Source of the DNA: Eubacteriales bacterium
GTDB taxonomy: Bacteria > Bacillota > Clostridia > Oscillospirales > CAG-272
DNA: 39,250 nt
Assembly (NCBI GenBank): GCA_045614485.1
Contig: JAZLCY010000005.1
Location: 1-39,250 of the forward strand
Reading direction: 5' to 3'
Positions within the stretch are counted from its first letter, which is position 1. Each line of letters starts with the position of its first letter. The notes under the pieces were generated by a model. That model searched no databases. It was not told where the DNA came from and worked only from the letters and a program-made list of their open reading frames with translations. Positions 1-39,250 of the stretch are shown here, piece by piece. The translations under genes and the position numbers were made by a program.

Positions 1-228
1 CTGCTTCATATCACCGTAGCCTGCGATATCGCATGCTCTACCAGTAAGAGTGTTCTTCATTACTGTGTACTCAACGCCTGCCTTACGGAGAGCGGCGCGG
101 AGCTCGGTGTCTTCTGCTACTGTAATGCCTTCGTACTTTACGAGAACGCCTGCTGCTGCGGTCTGCAACTTAGCTGCAAGAACTTCAACAACCTGCTTCT
201 TCTGTTCAAGGACTTTATTGCTGGGCAT
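1..228 (-). CDS. rplJ: 50S ribosomal protein L10, N-terminal part (gene runs off the left edge)
   Basis: Absent from the ORF track because there is no stop in the window. Reverse-complement translation from the ATG at 228-226 gives MPSNKVLEQKKQVVEVLAAKLQTAAAGVLVKYEGITVAEDTELRAALRKAGVEYTVMKNTLTGRA..., a typical L10 N-terminus. GGAGGTGAAAC Shine-Dalgarno at 241-231. Confidence 0.85.
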   Translation of the reverse strand, partial: MPSNKVLEQKKQVVEVLAAKLQTAAAGVLVKYEGITVAEDTELRAALRKAGVEYTVMKNTLTGRACDIAGYGDMKQ

Positions 229-241
229 TAGTTTCACCTCC

Positions 242-385
242 ATAAAAATTTCAAATAAAAAAATCCTTTTCCGATAAGACATAGCTCACCCGAGAAAAGG
301 ACAAAATCATCACAAAAAGATTAAATTGTTCTCACCTCGGCAGGAAAGCTTGCGCTTTTACCGGAACCTGCTGTCTTAGGATACC
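242..385 (-). promoter_or_regulatory. ribosomal protein L10 (rplJL) autoregulatory leader with attenuator hairpin
   Basis: The minus-strand transcript between the promoter and the rplJ SD reads ...CCTAAGACAGCAGGTTCCGGTAAAAGCGCAAGCTTTCCTGCCGAGGTGAG..., which matches my memory of Firmicute L10 leaders. It ends in the hairpin TCCTTTTC...GAAAAGGA followed by a T-run (fwd 257-301). The assignment is from memory, not a covariance-model score. Confidence 0.55.
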
Positions 386-391
386 TGAGAT

Positions 392-420
392 ATTATACAC
401 GAACAAATTGCTTTTGTCAA
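392..420 (-). promoter_or_regulatory. sigma-A promoter of the rplJ leader
   Basis: On the minus strand: TTGACA (420-415), a 17-nt spacer, then TATAAT (397-392). Both hexamers match consensus perfectly. Confidence 0.65.
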
Positions 421-452
421 TAGGTTTTTGCGAAAAAGTTAAAAATTTTTCT

Positions 453-480
453 TGCGGTGGCTTTTTTATCGGCCACCGCA
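453..480 (-). terminator. probable terminator hairpin downstream of the lipoprotein gene
   Basis: 9-bp GC-rich stem TGCGGTGGC / GCCACCGCA (453-461 / 472-480). The minus-strand 3' flank is AGAAAAATTTTT, so the U-tract is not immediately adjacent. Confidence 0.45.
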
Positions 481-545
481 GAAACCCAGTTAGTGTTCTA
501 TATTTTTATTTTATATAATATTATGATTGCGCAATTATATAACCT

Positions 546-1133
546 TTATTGTTGATTAAGATTTTCTACTCGTTCATCTACAGTCGCAATCAAATCGTAC
601 TCGCAATTATCAATGTAAAGTGCATCTCTTTCTATTCTTATCGTACCATAAAGTTTAACATAGTCCCCATCACTAGTAACGTAGAATTGGGCGTCGTTTG
701 AGATGTTGACTTTAATTCCCGAAGCATTGTCGAGTTTCGTAAAAAATTCCTTCAATGAACGGATGTCTTCTCCGGTAACTGTAGTTTCTCTTATTGGAGT
801 ATTTGTCGTATTAACCGTGATATCAACCAACCTAGTTAATTTGTCGGAGAAATTGTAGTCGTGACTTGCATAATATAGATCCACAGTACCTACAATCTTA
901 ATTTTCGCGCCATTGTATTTATCGGGTTCGTGTTTTATCGCATCACGTAAGTCTGCAACACTTTCGAAGAAGTATTCGTATGACACGCCCTCGGGATCGT
1001 TAGTTATAAGTTCCTCACTCCAAGATTCTTCTTTGTATTCTTCTTTGTATTCTTCGGGAGTCTCTTGATTATTACAAGAACATACAGAAAGGGAAATAAT
1101 CAAGAGTGCAAATAAAGCTATCAGTTTTTTCAT
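546..1133 (-). CDS. putative secreted lipoprotein, function unknown
   Basis: 195-aa ORF. The N-terminus MKKLIALFALLIISLSVCSC has a basic n-region, a hydrophobic core and a Cys-containing lipobox-like end. An acidic EEYKEEYKEE repeat follows. No family recognised. About 37-43% GC in two hand-counted 60-nt lines, lower than neighbours. Confidence 0.6.
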   Translation of the reverse strand: MKKLIALFALLIISLSVCSCNNQETPEEYKEEYKEESWSEELITNDPEGVSYEYFFESVADLRDAIKHEPDKYNGAKIKIVGTVDLYYASHDYNFSDKLTRLVDITVNTTNTPIRETTVTGEDIRSLKEFFTKLDNASGIKVNISNDAQFYVTSDGDYVKLYGTIRIERDALYIDNCEYDLIATVDERVENLNQQ

Positions 1134-1168
1134 ATTGTTTTGTACCTTTATCTTTAAATAATAGTAAA

Positions 1169-2107
1169 TTACTCATATTTATTTTTTTTCTTCAGAACGG
1201 AATAAATCGAGCGGTAGGAGTCAAGGCGGGTTTTTGCAATAAGCCCATCACGGCAGGCGGCGGCAACGGCGCACTCTGCCTCGCCCTCGCCAACGTGGGC
1301 ACAGTCTGCATATCTGCACTTACCGTGATATTTGGCAATATCGGGAAACGTTGCAACAAGCGACTCTATGCCGAAGAAATCAAATCTTGAAAAGTCAATA
1401 AGCGAAAATCCGGGAGTGTCGGCAATATAGCCCGCCGCCTCAGCCTCGCCAAGCGGAAAGAGCTCAACGTGGCGGGTGGTGTGCCTGCCACGCTCGATCT
1501 TCTTTGATATTTCGGCGGTTTTCAGCGCAAGCTCCGGAAAGAGCGCATTGATAAGCGTTGATTTTCCAACACCGGAAGCACCGGCAAATGCGGCAGTTTT
1601 GCCAAAGGCAATATTTTGCCTTATAAAATCAGAAAGCTCGCTAATTCCCGACATATCCTGCGACGAGGTTACGAACACCGTAATACCGGAGAGCTTATAA
1701 ATATCCGCAAGCTCCTTTGCCGCATCCGGTGCAACGTCTGCTTTGGTTATAATGATAACGGGAGTTATTGAATTATATTCGGCTATTGCGACAAGCTTGT
1801 CCACCGTTTCGAGCACAGGCTCGGGCTTTGCCGCGGCAAAAACCGTAAATATGTAGTCAAGATTAGCCATTGGCGGTCTTATAAGCTGATTCTTGCGCTC
1901 AAATATCTCGCTTATTACAACACCGTCCGGCGTTTCGGTATCTATGGTTATTCTGACGTCATCGCCAACGAGAACCTTTGCCTCGTCCCTATGAAGAACA
2001 CCCTTTGCCCTGCAGGAGAGGGTGTAAGAATCGCTTTCAGATGCGATCCTCATCTCATAAAGTCCACCGAGGCCCTTTATTACTTTGCCGATTTTTTCCT
2101 CTATCAA
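1169..2107 (-). CDS. rsgA: ribosome small-subunit-dependent GTPase A
   Basis: 312 aa. Circularly permuted GTPase order: TKAD (NKxD-like) lies before the P-loop GASGVGKSTLINAL. C-terminal Zn-knuckle CRYADCAHVGEGEAEC. TTG start overlaps the rlmN stop (TTGA). Confidence 0.9.
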   Translation of the reverse strand: MIEEKIGKVIKGLGGLYEMRIASESDSYTLSCRAKGVLHRDEAKVLVGDDVRITIDTETPDGVVISEIFERKNQLIRPPMANLDYIFTVFAAAKPEPVLETVDKLVAIAEYNSITPVIIITKADVAPDAAKELADIYKLSGITVFVTSSQDMSGISELSDFIRQNIAFGKTAAFAGASGVGKSTLINALFPELALKTAEISKKIERGRHTTRHVELFPLGEAEAAGYIADTPGFSLIDFSRFDFFGIESLVATFPDIAKYHGKCRYADCAHVGEGEAECAVAAACRDGLIAKTRLDSYRSIYSVLKKKNKYE

Positions 2108-3177
2108 GTGTTTTCCTCTTTCACTGTTTTAGTTGCAGAGCGGCGAAGCTGTCCGCAAGCCGCGTCAATATCCGCGCCAAGCCTTCTTCTGACAGTGGCG
2201 GTGATACCGCGGCCTTCAAGATGCGCGGCAAACTTGTTCGCGCTCTCGGTCGTGCCCTCTTTAAATCCTGTTTCGGTTACTTCGTTCACTCTGATAAGAT
2301 TTACGTGTATGGGAGCACCGCTCTTTCTGAACGCGCCGATAAGAAGGTCTGCAAGCTCATCCGCATCCCTGATCGAATCATTCTTGCCCGAGATAAGAGT
2401 GTACTCAAACGATATGCGCCTACCCGTGCGCGAATAATAATACTCGCACGCAGAAAGAAGGGCATTTATATTCCATTTATTATTTACAGGCATAATAGAG
2501 CTGCGCGCAATATCGTTCGCCGCGTGCAGCGAGATAGAGAGAGTTATTGGCATCTCTTTTTCCGCAAGATCCATAATGCGAGGAACTACACCGCAAGTGG
2601 ACAGGGATATATGCCTGTATCCGATATTAAGTCCGTCTTCCCTGTTTACAAGCTCGAGGAAACGGATAACGTTATTATAATTATCAAGAGGCTCTCCGAT
2701 ACCCATCATAACGACGTTGGAAACTCTCTCGCCTGTGTCCTTTTGCGCGGCAATTATCTGGCCAAGCAGCTCGGACGGAAGAAGATCTCGCACCTTGCCG
2801 GCAATGGTTGATGCACAGAAGCGGCATCCCATACGGCAACCGACCTGGCTGGAGATACAGAGGGTATTGCCATGCTTATACCTCATAAACACACTCTCAA
2901 CACACTCACCGTCGTGAAGAGAGAAAAGATACTTGACAGTACCGTCTATTTTCGAAACAAGCTTTCTTTCCACCTTAGGAAGAGTTTGAAGGGTTGCCCC
3001 CTCAAGCTTATCTCGCAGAGTTTTTGAAAGATTGGTCATCTCACTGACAGGAGTGCCGAGCGGAAGCCAGGCCGCGATCTGCTTTGCCCTGAAAGCAGGC
3101 TCGCCAATCGATTTTACAAATGCCGAGAGCTCCTCAAAATTCATTGACAGGAGGTCGTATTTATCATTGATCTTCAT
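2104..3177 (-). CDS. rlmN: 23S rRNA/tRNA (adenine-C2)-methyltransferase, radical SAM
   Basis: 357 aa. Radical-SAM CRMGCRFC motif, conserved GIGEPLDN, and typical RlmN length and N-terminus. Start overlaps the rsmB stop (ATGA). Confidence 0.9.
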   Translation of the reverse strand: MKINDKYDLLSMNFEELSAFVKSIGEPAFRAKQIAAWLPLGTPVSEMTNLSKTLRDKLEGATLQTLPKVERKLVSKIDGTVKYLFSLHDGECVESVFMRYKHGNTLCISSQVGCRMGCRFCASTIAGKVRDLLPSELLGQIIAAQKDTGERVSNVVMMGIGEPLDNYNNVIRFLELVNREDGLNIGYRHISLSTCGVVPRIMDLAEKEMPITLSISLHAANDIARSSIMPVNNKWNINALLSACEYYYSRTGRRISFEYTLISGKNDSIRDADELADLLIGAFRKSGAPIHVNLIRVNEVTETGFKEGTTESANKFAAHLEGRGITATVRRRLGADIDAACGQLRRSATKTVKEENT

Positions 3178-4475
3178 TTTCTTCTTAACCTCGCAACAAA
3201 GAATCCGTCGGTATTATGTATATGAGGATAAAGGGTGAGCATACCGTCCTTCGACTCAAGAGAGCCAACCTTGAAATCCTCTTTATAGAATTCGGGGTTA
3301 TCCGCAAGGAAGCGGGAAACCACCTCTTCGTTTTCACACTTATTGATAGTGCAGGTGGAATAGATCATTGCTCCTCCCGATTTAAGATAGCGCGAGGATG
3401 CAGTCAGAATGTTATACTGCAACTCGGGGAGCTCATCCGCCGCACAGATATCCTTGTATCTGAGGTCAGGCTTTTTTGCCATAACACCAATGCCTGAGCA
3501 GGGAGCATCGCATATTACCTTATCTGCCTTGCCAAACAGAGCCGCATCCGGCGAAAGAGCATCGCGTGCTGTGGCAGACACAGGCAAACCCAGCCTTTTA
3601 GCAGCGCCATTGATAAGAGATATTTTGCTCTCGTGGAGATCAAATGCAGTAACACTGCCGCCACCGGAGAACACAGAAGCCGCAAGAGCCTTGCCGCCCG
3701 GAGCGGAACAAACGTCAACAATTACGTCTGCACTGCAAGCACTGAGAGCCAGCACAGAGATAGCAGATGCCTCATCCTGCACAAAGAAGAATCCCTCGTT
3801 ATATCCCTTAGCGCGCCTTACGTCAAACGAGCCGTTAACGTAGACACTGTATTCAGAAAACTTCGCACGGGATACGTCGTATCCTGATTTTTCAAGCTCT
3901 GCGACCAGTTCATCAACACCTATCTTCTGTGTATTTACCGTAAGAGTTGTGTGAGCAACTGTATTTATCTTCTCAAGGAAAGCCACAGCACCGTTCTCAC
4001 CGAGCTCGGATATAAGGTGCTTTACAGTTTTAAGCGGAACTGAGTATTTTACCGAATAATATCTCGGCGCATTTTTGTTTTTATCGGGCAGAGGAGGATT
4101 ATCCTTAACCTCCACCGCCTTACGCAAGATCGCGTTGACAAAGGCGCGCTCGCCACTGTTTTTCGCAAGCTTTACGGTTTCGTTAACTGCCGCAAAATCC
4201 GGCAGACGCTCCAGATCAAATATCTGCGCCATACCAAGACGGAGAATGCCAAGAGTGTGTGCGCTTAATTTCTCAACCGGGCGAGCCGCAAGGGCGGCAA
4301 TATAGTAGTCGTATCTGAGTTTACCCTCTACCGTTGTATAGAGCATACCCGTGAGCCTGCCCATTTCCTCACGGCTGAGGTTGTCCGTTATATGTGAGGA
4401 CAAGGATAAATTAACGTATTTACCGCATTCCTCATAATCGAGAAGTAGCTTTAATGCAATTTCTCTGATATTCAC
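3174..4475 (-). CDS. rsmB: 16S rRNA (cytosine967-C5)-methyltransferase
   Basis: 433 aa. NusB-like N-terminal half followed by a SAM methyltransferase domain with motifs DVCSAPGGK, DAPCSG and YSTCT. Confidence 0.9.
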   Translation of the reverse strand: MNIREIALKLLLDYEECGKYVNLSLSSHITDNLSREEMGRLTGMLYTTVEGKLRYDYYIAALAARPVEKLSAHTLGILRLGMAQIFDLERLPDFAAVNETVKLAKNSGERAFVNAILRKAVEVKDNPPLPDKNKNAPRYYSVKYSVPLKTVKHLISELGENGAVAFLEKINTVAHTTLTVNTQKIGVDELVAELEKSGYDVSRAKFSEYSVYVNGSFDVRRAKGYNEGFFFVQDEASAISVLALSACSADVIVDVCSAPGGKALAASVFSGGGSVTAFDLHESKISLINGAAKRLGLPVSATARDALSPDAALFGKADKVICDAPCSGIGVMAKKPDLRYKDICAADELPELQYNILTASSRYLKSGGAMIYSTCTINKCENEEVVSRFLADNPEFYKEDFKVGSLESKDGMLTLYPHIHNTDGFFVARLRRK

Positions 4476-4500
4476 TTTATCCTATCCCCTTTCTTCTTAT

Positions 4501-5436
4501 TTATTCAAGAAGGTTGCCCTTCTCTATCTTTCTGCCGCGAATGAAATCGCCGGCGCTCATCATTCCCTTGCCCTCAGGCTTAACAGCGGTTACGACGATC
4601 GAACCGGACTGACAGCTGACGGTAAACGAGCCTTCGCCAACACCGTTGATATCGGTAACAAGGCCGGGATTTCCGCCGCCGTGCGCCACCGATTTTACGC
4701 GGCATATCTTGAGCATTTTTCCGTTAAGAAATGCAAATGCGCCGGGAATGGGGGTTACACCCCTGATGCGAGCGCTCACAACCTTACTGTCAAGGTTGAA
4801 ATCTATCTTGCAATCCTCTTTTTCGATCTTTGCGGCATAGGTAGCGAGGGTGTTATCCTGCTTTGTGCGAGTGGCAACACCGCTCTCTATATCCGCGATC
4901 ACCTTACAGAGAAGGCGCGCGCCTACCTCCGCAGATCTATCGTGGATCGTTTCAAAATCATCATCCTCGGTTATCGGGAAGGACTCGGTCAAAATAACGT
5001 CTCCGGTATCAAGCCCCTCGTCCATATACATAATACTTACACCCGTTTCACTCTCGCCATCCATGATCGCTCTTTGCATAGGGGCTGCGCCACGATACTT
5101 GGGAAGCAGAGAAACGTGCGCGTTTATACAACCGTAGGTTGGGTAATCAATAACATTAGGAGGAAGGATCTTGCCGTACGCAACAACAACGATGATCTCG
5201 GGCTTGTGCGCATCAAGTACATCCATAAAAGCATCGTCACGGAGTGTTTTGGGGGTGTAAACAGGAATGCCGTTTGCCTCGGCAAGCACCTTTACCGGAG
5301 TGGGTGTCATAACGTTGCCCCTGCCCCTCGGCTTATCCTCGCGCGTTACAACAGCGCACACCTCAAGCCCTGTGCCTATAATTTCCTTAAGGCAGGTTTC
5401 GGCGATCTCGGGCGTGCCCATGAACATTATTCTCAT
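4501..5436 (-). CDS. fmt: methionyl-tRNA formyltransferase
   Basis: 311 aa. MRIMFMGTPEIA N-terminus and the formyltransferase core HVSLLPKYRGAAPMQRAI. Sits in the conserved def-fmt position. Confidence 0.92.
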   Translation of the reverse strand: MRIMFMGTPEIAETCLKEIIGTGLEVCAVVTREDKPRGRGNVMTPTPVKVLAEANGIPVYTPKTLRDDAFMDVLDAHKPEIIVVVAYGKILPPNVIDYPTYGCINAHVSLLPKYRGAAPMQRAIMDGESETGVSIMYMDEGLDTGDVILTESFPITEDDDFETIHDRSAEVGARLLCKVIADIESGVATRTKQDNTLATYAAKIEKEDCKIDFNLDSKVVSARIRGVTPIPGAFAFLNGKMLKICRVKSVAHGGGNPGLVTDINGVGEGSFTVSCQSGSIVVTAVKPEGKGMMSAGDFIRGRKIEKGNLLE

Positions 5437-5888
5437 TACTTATCCTCTCTGATCTGCACGTCGGTATAAAGCTTGCCGTCGAGATGGTCACACTCGTGGC
5501 AGATAGCTCTTGCAAGAAGATCTGTGCCGTTAAGCTCATATTCCTTGCCGTATCTGTCCATAGCTCTCACAGTTACTGCCCTTGGGCGCTTTGTGATACC
5601 GTATGCACCGGGGTTGGAAAGGCAACCCTCTCCCTCTCGCTGCTCGCCTGCAAACGCAACTATCTTGGGGTTGATAAGCTCGTAAACCTTACCCTCCTCA
5701 ACCTCGATAACCGCGATCCTGCGAAGGATACCTACCTGGGGAGCGGCAAGACCGCAACCGTTGGCGGCACGCATGGTTTCGATCATATCGTCAAGAAGAG
5801 TGATAACCCTTGGGGTTATCTCGGTTACAGGACGGGAAACCTTTCTGAGAGTGGGATCACCGAATTTAAGTATATTAAGCTTTGCCAT
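5436..5888 (-). CDS. def: peptide deformylase
   Basis: Motifs GCGLAAPQVG, EGCLS and HECDH. I prefer the ATG at 5888 (MAKLNILKF...), preceded by AAGAGGAAA, over the track start at 5906. The stop overlaps the fmt start by 1 nt. Confidence 0.92.
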   Translation of the reverse strand: MAKLNILKFGDPTLRKVSRPVTEITPRVITLLDDMIETMRAANGCGLAAPQVGILRRIAVIEVEEGKVYELINPKIVAFAGEQREGEGCLSNPGAYGITKRPRAVTVRAMDRYGKEYELNGTDLLARAICHECDHLDGKLYTDVQIREDK

Positions 5889-5912
5889 TGTATTTCCTCT
5901 TTTCAATCAGTA

Positions 5913-8174
5913 TTAAACCGTTAACGGATTAAGGTCAACGGAAAGAGATGCCCTGCGATTTGACGCAAAGAGCATAAGTAACTCATGGAACAGCGTGCGC
6001 GACTTACGGTTAAGCCTGCATTTTACCACCATTCGCATTCTGTATTTATCGTTTACTTTGTAAACCTGGGCTTCAAACGGGCCGTAAACCGTGGTTGGAA
6101 GCTCGGAATAATCTCCCTTCAGCCTTGAAATTATAGCCTCTGAGAGCATATGCGATGCCTCTTTTACGTCCGCCTCTGTATCAGCAGTTACGGTAAGCTG
6201 CACCATATCACAAAACGGGGGATAGCCAAGCTCACGGCGCACCGCTATCTCGCCCTCGTAAAATTCATCATAGTTTTGCTCGCACGCAAGCCTGATTATC
6301 TCGTTTTTCGGCGAGTAGGTCTGAATAACGGCAACACCGTTATCACTTGCTCTACCTGCCCTTCCTATAACTTGAGTTAAAAGCGAGAAGGTTTTCTCAC
6401 TCGCGCGAAAATCGGAAAGATAAAGGGACGTATCGGCGAGAACGACGCCAACGAGAGTTACCGCAGGGAAATCGTGGCCCTTGGCAACCATCTGCGTGCC
6501 GAGAAGGATATCATGCCTTCTGTTTCTGAAATCGTCTATCATTTTGTCGTAAGAAAGCTTTGCACCGGTGGTGTCAGCATCCATGCGCAAAACGTTCATA
6601 TCGGGAAGATACTCCGAAAGAACACCCTCGACCTTCTGTGTTCCGAAGCCAAGGCGCGAGAGGTTATCCGACGAACACGACGGACACTTTCGCACAGGTG
6701 GTTCTCTATGACCGCAGAGATGACACATAAGCATACCGCCGTCATTACCGTTGTGGAAGGTCAATGACACGGAGCATCTTGGACAGGCAAGAACCTCGCC
6801 GCACTCCTTACAGCTTATCTGGCTGTTGTATCCGCGCCTGTTAAGGAAGAGTATTGCCTGCTTGCCGTTCTCTCTGACCTCAAGCAGAGACTCGTGGAGC
6901 CTTTCACTTATCGGAGTGAGATTACCAAGCTTCAATTCCTCTCTCATATCCACGATAACCGCATCCGGAAGCCTGAAGCCGCCGTAGCGCTCTCTTAACG
7001 GAACAAGGGTGTAGCTACCGTTCTTAGCTTTATAGAAGCTCTCGAGCGACGGAGTTGCGGATGCCAAGAGAACCAGGCAGTTGTTCTTGCCGGCTCTGTA
7101 TGCCGCAACGTCACGCGCGTGATATTTGGGGTTGCTTTCCGATTTGTAGGTGTGCTCGTGCTCCTCGTCTATAACGATCATACCGAGGTTTTCAAGGGGG
7201 GCAAATGCGGCAGAGCGAGTTCCTATAACAAGATCCACCTCTCCCCTTTTTATTCTGCGCCAGGCATCAAGCCTTTCACCTTGGGATAATGAGGAATGGA
7301 TAACCGCAACTCTCTCACCGTACCTACGGCAGAAGATCCCTACCGTTTGCGGAGTTAATGCGATTTCGGGCACCATCATAATAACACCCTCGCCTCGCTC
7401 AATAACGCGGTCTATCATCTTCATTATGACCTTTGTTTTACCGCTTCCGGTAACACCGTAAAGCAGGGCGGCACGTGGCTTTTCTTCCTCGTATAGAGAA
7501 AGAATCGTATCATATGCAGTCGTTTGAGCGCGCGAAAGAACGATCTCGGAGGTATCTCTGTCACGCGAAAGAGCGGCATAGGGATTCCTTATCTGTTCAG
7601 ACTCATCTATCCTTATAATGCCCCTGCCCTCAAGCGCTTTTATATGCGCTGAAGTAACGCCGGGAAGCTGCCTTACAAGTAAGCTGTCCGCAGAGCCGAT
7701 CGGCATAAGGTATTTCAAGACACTTCTCTGCCCCTCGGCACGAATGCCCGCCCTGCCCTTTTCGGAAAGAAGCGCTTCCGCCTCCTCAACACTGATACTA
7801 AGCACGCATCTTTTTGCATACTTCACGTTCAAGGAATCTGAAAGAGCACCGGGAGGAAGAACCGTTTTCAACGCATCTCCAAAGGTGCAAAGAGTGTATT
7901 CCTTCAAGAAAAAGCAAAGCCCGAGCATTTCTTCCGTTAACGGAGGGCGGTCTTCAAGTACCGAATGCACGGGCTTTAAATTATGCGCGCAATCGGAAGT
8001 TTCCTTTATGGCGGTGATAACACCAAGCCTGTGCCTGTTTGCCCCACCAAAAGGAACCTTTACAATAGAGCCCACCTCTGCCTTTTGTGGCAAAGCATAG
8101 TCGAATGCGCGGTCAACGTGATACGGCGCATCGAAAATATATACTTCACAATACACACGCATCACCTCTTTCAC
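5913..8174 (-). CDS. priA: primosomal protein N' (replication restart helicase)
   Basis: 753 aa. Walker A GVTGSGKT, DEEH box (VIDEEHEH) and a Cys-rich zinc insert (CKECGEVLACPRC...CHLCGH...CPSC). The exact start is ambiguous: GTG at 8174, or ATG at 8162, which has only about 2 nt between the AGAGG SD and the ATG. Confidence 0.9.
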   Translation of the reverse strand: MKEVMRVYCEVYIFDAPYHVDRAFDYALPQKAEVGSIVKVPFGGANRHRLGVITAIKETSDCAHNLKPVHSVLEDRPPLTEEMLGLCFFLKEYTLCTFGDALKTVLPPGALSDSLNVKYAKRCVLSISVEEAEALLSEKGRAGIRAEGQRSVLKYLMPIGSADSLLVRQLPGVTSAHIKALEGRGIIRIDESEQIRNPYAALSRDRDTSEIVLSRAQTTAYDTILSLYEEEKPRAALLYGVTGSGKTKVIMKMIDRVIERGEGVIMMVPEIALTPQTVGIFCRRYGERVAVIHSSLSQGERLDAWRRIKRGEVDLVIGTRSAAFAPLENLGMIVIDEEHEHTYKSESNPKYHARDVAAYRAGKNNCLVLLASATPSLESFYKAKNGSYTLVPLRERYGGFRLPDAVIVDMREELKLGNLTPISERLHESLLEVRENGKQAILFLNRRGYNSQISCKECGEVLACPRCSVSLTFHNGNDGGMLMCHLCGHREPPVRKCPSCSSDNLSRLGFGTQKVEGVLSEYLPDMNVLRMDADTTGAKLSYDKMIDDFRNRRHDILLGTQMVAKGHDFPAVTLVGVVLADTSLYLSDFRASEKTFSLLTQVIGRAGRASDNGVAVIQTYSPKNEIIRLACEQNYDEFYEGEIAVRRELGYPPFCDMVQLTVTADTEADVKEASHMLSEAIISRLKGDYSELPTTVYGPFEAQVYKVNDKYRMRMVVKCRLNRKSRTLFHELLMLFASNRRASLSVDLNPLTV

Positions 8175-8189
8175 TGAATTATTTAAAAA

Positions 8190-8456
8190 TTATTTTTCCT
8201 CAGGGCGAACCATCTTATAGCGGCCGTCCAAAAGCTTTGCAATAGCGATCTTGATAGCCTTCTGATCCTTGTACTCGGGATCGATAAGAGCGGACAAGGG
8301 CTTATCAACCTCGTGGTTGTCGATCATCTTCTGCGCCTTGTTTCTCATCTCAACGTACTCGTCGGTAGCGATTCTTGCACACTTTGCAACACCAACAACA
8401 AGCTCGTAACGGTTAAACTCTCCCTTGGAAAGCTGTTCAATAGTAGGGTAAATCAT
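8190..8456 (-). CDS. rpoZ: DNA-directed RNA polymerase subunit omega
   Basis: 88 aa. The N-terminus MIYPTIEQLSKGEFNRYELVVGVAKCARIATDEY resembles Firmicute RpoZ. Conserved position upstream of priA. Confidence 0.85.
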   Translation of the reverse strand: MIYPTIEQLSKGEFNRYELVVGVAKCARIATDEYVEMRNKAQKMIDNHEVDKPLSALIDPEYKDQKAIKIAIAKLLDGRYKMVRPEEK

Positions 8457-8487
8457 TTTTATATCTCTCTTTCAAAAATATTCTAAA

Positions 8488-8760
8488 TTATTCTTCGGGG
8501 TCTTCCTCATCGTCTGCAACGTCGGTAGCAAGACGGTTGGTGATAGTTTCTGCCTGGATAGCAGAAAGGATAACGTGGTCTGAATCGGTTATTATAACCG
8601 CCCTGGTTCTTCTGCCGCAGGATACGTCGATAACTCTGTTATCGTCCTTTGCGTCCTGCACAAGACGTTTAATGGGAGCGGAATCGGGACAGGCTATCGC
8701 CACGATCCTGTTTGCGCTGACCATATTACCAAAACCAATGTTAATGAACTTCATAGCCAA
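8488..8760 (-). CDS. remA: RemA/DUF370 family regulatory protein
   Basis: 90 aa. [18 protein letters not shown]...SAPIKRL...[19 protein letters not shown] is the DUF370/RemA signature. Conserved position after yicC. Confidence 0.85.
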
Positions 8761-8765
8761 GCTCC

Positions 8766-9653
8766 TTACTCAACGTTCTGAACCTGCTCGCGTATCTTTT
8801 CAAGCTCGCCCTTCATATCAACTACGATACGGGCAATGCTTGCGTTATTACACTTAGAGCCGATTGTATTTGTTTCGCGGTTTAATTCCTGCATTAAGAA
8901 ATCAAGCTTTCTGCCGGAGGGTTCGGGAAGTGCTGAAATCTCGTAAAACGCATCAAAATGAGATCTGAGCCTTACAAGCTCCTCGTCAATAGCGATCTTA
9001 TCCGCCCAAACGGCGCACTCTGTGAGAAGGCGGTTTTCATCAACCGCAACAGAGTTATCACCGAGAATTGCCCTAAGCCTTGCTTCAAGCTTATCGCGAT
9101 ATCCTACAGTATCCTCGTGGGAGATCTTCTCAACCTGTGCGGCATAAGAGCGAACGAGCTCAATCTTTGCCTTGATATCCGACTCCGCTCTTGCACCCTC
9201 TGCACTTCTCATAGCGCAGTAGCCTTCAACCGCCTCAGCAAGAACAGCCTCGAAGATCTGCCACTCAGCTTCAAGATCCTCCTCAGGCTTTTCAAAGGTG
9301 AAGATATCCTTATTCTGTGCAACGCGCATAGTGGATATATCGTCCTTAAGACCGAACTCATCACGAAGCTTATACAGCGCCTCGATGTAGCTCCTTGCAA
9401 GCTCAGCATCAACAGCAACACTGCCGATACCCGAGCTATGATCGTCTACGGTTACGAACACGTCTACCTTACCGCGAGAGATCGCATTGTGCTGAATGTA
9501 GCTCTTGATCCTCTCCTCAAGAAAGGTGTATGCCCTGGGCATTTTTACCGAGCAATCAAAGAAGCGCGAATTAACGCTCTTGATCTCGATAGTGATATCC
9601 TTTTTCTCGCCCTCGTGCTTCGCCCTGCCGAAGGCTGTCATACTCTTTATCAT
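8766..9653 (-). CDS. YicC family stress-induced protein / endoribonuclease
   Basis: 295 aa. MTAFGR N-terminus and the C-terminal DUF1732-type [12 protein letters not shown] motif. Confidence 0.85.
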
Positions 9654-9658
9654 ACCGT

Positions 9659-10132
9659 TTACTCCTTACCCTTTGCGGCGGTTTTCTTTCTCTTCTTATT
9701 GAGAAGCCTGATCTCCTCAGCAAACGCATCGAGATCGTTGAATTCCCTGTAAACAGACGCAAAACGTATGTATGAAACAATATCAAGCTCTCTTAAAATG
9801 TCAAGCACCTTCTCACCAAGGTCAGCACTGTTGATCTCGGTTACGAGCGCATTTTTAAGCTGCTGCTCGATCGAAAGAGCGATCTCCTCCGCATTATCAA
9901 GCCTTTTCTGGCAGGCACGGGTAATACCCACTGCGAGCTTGTGTCTATCAAAAAATTCACGCCTGCCGTCTCTTTTGATAACGGTGATGGGCAAGGTATC
10001 AACAAACTCATACGTTGTGAACCTTCTGCCGCATGAGGGACACTCACGGCGGCGCTTTATGCTTGCGCCATCCTCCACAGGACGTGAATCAAGCACTCTT
10101 GAATCCGGATTATTACATACTGGGCACTTCAT
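9659..10132 (-). CDS. nrdR: transcriptional repressor NrdR
   Basis: 157 aa. Zinc ribbon MKCPVCN...CPSCGRRFTTYE followed by an ATP-cone. Confidence 0.93.
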   Translation of the reverse strand: MKCPVCNNPDSRVLDSRPVEDGASIKRRRECPSCGRRFTTYEFVDTLPITVIKRDGRREFFDRHKLAVGITRACQKRLDNAEEIALSIEQQLKNALVTEINSADLGEKVLDILRELDIVSYIRFASVYREFNDLDAFAEEIRLLNKKRKKTAAKGKE

Positions 10133-10254
10133 ACCTTTTATGTATCTCCTATACGCGTATAATAATTTAATAAATTATATCACAGAGTTTTAAAAAAGTA
10201 AATAGATATTTAAATTTTTCCGCATAAATATTTAAAATTAAAGGGAGCGGTGGT

Positions 10255-10291
10255 GAAAAAAGAGTGGGTGCGAAACGGCCGCGCCCACTCT
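10255..10291 (-). terminator. intrinsic terminator of the PAP2 gene
   Basis: 12-bp stem AGAGTGGGTGCG / CGCGCCCACTCT (10261-10272 / 10280-10291) with one G.U pair. A T-run follows on the minus strand (fwd A-run 10256-10260). Confidence 0.7.
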
Positions 10292-10308
10292 TTTGCATTT
10301 TGAGAACC

Positions 10309-11424
10309 TTAGCGGTATCTCTTCTTATTCTTTTTATTCTGCTTTTTCCAGCTCTTTTTCTTTGTGTTTTGCTTGCCGTAGTATCCGCGAACGCGAGGCT
10401 TTTCCTCGCCATTTCCTTCACCTTCTGCCGCCAACTTAGCACCCGTGTGATTTTTTCTAAAGATTTTAGCAAACCTTTCGCCAATCTCATCAAGAAATCC
10501 AACGTTAATTTTTGAAAGGTAGGGGAAGGTTATGGGCCATACAGCACCTGCAAATACAACAACGGTAAAGTAACGAACAAGCCTTGCGATGTAGGTGTTA
10601 AAGAAGGTCATCTCATTGAACAAAGCCTTAAGACCGAAAAGAAGACCTACGGTGATACCAAGACCAAGCACGTACTTAATAACCTGAACGTACCATTTAG
10701 CACGCGTTTCAAACTTTATGTACTTTTCGTCAAGATAATAAACGATAGTGATACCGACAATGCAGCCTGCCATAGTGAATGCATTGTTAAGGCCGGACCA
10801 GTAGTTGTCAAGGCCGCCTGCAAGATCAGCATGCACTTCCCTGTTTGCAAATACAAAATAGAGGAGGAACGCTATAGAAAGTATCATCGATGCCGAGATG
10901 AGATAAGGCATACATTTATGCATTCTATCGTCGTTTTTGAAGCACGGGTAGAGGGCAAACACCAAAACGGTGGCAAAAACTAAAGAGAAAATAACGTCGA
11001 TCGGCCTATGCACACCAAGGTAAAGACGAGAGAATGCAACCGCGAGAATGGTTACTATACTAAGCACGATAACAGGTATTTTCTTGCGCCAGCTTATTGC
11101 AACTGCGCCGAGAGTGCCGGTGATGTTCTGAGTGTGGCCCGAGGGGAAGGAATATCCGGTTGCCGCCTTTTTGGCATTGCCAACAACACTCAGCCCTTCT
11201 TCAAAGGGGCGCGGTACTCTGAACGTAAGCTTCAAAAACTGATTTACAACAGTGCCTATCATTCCGGTGAAGAGAATGTAATATCCCTGGCGCTTGTTGA
11301 TACACCAGAAAAAGAGAATAGCGATCGCAAGGAAGGCTATCTCATCACCGAGATAGGTTAGTGCGCCGAAAAAGTGATCGAAAAACGGCGTTCTTATTTT
11401 TTCAAGTGCAAAAAGAAATTTCAT
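10309..11424 (-). CDS. PAP2-family membrane phosphatase with Lys-rich C-terminal tail
   Basis: All three PAP2 motifs are present: KLTFRVPRP, SFPSGHT and SRLYLGVHRPIDV. Preferred start is MKFLF at 11424, preceded by AAGGAAAGG; the track start at 11460 would overlap the upstream gene by 20 nt. The tail ...KKKSWKKQNKKNKKRYR is strongly basic. Confidence 0.85.
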   Translation of the reverse strand: MKFLFALEKIRTPFFDHFFGALTYLGDEIAFLAIAILFFWCINKRQGYYILFTGMIGTVVNQFLKLTFRVPRPFEEGLSVVGNAKKAATGYSFPSGHTQNITGTLGAVAISWRKKIPVIVLSIVTILAVAFSRLYLGVHRPIDVIFSLVFATVLVFALYPCFKNDDRMHKCMPYLISASMILSIAFLLYFVFANREVHADLAGGLDNYWSGLNNAFTMAGCIVGITIVYYLDEKYIKFETRAKWYVQVIKYVLGLGITVGLLFGLKALFNEMTFFNTYIARLVRYFTVVVFAGAVWPITFPYLSKINVGFLDEIGERFAKIFRKNHTGAKLAAEGEGNGEEKPRVRGYYGKQNTKKKSWKKQNKKNKKRYR

Positions 11425-11440
11425 AAAAGACCTTTCCTTA

Positions 11441-12487
11441 TTATTTACAAATAAACTCAATAGGCATTGCCAGAATGGGCATTGTTACTATTGAAAGAAT
11501 GGTTGAGAGGGCTACGATCTTTGATACGTATGCCGCATCGCAATCATATTTTTCGGCAAACATTGTTGCGCTGGAAGCCGCGGGAGCCGCCGCCATAAGA
11601 ATAACTACCTTGAATATCTCCTTGGTTACAGGAACACCCGCCAGCTTAAGCCCCCATATAGCAAGAAGCACTATCGCAGGGAGCGCAAAGTGGCGAAGGA
11701 GAACGAAAAGGTACATATGCTTGTCCTTAAAGAAGCCGCGGAAGTTGATATCCGCAATTCTAAGACCGAGAACGAGCATTGAAAGAGGAGCTACAAGGTT
11801 AGATATACTCTCAAGCGGCTTATAAATTATATTGGTGTAGATTATATCCGCCCTTTCACCTCTCAGGTAATCGCCGTTAATATACTCGTGGATAGGAATA
11901 TACTTAGTGAGCAAGAAGCAACCGATACCAAGCACTGCCGCAATCGTTACGGGATGCAAAAGCGCCTTTTTTACCGAAGCCTCGCTCTTAAGAACGGTGC
12001 CGTCATCAAGCACGTTATTTGCCGTGCAGATATGCACACCGAGAGTCCAGAGGAACATATTGAACGTGATATTATAGATAGATGCATAGATCGTGTACTC
12101 TGCTCCAAGGACTGCGGTGATAAGGGGGATACCCATAAATGCCGCATTGGAGAATATGGTTGCGAAGCGAAGCATCCTGCGCCTATCCTCTGTTGTTTTA
12201 TTATAGAAGAGGAGAGCGAGAAGGAATATGCAGTGCGCAACGATAGATAAAACGAGCACTACAAGACAGTTTTTAAGCACCTCGGCATCAAAAGCCTTAA
12301 GGTATGCAAGAAATATCAGCGCAGGCTGAGCAATATACAAAACAAGATTGGATACGCCCTTGCCGAATCCATCCGAACAAAGCTTGCACTTTTTCAGAAG
12401 GATGCCGGGGATCATCATCAAAAACAGTATGCCGACGTTGATAACAATATTTAAAGCGACCTCAACAGACGCCTTGAATTCAGTCAT
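11441..12487 (-). CDS. AEC (auxin-efflux-carrier / malate-permease-like) family transporter
   Basis: Polytopic membrane protein of about 348 aa whose length and hydrophobic layout fit the AEC family. Preferred start is MTEFKA at 12487, behind AAGGAGA. Confidence 0.65.
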   Translation of the reverse strand: MTEFKASVEVALNIVINVGILFLMMIPGILLKKCKLCSDGFGKGVSNLVLYIAQPALIFLAYLKAFDAEVLKNCLVVLVLSIVAHCIFLLALLFYNKTTEDRRRMLRFATIFSNAAFMGIPLITAVLGAEYTIYASIYNITFNMFLWTLGVHICTANNVLDDGTVLKSEASVKKALLHPVTIAAVLGIGCFLLTKYIPIHEYINGDYLRGERADIIYTNIIYKPLESISNLVAPLSMLVLGLRIADINFRGFFKDKHMYLFVLLRHFALPAIVLLAIWGLKLAGVPVTKEIFKVVILMAAAPAASSATMFAEKYDCDAAYVSKIVALSTILSIVTMPILAMPIEFICK

Positions 12488-12543
12488 TTTATTCTCCTTG
12501 TAATTAAGATTGGGTTGCGGCGAGCGCAACCCAATAATAAATC

Positions 12544-13185
12544 TTACTCAGCAAGAACCTTCTTAACGGTTGCTGCGATCTTATCACACTTGCAGTTAGC
12601 ATAGAAGAGCTCAGCGAACTTTGCGCCGCCAAGAGCACCCTTAACAAGCTCACGGTCAAGGTTCTCAAGTATGTAGCACATATCAGTGTGAGTTACCTTC
12701 TTAACCTCGTCAAGAATCTTCTTGTTTCTCTGCTCGGGGATAGCTCTCTCACGGGGATAACCAAGGCCCCACTCGGAAACGAAGAGCTTCTCGAATACGT
12801 ACTGAAGATTGAGCTCACAGCCCCAACCCCAACCCTTTGCGAAGGGCATGGAGATCGCATTACCGTTGTTTACCTGAGTGAACTGGTACGCATCGGTAGG
12901 ATCAACAACGTGGCCGCAAAGCACACCGGGGAAAGAGTTACAAGCAAGCATAGCACCCTCACCTGTACCGCAACCGGTGATAACGAGGTCGCAAGCGCCG
13001 GAGTTAAGAAGGGTTGCCGCAAGGATACCGATCTGAACGTAGGTGAGCTGCTCCTTATCCTCAGCAGAGTACATACCGTAGTTGTGAACCTCGTGGCCGA
13101 GGGGCTCAACTACCTTCTTAAGAGTTTCGCAGATAAGAGCATTCTTTGCTGCCTGGCTGTTTTCATTTATAAGTGCAATTTTCAT
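12544..13185 (-). CDS. RpiB/LacA/LacB-family sugar-phosphate isomerase (long 213-aa form)
   Basis: MKIALINENSQ... with the GCGTGEG core typical of RpiB/LacAB, plus an extra C-terminal region. AAGGAGA SD. A GC-rich hairpin TTGGGTTGCG/CGCAACCCAA lies downstream at 12511-12535. Confidence 0.7.
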   Translation of the reverse strand: MKIALINENSQAAKNALICETLKKVVEPLGHEVHNYGMYSAEDKEQLTYVQIGILAATLLNSGACDLVITGCGTGEGAMLACNSFPGVLCGHVVDPTDAYQFTQVNNGNAISMPFAKGWGWGCELNLQYVFEKLFVSEWGLGYPRERAIPEQRNKKILDEVKKVTHTDMCYILENLDRELVKGALGGAKFAELFYANCKCDKIAATVKKVLAE

Positions 13186-13238
13186 AGCTTTAAATTCTCC
13201 TTTATGGTTGTATTATTATATTTTACGCGTGTTTTATC

Positions 13239-14525
13239 TTACGGAGTAAGTCTGTTAGGACCTCTGAAGAGGAACTGGACTTCCTTAATGGATATGCCAA
13301 GGAAGAGCATTGTAAGTCTATCAATACCGATACCGAAGCCGCCGTGAGGGGGGCATCCGTACTTGAAGAACTCAAGGTAGAACTTAACGTCCTCATCAAG
13401 ACCCTTCTCCTTAGCCTGAGCCATAAGCTGCTCATATCTGTGCTCGCGCTGAGCACCGGTGGTGATCTCCACACCGCGCCAGATAAGGTCGTATCCACAG
13501 GGAACGCCGTTCTCATCTCTCATATGGTAGAAGGCTCTTTCCTTTGCATCGTAATCGGTGATGAAGAGGAATTCGTGGCCGTACATATCGCTCGCAAGCT
13601 GCTTGCACATACGCTCTGCCTCTGTGGTAAGGTCGCCCTTAAGCTCATCGGGAACAGTGTAGCCGTATCTTGCCTCAAGCTCAGCATATACGTCCTTAAG
13701 CTTCATTCTGGGGAAAGGAAGTGAGGGAACGATAACTTCAAGGCCAAAGAGCTCCTTGATCTTCTCTCCGTGAGCCTCGCTAACCTTTGCCAAGGTGTAT
13801 GCAAGGAGCTCCTCTTCCATCTTCATAACGTCGTCGTAGCTATCAATGTACGAGAACTCAAGATCGAAGCCGGTGAACTCGGTTGCGTGCTTATTGGTGT
13901 AAGACTTCTCTGCTCTGAAAACAGTGCCTGTCTCAAATATACGCTCAAGACCTGCAGCCATAGCCATCTGCTTATAGAACTGAGGGGACTGAGCAAGATA
14001 TGCGGTGGTATCAAAATACTTTACCGCAAAAACGTCTGATCCGGATTCACTTGCCGCGCCGATAAGCTTGGGAGTGTGGATCTCAACGAAATTGCGCTCA
14101 ACGAGAAATTCTCTCATTGCGGCGGTAAGTGTTGTCTGAAGCTGGAGCATAAGGTGATTCTGCTCTCTTCTGAGGTCGATCCAACGGTAATCCATCTTAA
14201 GATCGATCTCGGAGTCATCCTTGATAGGCATAGGATCTGCAATCGACTCGATCTTCATAGAGGTGGGAAGCATTTCGATACCGCCCATCTTAACGTACTC
14301 GTTTGCAACAACCTCGCCCTCGAAGGTAACTACGGACTGCACGGTGAGGCTATCAAGCATTTCAAGCATCTCGGGATGCTCGTCCTTAACTATTGTAACC
14401 TGAATCTTTCCTGTGATGTCCTTAACTACGATGAAAGCCATCGTTCTCTTGTTACGGAAGTTCTCCACAAAGCCGCTGATACGTCTTACGCCGGGAGTAA
14501 TATCCTTTATATAGGTTCTTTCCAT
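13239..14525 (-). CDS. aspS: aspartate--tRNA ligase, archaeal/type-2 (short) form
   Basis: 428 aa. N-terminal OB-fold anticodon-binding domain and class IIb motifs FRAEKSYTNKHATEF and GGFGIGIDRL. The C-terminus ends ...RGPNRLTP, as in type-2 AspRS rather than AsnRS. Confidence 0.8.
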   Translation of the reverse strand: MERTYIKDITPGVRRISGFVENFRNKRTMAFIVVKDITGKIQVTIVKDEHPEMLEMLDSLTVQSVVTFEGEVVANEYVKMGGIEMLPTSMKIESIADPMPIKDDSEIDLKMDYRWIDLRREQNHLMLQLQTTLTAAMREFLVERNFVEIHTPKLIGAASESGSDVFAVKYFDTTAYLAQSPQFYKQMAMAAGLERIFETGTVFRAEKSYTNKHATEFTGFDLEFSYIDSYDDVMKMEEELLAYTLAKVSEAHGEKIKELFGLEVIVPSLPFPRMKLKDVYAELEARYGYTVPDELKGDLTTEAERMCKQLASDMYGHEFLFITDYDAKERAFYHMRDENGVPCGYDLIWRGVEITTGAQREHRYEQLMAQAKEKGLDEDVKFYLEFFKYGCPPHGGFGIGIDRLTMLFLGISIKEVQFLFRGPNRLTP

Positions 14526-14598
14526 ATTTGGTGCACCTTTCTAAAATATTTATCTTAGCTATTATATTATATAAGTTCGAAAAAGTCAAGTATTCAGA

Positions 14599-15390
14599 TC
14601 AAACCGTTTTAAAGAATTTTACGGCATAGTCTACCCAACCTTCAACAAGCTCGCTTACCCACCTGGGATTTCCGCATTCCGTAACCTTATTTGCAAGCGC
14701 CATACCGTGAGGCCCTTTGGGATAGATATGCGCTGTTACCGTAACACCGTTTTTAACGTAGCTTTCAAGAAGCTTAAGCGTGCCCGCGATGGGAACGATC
14801 TCATCATCTACGGTGTGCCAGATAAATGCGGGGGGAGTTTTCGGGCTGACACGCATATCGATAGAAAACCTTGCCTTCTCTTCCTCTGTCATCTCAGCTG
14901 TGTTCTTGCCGGTGAGGTTATAGAACGAACCGCCGTGGGTGGGGTGATATGCCGATACAACGGGATAGCAATAAACCGTGCCTGCAGGACGGGCGGAGTT
15001 CTCGGGAATGCCGAGCATCTGCTCTGCCTCCCTATGCATAACCGAGATAGAGCCTGCAAGATGGCCGCCTGCCGAAAAGCCGAGGACAAATATTCTTTCG
15101 GGGTCTACCGAAAGCTCATCAGAGTTATCCTTTATGTACTTCATAGCCTGTGCCACTTCGTTAAGATGGCTTGGAAATCTTACGTTTTCCCCGGTAGTGT
15201 AAGTAAGAACGAAGGCATTTACACCTCGCTCAAGAAACGCCTTTGCGATAGGATAACCCTCACGATCCTCGCATACGTTGTAATATCCTCCGCCCGGAAG
15301 TATCAGAATTCCGTCACGCAATTTTTCCGTTTTTTCGACGTATATATCGAGAAACGCGCCTTTATCCGAAATGTTGACCCTGTTTTGCAT
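14599..15390 (-). CDS. alpha/beta-hydrolase, Aes-type esterase/lipase
   Basis: Oxyanion-hole-type LPGGGY and the nucleophile elbow GFSAGGH. Preferred start is MQNRVN at 15390, behind AGGAGA. Confidence 0.75.
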   Translation of the reverse strand: MQNRVNISDKGAFLDIYVEKTEKLRDGILILPGGGYYNVCEDREGYPIAKAFLERGVNAFVLTYTTGENVRFPSHLNEVAQAMKYIKDNSDELSVDPERIFVLGFSAGGHLAGSISVMHREAEQMLGIPENSARPAGTVYCYPVVSAYHPTHGGSFYNLTGKNTAEMTEEEKARFSIDMRVSPKTPPAFIWHTVDDEIVPIAGTLKLLESYVKNGVTVTAHIYPKGPHGMALANKVTECGNPRWVSELVEGWVDYAVKFFKTV

Positions 15391-15441
15391 TCTTTTTCTC
15401 CTGAATATCAATATTGGATATATTATACACCAAAAAAGATA

Positions 15442-15470
15442 AAAAAGCAATATGAAATATTGCTTTTTTA
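15442..15470. terminator. hairpin terminator after the 77-aa ORF
   Basis: AAAAAAGCAATAT gaa ATATTGCTTTTTT is a perfect AT-rich stem flanked by A/T runs on both sides. Confidence 0.6.
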
Positions 15471-15480
15471 TGCGGTAATA

Positions 15481-15714
15481 TTATATATCGTCCCTGCCGA
15501 TATAGAGATCCCTGCGCTCCTCGGGGGTGAGCGAATCGATATCAACGCCGTTCTTCATAGCCGTCCAGGCTCTGTTGGGAACGGGAGGATTAAATGCAGG
15601 AAGTTCTATGCCGGGGGTGTTTATTCCGGGGATCGAGTTGCTCCCGCCTCGGTTTCTTCCCTTAGGGTCTTTTTTCTCCATTTCGGATGAAGTTTGCTTT
15701 TTACTTTCCTTCAT
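15481..15714 (-). CDS. small hypothetical protein (77 aa)
   Basis: AAAGGAGAG SD 5 nt upstream of the ATG, its own terminator hairpin, and GC content like the neighbours. Charged, Pro/Gly-rich N-terminal half and the C-terminal motif DSLTPEERRDLY. No family recognised. Confidence 0.45.
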   Translation of the reverse strand: MKESKKQTSSEMEKKDPKGRNRGGSNSIPGINTPGIELPAFNPPVPNRAWTAMKNGVDIDSLTPEERRDLYIGRDDI

Positions 15715-15799
15715 AAAAGCTCTCCTTTGTTTTTCTGATGCAAAGATACTGCACCTGTGGATGTATTTTTTCCCGATTTAAAATTTGTATGCAGAACGG

Positions 15800-15828
15800 T
15801 TGAAAAAGAGAAAAAGATGTGGTAGAAT
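15800..15828 (+). promoter_or_regulatory. candidate sigma-A promoter of the radical-SAM gene
   Basis: TTGAAA (15800-15805), a 17-nt spacer, then TAGAAT (15823-15828), with TG in extended -10 position. Confidence 0.5.
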
Positions 15829-15849
15829 TTTAAAAAAGGAGGGCAAGAG

Positions 15850-16740
15850 ATGCTTTACTACAACTTAAGCACGTATCTTAGAGAAAAATACGGCAAAAGA
15901 ATGAAAAAAATATGCATTGACGGTGGCTTTTCCTGCCCCAACAGAGATGGAAAATGCGGCACGGGTGGCTGCATTTACTGCGGCGAGAGAGGCGCGGGCG
16001 AGCATATTGACAGCGCACCGACAATTACCGAGCAGGTGAGATCCGCACTTAACGGAGCTAAGGACGACGACGGATTTATTGCATATTTTCAGAATTTTAC
16101 AAACACATACGCGCCAACTGAAGTGCTTAAAAAAAGATATGACGAGGCGCTTTTCGACCACAGGATAAAGATACTTGCCATTGGAACAAGACCCGACTGC
16201 ATAGACGAAAAAATCTGTGACCTTATTGCCGAATATACAAAGGACTGCGAGGTTTGGGTTGAGCTTGGATTACAGACCGCATCCGACAAAACGGCAGAAA
16301 TTATCAACAGAGGATACAAGACCGAGGTTTTTGAAAAAGCCTGCAAAATGCTTACGGATCGCGGAATAAGGGTTGTTGTGCATATGATAATCGGTTTACC
16401 CGGCGAGGATATGGACGATTACAAAAAGACGGCAGATTATATAGCAAGCCACCATCCATTCGGAGTGAAAATACACTCAATATACGTTATGGAAGGCACA
16501 GAACTTGCCAATTTGTACTATCAAAAACGTTACACGCCCCCCACACTTGATGAATACAAGGCTGCGGCGGCATATTCGATAGCAAGAATGCCGGCTGACA
16601 CCGTTATACACAGAATAACAGGCGACTGCCCACGCGATATGCTTATAGCACCCGATTGGAACAAGGATAAAAACGAGATAATCGGCGCTGTTACAGCTGA
16701 GATGACAAGACGTGGATTCAAGCAAGGATCACTGAACTAA
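15850..16740 (+). CDS. TIGR01212-family radical SAM protein
   Basis: 296 aa. CPNRDGKCGTGGCIYCG cluster near the N-terminus and the overall length and pattern of the TIGR01212 family. AAGGAGGG SD. Confidence 0.8.
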   Translation: MLYYNLSTYLREKYGKRMKKICIDGGFSCPNRDGKCGTGGCIYCGERGAGEHIDSAPTITEQVRSALNGAKDDDGFIAYFQNFTNTYAPTEVLKKRYDEALFDHRIKILAIGTRPDCIDEKICDLIAEYTKDCEVWVELGLQTASDKTAEIINRGYKTEVFEKACKMLTDRGIRVVVHMIIGLPGEDMDDYKKTADYIASHHPFGVKIHSIYVMEGTELANLYYQKRYTPPTLDEYKAAAAYSIARMPADTVIHRITGDCPRDMLIAPDWNKDKNEIIGAVTAEMTRRGFKQGSLN

Positions 16741-16752
16741 AGATAAAGAGAA

Positions 16753-16787
16753 GGAAGGGATGCAGATGCATCCCTTCCCTGTTTTTT
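16753..16787. terminator. bidirectional terminator between the convergent radical-SAM and purL genes
   Basis: 12-bp perfect stem GGAAGGGATGCA / TGCATCCCTTCC (16753-16764 / 16767-16778) followed by TTTTTT. Confidence 0.75.
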
Positions 16788-19700
16788 ACTTATAGTATTT
16801 AACGAGCGATTTGAACATCTTGATGTCGTATTCGCCGTAAACGTTTTTGTATAGACCTTTTCCGATACGCTCGGAGTGACCCATCTTACCGAACACTCTA
16901 CCGTCACGCGAGGTAATACCCTCTACCGCCAGAGTTGAGCCATTGGGGTTGAACTCAATATCATAGGTTGCATTGCCCGAAAGATCAACGTACTGAGTTG
17001 CGATCTGACCGTTATCGATAAGCTCCTTAAGAACCTCGGGGTTAGCGATAAACTTACCCTCGCCGTGAGAGATCGGAACGTTGAATATATCGCCCACGTT
17101 ACACTCCGAGAGCCAGGGGGACATATTGGATGCGATCCTTGTTCTTACGATCTTGGACTGATGGCGACTGATGTCGTTAAACGTCAGGGTGGGACAGTTT
17201 TCATCAGTGTCTATGATTTTGCCGTAAGGCAACAGACCAAGCTTGATAAGAGCCTGGAAGCCGTTACAGATACCGCACATCATACCGTCGCGGTTATCAA
17301 GAAGGTCGGCAACCGCCTCGCGCACGTCTGCACCGCGGAAGAATGCGGTGATAAACTTACCCGAACCGTCCGGCTCATCTCCGCCTGAAAATCCACCGGG
17401 AACGAATATAGCCTGCGCGGTTTTGATCTTTTTCGTAAACTGCTCGGACGAGCGTTTAATACCGTCAGCAGTAAGGTTATTGATAACAAATATCTCTGCC
17501 TCTGCACCGCCCTCACGAACTGCCTTTGCAGAATCGTACTCACAGTTTGTGCCGGGGAATACGGGAATGAGCACACGGGGTTTCTGACACTTGATAGCGG
17601 CAGAACGGTGTTCTTTTGCAATATAGGAAATCGTCTTTACTTCCTTATCCTTATTACCGGCTGAAGTGGGATAAATTGACTCAAGCTTGCCTTCATATGC
17701 TGAAATTACACGACCCGTGTCAACTTTTTTGCCACAATAGGTGTACTCTGCCTTATCAGTTACGTAACCTACGGTAACACCGCCATCGAAGTTTTTATCA
17801 ACTTCGAGAACAAATGCGCCATAGTTATAGCCGAACATATCACCAAGAGAAATATCGGCAAAATCGAAGCCAAAGCCATTACCCATACTCATCTTAAGAA
17901 CTGCCTCTACGATACCGCCATAGGTTACGGTATATGCAGACTTTACTTTGCCACAGCGCATAAGTGCGGTTACGTTATTGTAAAGTGCGATAAGAGAATC
18001 CGCCTTGGGAAGACCATTCTTATCATACTCGGGCGCAAGAAGGACAACCTTATTGCCTGCGGCCTTGAATTCGTTGGTAACTACCTCGCCCTCCTTACCT
18101 GTGGTTACAGCAAAGGAAATAAGCGTGGGGGGAACGTCGATATTCTCGAAAGTACCGGACATAGAGTCCTTACCGCCGATTGCAGCGATACCGAGATCCA
18201 TCTGAGCCTTGAATGCACCGAGAAGCGCGGAGAGAGGCTTGCCCCATCTCTTAGGATCCTTCATAGGCTTCTCAAAATATTCCTGGAAGGTAAGATAAAC
18301 GTCGTTAAAATCAGCACCTGTTGCAATAAGCTTGGAAACCGACTCTACTACGGCACAGTATGCACCGTGATAGGGGCTTGCGGAAGAGAGATCGGGGTTA
18401 TATCCCCAGGACATATACGAAACGTCGTCAGTATGCGCCTTCTCCATAGAGATCTTATGCACCATAGCCTGAATGGGAGTGCGCTGATGCTTACCGCCGA
18501 AGGGCATAAGCACTGTGCCACGGCCGATCGTTGAATCAAATCGCTCGGAAAGACCGCGCTTGGAACAGGTGTTGAGTCCGCTTGCAACACCCATAATTCC
18601 ACACTCAAAGCAAGCAGGAATCTCTTTTTCTATCTTCTTGACCGATGCCGCCTCGATCTCTATATGCTTTTCCGCACCGTTGGAGTTAAGGAACTCGCGG
18701 CTGATATCACATATAGCCTTGCCGTTCCAATACATTGTGAGGCGAGCATCCTCTTTTACGGTTGCAACAACGGTTGCCTCGAGGTTCTCCTCCTCAGCAA
18801 GAGCGAGGAATGCATCCTTCATTTCGGGCTCGATCACAACAGCCATTCTCTCCTGCGATTCGGAAATAGCAAGCTCTGTGCCGTCAAGTCCCTCATACTT
18901 TTTGGGAACTGCGTTAAGATCAATATCAAGACCGTCAGCAAGCTCGCCTATCGCAACCGACACGCCGCCTGCACCGAAGTCGTTACATCTCTTTATCATT
19001 TTGGATGCCACAGGGTTACGGAAGAGGCGCTGAAGCTTTCTTTCCTCGGGCGCGTTACCCTTCTGTACCTCCGCACCGCAGCTTTCAAGCGACTGAAGGT
19101 TATGGGACTTTGAAGAACCTGTTGCACCGCCACATCCGTCGCGTCCGGTTCTGCCACCAAGGAGAACTACTATATCACCGGGAGCGGGGCGCTCACGCCT
19201 TACGTTCTCAGCAGGAGCTGCCGCAATAACAGCGCCAACCTCCATATGCTTTGCGGCATATCCGTCATGATAGATCTCATCAACGATACCGGTTGCAAGA
19301 CCGATCTGGTTACCGTATGAAGAATAACCTGCCGCCGCCGTGGTTACTATCTTGCGCTGAGGAAGCTTGCCCTTAAGGGTATCCTCAAGCGGACGGGTGG
19401 GGTCTGCCGCGCCTGTCAAACGCATAGCTCCGTAAACGTAGGATCTGCCCGAAAGGGGATCACGGATAGCACCGCCGATACAGGTTGCCGCGCCGCCGAA
19501 GGGCTCGATCTCGGTGGGGTGATTATGCGTTTCATTCTTGAAGAGGAGAAGCCAGGGTTCTTTCTTACCGTCTGCCTCAACCTCGATCTTAACTGTACAA
19601 GCGTGGATCTCCTCAGACTCATCAAGCTTATCAAGCTTGCCGGCCTTACGAAGACATTTTGCCGCTATAGTGCCGATATCCATAAGGTTTATCGGCTTCT

Positions 19701-20475
19701 TTCTGCCTATCGATTCTCTTGCCGCAAGGTAATCGCGGTAAGCCGCCTCAATTACCTCGTCCTCAAAGCTTACCTTATCAATAGTGGTAAGGAAGGTGGT
19801 GTGACGGCAGTGGTCAGACCAATAGGTATCGATCATCTTGATCTCGGTAATGGTGGGACATCTGCCCTCGGATACAAAGTACTTTTGACAGAACTTTATA
19901 TCGTCAATATCCATTGCAAGACCGTTTTCCTTGATGAAAGCAGAAAGGCCTGCCTCATCAAGATCCAAAAATCCCTCAAGAGTTTTAACAGAGGTGGGGA
20001 TCTCATACTCGATCTCAAGAGTTGCCTTAGGATCGAGGGAAGCTTCCCTCGCCTCCACGGGATTTATAACGTGCTTTTTGATTCTCGCGATCTCATCAGC
20101 CGTCATATCGCCGTAAAGAACGTACACTCTTGCGCTTGCAACACGGGGTTTCTCACCCTTGCTGATAAGCTGAATGCACTGCGCCGCAGAATCTGCGCGC
20201 TGATCGAACTGGCCTGGAAGATATTCGGTGGCAAATACCACAGCACCTGCCTCGGCGGGAAGCTCGGTATAAGTTATATCAAGCTGAGGCTCGGAGAACA
20301 CCGCACCAACAGCATAGGCAAAAAGCTCCTCTGTGATGTTTTCGGCATCATAGCGGTTAAGCATTCTTACCTTATCAACACTTTTTATGCCGAGAAAGGT
20401 TGAGATCTCGTTTTTAAGAGCGCGAGCCTCGTTATCAAGCCCCTCTCTTTTTTCTACGTAAACGCGATAAACCAT
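16786..20475 (-). CDS. purL: phosphoribosylformylglycinamidine synthase, single-chain large form (PurS-like + PurL + PurQ domains)
   Basis: 1229 aa. PurS-like N-terminus, FGAM-synthase ATP-grasp/AIRS-type repeats, and a C-terminal class-I amidotransferase with CNGFQAL and the HSER motif (MGHSERIG). Confidence 0.92.
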   Translation of the reverse strand: MVYRVYVEKREGLDNEARALKNEISTFLGIKSVDKVRMLNRYDAENITEELFAYAVGAVFSEPQLDITYTELPAEAGAVVFATEYLPGQFDQRADSAAQCIQLISKGEKPRVASARVYVLYGDMTADEIARIKKHVINPVEAREASLDPKATLEIEYEIPTSVKTLEGFLDLDEAGLSAFIKENGLAMDIDDIKFCQKYFVSEGRCPTITEIKMIDTYWSDHCRHTTFLTTIDKVSFEDEVIEAAYRDYLAARESIGRKKPINLMDIGTIAAKCLRKAGKLDKLDESEEIHACTVKIEVEADGKKEPWLLLFKNETHNHPTEIEPFGGAATCIGGAIRDPLSGRSYVYGAMRLTGAADPTRPLEDTLKGKLPQRKIVTTAAAGYSSYGNQIGLATGIVDEIYHDGYAAKHMEVGAVIAAAPAENVRRERPAPGDIVVLLGGRTGRDGCGGATGSSKSHNLQSLESCGAEVQKGNAPEERKLQRLFRNPVASKMIKRCNDFGAGGVSVAIGELADGLDIDLNAVPKKYEGLDGTELAISESQERMAVVIEPEMKDAFLALAEEENLEATVVATVKEDARLTMYWNGKAICDISREFLNSNGAEKHIEIEAASVKKIEKEIPACFECGIMGVASGLNTCSKRGLSERFDSTIGRGTVLMPFGGKHQRTPIQAMVHKISMEKAHTDDVSYMSWGYNPDLSSASPYHGAYCAVVESVSKLIATGADFNDVYLTFQEYFEKPMKDPKRWGKPLSALLGAFKAQMDLGIAAIGGKDSMSGTFENIDVPPTLISFAVTTGKEGEVVTNEFKAAGNKVVLLAPEYDKNGLPKADSLIALYNNVTALMRCGKVKSAYTVTYGGIVEAVLKMSMGNGFGFDFADISLGDMFGYNYGAFVLEVDKNFDGGVTVGYVTDKAEYTYCGKKVDTGRVISAYEGKLESIYPTSAGNKDKEVKTISYIAKEHRSAAIKCQKPRVLIPVFPGTNCEYDSAKAVREGGAEAEIFVINNLTADGIKRSSEQFTKKIKTAQAIFVPGGFSGGDEPDGSGKFITAFFRGADVREAVADLLDNRDGMMCGICNGFQALIKLGLLPYGKIIDTDENCPTLTFNDISRHQSKIVRTRIASNMSPWLSECNVGDIFNVPISHGEGKFIANPEVLKELIDNGQIATQYVDLSGNATYDIEFNPNGSTLAVEGITSRDGRVFGKMGHSERIGKGLYKNVYGEYDIKMFKSLVKYYK

Positions 20476-20476
20476 A

Positions 20477-21748
20477 TCAGCCCTCCTTTATTGCCATAAG
20501 CGCACGCTTACCGATATCGTTACGGTAATACGCATTATCGAATTTTATTTCCTTGACACCGCGGTATGCAAGCTCGAGAGCACCCGAAAGTGTGTCCGCA
20601 ACAGCGCTTACACCGAGAACCCTGCCACCTGCGGTAACTATTTTACCGTCTTTTTCCTTAGCTCCCGCAACGAAAACGTTATCCGCAAGAGAATCGGGAA
20701 CAGTTATCTCAAAGCCGGATTCATAAGCCTCGGGATAACCCTTTGAAGCCATAATAACGCACGCGGCGGATTTAGATGCAAACTTCACCTCGCATGAGGA
20801 AAGCTCCTCACGGGTGGTTGCCATCATAACGGTTAAAAGATCGGATTCAAGAAGGGGGAGAACAACCTGTGTTTCGGGATCTCCGAAGCGACAGTTATAC
20901 TCGATCACCTTGGGGCCGTCCTTAGTTATCATAAGACCGAAATAGAGGCATCCCCTGAAGGTTCTGCCCTCGGCATTCATTGCGTTGACGGTGGGGAGGA
21001 ATATCTTCTGCATACACTCCTTGGCAACCGCATCGGAATAATAGGGATTGGGAGCAACCGTTCCCATACCTCCGGTGTTAAGTCCCTCGTCGTTATCAAG
21101 CGCACGCTTATGGTCCATAGAGGAAACCATGGGCTTTACGCACTTACCGTCTGTAAACGCGAGCACTGAAACCTCAGGGCCCTCAAGAAACTCCTCGATA
21201 ACAATTCTGTTACCGCTTGCACCGAACTTTTTGTCCTCCATAATGGACTTGATAGCCTCGCATGCTTCATCACGGCTCATTGCAATGATAACACCCTTAC
21301 CAAGCGCAAGTCCATCCGCCTTGATAACCGTGGGGATGGGGCAATTCTTAACGTACTCAAGGGCCGAGTCTGCCGACTCAAAGACCTCATACTGCGCGGT
21401 AGGAATGCCGTATTTTTTCATAAGATTTTTAGAGAAGACCTTGCTTCCCTCGATTATTGCGGCATTTGCGCGAGGGCCAAAGCACTCGATACCGATCTCT
21501 TCAAGCCTATCCACGCATCCGAGAACAAGGGGATCATCGGGAGCAACGACCGCATAATCAATAGCATTTTCTTTCGCAAAATTGCAAATAGCGTCGATAT
21601 CCTTTGCCCCTATAGGAACGAGGGTGGCATCCTTTGCCATACCTGCGTTGCCGGGGAGAACGAATATCTCGCTTACGTTTTTATTTTCTTTTATTTTCTT
21701 GACGATGGCATGCTCTCTGCCGCCGGCGCCAACTACCATTACTCTCAT
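20477..21748 (-). CDS. purD: phosphoribosylamine--glycine ligase
   Basis: MRVMVVGAGGREHAI... is the canonical PurD N-terminus. The 30 extra residues in the track ORF overlap the purH 3' end and are rejected. The stop lies 1 nt before the purL start. Confidence 0.92.
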   Translation of the reverse strand: MRVMVVGAGGREHAIVKKIKENKNVSEIFVLPGNAGMAKDATLVPIGAKDIDAICNFAKENAIDYAVVAPDDPLVLGCVDRLEEIGIECFGPRANAAIIEGSKVFSKNLMKKYGIPTAQYEVFESADSALEYVKNCPIPTVIKADGLALGKGVIIAMSRDEACEAIKSIMEDKKFGASGNRIVIEEFLEGPEVSVLAFTDGKCVKPMVSSMDHKRALDNDEGLNTGGMGTVAPNPYYSDAVAKECMQKIFLPTVNAMNAEGRTFRGCLYFGLMITKDGPKVIEYNCRFGDPETQVVLPLLESDLLTVMMATTREELSSCEVKFASKSAACVIMASKGYPEAYESGFEITVPDSLADNVFVAGAKEKDGKIVTAGGRVLGVSAVADTLSGALELAYRGVKEIKFDNAYYRNDIGKRALMAIKEG

Positions 21749-21761
21749 AAAGTACCTCTCA

Positions 21762-22946
21762 TCAGTGGTGGAAAAGACGCATACCGGTAAATGCCATGGC
21801 AATACCGTACTTGTTACAGGTATCGATAACGATATCATCTCTTATCGATCCGCCCGGCTCAGCGATATAGCTTACGCCCGAGCGCCTTGCCCTCTCAACA
21901 TTATCGCCGAAGGGGAAGAAGGCATCAGAGCCAACGCTTACACCGGTAATTCCGTCAAGATACTCGCGCATCTCCCTCTCGGTGAGGGGCTCAGGCTTTT
22001 CGGTGAAGTACTTCTGCCAGATACCGTCGGCACAAACGTCCTCTTCATTCTTGTTTATGTAGCCGTCAATAACGTTATCTCTATCGGGACGGGAGATGGT
22101 GGGAAGGAAAGGAAGAGAGAGCACCTTTTCGTGCTGGCGGAGATGCCAGGTATCTGCCTTTGTACCTGCAAGGCGAGTGCAGTGAATTCTTGACTGCTGA
22201 CCTGCGCCAACACCGATCGCCTGGCCCTGATATGCATAGCATACCGAGTTAGACTGAGTGTACTTAAGTGTTATAAGTGAGATTATGAGGTCGCGGACTG
22301 CATCCTCGGGAAGCTCCTTATTCTCGGTTACAAGGTTGGAAAGAAGCTCGCGGTCGATCTTGAACTCATTTCTTCCCTGCTCAAAGGTGATACCGAAAAC
22401 GTCCTTGGTCTCGATAGGCTGGGGCTTGTAATTTTCGTCTATCTTAACGATGTTGTAAGCGCCCTTTTTCTTGGTTTTGAGGATCTCAAGAGCCTCGTCA
22501 GTATATCCGGGAGCAATTATACCGTCAGATATCTCGCGCTTGATGATAAGAGCGGTTGTTTTATCGCAAACGTCTGAAAGCGCGATCCAATCTCCAAATG
22601 ATGACATACGGTCGGTACCTCTCGCTCTGGCATATGCACACGCGAGGGGGGACTCGTCAAGCCCTTCGATATCGTCCACGAAGCAGGCGCGCTTAAGGTT
22701 ATCCGAAAGCTTGATGCCAACCGCCGCGGAGGTGGGGCTTACGTGCTTGAAGGAGGTTGCAGCGGGAAGGCCTGTTGCCTCCTTTATCTCCTTAACAAGC
22801 TGCCATGAGTTGAATGCATCAAGGAAGTTTATGTATCCGGGCCTGCCAGAGAGGATCTCTATGGGAAGCTCGGAACCGTCCTTCATATATATTTTAGAGG
22901 GCTTCTGATTGGGGTTACATCCGTATTTAAGCTCAAATTCCTGCAT
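21762..22946 (-). CDS. purH: AICAR formyltransferase (stand-alone PurH C-terminal-type domain, no MGS-like cyclohydrolase domain)
   Basis: 394 aa. LKYGCNPNQ / FKHVSP / GVGAGQQSRI motifs of the AICARFT domain. The N-terminal IMP cyclohydrolase domain of bifunctional PurH is absent. Confidence 0.85.
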   Translation of the reverse strand: MQEFELKYGCNPNQKPSKIYMKDGSELPIEILSGRPGYINFLDAFNSWQLVKEIKEATGLPAATSFKHVSPTSAAVGIKLSDNLKRACFVDDIEGLDESPLACAYARARGTDRMSSFGDWIALSDVCDKTTALIIKREISDGIIAPGYTDEALEILKTKKKGAYNIVKIDENYKPQPIETKDVFGITFEQGRNEFKIDRELLSNLVTENKELPEDAVRDLIISLITLKYTQSNSVCYAYQGQAIGVGAGQQSRIHCTRLAGTKADTWHLRQHEKVLSLPFLPTISRPDRDNVIDGYINKNEEDVCADGIWQKYFTEKPEPLTEREMREYLDGITGVSVGSDAFFPFGDNVERARRSGVSYIAEPGGSIRDDIVIDTCNKYGIAMAFTGMRLFHH

Positions 22947-22956
22947 AATACACCTC

Positions 22957-23676
22957 TTATTTATTTTTGTTGATCATTCTTGACTCTTCGGCGCCATTTT
23001 CAAGGTTTATATAGCGCACGTAGAGTGAGATCTTGTTATCGGGATTAAGATTTTCCCAAATGGAATCGGTAAATTCATCAATAGAATCGGGGATCTTTAC
23101 TCTCTCGGGCTCACCCTGGAAGGTGGGAATAGGATTTCCGTCGCACACGTAGGTATGAATGAAATGGCCAAGGCCCGAAATCGCGGGGTACTCGAAGAAA
23201 TATCTTGCACAGGCAGATCCCCCTGCATCCGCGCTCTTAAGAATGCTCATATCATAGGTAAAACCACCCTCGCCAAAGTTAAGCACTGCCGAAATTCTGG
23301 GGGTGAGATTGGGGTGATCGGGCTCAAACTCACGGGTTCTGAGAGCCGCTCTCATATCCTCGCCGCGAAGCATAAAATCTCTTATTGTATCGGTTTGATC
23401 GCCGTTGGTTACGATAGTTGCTTTATCAAGCTTACGCACTGCGGAGTAGATGATGAGCGAAGGATCTGAAACCTTGGTGTAATCATGGGGCTCGGTGAAA
23501 AGATCTCCGCCCTTTTCTACAAAAACTCGGTTTCTTGAATTCTCGCTTCTACCCATTATAAAGTAAGCAAATGCGGCGCACTTGCCATCCTCGGTCTTGC
23601 CGACAACAATGCCTCTGCCGGGATAGGTGTTTGCCTTAAGAAGCTCGGGAAGGTTGTTTATACCGTATATTGACAT
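22957..23676 (-). CDS. IMP cyclohydrolase, archaeal PurO-like family
   Basis: 239 aa. YPGRGIVVGKTEDGK...YFIMGRSENSRNR resembles the PurO-type IMP cyclohydrolase family. It sits exactly where the missing PurH cyclohydrolase activity is needed. Confidence 0.7.
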   Translation of the reverse strand: MSIYGINNLPELLKANTYPGRGIVVGKTEDGKCAAFAYFIMGRSENSRNRVFVEKGGDLFTEPHDYTKVSDPSLIIYSAVRKLDKATIVTNGDQTDTIRDFMLRGEDMRAALRTREFEPDHPNLTPRISAVLNFGEGGFTYDMSILKSADAGGSACARYFFEYPAISGLGHFIHTYVCDGNPIPTFQGEPERVKIPDSIDEFTDSIWENLNPDNKISLYVRYINLENGAEESRMINKNK

Positions 23677-23699
23677 TTTATTTCTCCTGTTAGACTGTT

Positions 23700-24317
23700 T
23701 TATTTAGAGCAAAGGATCTCAAAGGATATTTTCTCGGTTGCGGCAGGGAGAATTATCCACTCAGCCTCCTCCATTACCCTTTTCTGAAGCACCTCGGGGG
23801 TATCGGTTTCATAGACCTCAACCGCCTTTTGCATTATGATCTTTCCACCGTCTGCAACCTCGTTCACAAAATGCACGGTTGCACCGCTTACCTTAACGCC
23901 GTACTCAAGCGCGGCACGGTGGGGACGCAAGCCGTAAAATCCCTCGCCGCAAAAGGACGGGATAAGAGATGGATGAACGTTGATTATTCTATCCTTAAAA
24001 TGATCGGTGAAACTGCCGGAAAGAATGGACATAAATCCTGCAAGAACGATAAGCTCTATTCCCTCGGCATCAAGAATTGAGATCATCTTATCTTCAAATT
24101 CCTTTGCCGTGGCATAATCCTTTTTACAAACCACCTCGGTCTTTATACCGGCCTCGGCAGCGCGCGTGAGCGCATAGGCATCCGCCTTGTTTGAAATCAC
24201 GAGGGAGATAGTGCCGCTCTTTATGATTCCGCCCTTTTCGGCATTTATAAGAGCCTGCAGATTTGTTCCGCCGCCCGAAACGAGCACGGCGATCTTGACC
24301 TTGTTGTTTATCAGCAT
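23700..24317 (-). CDS. purN: phosphoribosylglycinamide formyltransferase
   Basis: 205 aa. AVLVSGGGTNLQALI and NVHPSLIP motifs. Confidence 0.9.
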   Translation of the reverse strand: MLINNKVKIAVLVSGGGTNLQALINAEKGGIIKSGTISLVISNKADAYALTRAAEAGIKTEVVCKKDYATAKEFEDKMISILDAEGIELIVLAGFMSILSGSFTDHFKDRIINVHPSLIPSFCGEGFYGLRPHRAALEYGVKVSGATVHFVNEVADGGKIIMQKAVEVYETDTPEVLQKRVMEEAEWIILPAATEKISFEILCSK

Positions 24318-25354
24318 AAAATTACGCCCTCGTCGCTCTTGATAACCTCACCGATAAGGTAAGCATCCTCGCCGCCTGCCTTGAGTATTTCAACAGCAGC
24401 CGCGGCATCCTCCTTGGCAACAACAATGCACATACCTACACCCATATTGAAGGTGTTGAACATATCGCGCTCGGGGATATTACCGGTTTTCGCAATAAGC
24501 TCGAAGATGGGAAGCACCTTAACTGCGCTTTTTTCTATCTTTGCGGTGTATCCCTTAGGAAGTGCTCTCGGGATATTCTCGTAGAAGCCGCCGCCTGTGA
24601 TATGGCTGATACCCTTTACCGCCACCTTATCAAGAAGTGAGAGAACACTCTTAACGTAGATCTTGGTTGGAGTGAGAAGGGTTTCGGCGATGCTCTTGCC
24701 GCCAAGAGAATCGCAGGGAGCGTAAAGAGATGCGGGATTATTGTCTATATCAAATACTTTTCTTACAAGAGAAAAGCCGTATGAATGGATACCGCTTGAT
24801 GCAAGGGCGATAATAACGTCGCCTTCCTCTGTCTTCTTGTTATCAAGGATCTTCTTTTTATCAACGATACCAACCGCAAAGCCTGCAAGATCATAGTCAT
24901 CAACAGGCATAAGACCGGGGTGCTCGGCAGTTTCGCCGCCGATAAGAGCCGCGCCGGACTGAACGCATCCCTCGGCAACACCGCCAACGATAGCTGCGAT
25001 CTTCTCGGGAATATTCTTGCCGCAGGCAATATAATCAAGGAAGAAGAGGGGCTTTGCGCCGCAACAGATGATGTCGTTCACACACATTGCAACTGCATCT
25101 ATACCGATAGTATCATGCTTATCCATAAGGATAGCCATCTTAACCTTTGTGCCGCAACCGTCGGTTCCGGATACGAGAACAGGCTCTTCCATTCCCATAG
25201 GAAGACCGAAGCATCCACCAAATCCGCCTACGTCATCAAGGCATCCTTCGTTTTTAGTTCTGGCAATATGAGCCTTCATAAGCTCAACCGCCTTATAACC
25301 GGCTGTTATATCAACACCTGCCGCAGCATAGCTTTCGCTTCTTGAGTTTTTCAC
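24311..25354 (-). CDS. purM: phosphoribosylformylglycinamidine cyclo-ligase (AIR synthetase)
   Basis: 347 aa. YAAAGVDI N-terminus, DGCGTK and ITGGG motifs. Overlaps purN by 7 nt. Confidence 0.92.
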   Translation of the reverse strand: MKNSRSESYAAAGVDITAGYKAVELMKAHIARTKNEGCLDDVGGFGGCFGLPMGMEEPVLVSGTDGCGTKVKMAILMDKHDTIGIDAVAMCVNDIICCGAKPLFFLDYIACGKNIPEKIAAIVGGVAEGCVQSGAALIGGETAEHPGLMPVDDYDLAGFAVGIVDKKKILDNKKTEEGDVIIALASSGIHSYGFSLVRKVFDIDNNPASLYAPCDSLGGKSIAETLLTPTKIYVKSVLSLLDKVAVKGISHITGGGFYENIPRALPKGYTAKIEKSAVKVLPIFELIAKTGNIPERDMFNTFNMGVGMCIVVAKEDAAAAVEILKAGGEDAYLIGEVIKSDEGVILC

Positions 25355-25377
25355 TTTTTTATCCTCTTTCTCGTTTA

Positions 25378-26790
25378 TTATTCGTGTTTTTCGGAGATTT
25401 TGTAGTCGTATCTATCCTTCGGGCACTTAGGTGTTTCGGTAGGATAGTTACCGTCAAAGCAAGCGGTGCAATAGCCCGTGCAGCTGCCGGTGGCACCAAG
25501 CTTGGTTACAGCCTCAAGAGGAAGATAACCAAGGCTATCAGCGCCGACAATGTCGCGTATTTCCTCCACGGTATGATTGTTCGCAATAAGAGCTTCCTTC
25601 GAATCTATATCCGTGCCGTAGTAACAGGGATTAAGGAATGGGGGCGCAGATGAACGGAGGTGAACCTCGGTGGCACCTGCGGAGCGAAGAAGCCTTACAA
25701 GTCTTGCACAGGTCGTGCCGCGAACGATAGAGTCATCAACAAGAACGACTCTTTTTCCCTTGACTGTGCTTGAAACGGGATTGAGCTTTATTCTTACAAG
25801 ATCCTCTCTCGCGCTCTGACCGGGCGAGATAAAGGTTCTGCCTATGTACTTATTCTTAATGAGTCCTATTTCATAGGGAATGCCTGATTCCTCAGCATAT
25901 CCGCGAGCCGCATCAAGACCGGAATCGGGCACGCCGACAACAACGTCTGCCTCAACGGGATGTGCTTTTGCAAGATACGCACCCGCGCGCTTTCTTGCAA
26001 GGTGGACCGAGCAATCGGCTATAACCGAGTCGGGACGGGCTGTGTAAACGTATTCAAATACGCAAAGAGCCTCTTTAGCCTTATTGCAACGCTCCGATAT
26101 CGATCTTACCTCACCGTTTGAAGAGAAAACAACTATCTCGCCGGGCCTGATCTCGCGCACAAAGGTGGCGCCGACAGAGTCAAGCGCACAGCTCTCGCTG
26201 GCGATAACGTACTCTCCGTTTTCCTTCCTGCCGTAGCAAAGAGGCCTGATACCGTTTTTATCCCTTGCCGCAATGATCTTTTGCGGAGACATAAGAAGGA
26301 GGCAGTATCCACCCAAGAGCTTGTCCATAGCCTTGTATACCGCCTCCTCAATTGAAGCGGAAGTGATTCTCTCCTTCGTGATAACGTATGATATGATCTC
26401 AGCATCCGAGGTTGTGTGGAATATCATGCCCTGAAGCTCAAGCTCATGCTTAAGCTCAACAGCATTTACGATCGCGCCGTCTGTTGCGATAGCAAGGCGG
26501 CCCTTTATGTGATTGACAACTATCGGCTCGGCATTTGCCTTATCCTTTGTTAAAAGAGTGCCGTAGCGAACGTGGCCGATCGCCATATTACCCTTACCGA
26601 GAGAGTCCAAGGTCTTTCTGTCAAAAACGTCGTTTACAAGGCCGGATCCCTTATACAAAGAGAACAGACCGTCATCATTAACGACGATACCGGCGCTTTC
26701 CTGACCCCTGTGCTGAAGTGCGTACAATCCATAGTAAACACTCTGAGCAACCGAGGCGCGCTTTTCTCCGATTATTCCGAATACACCCAT
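25378..26790 (-). CDS. purF: amidophosphoribosyltransferase, [4Fe-4S] B. subtilis-type, but without the N-terminal Cys nucleophile
   Basis: 470 aa. LQHRGQESAGIV, the PRTase loop VLVDDSIVRGTT, and Cys ligands (CVFEYVY ... CTGYCTACFDGNYP). The N-terminus reads MGVFGI where characterised enzymes read CGVFGI; see findings. Confidence 0.85.
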   Translation of the reverse strand: MGVFGIIGEKRASVAQSVYYGLYALQHRGQESAGIVVNDDGLFSLYKGSGLVNDVFDRKTLDSLGKGNMAIGHVRYGTLLTKDKANAEPIVVNHIKGRLAIATDGAIVNAVELKHELELQGMIFHTTSDAEIISYVITKERITSASIEEAVYKAMDKLLGGYCLLLMSPQKIIAARDKNGIRPLCYGRKENGEYVIASESCALDSVGATFVREIRPGEIVVFSSNGEVRSISERCNKAKEALCVFEYVYTARPDSVIADCSVHLARKRAGAYLAKAHPVEADVVVGVPDSGLDAARGYAEESGIPYEIGLIKNKYIGRTFISPGQSAREDLVRIKLNPVSSTVKGKRVVLVDDSIVRGTTCARLVRLLRSAGATEVHLRSSAPPFLNPCYYGTDIDSKEALIANNHTVEEIRDIVGADSLGYLPLEAVTKLGATGSCTGYCTACFDGNYPTETPKCPKDRYDYKISEKHE

Positions 26791-26823
26791 TCAAATCACC
26801 TCCGAAATATATTCAATTTTATT

Positions 26824-27318
26824 TTAAACATTATATTTAGCTTCTACGGCGCGGTTCTTTTCGAGAACCTGCTCCTTAGCAGCTCGGCGCTTTGCCTTGA
26901 TCTTTGCGGAAAGCTCGCTATCTGTGATAGCAAGGATCTGAGCCGCAAGGTGTGCCGCATTTGCCGCGCCGTCAATAGCAACGGTGGCAACGGGAATGCC
27001 GGAAGGCATCTGAACGGTGGACCAAAGCGCATCGACACCGCCCGTGTTCTTACAGGAGATCGGAATGCCGATAACGGGAAGAGTTGTGTTTGCCGCAATA
27101 GCGCCTGCAAGATGAGCAGCCATACCTGCCGCCGCGATGATAACACCGATACCGCGCTCCTCTGCACTGCCGATAAGCTCGGCAACCTCGCCGGGAGTTC
27201 TGTGCGCGGAGTAAACGTGCACCTCGTGGGGAATGCCGTACTCAACAAGAACGTTTATACCCTTTTCAACTATAGGAAGGTCGCTGTCCGACCCCATAAT
27301 TACCGCTACCTTTTTCAT
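26824..27318 (-). CDS. purE: 5-(carboxyamino)imidazole ribonucleotide mutase (class I PurE)
   Basis: [15 protein letters not shown]..., YSAHRTP, and AGMAAHLAG (class-I type). Preferred ATG at 27318, 6 nt after GGAGGTG; the track's GTG start lies inside the SD. Confidence 0.9.
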
Positions 27319-27339
27319 AAATAGCACCTCCGAAGATTC

Positions 27340-27458
27340 AAAAAATAAAAAATGGGCAGTTTTACCCCATACGGTAAAGCTTGCCCAGACGGTCGACTGA
27401 ATATTGATTTTTGCTCCCTTGCGGTAAGCCGCTTGTCCGTCAGTTGCAAAAACCCACT
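27340..27458 (-). promoter_or_regulatory. ZTP (pfl-motif) riboswitch with terminator expression platform, 5' of purE
   Basis: Minus-strand RNA: GGG-TTTTTGC-AACTGACGGACA-AGCGG-CTTA-CCGC-AAGGGA-GCAAAAA, a 13-nt linker, then GACCGTCTGGGCA. P1 is 7 bp (TTTTTGC/GCAAAAA) and P2 is GCGG/CCGC. GACGG is complementary to the 3' CCGTC, and the 3' element CCGTCTGGGCA is close to the conserved CCGCCUGGGCA that I recall for the pfl motif. The GGGCA is also the 5' arm of a terminator (GGGCAAGCTTTACC...GGGTAAAACTGCCC + TTTTTT, fwd 27340-27387). Confidence 0.7.
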
Positions 27459-27468
27459 CGTTAACTCT

Positions 27469-27497
27469 ATTTTAACATAATAAATATATAAAGTCAA
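27469..27497 (-). promoter_or_regulatory. sigma-A promoter of the pur operon
   Basis: Minus strand: TTGACT (27497-27492), a 17-nt spacer, then TAAAAT (27474-27469). Confidence 0.6.
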
Positions 27498-27676
27498 TAT
27501 TATTTATGGCGCGTGTGTTAGATTTTTCTTGAGTTGTTTTGCATTTTTTTGTATTCTTTCAACAAAAAAGTTGCGCTCCTGCCAATTTTTGCATATTTCA
27601 CATTATACAAAAGAAAAAGTTAGAAACGGGGTATCCTGTGGCAAAAGGACGAAAAAATATTTTTTTTGATTTGCTA

Positions 27677-27705
27677 TGTACAAATCGATTTTTTTGTGTT
27701 AAAAT
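27677..27705 (+). promoter_or_regulatory. candidate promoter of purC
   Basis: Extended -10 TGtTAAAAT (27697-27705) with a weak -35 TGTACA (27677-27682) 17 nt upstream. Confidence 0.4.
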
Positions 27706-27749
27706 GTATTCGTCAAAATTTTTGCAATCAACTGCAAGGAGAAAAAGAA

Positions 27750-28433
27750 ATGAAAAAAATTTACGTTGGAAAAACCAAGGACGTATACTCTCTTGATAAC
27801 GGTAACGTTATGCTTAAGTTCAAGGACGACTGCACCGGTAAGGACGGCGTTTTTGATCCCGGTGAAAACACCGTAGGCCTTACAATCGAGGGTATCGGCA
27901 AGGCAAATCTTCAGACATCGGTATACTATTTCGAGCTTCTCAAAAAGGCAGGCATCAAGACACACTACGTTAGCGCTAACGTGGACGAAGCTACTATGGA
28001 AGTGCTTCCCGGCAAGGTATTCGGCCACGGACTTGAGGTTATTTGCAGATTGGTTGCTACCGGCTCTTTCATCCGCAGATACGGTGAGTATATTAAGGAT
28101 GGAACCAAGCTTGAGGGCGGCTACGTTGAATGCACCTTCAAGAACGACGAGAAGGGCGACCCGCTCGTTACCGCAGAGGGCCTTGCGGCGCTTGGCGTTA
28201 TGTCACTTGAAATGTTCAACTCCATGAAGGAGCAGACCCTTGCTATCACCAAGATCGTTGCAGACGACCTTAAGAGCATCGGACTTGATCTTTGGGACAT
28301 CAAGTTTGAGTTCGGTTACAATGGCGACGAGGTTATCCTTATCGACGAGATCGCATCCGGTAACATGAGAGTTTACAAGGACGGCAAGATCGTTGATCCC
28401 GTTGAACTCACAAAGCTTATACTTAACAGATAA
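27750..28433 (+). CDS. purC: phosphoribosylaminoimidazole-succinocarboxamide synthase
   Basis: [15 protein letters not shown]... is the canonical SAICAR-synthase start, behind AAGGAGAAA. The track's N-terminal extension from 27666 is rejected. Confidence 0.9.
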
Positions 28434-28442
28434 AAATAAAAA

Positions 28443-28476
28443 ACGGGTATTCTGCAAGGTCGGAATACCCGTTTTT
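28443..28476 (+). terminator. intrinsic terminator after purC
   Basis: 10-bp stem ACGGGTATTC / GAATACCCGT followed by TTTTT. Confidence 0.8.
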
Positions 28477-28487
28477 AAGGACTGAAA

Positions 28488-29177
28488 ATGAAAAAATTAC
28501 GCAATCCGTTCAGATCGCTGACGGCATTTGAATGGGCGCTGCTCATATCCTCCATGGCAGTTGTGATCATCTCCTTCATATTCTCCCCGGATAAAGACCC
28601 CTTGACACTTGCGGCATCCATTATTGGAGTTACGGCACTGATATTTGTGGCAAAGGGACTGGTTTTCGGGCAAATACTTGTGGTGATATTCGCACTGCTG
28701 TACGGGATCATATCCTGCATCTTCTCATATTACGGCGAGATGATAACCTATATGTTTATGAGCGCACCTGCAGCTATAGCGGCGATAATATCCTGGCTTA
28801 AAAATCCATACGGCAAGACAAATGAGGTGAAGATAGCAAAAATATCGGCAAAAAGGCTGATACTTTGCATACTTGCCTCCGCAGTGGTAAGCATAGTATT
28901 CTACTTTGTGCTTGGAAGACTTGGCACGGCAAATCTCATTGTAAGCACACTTTCGGTGGCAACGAGCTTCTTTGCCTCCCTGCTTATGTTCCTGCGCTCC
29001 CCTCTTTATGCCATTGCATATTCACTTAACGATATAGTTCTGATCGTTATGTGGGTACTTGCCAGCATCAAGGATGCGGGATACATACCAATGATCTTCT
29101 GCTTTGTTATGTTCTTACTGAACGACCTGTACGGCTTTATAAACTGGTGCAGGATGAGAAAAAAGCAGAGCGCATAA
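28488..29177 (+). CDS. PnuC-like (nicotinamide riboside / nucleoside-type) transporter
   Basis: 229 aa with about 7 TM segments. Its size and the C-terminal LLNDLYGFINW motif resemble the PnuC family. The substrate cannot be inferred. Confidence 0.55.
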   Translation: MKKLRNPFRSLTAFEWALLISSMAVVIISFIFSPDKDPLTLAASIIGVTALIFVAKGLVFGQILVVIFALLYGIISCIFSYYGEMITYMFMSAPAAIAAIISWLKNPYGKTNEVKIAKISAKRLILCILASAVVSIVFYFVLGRLGTANLIVSTLSVATSFFASLLMFLRSPLYAIAYSLNDIVLIVMWVLASIKDAGYIPMIFCFVMFLLNDLYGFINWCRMRKKQSA

Positions 29178-29219
29178 ATGTAACAAAATAAATACCGTGA
29201 CGGAATAATACCGTGTATT

Positions 29220-29990
29220 TTATAACTTTTTCTTGAATTCAGAGGGCGTTATGCCCTCTTTTTTCTTGAACTGGCGCGAGAAATAATATATTGAAGAAAA
29301 TCCCATTGCCTCCGCAATCGCGCCAAGGGACATACTGCCGTAACGGATAAGGAGCTTTGAGCGCTCTATCCTTATGTTCATAAGATCGTCCATAGGTGAA
29401 ATACCGTACTCGGATTTATACAGGCTTGAAAAACGGCTGACAGAATAGCCTGCCATACCGGCAAGCTCTGAAAGCCGCCAGGAGCGAGAGAAATCGGCGA
29501 TCATAGCGCCTCTCACGTACTCGAGCTTTTCCTCAGCGCTCGAAGCGCCGTAGGTCTTATACGCTCGGTAGACGTCTATCAGCATATCGGTGAAGATGAT
29601 ATCACACTTTTCGCGATATCCCTCTTTCAAAAAAGATTTTTCCGCGTGGATCTTATTTATAGCCGAAGAAAGATACACCGACGAGCCAAGACGGAAGGGC
29701 TTGCCAACGGGGATCGGATACTTCATAAGAAGGCCCTCCACCTCTTCGCCTCCGAAATAAAGCCAGTCGTTTGAGAACCCCTGAGAGCTGCCTTTTTTCG
29801 GGCCGTGGTATATAATATCGCCGGGGCGCTGAATGATAAGATCACCTGCCCTGCCCTTTACAAGCCTGCCCGAAAGCTCTATAAGATAGTCATCTCTGAA
29901 ATAGCTCATGAAATAGGACTGCGACACCGTTCTTATACTAAATTCATTGATCTTATGTTTAAAATCAATTCCGTAAACGTAAAATTCCAC
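29220..29990 (-). CDS. AraC-family transcriptional regulator
   Basis: 256 aa. Cupin-like N-terminal half and a C-terminal double HTH (...LAGMAGYSVSRFSSLYKSEYGISP...IAEAMGFSSIYYFSRQFKKKEGITPSEF). GTG start behind GAGGTG. Divergent from the GH2 gene. Confidence 0.85.
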   Translation of the reverse strand: MEFYVYGIDFKHKINEFSIRTVSQSYFMSYFRDDYLIELSGRLVKGRAGDLIIQRPGDIIYHGPKKGSSQGFSNDWLYFGGEEVEGLLMKYPIPVGKPFRLGSSVYLSSAINKIHAEKSFLKEGYREKCDIIFTDMLIDVYRAYKTYGASSAEEKLEYVRGAMIADFSRSWRLSELAGMAGYSVSRFSSLYKSEYGISPMDDLMNIRIERSKLLIRYGSMSLGAIAEAMGFSSIYYFSRQFKKKEGITPSEFKKKL

Positions 29991-30105
29991 AAATACACCT
30001 CAAAATAGTAAGATTGTGCAAAAAAATGATAATATAAAATATTGTTTAACTAATTTTATCATAATATAATACAAATATCAACTATATTTTTTAGGAGATA
30101 AGAAA

Positions 30106-32511
30106 ATGAAAAAATTAAGTCTTTGCGGCCAGTGGAGAATGACGGGCAACGGATATGATTGTACCGGCACTGTTCCCGGCTCACTTTACTCCTTCCTGCT
30201 TGACAACAAGCTTATGGACGACCCCTTTTACAGAGATAACGAATTTGGCGCGCTTGAATTGACCTATCACGAGTACACCTTCACACGTACGTTCAACTTT
30301 GAGAAGGATGAGTGCGAACATTACGTAGTATGCGAGGGTCTTGACACATTCTGCGACGTTTACCTTAACGGCAAGCACATCGGCAAGGCTGATAATATGC
30401 ACGTTACATACAGCTTTGATGCAACCGAGGCTATCAAGGACGGCGAGAACGAGATCAACGTTGTTTGCCATCCCATACGTGAATATCTTAAGAAGAAGAA
30501 CGATGAGCTTCCTCTTTTCCCCAACACCCAGGCGATATTCGGATTTGGACATATCAGAAAGGCGCACTGCATGCTCGGTTGGGACTGGGGACCCATGCTT
30601 CCCGACACAGGTATATGGCGCCCTATCTACGTTGAGTCCAGAAACAGCGCAAAGATCACCGATATAAAGATCAATCAAAGACACGAGGGCGGCCGCGTGT
30701 TTATCACCCCCTCTATCAAGACCGACAAGGAAGCTGACGTAAAGGTTACGCTTATCTGCGAGTGCGGATGCGAATTTGACATCAAGGCTAACGAGGAGTA
30801 CGAGGTTCAGAACCCCAGACTCTGGTGGCCCGCAGGACTTGGAAAGCAGTCCCTTTACACCGTTAAGGCAGAGGTTATCGAGGGCGGCGAGGTTGTGCAC
30901 ACCGAGGAGCGCAGAATCGGCCTTCGCGATATGAAGCTTATCCGCGAGAAAGACAAGTGGGGCGAGAGCTTTATGCACGAGTGCAACGGCGTTCGCTTCT
31001 TTGCAATGGGTGCAGACTATATTCCCGAGGATAACGTCCTCTCAAGATGCACCAAGGAGCGCTCTTACACCCTGCTTAAGAGATGCAAGGATGCAAACTT
31101 CAACGCAATAAGAATCTGGGGCGGCGGTTACTATCCCGACGATTATTTCTTCGATATTTGCGACGAGCTTGGCCTTGTTGTATTCTTCGACCTTGCGTTT
31201 GCTTGCTCGCTTTATAATCCCGACGACGAGATGCTTGAGAGCATCAGAGTTGAGGTAAGACAGAACATTTCAAGACTCCGCCACCATCCCTCTATCGCTC
31301 TTATCAGCGGTAACAACGAGGTTGAGGCATGCTCCGGCGGTGCAATTCCCGAGGTGCTTGCGGCTTGCAAGGACAGAATTTGCGAGATGTTCAACGACAC
31401 TATCCCCACAGTTCTTAAAGAGGTTTATCCCGAGATCCCCTATATCTCCACCTCTCCTATCTGTTGCGGACACTTTATCGAGCCCAACAACGATAATTAC
31501 GGCGACACTCACTACTGGGAGGTTTGGCACTCCGGTAAGCCCTTTACCGAGTACAGAAACCACTACTTCAGATACCTTTCCGAGTTTGGCTTCCAGTCCT
31601 TCCCCTGCGAGAAAACAGTTAACCAGTTCACACTCCCCGAGGACAGAAACATATTCTCCCGCGTTATGGAACAGCACCAGAGAAACACCGGTGCGAACGC
31701 AAAGATAGTTACATATCTTTCCGAAACATTCCTTTATCCTACCAACTTCGGCACTCTTCTTTATGCTTCTCAGCTTTTGCAGGCAGAGGCAATCAAGTAC
31801 GGCGTTGAGCATTTGAGACGCAACAGAGGCAGATGCATGGGCGCACTTTACTGGCAGCTCAACGACATCTGGCCCGTTGCTTCCTGGGCAAGCATTGACT
31901 ACTACGGCAGACTTAAGGCATTGCATTACTACGCAAAGAGATTCTTCACTCCTGTGATCATTTCTTGTGAGGAAATAGGCGAAAAGGCGACACGCCCCTT
32001 CGTTATTTTCGATCCTTACGAGTTTGACTACGTTACAAAGGCGAAGCTCAGCGTTACCAACGACACCCTCGCGGACAAGGATCTTACCGTTCGCGCATAC
32101 CTTAGAAACTCCTACGGTAAGGTGCTTGAGACGTACGAATGGAACATCAACGTTCCCTCATTCTCCGTAGTACATCTTGACCAGATCGACTTTAACAAGA
32201 CCAACGTTAAGGAAAACTATTATTCCTACGAGCTTGTTGAGGCAGGCGAGATCATCAGCTCCGGCACAGTGCTCTTCACAGCACCCAAGCACTTCGAATT
32301 CAAGGATCCTGAAATCGAGGTTAAGGTTGAGGGCGACGAGATAACCGTTAAGGCAAGCGCATACGCAAAGAGCGTTGAGCTTTATTCCGACGATGAGGAC
32401 TTTGTTCTCTCCGACAACTTCTTCGACATCAACGGAGATGAGGTAAGAGTTAAGGTTCTTGAAGGAAAGGCAATCAACGTTAAGGCAAGAAGCGTTTACG
32501 ACATCAGATAA
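30106..32511 (+). CDS. glycoside hydrolase family 2, beta-mannosidase-like
   Basis: 801 aa, no signal peptide. NAIRIWGGGYYPDD, SGNNE (acid/base region) and YLSEFGFQSFP (nucleophile Glu region), as in GH2 beta-mannosidases. Confidence 0.7.
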   Translation: MKKLSLCGQWRMTGNGYDCTGTVPGSLYSFLLDNKLMDDPFYRDNEFGALELTYHEYTFTRTFNFEKDECEHYVVCEGLDTFCDVYLNGKHIGKADNMHVTYSFDATEAIKDGENEINVVCHPIREYLKKKNDELPLFPNTQAIFGFGHIRKAHCMLGWDWGPMLPDTGIWRPIYVESRNSAKITDIKINQRHEGGRVFITPSIKTDKEADVKVTLICECGCEFDIKANEEYEVQNPRLWWPAGLGKQSLYTVKAEVIEGGEVVHTEERRIGLRDMKLIREKDKWGESFMHECNGVRFFAMGADYIPEDNVLSRCTKERSYTLLKRCKDANFNAIRIWGGGYYPDDYFFDICDELGLVVFFDLAFACSLYNPDDEMLESIRVEVRQNISRLRHHPSIALISGNNEVEACSGGAIPEVLAACKDRICEMFNDTIPTVLKEVYPEIPYISTSPICCGHFIEPNNDNYGDTHYWEVWHSGKPFTEYRNHYFRYLSEFGFQSFPCEKTVNQFTLPEDRNIFSRVMEQHQRNTGANAKIVTYLSETFLYPTNFGTLLYASQLLQAEAIKYGVEHLRRNRGRCMGALYWQLNDIWPVASWASIDYYGRLKALHYYAKRFFTPVIISCEEIGEKATRPFVIFDPYEFDYVTKAKLSVTNDTLADKDLTVRAYLRNSYGKVLETYEWNINVPSFSVVHLDQIDFNKTNVKENYYSYELVEAGEIISSGTVLFTAPKHFEFKDPEIEVKVEGDEITVKASAYAKSVELYSDDEDFVLSDNFFDINGDEVRVKVLEGKAINVKARSVYDIR

Positions 32512-32516
32512 AATAA

Positions 32517-32541
32517 AGATCCCCCGGCTTTTGGGGGATCT
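32517..32541. terminator. GC-rich hairpin after the GH2 gene
   Basis: AGATCCCCC ggctttt GGGGGATCT is a perfect 9-bp stem. There is no U-tract on the plus strand, so termination efficiency is uncertain. Confidence 0.45.
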
Positions 32542-32598
32542 AAACAAAAACAGGAGCGATTATGGTTACCTACCATAAAGCAGTTTTATATTCAACAC

Positions 32599-32630
32599 AA
32601 AAAGGGACGAGAAAATTCTCGTCCCTTTTT
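32599..32630. terminator. bidirectional intrinsic terminator
   Basis: AAAAAGGGACGAG aaaatt CTCGTCCCTTTTT has a 13-bp stem that includes the flanking A/T runs. Confidence 0.75.
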
Positions 32631-32794
32631 GTGTATTTCCCCGCCCAGAGGGTGTAGTGTGTTATACCGTATTATCTGTTTCGGGCGGTAAAGGAATAAC
32701 GTTTGTCCGCTATGCCGTCAGGCGTAACATCATTTACGAAGCAAACAGCATTGCCAAAGGCAATATCATTTGCCCGTATGGACAAACAAAGTTC

Positions 32795-32820
32795 GGCGAC
32801 CTGCTGTATCGCAGGTCGCC
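32795..32820 (-). terminator. hairpin immediately downstream of the 233-aa membrane-protein gene
   Basis: Perfect 10-bp stem GGCGACCTGC / GCAGGTCGCC. The minus-strand 3' flank GAACTTTGTTTG is only moderately U-rich. Confidence 0.5.
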
Positions 32821-32840
32821 GTTCCATCGCACCTCTTTAT

Positions 32841-33542
32841 TCACTTAACAATTCTTTTGGCTATGACCGAGATGGCAAGGAGTGCCTGAGATGGAACGTA
32901 GAAAAGCCACGCGGCATTAAAACCGGGACTGACGAGGAAGGATATAAGTCCACCCTCTCCAACTGCAAGATATCCGCCGATCATACTCATTCCAACGAAG
33001 AAATCGCAGAAAAGGAAGAGCAATAGGCCTATCGCCAATACGGGCGCTTTTCTGAACGAAATAAACGAGAAGATAACGTTCAAAATAAGGTTGGCAAAAT
33101 AGAAAAGGGATATTAATGCAACCGCATCACAACCGCCGCCAAGTACGGCTGCCGTTGCTATAACAGCCGCAAGCGAGAAAACGCATCTTACGGCGATATG
33201 AGTGATAAAAAGGGGCTTATTTTTTGTTTTAAGTAGTATCCGTGTGAAATAAGCGAGCTGAGTTACCGAGAAGAAGATCATTGCAGGAAGCTGACGCATG
33301 GGATCTAAGACAACCAAGAACAAGTCTGCCATCACGGTGCAAAAAAGTGCGATTTCGGTTAAGATAAAATCAACGCTATGCTCAAAAGAGAGCCAGGAAA
33401 ACAGAAAAGCGAGCACTATGGCGGAATAACTCAATGCGGTGTTCACACTGCCGTGCGAATGCTGAATGGCGACGCTGAGCACAAGCTCGAGCAAGAGGAA
33501 AACGGATACTGCGGGTATAATAAACTTCTTATTCTTTATCAT
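32841..33542 (-). CDS. polytopic membrane protein, YhhN (lysoplasmalogenase-like) family resemblance
   Basis: 233 aa with about 7-8 TM segments. MADLFLVVLD ... FFSVTQLAYF ... LFLFCDFFVG loosely mirror the YhhN GDxxL / F..H..Y / SD motifs. Weak, by-eye assignment. Confidence 0.4.
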   Translation of the reverse strand: MIKNKKFIIPAVSVFLLLELVLSVAIQHSHGSVNTALSYSAIVLAFLFSWLSFEHSVDFILTEIALFCTVMADLFLVVLDPMRQLPAMIFFSVTQLAYFTRILLKTKNKPLFITHIAVRCVFSLAAVIATAAVLGGGCDAVALISLFYFANLILNVIFSFISFRKAPVLAIGLLLFLFCDFFVGMSMIGGYLAVGEGGLISFLVSPGFNAAWLFYVPSQALLAISVIAKRIVK

Positions 33543-34405
33543 GCTGTTTTTTTCGAATGCTCAAGCCGATTTTTAATCAGTTTTACAAGCGACATAATAC
33601 CGTATATGATGCCGAAAATAAGCAAACCGATCGCAAGGAATCCTATAAGATAGATGAAAATAAACCACACGGGTCCGACGATAGGATGGATAATATCGAG
33701 AATAGGAAGCTCCTTACACATATGGAAAGGACCTACGTAGAACATATTGAAGCGGTTCTTGCTGAGCTCCATATCGGCACCTGCCGCAACGAGCCCGTAA
33801 TAACCGACCGTATTCATAACGAGCGCTATTCCAAGAAGAGAGGCGAACACTATCGCACCTTTGAGATAGTACCTGATACCAATCTTCTTCCCGGTGTAAA
33901 CGGCGATATAAATGCCGAGGATCACCTGAAGGCCGTGGTGCACCATGGTTTGAATATTGATTCCAATTGTTTCTACAAACACGTTGCCGGGATAGACAAA
34001 CGTTGCAAGCCCACCAAACAGGGAGAAAAATGCCATAAATGCCATCATAGCATCTCTAACCTTTCCTTTCGGCAGGAACACTATAAACGGAAGGATATAA
34101 AGAGGCGATGAACAGAGCTGGAACGGGAACAGACGCCAAGTGTACTCTGACGTTATAACATTTTGCTCCGCGTTATACTCAAACGTATTGATCAGCTGCT
34201 TGTATATTTCAAATACAACCATAACCGTCCAACAAGCAAAAAGTATTATTCTGAACGTTTTATCATTTGCATTCTTCAGGAAAACGCACACAAGCACCGT
34301 TAAGGTTATTGCAAGCGCGACAAACAATAAATGAAACCAACCGAGGTTGGATGGGGGAACCATTTCAGCGCCGAAAAACTGTATAATTTTTCCCAAAAAC
34401 TCCAT
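33539..34405 (-). CDS. polytopic membrane protein, function unknown
   Basis: 288 aa with about 7-8 hydrophobic segments. AGGAGA SD. The stop overlaps the start of the downstream membrane-protein gene by 4 nt (33539-33542). Confidence 0.6.
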   Translation of the reverse strand: MEFLGKIIQFFGAEMVPPSNLGWFHLLFVALAITLTVLVCVFLKNANDKTFRIILFACWTVMVVFEIYKQLINTFEYNAEQNVITSEYTWRLFPFQLCSSPLYILPFIVFLPKGKVRDAMMAFMAFFSLFGGLATFVYPGNVFVETIGINIQTMVHHGLQVILGIYIAVYTGKKIGIRYYLKGAIVFASLLGIALVMNTVGYYGLVAAGADMELSKNRFNMFYVGPFHMCKELPILDIIHPIVGPVWFIFIYLIGFLAIGLLIFGIIYGIMSLVKLIKNRLEHSKKTA

Positions 34406-34597
34406 ATAAAATCTCCTAATAACCGCATTTGCGGCGAAATTACATTTCTTGATCTGCTATGTGATTTTATCATTTAATACGACAAAAATCAATAATTATT
34501 TGACAAAATTAATATTCTTTAATTTATAAATTTTCTTTTTCCTACCACCCGTGTAAATTCTTTTTGCCATTAATTGCATGTTTTTATATTTATAATC

Positions 34598-34626
34598 TTG
34601 ACAAGAGTTAAAACTTGTGATAAACT
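34598..34626 (+). promoter_or_regulatory. strong sigma-A promoter upstream of tRNA-Arg
   Basis: TTGACA (34598-34603), a 17-nt spacer, then TAAACT (34621-34626), with an extended -10 TG at 34618-34619. Confidence 0.6.
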
Positions 34627-34768
34627 GTATGAGCATTAAATCGTGCGCACAAATCACGTTTCGCCCCATTTTGTTGATTATGTGGTGATTTTCGTGTCAT
34701 AAAATTTAAATTAGTATAGTTTTGGGTATTATTTTTGTAAATTTCATATCGTTAAATAACTTTCATTT

Positions 34769-34843
34769 CTCCCTGTAGTTAAATGGATATAACGGGAACC
34801 TCCTAAGTTTCTGTTGTGAGTTCGATTCTCGCCGGGGAGGCCA
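34769..34843 (+). tRNA. tRNA-Arg (anticodon CCT), CCA encoded
   Basis: Folded by hand. Acceptor stem CTCCCTG/CGGGGAG (one G.U pair), D stem GTTA/TAAC, anticodon stem GGAAC/GTTTC, anticodon loop CTCCTAA (U33, CCT, A37). 4-nt variable loop, T stem GTGAG/CTCGC, T loop TTCGATT, discriminator G, then CCA. 75 nt. Confidence 0.9.
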
Positions 34844-34854
34844 ATTTTTTAGCG

Positions 34855-34880
34855 AGGGCGGTCTAATTTGACCGCCTTTT
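34855..34880 (+). terminator. hairpin + T-run directly after the tRNA
   Basis: GGCGGTC taattt GACCGCC (34857-34876) extended by G.U and A-U pairs, followed by TTTT. Confidence 0.6.
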
Positions 34881-34898
34881 GCACTATAAAGGAGTTAT

Positions 34899-35609
34899 AT
34901 GACGGATAAAGAAATACGTGCAAATGAGCTTGCAACTTTTTATATTGAGAAAACAAATCATCAAGATGTTCCTATTCAAATTCACTTTGTCGACAACATT
35001 AACAATTCTTGGATTTTATTTGCGTCTGATGATAATGTAATTAGACAATATCTAAATCATGATTTTTCAGAATGCAATGGGTTAACTATGCCCTACGACG
35101 GACAGACATACCACTTGCTCATACGAAACGATTACGATGACTATGAGTGTACTGTTATCCACGAATGCATGCATGCGTTTGATTATGAATATTTTAGGAT
35201 ATCATTTAACAACGGTGATTTACACATAGAAAATAACAACAGTTACTGGGGCATGGCATTGTACAGCGAATACCATGCCAGATCCATTGCACATGGGTAC
35301 TATATAAGCCAAAAAATTGAAAGCAAAGCAGATTTTGTCAAAAAAGAATTTCCGGCGATAATTGAAGAGGTTTTTGCATTGAAGAGTTCTCTTTTGAATA
35401 ATGAGATCGCATATCAATTTTTTTCGTACGAATTAATGCAGTATTTAGGCAGACTGGGTAGCTATGGTATAGATTATAATGTTATCGATGGATTCCCCAA
35501 AGAACTCCTTGCTTTATATAATTCTTTAATTTTACTCGATTCTGAATGGTCTACCGAAAATTTCTCGTTGCTGTTAAAAGCAATTAACGACTTTGCTTTA
35601 TCTGAATGA
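34899..35609 (+). CDS. hypothetical protein with HExxH zinc-metallopeptidase-like motif
   Basis: 236 aa. AAAGGAG SD 6 nt upstream. TVIHECMHAFDY contains HExxH (HECMH), and SEYHARSIAH about 30 residues later could supply a third ligand. No signal peptide or TM segment. Confidence 0.55.
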   Translation: MTDKEIRANELATFYIEKTNHQDVPIQIHFVDNINNSWILFASDDNVIRQYLNHDFSECNGLTMPYDGQTYHLLIRNDYDDYECTVIHECMHAFDYEYFRISFNNGDLHIENNNSYWGMALYSEYHARSIAHGYYISQKIESKADFVKKEFPAIIEEVFALKSSLLNNEIAYQFFSYELMQYLGRLGSYGIDYNVIDGFPKELLALYNSLILLDSEWSTENFSLLLKAINDFALSE

Positions 35610-35654
35610 TAATTGTATTTTCTGCAAGGTGGGTTTCCCACTTGTAAAACTCTC

Positions 35655-35700
35655 GGAGAGGGGTTAAATTGTCAAAGTGATGGCAATTTAATCTCTCTCC
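35655..35700 (+). other. 20-bp strand-specific RNA hairpin between islet genes 1 and 2
   Basis: GGAGAGGGGTTAAATTGTCA aagtga TGGCAATTTAATCTCTCTCC. All 20 positions pair on the plus strand if three G.U wobbles are allowed. The same positions are A/C mismatches on the minus strand. Confidence 0.55.
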
Positions 35701-35806
35701 TTATCCTGTTCCCTAAAATCATATTTTCATATGGTTCTTTGTTTTATATTTGGCAAAAAGAGATAGTTCTTATCATTTTTAACTTTTAACGTGAAAGGAT
35801 TATAAT

Positions 35807-37582
35807 ATGGCAAGCATTCCAACAAAAAAAGCTCAAGCTTCAAGTGGAACATCATTTGGAGAACAGGCAATTTACTACTACATAAAGCAATTATTCCAAG
35901 ATGCTGTAAATCGTGAAAAATACTCTTTTAATGAAAACGAAAGCATCGAATTAGATATTTATATCCCTTGTTTGCATTTTGCCATTGAATATGATGGTGC
36001 ATATTGGCATAAAGATAAAGCTGACATTGACAATCGCAAAAACGACATTCTTTCTGATGCCGGTGTTTACTTAGTTCGCGTTCGCGAATGCGGATTGGCG
36101 GACCTGGATAATAAACACGGTGATATTATTTACCGAAAAACTTCTTCAAAAGATAATGGACTTCACTTACAAGAAGTCATTAACGAAATCGTAAACATTA
36201 TCAATAATTATGTTAAGGCAAACGATTTACCTATAACGAAAGAAATCAAGGATTCGCTTGTTTCTTTCCATTTGAGCAAAGAAGAATTAATTGATAATCG
36301 CCCTAATATTTATGCCCAGTATCATACAGTTTTTCAAGAAAATAACATCGCACAAACCTGTATGATAAAATACTGGGACTATCAAAAAAATGGTAATCTT
36401 TTGCCACAAAATGTTTCTATTAATTCTCGTATTTTCGTATACCTAACATGCGCTCATGGATTATCGTTTCAAATACGTGTTAGTAATTTGTGCCTTTCCA
36501 ATAATAAAGCTCATATCAATTGCGACAAATGCTTTTTGAATTTTTGCCCTTTTGCCGAAGAAGCGGATTTTTCAATTTGTCACATTGCAAATGAATGTGA
36601 TACTTATAAAAAAGCAATCGAAGAATGTTCATATGTTCCCTCTTGGGTAAAAAACAAACACGCTTTTACCTTATCAAAGTTAAATTTTGTTCCACAAAAT
36701 TTTCCGTGTACAATTGACTTAATTGAAAACACACAAAAACAACATGATGCATATAATACTGAAATGTGGAACGAGATCTTGGCGAAATTGGAAGAAACAA
36801 ATGATATTACAAAATTAGTGATTGCTGAATGGTTGAAAGCGCTTCATCCTTCGGAGCATTTCAAATTAATACATGCAATTTGGCAACGAAATAACCAACA
36901 GTTTATAGATGTTCTTAAAGATATTTTCAACAATACAGATTCTTATTTTTTACGGTATTTTCCAATTCAAGTAACTGATTCTGTTTGTGTATGTGATATC
37001 GTGAAAATGTTTTTTGATTTCAGCCCTAAAAGGTTTAGTTATAAGCTCAAATTGTTTGATTTCCAAAATGTTATGAAAGACTTCTGCGAAGCAATTCTTG
37101 CTTTCTACAAAAACGATAGTTCCGAGCAAAAAGATGATATGGTTTTAACTTTTTGCATAACATCTGAAATCCCGACTTTGTCAAAACAGTTTTCTGGTTA
37201 TCTATATAAATTACTATGCGAACTCGAAAAAATAGTATTTTTACCGAACGCAAAAAAATGCAAAGAGTTACTTTACGCTAAAGCTGAAACTGAATTATCC
37301 ACCTTGGATAATTTTGAAAAGGAAGAACACTCTGTCTTGGAAGCACCTGTAGCTATTTCAGAAACATTCATTGGGAAGCAGGAGTCAGCACTTATAGCAT
37401 TTGAAGAATCCGAAAAGAAACGCAAACAACTCGAGAATGGGGTTGACGAAGAAACTGCCAAGGACAAGCTTAGACGCCGTTCACAAGGCTTGTGTCAGCA
37501 TTGCGGTAACAAATTTAAAAAGAAATTCTTACTGTTTGGAGAACAAATTTGCACAAAGTGTGGAAGAAAAAAGGATTATTAA
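35807..37582 (+). CDS. large multidomain protein: N-terminal PD-(D/E)xK / Vsr-DUF559-like nuclease motif, treble-clef-like Zn element, unknown domain, C-terminal CxxC...CxxC zinc ribbon
   Basis: 591 aa. AAAGGA SD. FGEQAIYYYIKQLF...ELDIYIP..HFAIEYDGAYWH...LVRVRE matches the restriction-endonuclease-like E..D...(I/V)E.DG..(W)H pattern. YWDYQKNGNLLPQNVSINSRIFVYLTCAHG...NCDKC resembles DUF4379-type zinc ribbons. The C-terminus is CQHCGNKFKKKFLLFGEQICTKCG. Confidence 0.6.
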   Translation: MASIPTKKAQASSGTSFGEQAIYYYIKQLFQDAVNREKYSFNENESIELDIYIPCLHFAIEYDGAYWHKDKADIDNRKNDILSDAGVYLVRVRECGLADLDNKHGDIIYRKTSSKDNGLHLQEVINEIVNIINNYVKANDLPITKEIKDSLVSFHLSKEELIDNRPNIYAQYHTVFQENNIAQTCMIKYWDYQKNGNLLPQNVSINSRIFVYLTCAHGLSFQIRVSNLCLSNNKAHINCDKCFLNFCPFAEEADFSICHIANECDTYKKAIEECSYVPSWVKNKHAFTLSKLNFVPQNFPCTIDLIENTQKQHDAYNTEMWNEILAKLEETNDITKLVIAEWLKALHPSEHFKLIHAIWQRNNQQFIDVLKDIFNNTDSYFLRYFPIQVTDSVCVCDIVKMFFDFSPKRFSYKLKLFDFQNVMKDFCEAILAFYKNDSSEQKDDMVLTFCITSEIPTLSKQFSGYLYKLLCELEKIVFLPNAKKCKELLYAKAETELSTLDNFEKEEHSVLEAPVAISETFIGKQESALIAFEESEKKRKQLENGVDEETAKDKLRRRSQGLCQHCGNKFKKKFLLFGEQICTKCGRKKDY

Positions 37583-37701
37583 AGCACCGTGCTAAAAGTT
37601 TAATAAAGTTATCGCAACTGCATTACAAATCTTTTTTAGGTCTTTACTTTTAAAAAAAGTAGCAATATTGATTTAGAGCGTTTTTCCAAAAGGAGTACTA
37701 T

Positions 37702-37980
37702 ATGGCTGAAACAATATTGACATTTGATCACGCTTGTGATAAAATTATTAAAACAAATTTTAGGAAGGATGGAACATACGTGATGAGTTGGTTATCAGGA
37801 GCAGGCGGACTTATTCTTATTCTCCTTATTGCTATCGCTGCAATTATCGGCGCGCTTATCGGTCTTGCAATCATTGCGGCAATCGCTGTTGCAATTATCG
37901 TAATCGTTAAGAAAAAGAAGAAGACAGCTGAAATAGAAGAGGCTGTTACCGAAGTTGTTGAAGAAACAACTGCTGTATAA
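37702..37980 (+). CDS. small membrane protein (92 aa), function unknown
   Basis: AAAGGAG SD 7 nt upstream. An uninterrupted 35-residue hydrophobic stretch GGLILILLIAIAAIIGALIGLAIIAAIAVAIIVIV is followed by KKKKK and an acidic tail. A terminator follows. Confidence 0.6.
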   Translation: MAETILTFDHACDKIIKTNFRKDGTYVMSWLSGAGGLILILLIAIAAIIGALIGLAIIAAIAVAIIVIVKKKKKTAEIEEAVTEVVEETTAV

Positions 37981-38038
37981 TTTCGTATAGCATAATAAGC
38001 CGGCAGAAAACGGTAAAACGGCAAATTTAAATAAAAAA

Positions 38039-38075
38039 CAGGATTTTCTTGCAATATAGGAAATCCTGTTTTTTA
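38039..38075 (+). terminator. intrinsic terminator closing the islet
   Basis: 11-bp stem CAGGATTTTCT / AGGAAATCCTG (38039-38049 / 38058-38068) followed by TTTTTT. Confidence 0.8.
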
Positions 38076-38191
38076 TTGTTTTGAACACAATAAGAGGAAT
38101 TTTGCGGTGCTGTTTTTAGTGTTTTTTGATGAGCAAATGTTAATAAATTGTAAATATTTATGTTGGTTGGTATATTTTTATTAAAAATATA

Positions 38192-38220
38192 TAGAAAAAG
38201 ATGCAAAAATGTGTTATAAT
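38192..38220 (+). promoter_or_regulatory. candidate ppdK promoter
   Basis: Extended -10 TGtTATAAT (38212-38220) with -35 TAGAAA (38192-38197) at 17-nt spacing. Confidence 0.5.
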
Positions 38221-38326
38221 TCCTGTTGCGGCTTACGCACGGGTGTATATTTTATATAAAAAACGCGTGAGCGGCCACATAAAATTGCTATAAAAAAATA
38301 AATTTTATATTTTGGAGGAAAACAAA

Positions 38327-39250
38327 ATGAGCAAGAAGTATTGTTATCTCTTCTCCGAGGGTAACGCAAGCATGCGTGAGATCCTTGGCGGTAAGGGAGC
38401 TAACCTCGCTGAGATGACCAACATTGGTCTTCCCGTTCCCCAGGGCTTCACTATTTCTACCGAAGCCTGCACACAGTACTATGAAGACGGCCGTCAGATC
38501 AATGCTGACATCATGGCTGAAATCATGGAGTACATTGTAAAGATGGAGGGTGTTACCGGCAAGAAGTTCGGTGACCTTGAAAATCCCCTTCTCGTTTCCG
38601 TTCGTTCCGGTGCTCGTGCATCCATGCCCGGTATGATGGATACCATCCTTAACCTTGGTCTTAACGAGGACGTTGTTGAGGTTATGGCTAAGAAGTCCGG
38701 CAATCCCCGTTGGGCTTATGACTGCTACAGAAGATTTATCCAGATGTATTCCGACGTTGTTATGGAAGTTGGTAAGAAGTACTTTGAGGAGCTTATCGAC
38801 AAGATGAAGGAAGAAAAGGGCGTTAAGCTTGACGTTGAGCTTACCGCTGATGACCTTAAGGAGCTTGCAAATCAGTTCAAGGCTGAGTACAAGGCTAAGA
38901 TCGGTCAGGACTTCCCCTCTGATCCTAAGGAACAGCTTATCGGCGCAGTTAAGGCAGTATTCCGTTCTTGGGACAACCCCAGAGCAAACGTTTACCGCCG
39001 CGATAACGACATTCCCTACTCTTGGGGTACTGCAGTAAACGTACAGGCAATGGCATTCGGTAACATGGGTGACAATTGCGGTACCGGTGTTGCATTTACC
39101 CGTGACCCTGCTACCGGTGAGAAGAAGCTCATGGGTGAGTTCCTTACCAACGCACAGGGTGAGGACGTTGTTGCAGGTGTTCGTACTCCCATGCCCATCG
39201 CAGAGATGGCTAACAAGTTCCCCGCAGCTTACGAGCAGTTCGTAGAGGTT
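38327..39250 (+). CDS. ppdK: pyruvate, phosphate dikinase, N-terminal 308 codons (runs off the right edge)
   Basis: Absent from the ORF track (no stop in the window). Translation from the ATG at 38327, behind GGAGGAAAA, gives [52 protein letters not shown]...[37 protein letters not shown], the canonical PPDK N-terminal ATP-grasp region. Confidence 0.9.

Follow-up and report, generated by a model that had tools for sequence, protein, structure and literature searches.

Islands integrated at tRNA genes bear a characteristic mark, a regenerated tDNA together with a displaced fragment of it, and the anticodon loop is the commonest crossover sublocation of the tyrosine integrases (Islander; PMC4383910). 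Decayed ICEs or IMEs that keep attL and attR but have no integration and transfer genes are described as cis-mobilizable elements, or CIMEs (PMC5704250). A new family of phage homing endonucleases combines CapR, DUF4379 or DUF723 repeats with an EDxHD/Vsr nuclease (Merk et al., NAR 2025; PMC12350094). The locus described here, which resembles the first two in its layout and the third in one of its genes, lies in a window of 39,250 nucleotides (the whole stretch analyzed, from contig JAZLCY010000005.1 of an Eubacteriales bacterium). It spans about 34625–38231 and is best read, with moderate confidence, as a decayed mini-island without an integrase of its own that replaced the host tRNA-Arg(CCT), rather than as a fixed three-gene defence system. 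Its relatives would, on balance, form a family of small elements targeting the tRNA-Arg(CCT) anticodon loop in uncultured gut Clostridia.

All features given in the following are on the forward strand. The window holds a single tRNA-Arg(CCT), of the allele termed tW here (34769–34843; ARAGORN; Rfam 54.8 bits), followed by three co-oriented ORFs (34899–35609, 35807–37582, and 37702–37980) and by ppdK, which starts at 38327; the tRNA and the ORFs were already part of a preliminary description of the locus. The islet has a GC content of 0.33 (34844–38328), against 0.47 in the upstream flank and 0.50 in ppdK, and its GC3 is 0.34, 0.29, and 0.29 in ORF1, ORF2, and ORF3, against 0.50 in up288 and 0.57 in ppdK; across hosts with a GC of 0.38–0.47, islet GC stays at 0.33–0.34. 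The low-GC stretch of the preliminary description is thus real, but it does not begin exactly at the 3' end of the tRNA, as had been proposed: GC is already 0.28–0.31 from about 34200, and homology with the related island in locus L012 (related loci are given by their handles) begins before the tRNA, at 34659 by BLAST, with 97% nucleotide identity to L012 4250–4358, and at about 34625 by alignment, where CTGTATGAGCAT of the window faces GTGTGAGTATATCC of L012. The left arm of the island, 5' of the tRNA, accordingly occupies 34625–34768, its left boundary being approximate and taken from the L012 comparison; in L012 and L017, sequence of the type found at about 34625 comes straight after the 5' half of the host tRNA and the core CTCCTAAG.

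Relatives hold these cassettes too, bounded on one side by a whole tRNA-Arg(CCT) and on the other by a 45-nt repeat of tRNA positions 31–75. Intact copies of this 3' fragment occur in L009, L012, L017 (10269–10313), and L019 (5246–5290), and all four begin at C32; after the L019 copy stands the native terminator, which in L001, a locus of the same species, directly adjoins the tRNA. In L012 and L017 the host tRNA is split, and the cassettes separate its two halves, which share the anticodon-loop core CTCCTAAG. The order in L012 is host 5' half (positions 1–40), left arm, and complete tRNA of another allele, and that junction is shared by four contigs from different samples. At the junctions of L012 and L017, only the 8–9 nt of the core are duplicated; a conserved end of ~25 nt (GTGAGTATATCC..GAAAAT) follows, the arms otherwise differing. 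The layout with a split tRNA could also represent two events, a 5'-fragment island and a 3'-fragment island, in place of one insertion carrying a tRNA.

The tRNA of the window is identical to the one inside the L012 island, where it is flanked by the halves of a different host allele, and the native tRNA-Arg(CCT) copies in 13 of 13 relatives are of the other allele type, not tW. The right end of the island (attR; 38213–38231) is probably what decay has left of the original host tRNA-Arg(CCT), namely of its displaced 3' half: 13 nt, ATTCCTGTTGCGG at 38219–38231, exactly match positions 59–71 of the L017-type tRNA, that is, the 3' half of another allele (chance expectation 3e-4 for that region and strand), and the match, extended to 19 nt, can be aligned with the complete 45-nt copies in L009, L012, L017, and L019. 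The remnant ends 96 bp before the ppdK ATG, and L009, the closest relative by ppdK, carries an intact fragment in the same place. Since the remnant belongs to a different allele, the window tRNA is, as judged from these sequences, probably island-borne and stands in for the host tRNA that was disrupted. What seems to be a landmark of insertion, a tRNA, can itself belong to the inserted DNA, and where it does, a search for repeats of its own 3' end misses the island boundary: the preliminary description had seen no direct repeat of the tRNA 3' end, which is correct for the sequence of this tRNA but overlooks the 13-nt remnant of another allele. Its proposal of horizontally acquired DNA linked to tRNA-Arg(CCT) is supported, whereas its statement that this is not a conventional integrative element is contradicted by the regenerated tRNA and displaced 45-nt 3' fragment of the relatives and by the probable remnant in the window. 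Weighing against the island reading, the window itself offers 13 exact nt for the right end of the island and no 5' half of a split tRNA; in the window attL is not identifiable and attR is decayed.

Islander tRNA islands with anticodon-centred attachment sites ('A' sites) have a whole tRNA on one side and, on the other, a displaced 3' fragment that begins with the anticodon loop; the islets of the relatives are built alike, and further common points are foreign composition, variable cargo, and a strain-polymorphic site. In the window, the first of these ends is the intact tRNA, and the second is probably represented by the direct-orientation remnant of the other allele. The islets differ in their size of just 2.3–5.2 kb and in that no copy has an integrase gene: none is present in the window, as stated earlier, in the islet, or in any related islet. 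Moreover, Islander islands regenerate the host tRNA from attP, whereas L012, L017, and probably the window leave it split and carry a complete tRNA of another allele ~150 bp inside. Like CIMEs, the islets are att-flanked and integrase-less, with attL and attR both found in L012, L017, and L019; CIMEs, however, derive from ICEs or IMEs and are mobilised by the integrase of a related element, and backbone genes of an ICE or IME have left no trace in the islets. The islet would be integrated by a site-specific recombinase of the tyrosine type that another element supplies in trans, which would make it a CIME-like or satellite element. The attP-type patterns are absent from IMG/VR, its contigs with the junction patterns hold no integrase, and no helper element was found; because no integrase is found in the islets, the window, or the IMG/VR contigs covered by the junction patterns, this recombinase is hypothetical. 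In the lineage of the window, the insertion would have split the native tRNA upstream of ppdK, and the tRNA of the island would have taken over its function, so that the island would also be difficult to lose; if the substitute tRNA does make the host island-dependent, this would be an unusual mechanism of addiction. Later decay would have removed the host 5' half, an RNA/peptide module of ~320 bp, a gene of 267 aa, and most of the right arm, the ORF3 segment having been put into the place of decayed parts.

ORF2 (591 aa; 35807–37582; analyzed with Pfam, PHROGs, Foldseek, and tblastn) consists of a Vsr/EDxHD-type nuclease (aa 14–140, nt 35846–36226), a DUF4379 zinc finger (aa 187–242, nt 36365–36532), a divergent Cys-rich and helical middle (aa 246–500, nt 36542–37306), and a conserved tail that contains a zinc ribbon (aa 546–591, nt 37442–37579). 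Its N-terminus is Vsr/REase-like (a weak match to MTES_1575; PHROG matches at 1e-11 to 1e-13), the DUF4379 treble-clef finger scores over the Pfam cut-off, and the C-terminus has a CxxC...CxxC pattern, in line with the REase-like motif and two zinc-ribbon-like clusters noted before. The nuclease residues D50...E61-x-D63...H68 are invariant, and Foldseek matches it to AbaSI, PvuRts1I, and I-Bth0305I (Foldseek probability 0.93). Identity to P0002–P0004 runs by segment from 89–95% in the nuclease to 53–57% in the zinc finger and 33–37% in the middle, and back to 76–97% in the tail, and the gene is under purifying selection (dN/dS 0.13–0.21). ORF2 is likely to be a DNA endonuclease in which the catalytic head and the tail stay constant while the zinc-finger/helical part, for recognition, is exchangeable; the proteins offer, as a natural series, a single nuclease scaffold fitted with different recognition modules. 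With the CapR/DUF4379/DUF723 homing endonucleases (PMC12350094) it has in common the nuclease fold (the I-Bth0305I catalytic domain) and the DUF4379 finger; a 543-aa nuclease that occupies the slot of ORF2 in L016 (E 6e-7 to 8e-8 to the ORF2 nuclease, 31–32% identity) shows the full architecture with five CapR repeats, and 77 of 80 distant metagenomic relatives are of this type. In these enzymes, however, three to five N-terminal repeats precede a C-terminal nuclease, whereas in ORF2 an N-terminal nuclease is followed by one DUF4379, to which are added a helical region of ~250 residues (doubled in forms of 776–785 aa) and a separate C-terminal zinc ribbon. ORF2 is located outside any intron or intein. 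The restriction enzymes PvuRts1I and AbaSI likewise have an N-terminal Vsr-like cleavage domain and then a separate recognition domain; they are the top Foldseek matches of ORF2, at E-values of 0.02–0.07 that reflect likeness in the nuclease core only and are not significant alone, and ORF2 lacks their SRA-like domain.

A nuclease of this kind could spread the cassette by homing, with no integrase involved: a Vsr/EDxHD or HNH enzyme would cut an unoccupied tRNA-Arg(CCT), and repair would take the cassette over from an allele that has it, with the whole tRNA (left) and the 45-nt repeat (right) acting as portable homology arms. We regard this as unlikely, even though nearly every variant has a nuclease (of the ORF2 type, of the 543-aa CapR/DUF4379+Vsr type, or a TM-HNH) and an integrase is seen nowhere, the nuclease domain is that of the phage homing family and matches phage genes annotated 'homing endonuclease' by tblastn, insertion is independent of the neighbouring genes, and the recognition part is exchangeable. 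The junctions speak for a recombinase site and not for a repair product, since L012 and L017 duplicate only the core before their conserved end, and the repeat starts exactly at the anticodon loop, the sublocation favored by tyrosine integrases. L017 keeps both ends without a nuclease, albeit through secondary deletion. Homology arms of 45 nt are also short for RecA-dependent repair. It is similarly doubtful that the islets are a new kind of integrase-free mobile cassette, in which each copy, equipped with a homing-type nuclease whose recognition module can be swapped, invades the tRNA-Arg(CCT) anticodon loop, one form destroying the host tRNA, supplying its own, and so making the host dependent on the element, and in which ORF1 and the nuclease are not passive cargo but machinery of mobility or competition, or else a new immunity pair of zincin and Vsr nuclease.

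The cargo of the islets is combinatorial: ORF1, ORF2-type nucleases, and the 267-aa gene occur in all pairwise combinations among relatives. ORF1 and ORF2 are together in the window and in L012; ORF1 stands beside a different Vsr nuclease in L016, with the 267-aa gene in L017 (where ORF2 was lost by secondary deletion), and without ORF2 in L098; L001 and L009 have ORF2 and the 267-aa gene but no ORF1. In one species, three alternative cargos are found at the site (L001, L016, L019) between flanks that are 98–99% identical. Such allelic replacement at strain level between conserved flanks, together with the microhomology deletions observed, would fit a variable intergenic hotspot of the ordinary sort, which strains fill and empty by homologous recombination among themselves; no site-specific element would take part, and the tRNA fragments would be debris of local duplications. 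This is nevertheless highly improbable: the neighbourhoods in which the same cassettes occur at this tRNA include at least four with unrelated genes, which offer no flank homology, the boundaries of the tRNA fragments are identical at C32 in four contexts, and cassettes are 100% identical across species with flanks only 66–75% identical. Transfer is recent, because dS of ORF2 to L009 is 0.087, against 0.93 for the adjacent ppdK, and because a cassette of 3.25 kb is 100% identical in three species backgrounds, in one case with a flank 98% identical to L026, a species without the cassette. Passage of cassettes from one species to another outpaces by far the divergence of the genes that flank them, and since a small cargo set circulates near-identically between species, it appears that the small form itself moves. 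The mini-island reading defines a family of integrase-less, att-bounded cassettes of 2–5 kb, exchanged near-identically between uncultured gut Clostridia species, as a tractable case for how mini-elements move. L001 and L017 show evidence of accretion or of tandem layers at one tRNA. An empty site is represented by L088, where RadC and the tRNA are followed by housekeeping genes; among the genomes compared there is no true empty site from the species of the window, since the GTDB representatives do not include its genus (best 49% aa).

ORF1 (236 aa; 34899–35609) is an orphan zincin-like protein, whose HExxH motif had been recognized in the preliminary description: H88, E89, and H92, together with a downstream E124, are invariant in 49 family members. 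In its AF2 model (pLDDT 88.9), HExxH lies on one helix (82–103) and the putative third ligand, E124, on the next (116–138), as in zincins of the gluzincin type (anthrax lethal factor-like, M90, M78/ImmA, SprT), which likewise combine HExxH with a Glu on a following helix; in ORF1 this residue lies 32 positions downstream, on the next long helix. The protein is likely to be a zinc peptidase. It has no match in the PDB by sequence or fold and no Pfam, NCBIfam, or PDB family at significance (Peptidase_M90 scores 16.3 bits, under the cut-off of 26.2); in BFVD only two predicted models from gut phages share its predicted fold, annotated 'Lethal factor' (E 9.5e-5, TM 0.55) and 'Peptidase'. Unlike ImmA/IrrE, it has no partner HTH repressor. 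It may be expressed by read-through from the tRNA promoter and is under purifying selection (dN/dS 0.09–0.12); with values of 0.09–0.21, both ORF1 and ORF2 are functional genes. The family is rare, with 78 representative clusters among 1.84 billion proteins, and is now set in a context of conflict: neighbours of homologs and genes at the same site include RM, DUF2971/PDC-S31, RloB, and HNH, and a distant ORF1 homolog is located after a ResIII+Eco57I restriction gene. For ORF1 and ORF2, the most likely role would be one in conflict, against phages or rival elements, and they would play it as separable genes and not as one three-part machine. No defence model matches ORF1, ORF2, or ORF3: in PADLOC-DB 2.0, ORF1 and ORF2 have 0 hits and ORF3 has only LeoBC (E 0.0084), over its hydrophobic stretch, consistent with the earlier remark that no named system fits; in Pfam, NCBIfam, and PDB nothing is significant beyond DUF4379.

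ORF3 (37702–37980) is an orphan small membrane protein of 92 aa, putatively coding, whose strong hydrophobicity, noted before, resides in a 40-residue core (aa 30–69). Neither 5.8 billion clusters nor viral contigs yield a homolog, and ORF3 stands in place of the 267-aa gene of the closest relatives. Homology to related islands stops at the conserved 3' flank of ORF2 (37583–37626), which is common to L009, L012, and L017, and the segment that contains ORF3 (37627–38212) has no match in any fetched locus. That the three genes form one undescribed defence or abortive-infection system of protease, nuclease, and membrane effector, as first proposed, is also highly improbable, for all their shared orientation and short gaps, the Vsr-type nuclease 3' of ORF1 in three architectures (window, L012, L016), and the restriction gene before the distant ORF1 homolog, given that ORF3 is unique to the window, ORF1 and ORF2 occur apart, PADLOC gives no hits, and an independent promoter/RNA/peptide module originally separated ORF1 from ORF2. 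The preliminary description had named lack of co-occurrence in other genomes as evidence against a module; this is what is seen for the trio, and in part for the ORF1–ORF2 pair, and the three genes were not found next to each other outside this narrow clade.

Traces of the module between ORF1 and ORF2 persist in the window. A deletion of ~320 bp took its promoter, a structured RNA-like element, and the 5' part of an ORF for a hydrophobic peptide of 40 aa, the final 25 nt of which remain at 35742–35766, as seen by comparison with L001, L009, and L012; a long imperfect hairpin 3' of ORF1 (35655–35700), read from the sequence, has similar segments in L001 and L009. The terminator reported after ORF3 is present as a hairpin followed by a T-run (38033–38074). 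In the gap between the tRNA and ORF1, a GC-rich hairpin (GGCGGTC-6 nt-GACCGCC, 34857–34876; computed fold) is kept 3' of the tRNA wherever ORF1 follows (L012, L016, L017), and also in L019; in L001, which has no ORF1, a different terminator takes its place.

The window probably carries a miniature tRNA-targeting island, without an integrase and with its own tRNA aboard, whose cargo comprises an orphan protein family and a nuclease of known family but new architecture. The feature singled out in the preliminary description is real, and its structure goes beyond what was seen there. The single tRNA of the window, tRNA-Arg(CCT) (34769-34843; ARAGORN and Rfam), is followed by three co-oriented ORFs, ORF1 (34899-35609, 236 aa), ORF2 (35807-37582, 591 aa) and ORF3 (37702-37980, 92 aa), and then by ppdK, which starts at 38327. 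GC is 0.33 over 34844-38328 as against 0.47 upstream and 0.50 in ppdK, and GC3 is 0.34, 0.29 and 0.29 in ORF1, ORF2 and ORF3 as against 0.50 and 0.57 in the flanking genes; GC, GC3 and ORF calls agree with the foreign-looking composition and gene order described previously, except that the low GC begins near 34200, before the tRNA, and not exactly at its 3' end. The remaining genes of the window are of the housekeeping type (purine synthesis, a GH2 enzyme, an AraC regulator, an NMN transporter, a TMEM164-family protein). As noted before, no integrase is found among all genes of the window, and the tRNA is the sole Rfam match in the islet and the related loci.

The ends of the element were located by querying each related locus (L001, L009 and so on) both for its own tRNA and for the other allele. 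All close cases show the cassette placed after tRNA-Arg(CCT), and its neighbor genes vary (up288/ppdK, RadC/up233, a 763-aa gene/CotH, EamA/GH2). At their distal ends, the islets of L017 and L019 repeat tRNA positions 31-75 as a 45-nt fragment in direct orientation; L009 and L012 carry the same fragment, which starts at the anticodon-loop C32 in 4/4 loci and is preceded in three of the four by a conserved right end, CACGAACACCTATRAAAA. The fragment of L019 is followed by a terminator which, in the conspecific L001, directly follows the tRNA. A regenerated tRNA with a displaced fragment is the classical picture of the islands in Islander, where anticodon-centered sites are the commonest class (PMC4383910), and L019 matches this picture. 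On these sequence features we regard the islet as an integrative element, whereas it had been held not to be a conventional one: its relatives keep a whole tRNA and a displaced 3' fragment at the islet ends.

A second type of junction occurs in L012 and L017, where the 5' half of the host tRNA (positions 1-40), ending CTCCTAAG(G), abuts a left arm beginning GTGAGTATATCC, with a complete tRNA about 150 bp past this junction. The complete tRNA of L012 is the window allele (tW), and both flanking halves represent the allele that the native copies of all 13 relatives have. Joined to the 3' half of tW, the host 5' half would be unable to pair into an acceptor stem; therefore, one insertion that carried its own tRNA is the simpler reading of these split-tRNA junctions, and we prefer it to two separate events. 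In L017, about 115 nt separate tRNA positions 17 and 22 within the displaced host 5' half (7578-7729), which suggests more than one insertion layer at this tRNA, and L001 has a 19-nt copy of the tRNA 3' end (9461-9479), 140 nt past the tRNA and its native terminator and before the ORF2-homolog cassette, which looks like the remnant of an older, outer layer of integration.

The left arm of the window matches that of L012, at 97% from 34659 and recognizably from about 34625, and tW and ORF1 are also common to the two. At the right, 38219-38231 consists of 13 exact nucleotides from the T-arm/acceptor 3' strand of the other allele (the L017 type), aligned with the intact fragments of the relatives (chance expectation 3e-4 for this region and strand); the absence of a direct repeat of the tRNA 3' end, reported previously, holds for the sequence of this tRNA itself, and a remnant from the other tRNA-Arg(CCT) allele is probably retained. 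L009, the nearest relative by ppdK (88.6% aa), keeps the whole fragment in the corresponding place upstream of ppdK. Because of the left arm, tW, the remnant and the comparison to L009, the island is placed at about 34625-38231, and the window tRNA is probably part of it. The window copy appears decayed: about 320 bp of the RNA/peptide module of related islets are deleted, leaving its last 25 nt (35742-35766), the 267-aa gene of these islets and the right arm are swapped for the ORF3 segment, and the host tRNA 5' half is gone. A candidate for this half at 34605-34626 showed only doubtful resemblance and was rejected; it overlaps a strong promoter-like site (34598-34626; TTGACA, 17 nt, TG-n-TAAACT) that ends exactly at the start of the left arm; this site may once have driven the host tRNA, before that gene was destroyed, and may now, as an orphan promoter, read into the island.

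The element is probably a mini-island of the CIME-like or satellite type that relied on a recombinase acting in trans for its integration, since the crossover core lies at the anticodon loop and a conserved end of ~25 nt stands beside this core in otherwise different left arms. A recombinase from elsewhere would act at the anticodon-loop core, and the attP of the helper element would hold CTCCTAAG flanked by GTGAGTATATCC or CACCTATRAAAA. It counts against a recombinase in trans that no integrase was found anywhere, IMG/VR included; scans of IMG/VR likewise gave no match to ORF1, ORF2, the 267-aa gene or either of two attP-type junction patterns. The main rival dispenses with an integrase, having the resident nucleases drive homing with the tRNA and the 45-nt repeat as homology arms, and we consider it rather improbable next to integration by a trans-acting recombinase.

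The mobility of the cassette is recent. Between the window and L009, dS is 0.087 for ORF2 and 0.93 for the adjacent ppdK. L001, L006 and L007 share 3.25 kb at 100% identity, running from the tRNA up to and including the ORF2 homolog, and their upstream flanks are of three different kinds; the flank of L007 is 98% identical to that of L026, from a GTDB species that lacks the cassette, and the flanks of L026 are 66-75% identical to those of L001. Islet GC is 0.33-0.34 and host GC 0.38-0.47. A GTDB scan anchored on the TMEM164-family neighbor and aimed at a same-genus empty site did not find one, its best match (49% aa) being among family-level relatives only.

ORF1 is an orphan protein family and a tiny one (13 close clusters in 5.8 billion; 78 representatives in 1.84 billion). 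H88, E89, H92 and E124 are invariant over 49 relatives, so that of the protease proposed earlier the HExxH motif stands and gains an invariant glutamate; no curated family or PDB match reaches significance. Its zincin matches are scattered and all sub-threshold (M90, M78, SprT, DUF5700), PDB sequence searches with single profiles and a 49-member profile gave no match, and Foldseek finds no PDB fold despite a confident AF2 model (pLDDT 88.9, pTM 0.88). Two gut-phage models resemble it, at TM about 0.55 ('Lethal factor', E 9.5e-5; 'Peptidase', E 2.7e-3). Purifying selection acts on both ORF1 and ORF2 (dN/dS 0.09-0.21), and ORF1 is 85-95% identical in amino acids across hosts whose neighboring membrane proteins are 44-46% identical. 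Just 3' of ORF1 lies a 46-nt imperfect hairpin (35655-35700), with similar sequences in L001 and L009, which could be a terminator or processing site.

In ORF2, the nuclease and two zinc-ribbon-like clusters of the preliminary description become a Vsr-type PD-(D/E)xK nuclease (aa 14-140; PHROG matches at 1e-11 to 1e-13, of which two carry the name HNH or homing endonuclease), one DUF4379 treble-clef finger above the Pfam cut-off (aa 187-242), a Cys-rich and helical middle and a C-terminal zinc ribbon, with no named defense match. Foldseek relates the nuclease to AbaSI, PvuRts1I and the I-Bth0305I catalytic domain (probability 0.93), and 111 phage records hold genes 35-42% identical to it, several annotated as homing endonucleases. 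The nuclease groups with the CapR/DUF4379/DUF723 + EDxHD/Vsr family, whose members were recently proposed to be homing endonucleases of phage group II introns (PMC12350094). A 543-aa protein of L016 fits this family, whereas ORF2 as a whole falls outside its architecture because domain order and repeat number differ; it is a new architecture of a known nuclease family. Against homologs of 776-785 aa, identity is 89-95% in the nuclease (aa 1-180), 53-57% in the finger (aa 181-245), 33-37% in the middle (aa 246-500) and 76-97% in the tail (aa 546-591). ORF2 thus reads as a mosaic, with catalytic head and tail constant and the middle exchanged, as would be expected of a swappable recognition module whose putative target is a homing site or foreign DNA. 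The helical middle, single in the window form, is duplicated internally in these homologs (L001 10001-12331; L012 5725-8082), a second BLAST segment placing window aa 284-591 on their C-terminal third.

ORF1, ORF2 and ORF3 are not a unit, nor the three-gene system previously suggested. ORF3, with a 40-residue hydrophobic stretch in its 92 aa, has no homolog by any homolog search, and its segment (37627-38212), found in the window alone, sits in the place of the 267-aa gene. ORF1 and ORF2 are rearranged in the relatives: L012 has tRNA, ORF1, RNA/peptide module, a 785-aa ORF2 homolog and the 267-aa gene (frameshifted); L016 has tRNA, ORF1 and the 543-aa protein (CapR x5/DUF4379/DUF723 + Vsr nuclease); L001, of the same species and with flanks 99% identical, has tRNA, module, a 776-aa ORF2 homolog and the 267-aa gene, without ORF1; L017 has tRNA, ORF1, module and the 267-aa gene; and L009 has ORF2 (96% aa), a 271-aa gene and ppdK. 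ORF2 was lost from L017 by a microhomology deletion; its precise single-gene insertion in L012 relative to L017 was rejected, because at the junction the peptide ORF is cut short and there is microhomology. Other relatives have alternative genes here, namely a TM-HNH nuclease in two cases, an XRE-TM protein and a bPH protein, and L088 has no insert.

Distant homologs of ORF1 and ORF2 never adjoin one another in the loci examined; they adjoin a ResIII+Eco57I restriction gene, DUF2971 genes (PADLOC candidate PDC-S31, three times) and RloB. ORF2 homologs of 38-45% identity lie next to the DUF2971 genes on three contigs and to the RloB-family gene on a fourth (L102 8356-9411, minus strand; L103 6117-6926; L185 3384-4134, minus; L184 2880-3566, minus), which may represent a recurring partnership or shared residence in defense islands. 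A metagenome scan for the ORF2 family gave only distant nuclease-plus-zinc-finger relatives, 0/80 with the partner genes. PADLOC matches none of the three ORFs, and PADLOC, NCBIfam and Pfam agree with the earlier view that there is no named system; from domain content and neighborhoods, we infer a role of the cargo in phage or element conflict.

Nearly all related islets contain the RNA/peptide module, with its own promoter, a ~110-nt long-stem RNA-like element, a terminator-like hairpin and an ORF for a 40-aa hydrophobic peptide, MSNNNGMREVYQLLVNFLMLPLYLILALPAFLSFIFGKKR (L001 9640-9935; L009 215-560; L012 5358-5700; L017 8870-9150; L019 6480-6800, minus strand). Its layout recalls a type I toxin-antitoxin or a small toxin under leader control; the module has no Rfam match, and its RNA shows 0 compensatory pairs, the sequences being too alike to show any. 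In the closest relatives ORF2 is followed by a gene of 267-271 aa (L001 12479-13282; L009 2501-3316; L017 9295-10098; L012 8238-9041, frameshifted), which is 94-98% identical in amino acids across hosts, with dN/dS 0.09-0.12; it has no Pfam or PADLOC match, and by eye its motifs FDVLGY, YSDN and RGGITSGE recall class III nucleotidyl cyclase/GGDEF palm domains. Short repeats, TTGT(A/C)CACCC, occur in the right arm after this gene (L017 10100-10140; L009 3318-3350; L012 9042-9075) and in the left arm of L017 (7820-7850), and are possibly protein-binding sites of the element.

What the first reader, a model, noticed from the sequence alone, without database searches (positions are those of the whole stretch)
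35807..37582. 591-aa protein with inverted nuclease/zinc-ribbon architecture and a ~250-aa unassignable domain
Residues ~15-95 carry the E...D...(I)E(Y)DG..WH...VR pattern of Vsr/DUF559-type PD-(D/E)xK nucleases. Residues ~185-245 look like a DUF4379-type treble-clef zinc ribbon (W..Q.NG...P..V...S...V.L.C.HG......V...//..C..C). In the proteins I remember, the zinc ribbons are N-terminal and the nuclease is C-terminal; here the order is reversed. Residues ~290-530 have no recognisable motif. An acidic/basic linker follows, and then a terminal CxxC-x15-CxxC ribbon. This reads as nuclease effector plus Zn-finger nucleic-acid readers plus a novel putative sensor domain, the layout of many single-protein defence effectors.
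Basis: partly seen in the sequence, partly recalled or inferred. Interest (0 to 1): 0.7.

Follow-up and report, generated by a model that had tools for sequence, protein, structure and literature searches.

The report
Mobile Vsr-type nuclease beside tRNA gene
The 591-aa protein is a real, intact DNA-cutting enzyme related to homing endonucleases and fused to a very rare helical domain of unknown function; its gene moves as a discrete cassette inside a small foreign islet next to a tRNA gene, which makes it an interesting variant of a known kind, not a new class of system.

Summary
Residues ~11-140 form a Vsr/EDxHD-type PD-(D/E)xK nuclease: a family profile hits the I-Bth0305I homing-endonuclease catalytic domain (PDB 3r3p, E=4e-4), and all five active-site equivalents (E19, D50, D63, H68, D75) are invariant. 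Residues 187-242 are a DUF4379 zinc ribbon. Residues 283-501 are a confident all-helical module with no sequence or fold match, found in only 12 clusters among 1.84 billion, and duplicated or swapped in relatives. A CxxC-x15-CxxC ribbon ends the protein. The "inverted order" is not special, because relatives carry ribbons on both sides of the nuclease. The gene lies in a low-GC islet between tRNA-Arg(CCT) and ppdK. That islet is 91-97% identical to one in an unrelated genomic context and brings its own tRNA. An otherwise identical islet (L175) lacks exactly the nuclease module, with a clean junction. A same-species strain (L174) carries a different nuclease of the superfamily at the same tRNA. 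Across the superfamily, 29 of 83 loci lie within 3 kb of a tRNA gene, against about 3% background. Best reading: a free-standing, homing-endonuclease-like mobile nuclease (0.45). Main rival: a stand-alone defence nuclease (0.33). No PADLOC match. It is a new variant of a known kind.

The parts
34659..37626 (+). Horizontally transferred low-GC cassette shared with L012. It comprises 110 bp of upstream DNA, tRNA-Arg, the HExxH gene, the nuclease head and the nuclease tail. The helical-domain segment 36459-37403 is not shared.
   Evidence: blastn against L012: 97% over 34659-35751, 91% over 35742-36459, 94% over 37403-37626, with unrelated flanks. GC is 0.32-0.35 here against 0.45-0.50 elsewhere.
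34769..34843 (+). tRNA-Arg(CCT), the allele carried by the cassette.
   Evidence: ARAGORN and Rfam tRNA at 54.8 bits. It is 100% identical to L012's tRNA but only 64% identical to the syntenic tRNA of the closest flank relative, L092.
34899..35609 (+). 236-aa HExxH protein (HECMH motif), a co-resident of the islet and not an obligatory partner.
   Evidence: Weak Peptidase_M90 hit. It is 95% identical to the L012 copy. The family has only 13 clusters. It is found with the nuclease (window, L012), with a different nuclease (L174), or without one (L175).
35742..37593 (+). The nuclease gene module: about 65 bp of upstream DNA with the ribosome-binding site, the ORF, and 11 bp after the stop codon. 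It is the unit that is present or absent between alleles.
   Evidence: The empty allele L175 joins '...ACTTGATTTTA|AAAGTTAAATAAAGTTATCGC...'. The filled alleles L001, L007 and L012 have the module between the same two flanks. The same breakpoints recur in the comparisons.
35807..37582 (+). The 591-aa ORF (the finding).
35837..36226 (+). Residues 11-140: Vsr/EDxHD-type PD-(D/E)xK nuclease domain, with active-site equivalents E19, D50, D63, H68 and D75.
   Evidence: Profile hit to PDB 3r3p at E=4.2e-4. Pfam MTES_1575, DUF559 and DUF2726 across the family. PHROG homing-endonuclease families. The AF2 model shows an alpha-beta-beta-beta-alpha-beta core at pLDDT 80-97. Motif mapping comes from PMC3239194. 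Omega is 0.11-0.15.
36227..36358 (+). Residues 141-184: helical linker with the invariant RPNIYAQY motif.
   Evidence: Invariant columns R165, P166, I168-Y172. pLDDT is 76-93.
36359..36556 (+). Residues 185-250: DUF4379 treble-clef zinc ribbon (W190-D-Y-x-K-N-G motif; C215, H217, C239, C242).
   Evidence: Pfam PF14311, 25.3 bits against a gathering score of 24.5. Invariant W190, D191, K194, N195, G196, P200, C215, G218 and C242.
36557..36652 (+). Residues 251-282: cysteine-containing connector (C258, H259, C264), modelled with low confidence.
   Evidence: Invariant C258 and C264. pLDDT is below 50.
36653..37309 (+). Residues 283-501: orphan all-helical module with the RF.Y..LK.FD motif. This is the variable, swapped or duplicated part of the protein.
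   Evidence: Domain model with pLDDT 86.5 and pTM 0.79. No fold match in the PDB or BFVD. No family or PDB sequence match. Only 12 proteins found among 1.84e9 representatives. Duplicated in the ~775-aa homologues.
37310..37471 (+). Residues 502-555: acidic/basic, partly helical linker.
   Evidence: 14 D/E and 8 K/R out of 54 residues. Helix 520-543 in the model.
37472..37579 (+). Residues 556-591: C-terminal CxxC-x15-CxxC zinc ribbon, conserved even in very divergent members.
   Evidence: Conserved in P0001-P0007, L018 and L026 at E 1e-16 to 1e-30 for this piece alone.
37594..37626 (+). Remnant of the islet backbone downstream of the module. It is also present in the empty allele.
37627..38296 (+). 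Window-specific filler that replaces the terminator hairpin, the ~270-aa gene and the tRNA 3' repeat found in L007, L012 and L175. It holds a small TM ORF (37702 or 37783 to 37980) and a hairpin at 38030-38077.
38327..39250 (+). Host right flank: the start of pyruvate phosphate dikinase, which runs off the window.
   Evidence: Translation. It is 83% identical to the L007 flank.

Best explanation
The gene encodes an intact, metal-dependent DNA endonuclease of the Vsr/EDxHD branch of the PD-(D/E)xK superfamily. Its catalytic set is E19, D50, D63, H68 and D75. Zinc ribbons hold it on DNA: one DUF4379 ribbon directly after the nuclease and one CxxC-x15-CxxC ribbon at the C-terminus. Between them sits an orphan helical module that is the exchangeable part of the protein. 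I think the gene is most likely a free-standing, homing-endonuclease-like selfish nuclease gene. It would cut alleles of its intergenic site that lack it, and be copied in by recombinational repair. It rides in a small islet without an integrase, attached to the tRNA-Arg(CCT) gene, and this islet is exchanged among gut Clostridia. Shown here: the fold and family of the head, the conserved active site, purifying selection, the gene-sized presence/absence with a clean junction, the recent horizontal transfer, and the tRNA linkage. Inferred only: that it cleaves the empty site, that this cleavage drives its spread, and that the helical module contributes to target choice or regulation. The molecular identity (a site-directed DNA endonuclease on a mobile cassette) has about 0.85 confidence. 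The homing role has about 0.45.
For: Head domain: profile hit to the I-Bth0305I catalytic domain 3r3p at E=4.2e-4. 3r3p also appears in the Foldseek list with prob 0.93, next to the Vsr-like cleavage domains of AbaSI and PvuRts1I. PHROG families annotated as homing or HNH endonucleases hit at E 5e-11 to 1e-13. Phage relatives are annotated 'homing endonuclease' or 'DUF4379 containing protein'. All five EDxHD equivalents are invariant. PMC12350094 classes CapR/DUF4379 plus Vsr-like proteins as a large unrecognised outgroup of homing endonuclease genes. Mobility: L175 carries the same islet (88-94% identical) but lacks exactly the nuclease module, with only 1-2 nt of junction homology. L174 is the same species as L001 (flanks 99.2% and 98.3% identical), yet it has a different DUF4379/Vsr nuclease at the same tRNA. 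The nuclease head is 88-91% identical in DNA between genomes whose flank genes are 69% identical or less. L057 and L060 show a 96.6% identical segment containing the tRNA and the nuclease against 70% flanks. dS is mosaic along the gene, 0.27 in the head against 0.02-0.05 elsewhere. tRNA linkage: 8 of 9 close loci and 21 of 74 distant loci have a tRNA within 3 kb, against about 3% background, and the nuclease is the first ORF 3' of the tRNA in 18 of 27. The gene is free-standing, with no intron in the islet. There is no methylase or immunity partner, as expected for a highly specific enzyme.
Against: At 591-1100 aa these proteins are much larger than typical homing endonucleases, and a 220-aa helical module plus a coiled-coil linker has no precedent among them. 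The close family is absent from 2.9 million viral contigs and is not in introns or inteins. Gene-sized indels, allelic replacement and transfer signals are equally typical of defence genes in hot spots. Many loci carry direct repeats of tRNA 3' parts that start at the anticodon loop or T-loop. That is the signature of integrase-type insertion, which could explain the tRNA linkage without any homing. Some islet co-residents look defence-like (PDC-S31/DUF2971, TIR-like). The L175 allele could be a precise deletion and not an uninvaded site. The helical module does not track the identity of the tRNA: three different middles all sit next to tRNA-Arg(CCT).
Confidence: 0.45

Rival explanations
1. 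It is a stand-alone anti-phage or anti-plasmid defence nuclease. The Vsr-type head is the effector, the ribbons bind nucleic acid, and the rapidly exchanged helical module senses an invader feature or keeps the nuclease off until triggered. The layout resembles AbaSI and PvuRts1I, which also have an N-terminal Vsr-like cleavage domain followed by a C-terminal recognition domain.
For: The gene lies in a variable low-GC islet at a tRNA hot spot with alternative gene content within one species. Some co-residents are defence-like: DUF2971 matches PADLOC PDC-S31 at 2e-11, one is TIR-like at 3e-6, one has a weak HEPN hit, one is DUF3800. A distant HExxH homologue ends a ResIII/Eco57I operon. The middle domain is hypervariable, duplicated and swapped while the head and tail stay constant. 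Some variants have a TM or amphipathic tail. The family is chromosomal and not phage-borne. The top Foldseek hits are AbaSI and PvuRts1I.
Against: No PADLOC model matches. No partner gene is conserved. The Foldseek hits are weak (E of 0.02 or more) and cover only the nuclease. The recognition domain is all-helical, not SRA-like. The closest characterised and annotated relatives are homing endonucleases. Most islet neighbours are orphans.
Confidence: 0.33
2. The nuclease is the mobility engine of the whole tRNA islet. It recognises tRNA-gene DNA around the anticodon loop and cuts it. Repair then installs a cassette that carries a replacement tRNA, so islets spread without an integrase.
For: No islet contains an integrase. 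The window and L012 cassettes carry a complete, divergent tRNA-Arg(CCT) plus 110 bp of upstream DNA. In L012 the resident tRNA is split (positions 1-40 and 32-75) around the 5.2-kb insert. L061 and L062 show the same layout for tRNA-Leu. A nuclease of this superfamily is the recurring item at such sites, next to at least 17 isoacceptors.
Against: Direct repeats that start at the anticodon loop or T-loop are the textbook footprint of tyrosine integrases acting in trans, as in accretion of integrase-less (CIME-type) elements. L175 is a complete repeat-bounded islet with no nuclease. The nuclease module has its own separate insertion junction inside the islet. 54 of 83 loci show no tRNA within 3 kb.
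Confidence: 0.1
3. It is a housekeeping Vsr-like repair or processing nuclease, or a decaying remnant with no activity.
For: The fold is homologous to the Vsr mismatch endonuclease.
Against: The distribution is sporadic and strain-variable, the islet has foreign GC content, and transfer is evident. A remnant is contradicted by the invariant active site and omega of 0.11-0.21.
Confidence: 0.05

Closest known systems
I-Bth0305I and the EDxHD/Vsr family of homing endonucleases (PDB 3r3p; PMC3239194, PMC2677866)
   Same: The catalytic domain is homologous (profile E=4.2e-4). The composite active site is conserved: E19, D50, D63, H68 and D75 correspond to E170, D196, N208, H213 and D222. Modular DNA-binding add-ons are attached. 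The gene is mobile and gene-sized.
   Different: I-Bth0305I is 266 aa and intron-encoded in a phage recA gene, with N-terminal NUMOD/HTH modules and a C-terminal nuclease. The window protein is free-standing and chromosomal, with an N-terminal nuclease, zinc ribbons and a 220-aa orphan helical module. Its activity is untested.
CapR/DUF4379/DUF723-array plus C-terminal Vsr-like homing endonuclease genes in phage group I/II introns (the 'large unrecognized outgroup', PMC12350094)
   Same: The same two building blocks are used: a treble-clef ribbon of about 60 aa and a Vsr-like nuclease. The distant relatives found here (P0014-P0033 and the L174 543-aa protein) have this multi-ribbon layout.
   Different: The window subfamily keeps only one ribbon, placed after the nuclease. 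It adds the helical module, a charged linker and a terminal ribbon. It is not in an intron and not in phages.
AbaSI and PvuRts1I modification-dependent restriction enzymes (PDB 4par, 4oq2)
   Same: An N-terminal Vsr-like cleavage domain is followed by a C-terminal recognition domain, in a single polypeptide with no methylase.
   Different: The fold match is weak (E of 0.02 or more). Their recognition domain is an SRA-like beta structure, while this one is all-helical and orphan. They have no zinc ribbons.
Free-standing phage homing endonuclease genes in tRNA gene regions, for example T4 SegB (PMC13096335, PMC2988022)
   Same: A free-standing nuclease gene sits beside tRNA genes and shows presence/absence between related genomes.
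   Different: SegB is a GIY-YIG enzyme in a phage tRNA cluster. Here the enzyme is Vsr-type and lies in bacterial chromosomes, inside islets bounded by tRNA repeats.
Integrase-less cis-mobilisable islets accreted at tRNA genes (CIME-type elements; from my own knowledge, not checked in the library)
   Same: Small islets are bounded by direct repeats of the tRNA 3' part, stacked in tandem (L019, L053), and contain no recombinase.
   Different: This describes the carrier islet, not the protein. In the window and L012 the cassette brings a whole tRNA gene, not just a 3' segment.

Membership tests
Vsr/EDxHD-type PD-(D/E)xK nuclease domain | Significant profile similarity to a solved member | tested here: met
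   The 24-sequence domain profile hits 3r3p at E=4.2e-4. 21 of 24 members hit Pfam MTES_1575 and 10 of 24 hit DUF559. The window protein alone is below threshold.
Vsr/EDxHD-type PD-(D/E)xK nuclease domain | Composite active-site motif E-D-x-H-D | tested here: met
   E19, D50, D63, H68 and D75 align to I-Bth0305I E170, D196, N208, H213 and D222. All are invariant in 14 family members.
Vsr/EDxHD-type PD-(D/E)xK nuclease domain | Alpha-beta-beta-beta-alpha-beta core fold | tested here: met
   The AF2 model has H17-29, E34-42, E45-53, E58-63, H72-84 and E88-94 at pLDDT 80-97. Foldseek matches to Vsr-like domains are only weak.
Vsr/EDxHD-type PD-(D/E)xK nuclease domain | Mg2+-dependent DNA cleavage | not testable with these tools
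   This needs biochemistry.
DUF4379 (PF14311) treble-clef ribbon | Score above the Pfam gathering threshold, with the WDYxKN and Cys/His pattern | tested here: met
   25.3 bits against 24.5 at residues 187-242. The invariant residues are listed.
Homing endonuclease gene (functional class) | Gene-sized presence/absence at a defined site between otherwise homologous alleles | tested here: met
   L175 is empty while L012, L007 and L001 are filled, with a clean junction.
Homing endonuclease gene (functional class) | Located in a self-splicing intron or intein, or free-standing in an intergenic region | tested here: met
   The gene is free-standing, and Rfam finds no intron in the islet.
Homing endonuclease gene (functional class) | The enzyme cleaves the allele that lacks the gene and is inherited preferentially | not testable with these tools
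   This is inference only.
CapR/DUF4379-array plus C-terminal Vsr outgroup of homing endonuclease genes (PMC12350094) | Three to five N-terminal ribbon domains followed by a C-terminal nuclease | tested here: not met
   The window protein has one ribbon, placed after an N-terminal nuclease. Distant relatives and the L174 543-aa protein do fit this layout.
Known or candidate defence systems (PADLOC-DB 2.0) | Match to any defence protein model | tested here: not met
   Zero families for the nuclease and for the HExxH neighbour.
PvuRts1I/AbaSI-type restriction enzymes | SRA-like C-terminal DNA-recognition domain | tested here: not met
   The C-terminal module is all-helical and matches no PDB fold.
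tRNA-targeted integrative islet | Direct repeat of the tRNA 3' part at the distal end | tested here: inconclusive
   A 44-45-nt repeat of tRNA positions 32-75 is present in L012, L175 and L007, and repeats occur in 8 or more other loci. The window itself has none, because its right end was replaced.
tRNA-targeted integrative islet | Integrase or recombinase encoded in the element | tested here: not met
   No such gene appears in any islet examined.

The most novel reading that the evidence does not exclude
Chromosomal DUF4379/Vsr-type nucleases form a family of homing-type enzymes that target tRNA-gene DNA. They would mobilise small integrase-less cassettes, some of which carry a complete replacement tRNA, into or next to tRNA genes in gut Clostridia. 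The orphan helical module would be a new, exchangeable specificity or regulatory domain.
Probability: 0.12. Interest if true: 0.8.

Novelty: new variant of a known kind. Interest (0 to 1): 0.5.

Why it matters
The result places a large, unannotated set of 'zinc-ribbon domain-containing' bacterial proteins beside the EDxHD/Vsr homing endonucleases. It also shows a derived subfamily in which a constant nuclease/ribbon head and ribbon tail bracket a freely exchanged helical module of unknown fold family. If the enzyme is site-specific, the modular design could be a source of new programmable or long-site nucleases. The strong, previously unreported linkage of this superfamily to the 3' side of tRNA genes, including cassettes that bring their own tRNA, gives a concrete and testable case. 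It bears on how integrase-less islets at tRNA hot spots move and on whether their nucleases are drivers, passengers or defences.

Tried and rejected
- **Inverted architecture as a distinctive feature:** rejected, because relatives have ribbons on both sides of the nuclease and some close members keep N-terminal ribbons.
- **Conserved operon partner:** rejected. The HExxH gene, the ~270-aa gene and the DUF2971 neighbour occur in all combinations or not at all.
- **Assigning the helical module:** nothing came from Pfam, NCBIfam, PADLOC or PHROGs, from a PDB profile search, from full-length and domain Foldseek against the PDB and BFVD, or from an exhaustive profile search. An HTH-like impression from 'LSPQREQII.LLY' found no support.
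- **Full-length PDB profile search:** no hits.
- **Same-species empty site for the whole islet next to the window's own flank genes:** not found. There is no exact copy of the flank protein, and the best metagenome relative is only 67% identical on a 2-kb contig. L098 gave only a distant comparison.
- **Phage origin:** the close family and the cassette tRNA are absent from viral contigs.
- **att-like repeats in the window itself:** none found.
- **A shared mini-element between tRNAs and their first repeat:** rejected, because the spacers are unrelated.
- **Intron-encoded homing endonuclease gene:** rejected.
- **Literature on CapR ribbons with nucleases:** nothing beyond PMC12350094.
Full report
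**Observation**

The ORF at 35807-37582 (+) is real and encodes 591 aa. An AAAGGA ribosome-binding site lies 8 nt upstream of the ATG. Pfam finds DUF4379 at residues 187-242, just above its gathering score at 25.3 against 24.5 bits. For the window protein alone it finds only sub-threshold hits to the Vsr-like families MTES_1575 and DUF2726. PADLOC and NCBIfam give nothing. The gene lies in a low-GC patch, 0.32-0.35 against 0.45-0.50 elsewhere.

**Family and architecture**

A search of 5.8 billion clusters gave 34 hits. One is a 96% identical copy (P0001). Twelve are full-length relatives at 38-58% identity. About twenty are distant proteins that match only residues 15-227.

The alignment defines a fixed order of parts:
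- a nuclease head with invariant E19, E48, D50, E61, D63, G64, W67, H68, K71, D75, K78, R91, R93 and E94;
- a linker with an invariant RPNIYAQY motif;
- the DUF4379 ribbon;
- a cysteine-containing connector;
- a helical module;
- a charged linker;
- a terminal ribbon.

In the ~775-aa relatives the helical module is present twice. In more divergent members (L018, L026) the middle is longer and different, while the head and the terminal ribbon are kept. The tails can be exchanged: a ribbon, a TM helix with a basic tail, a short amphipathic helix, or nothing.

In the distant relatives, DUF4379 copies flank the nuclease on both sides. Several close members still have N-terminal ribbons. The 'inverted order' is therefore a loss of the N-terminal ribbons, not a new arrangement.

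**The nuclease head**

A profile of 24 homologous domains hits the catalytic domain of the homing endonuclease I-Bth0305I (PDB 3r3p) at E=4.2e-4. Of the 24 members, 21 hit MTES_1575 and 10 hit DUF559. The I-Bth0305I paper gives the active-site residues E170, D196, N208, H213 and D222, equal to Vsr E25, D51, H64, H69 and D97. Through the alignment these map to E19, D50, D63, H68 and D75, all invariant in the family.

The AF2 model shows the expected alpha-beta-beta-beta-alpha-beta core at pLDDT 80-97. Full-length Foldseek hits are weak (E of 0.02 or more), but the top ones are the Vsr-like cleavage domains of AbaSI and PvuRts1I, Bax1, and 3r3p at prob 0.93. PHROGs links residues ~8-175 to families annotated as homing or HNH endonucleases, at E 5e-11 to 1e-13. 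Phage tblastn hits carry the annotations 'homing endonuclease' or 'DUF4379 containing protein'.

A 2025 paper describes proteins made of CapR/DUF4379/DUF723-like ribbons plus a Vsr-like nuclease as a large unrecognised outgroup of EDxHD homing endonuclease genes. The head is under strong purifying selection, with omega 0.11-0.15.

**The helical module**

Modelled alone, with both repeat copies in the alignment, it is a confident all-alpha domain with pLDDT 86.5 and pTM 0.79. It has no meaningful match in the PDB or BFVD; the best hit has E=0.14 and TM of 0.34 or less. No Pfam or PDB sequence signal recurs among its 14 copies. An exhaustive profile search of 1.84 billion representatives finds 12 proteins. 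All but one belong to this nuclease family. The exception, P0041, joins the module to a SWIM-like finger, NUMOD/HTH-like repeats, a TM segment and LRRs.

**Genomic context**

The islet lies between tRNA-Arg(CCT) at 34769-34843 and ppdK, which starts near 38327. It holds a 236-aa HExxH protein, the nuclease and a small TM ORF.

L012, from an Eubacteriales MAG, shares window 34659-36459 and 37403-37626 at 91-97% DNA identity with unrelated flanks. The helical-domain segment between those stretches is replaced. The window's tRNA is 100% identical to L012's but only 64% identical to the syntenic tRNA of its closest flank relative, L092. L092's tRNA instead matches the type seen in L001 and L174. 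So the cassette brought its own tRNA, which scores 54.8 bits in Rfam.

In L012 the resident tRNA is split, with positions 1-40 and 32-75 flanking a 5.2-kb insert.

L174 is the same species as L001, with flanks 99.2% and 98.3% identical. Its islet differs completely, starting exactly at the tRNA 3' end, and it holds the HExxH gene plus a different 543-aa multi-ribbon Vsr-type nuclease.

L175 has the same islet as L012 at 88-94% identity: the tRNA, the HExxH gene, the ~270-aa gene, and a 45-nt repeat of tRNA positions 32-75. It lacks exactly the nuclease module, and the junction has no flanking repeats beyond 1-2 nt.

Compared with these loci, the window has lost a 319-bp spacer upstream of the gene. 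It has also lost everything to the right of 37626: the terminator hairpin, the ~270-aa gene and the tRNA repeat.

**Superfamily-wide pattern**

- Of 9 close loci, 8 have a tRNA gene within 3 kb. Of 74 distant loci, 21 do. The background for positions more than 6 kb away in the same contigs is about 3%.
- The nuclease gene is almost always on the 3' side of the tRNA. It is the first ORF after the tRNA in 18 of 27 cases, next to at least 17 isoacceptors.
- L057 and L060 are syntenic, with 70% identical flanks but a 96.6% identical segment containing the tRNA and the nuclease gene. L061 and L062 share only a cassette of tRNA, nuclease and one more gene.
- Many loci carry direct copies of tRNA 3' parts that start at the anticodon loop or T-loop, sometimes stacked in tandem. 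Some carry 5' fragments upstream.
- No islet encodes an integrase.
- Co-resident genes are mostly orphans. A few look defence-like: DUF2971 matches PDC-S31, one is TIR-like, and others are DUF3800 or Bro-N.
- The close family is absent from viral contigs.

**Interpretation**

The molecular identity is well supported: an intact Vsr/EDxHD-type DNA endonuclease with zinc-ribbon DNA-binding modules, carried on a mobile cassette.

The biological role is less certain. I favour a free-standing, homing-endonuclease-like selfish gene (0.45), for these reasons:
- its characterised and annotated relatives are homing endonucleases;
- it is a discrete gene-sized indel with a clean junction;
- a different nuclease of the same superfamily occupies the same tRNA hot spot in the same species;
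- it is far more similar between genomes than its surroundings are.

A stand-alone defence nuclease (0.33) explains the hot-spot behaviour, the hypervariable middle and the defence-like neighbours about as well. It lacks any direct support from a defence model.

A third, more novel reading (about 0.1) is that the nuclease itself targets tRNA-gene DNA and drives the integrase-less islets. The integrase-type repeats and the nuclease-free islet L175 argue against it.

A housekeeping role or a decayed remnant is unlikely, given the sporadic distribution and the purifying selection.

**Verdict**

The 'inverted' layout is not remarkable, and the 'defence effector with a sensor domain' reading is one of two live options, not the best supported. 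I class it as a new variant of a known kind: EDxHD/Vsr nucleases with DUF4379-type ribbons. Its genuinely new elements are the orphan helical module, the constant-head, variable-middle, constant-tail design, and the tRNA-flank cassette biology. Interest: 0.5.

Noticed in passing
L001:12479-13282; L007:2501-3316; L175:8295-9098 (absent from the window): A 267-271-aa gene follows the nuclease site in these islets and is 96-98% identical between loci. It has no Pfam or PADLOC hit, and its only match is PHROG phrog_23933 (4e-22). Its motifs FDVLGYKAFF, YSDNYILYF and VRGGITSGE recall a nucleotidyl-cyclase-like palm. That resemblance is from memory and was not tested.
   Followed up: partly
window 34899-35609: The 236-aa HExxH (HECMH) protein belongs to a family of only 13 clusters and has a weak Peptidase_M90 similarity. 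It occurs with this nuclease, with a different DUF4379/Vsr nuclease (L174), or without one (L175). A 43% identical homologue is the last gene of a ResIII/Eco57I restriction-like operon (L176-L178).
   Followed up: partly
window 34769-34843 and L012:4359-4433: The tRNA-Arg(CCT) carried by the cassette has an unusual C1:G72 acceptor pair. It is only about 64-68% identical to the native-type tRNA-Arg(CCT) of related genomes, yet it scores as a good tRNA (54.8 bits).
   Followed up: yes
window 37702-37980 and 38030-38077: A small TM ORF replaces the ~270-aa gene here. The strongest promoter-like site of the region (TTGACA-17-TAAAAT with TG, at 37717-37745) lies inside the ORF, so the real start is probably M28 at 37783. 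A 20-bp hairpin follows the ORF.
   Followed up: no
window ~35655-35700 (also L001 ~9520-9565): A conserved 17-bp inverted repeat, GGAGAGGGGTTAAATTG...CAATTTAATCTCTCTCC, lies between the HExxH and nuclease genes. Its function is unknown.
   Followed up: no
P0041 (888 aa): This is the only protein with the helical module outside the nuclease family. It has a SWIM-like zinc finger, two NUMOD/HTH-like repeats, the helical module, a TM segment and an LRR-like C-terminus.
   Followed up: no
L013:9236-12541; P0040; P0009, P0035 and P0036: Some family members replace the C-terminal ribbon with a TM helix and a basic tail, or with an amphipathic 'KKRNILDFFKSLFK' tail. This hints at membrane association in some variants.
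   Followed up: no
L053:8831-14662; L019:5361-8452: Integrase-less islets are stacked in tandem at tRNA genes and bounded by 100% identical tRNA 3'-end repeats. L053 reads tRNA-Lys, then nuclease plus DUF3800, a repeat, Bro-N, and a repeat. L019 reads tRNA-Ala, a repeat, nuclease plus a TM protein, and a repeat.
   Followed up: partly
L057 and L060: 8756-8958: A tandem duplication of about 89 bp lies upstream of tRNA-Ala and includes the first 22 nt of the tRNA. L061 and L062 have a 40-nt 5' tRNA-Leu fragment 190 bp upstream of the intact gene.
   Followed up: no
window 35807-37582 compared with L007: Synonymous divergence is strongly mosaic within the gene: dS is 0.27 in residues 1-140 and 0.02-0.05 in the rest. 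This shows a recombination breakpoint between the nuclease head and the remainder of the gene.
   Followed up: yes
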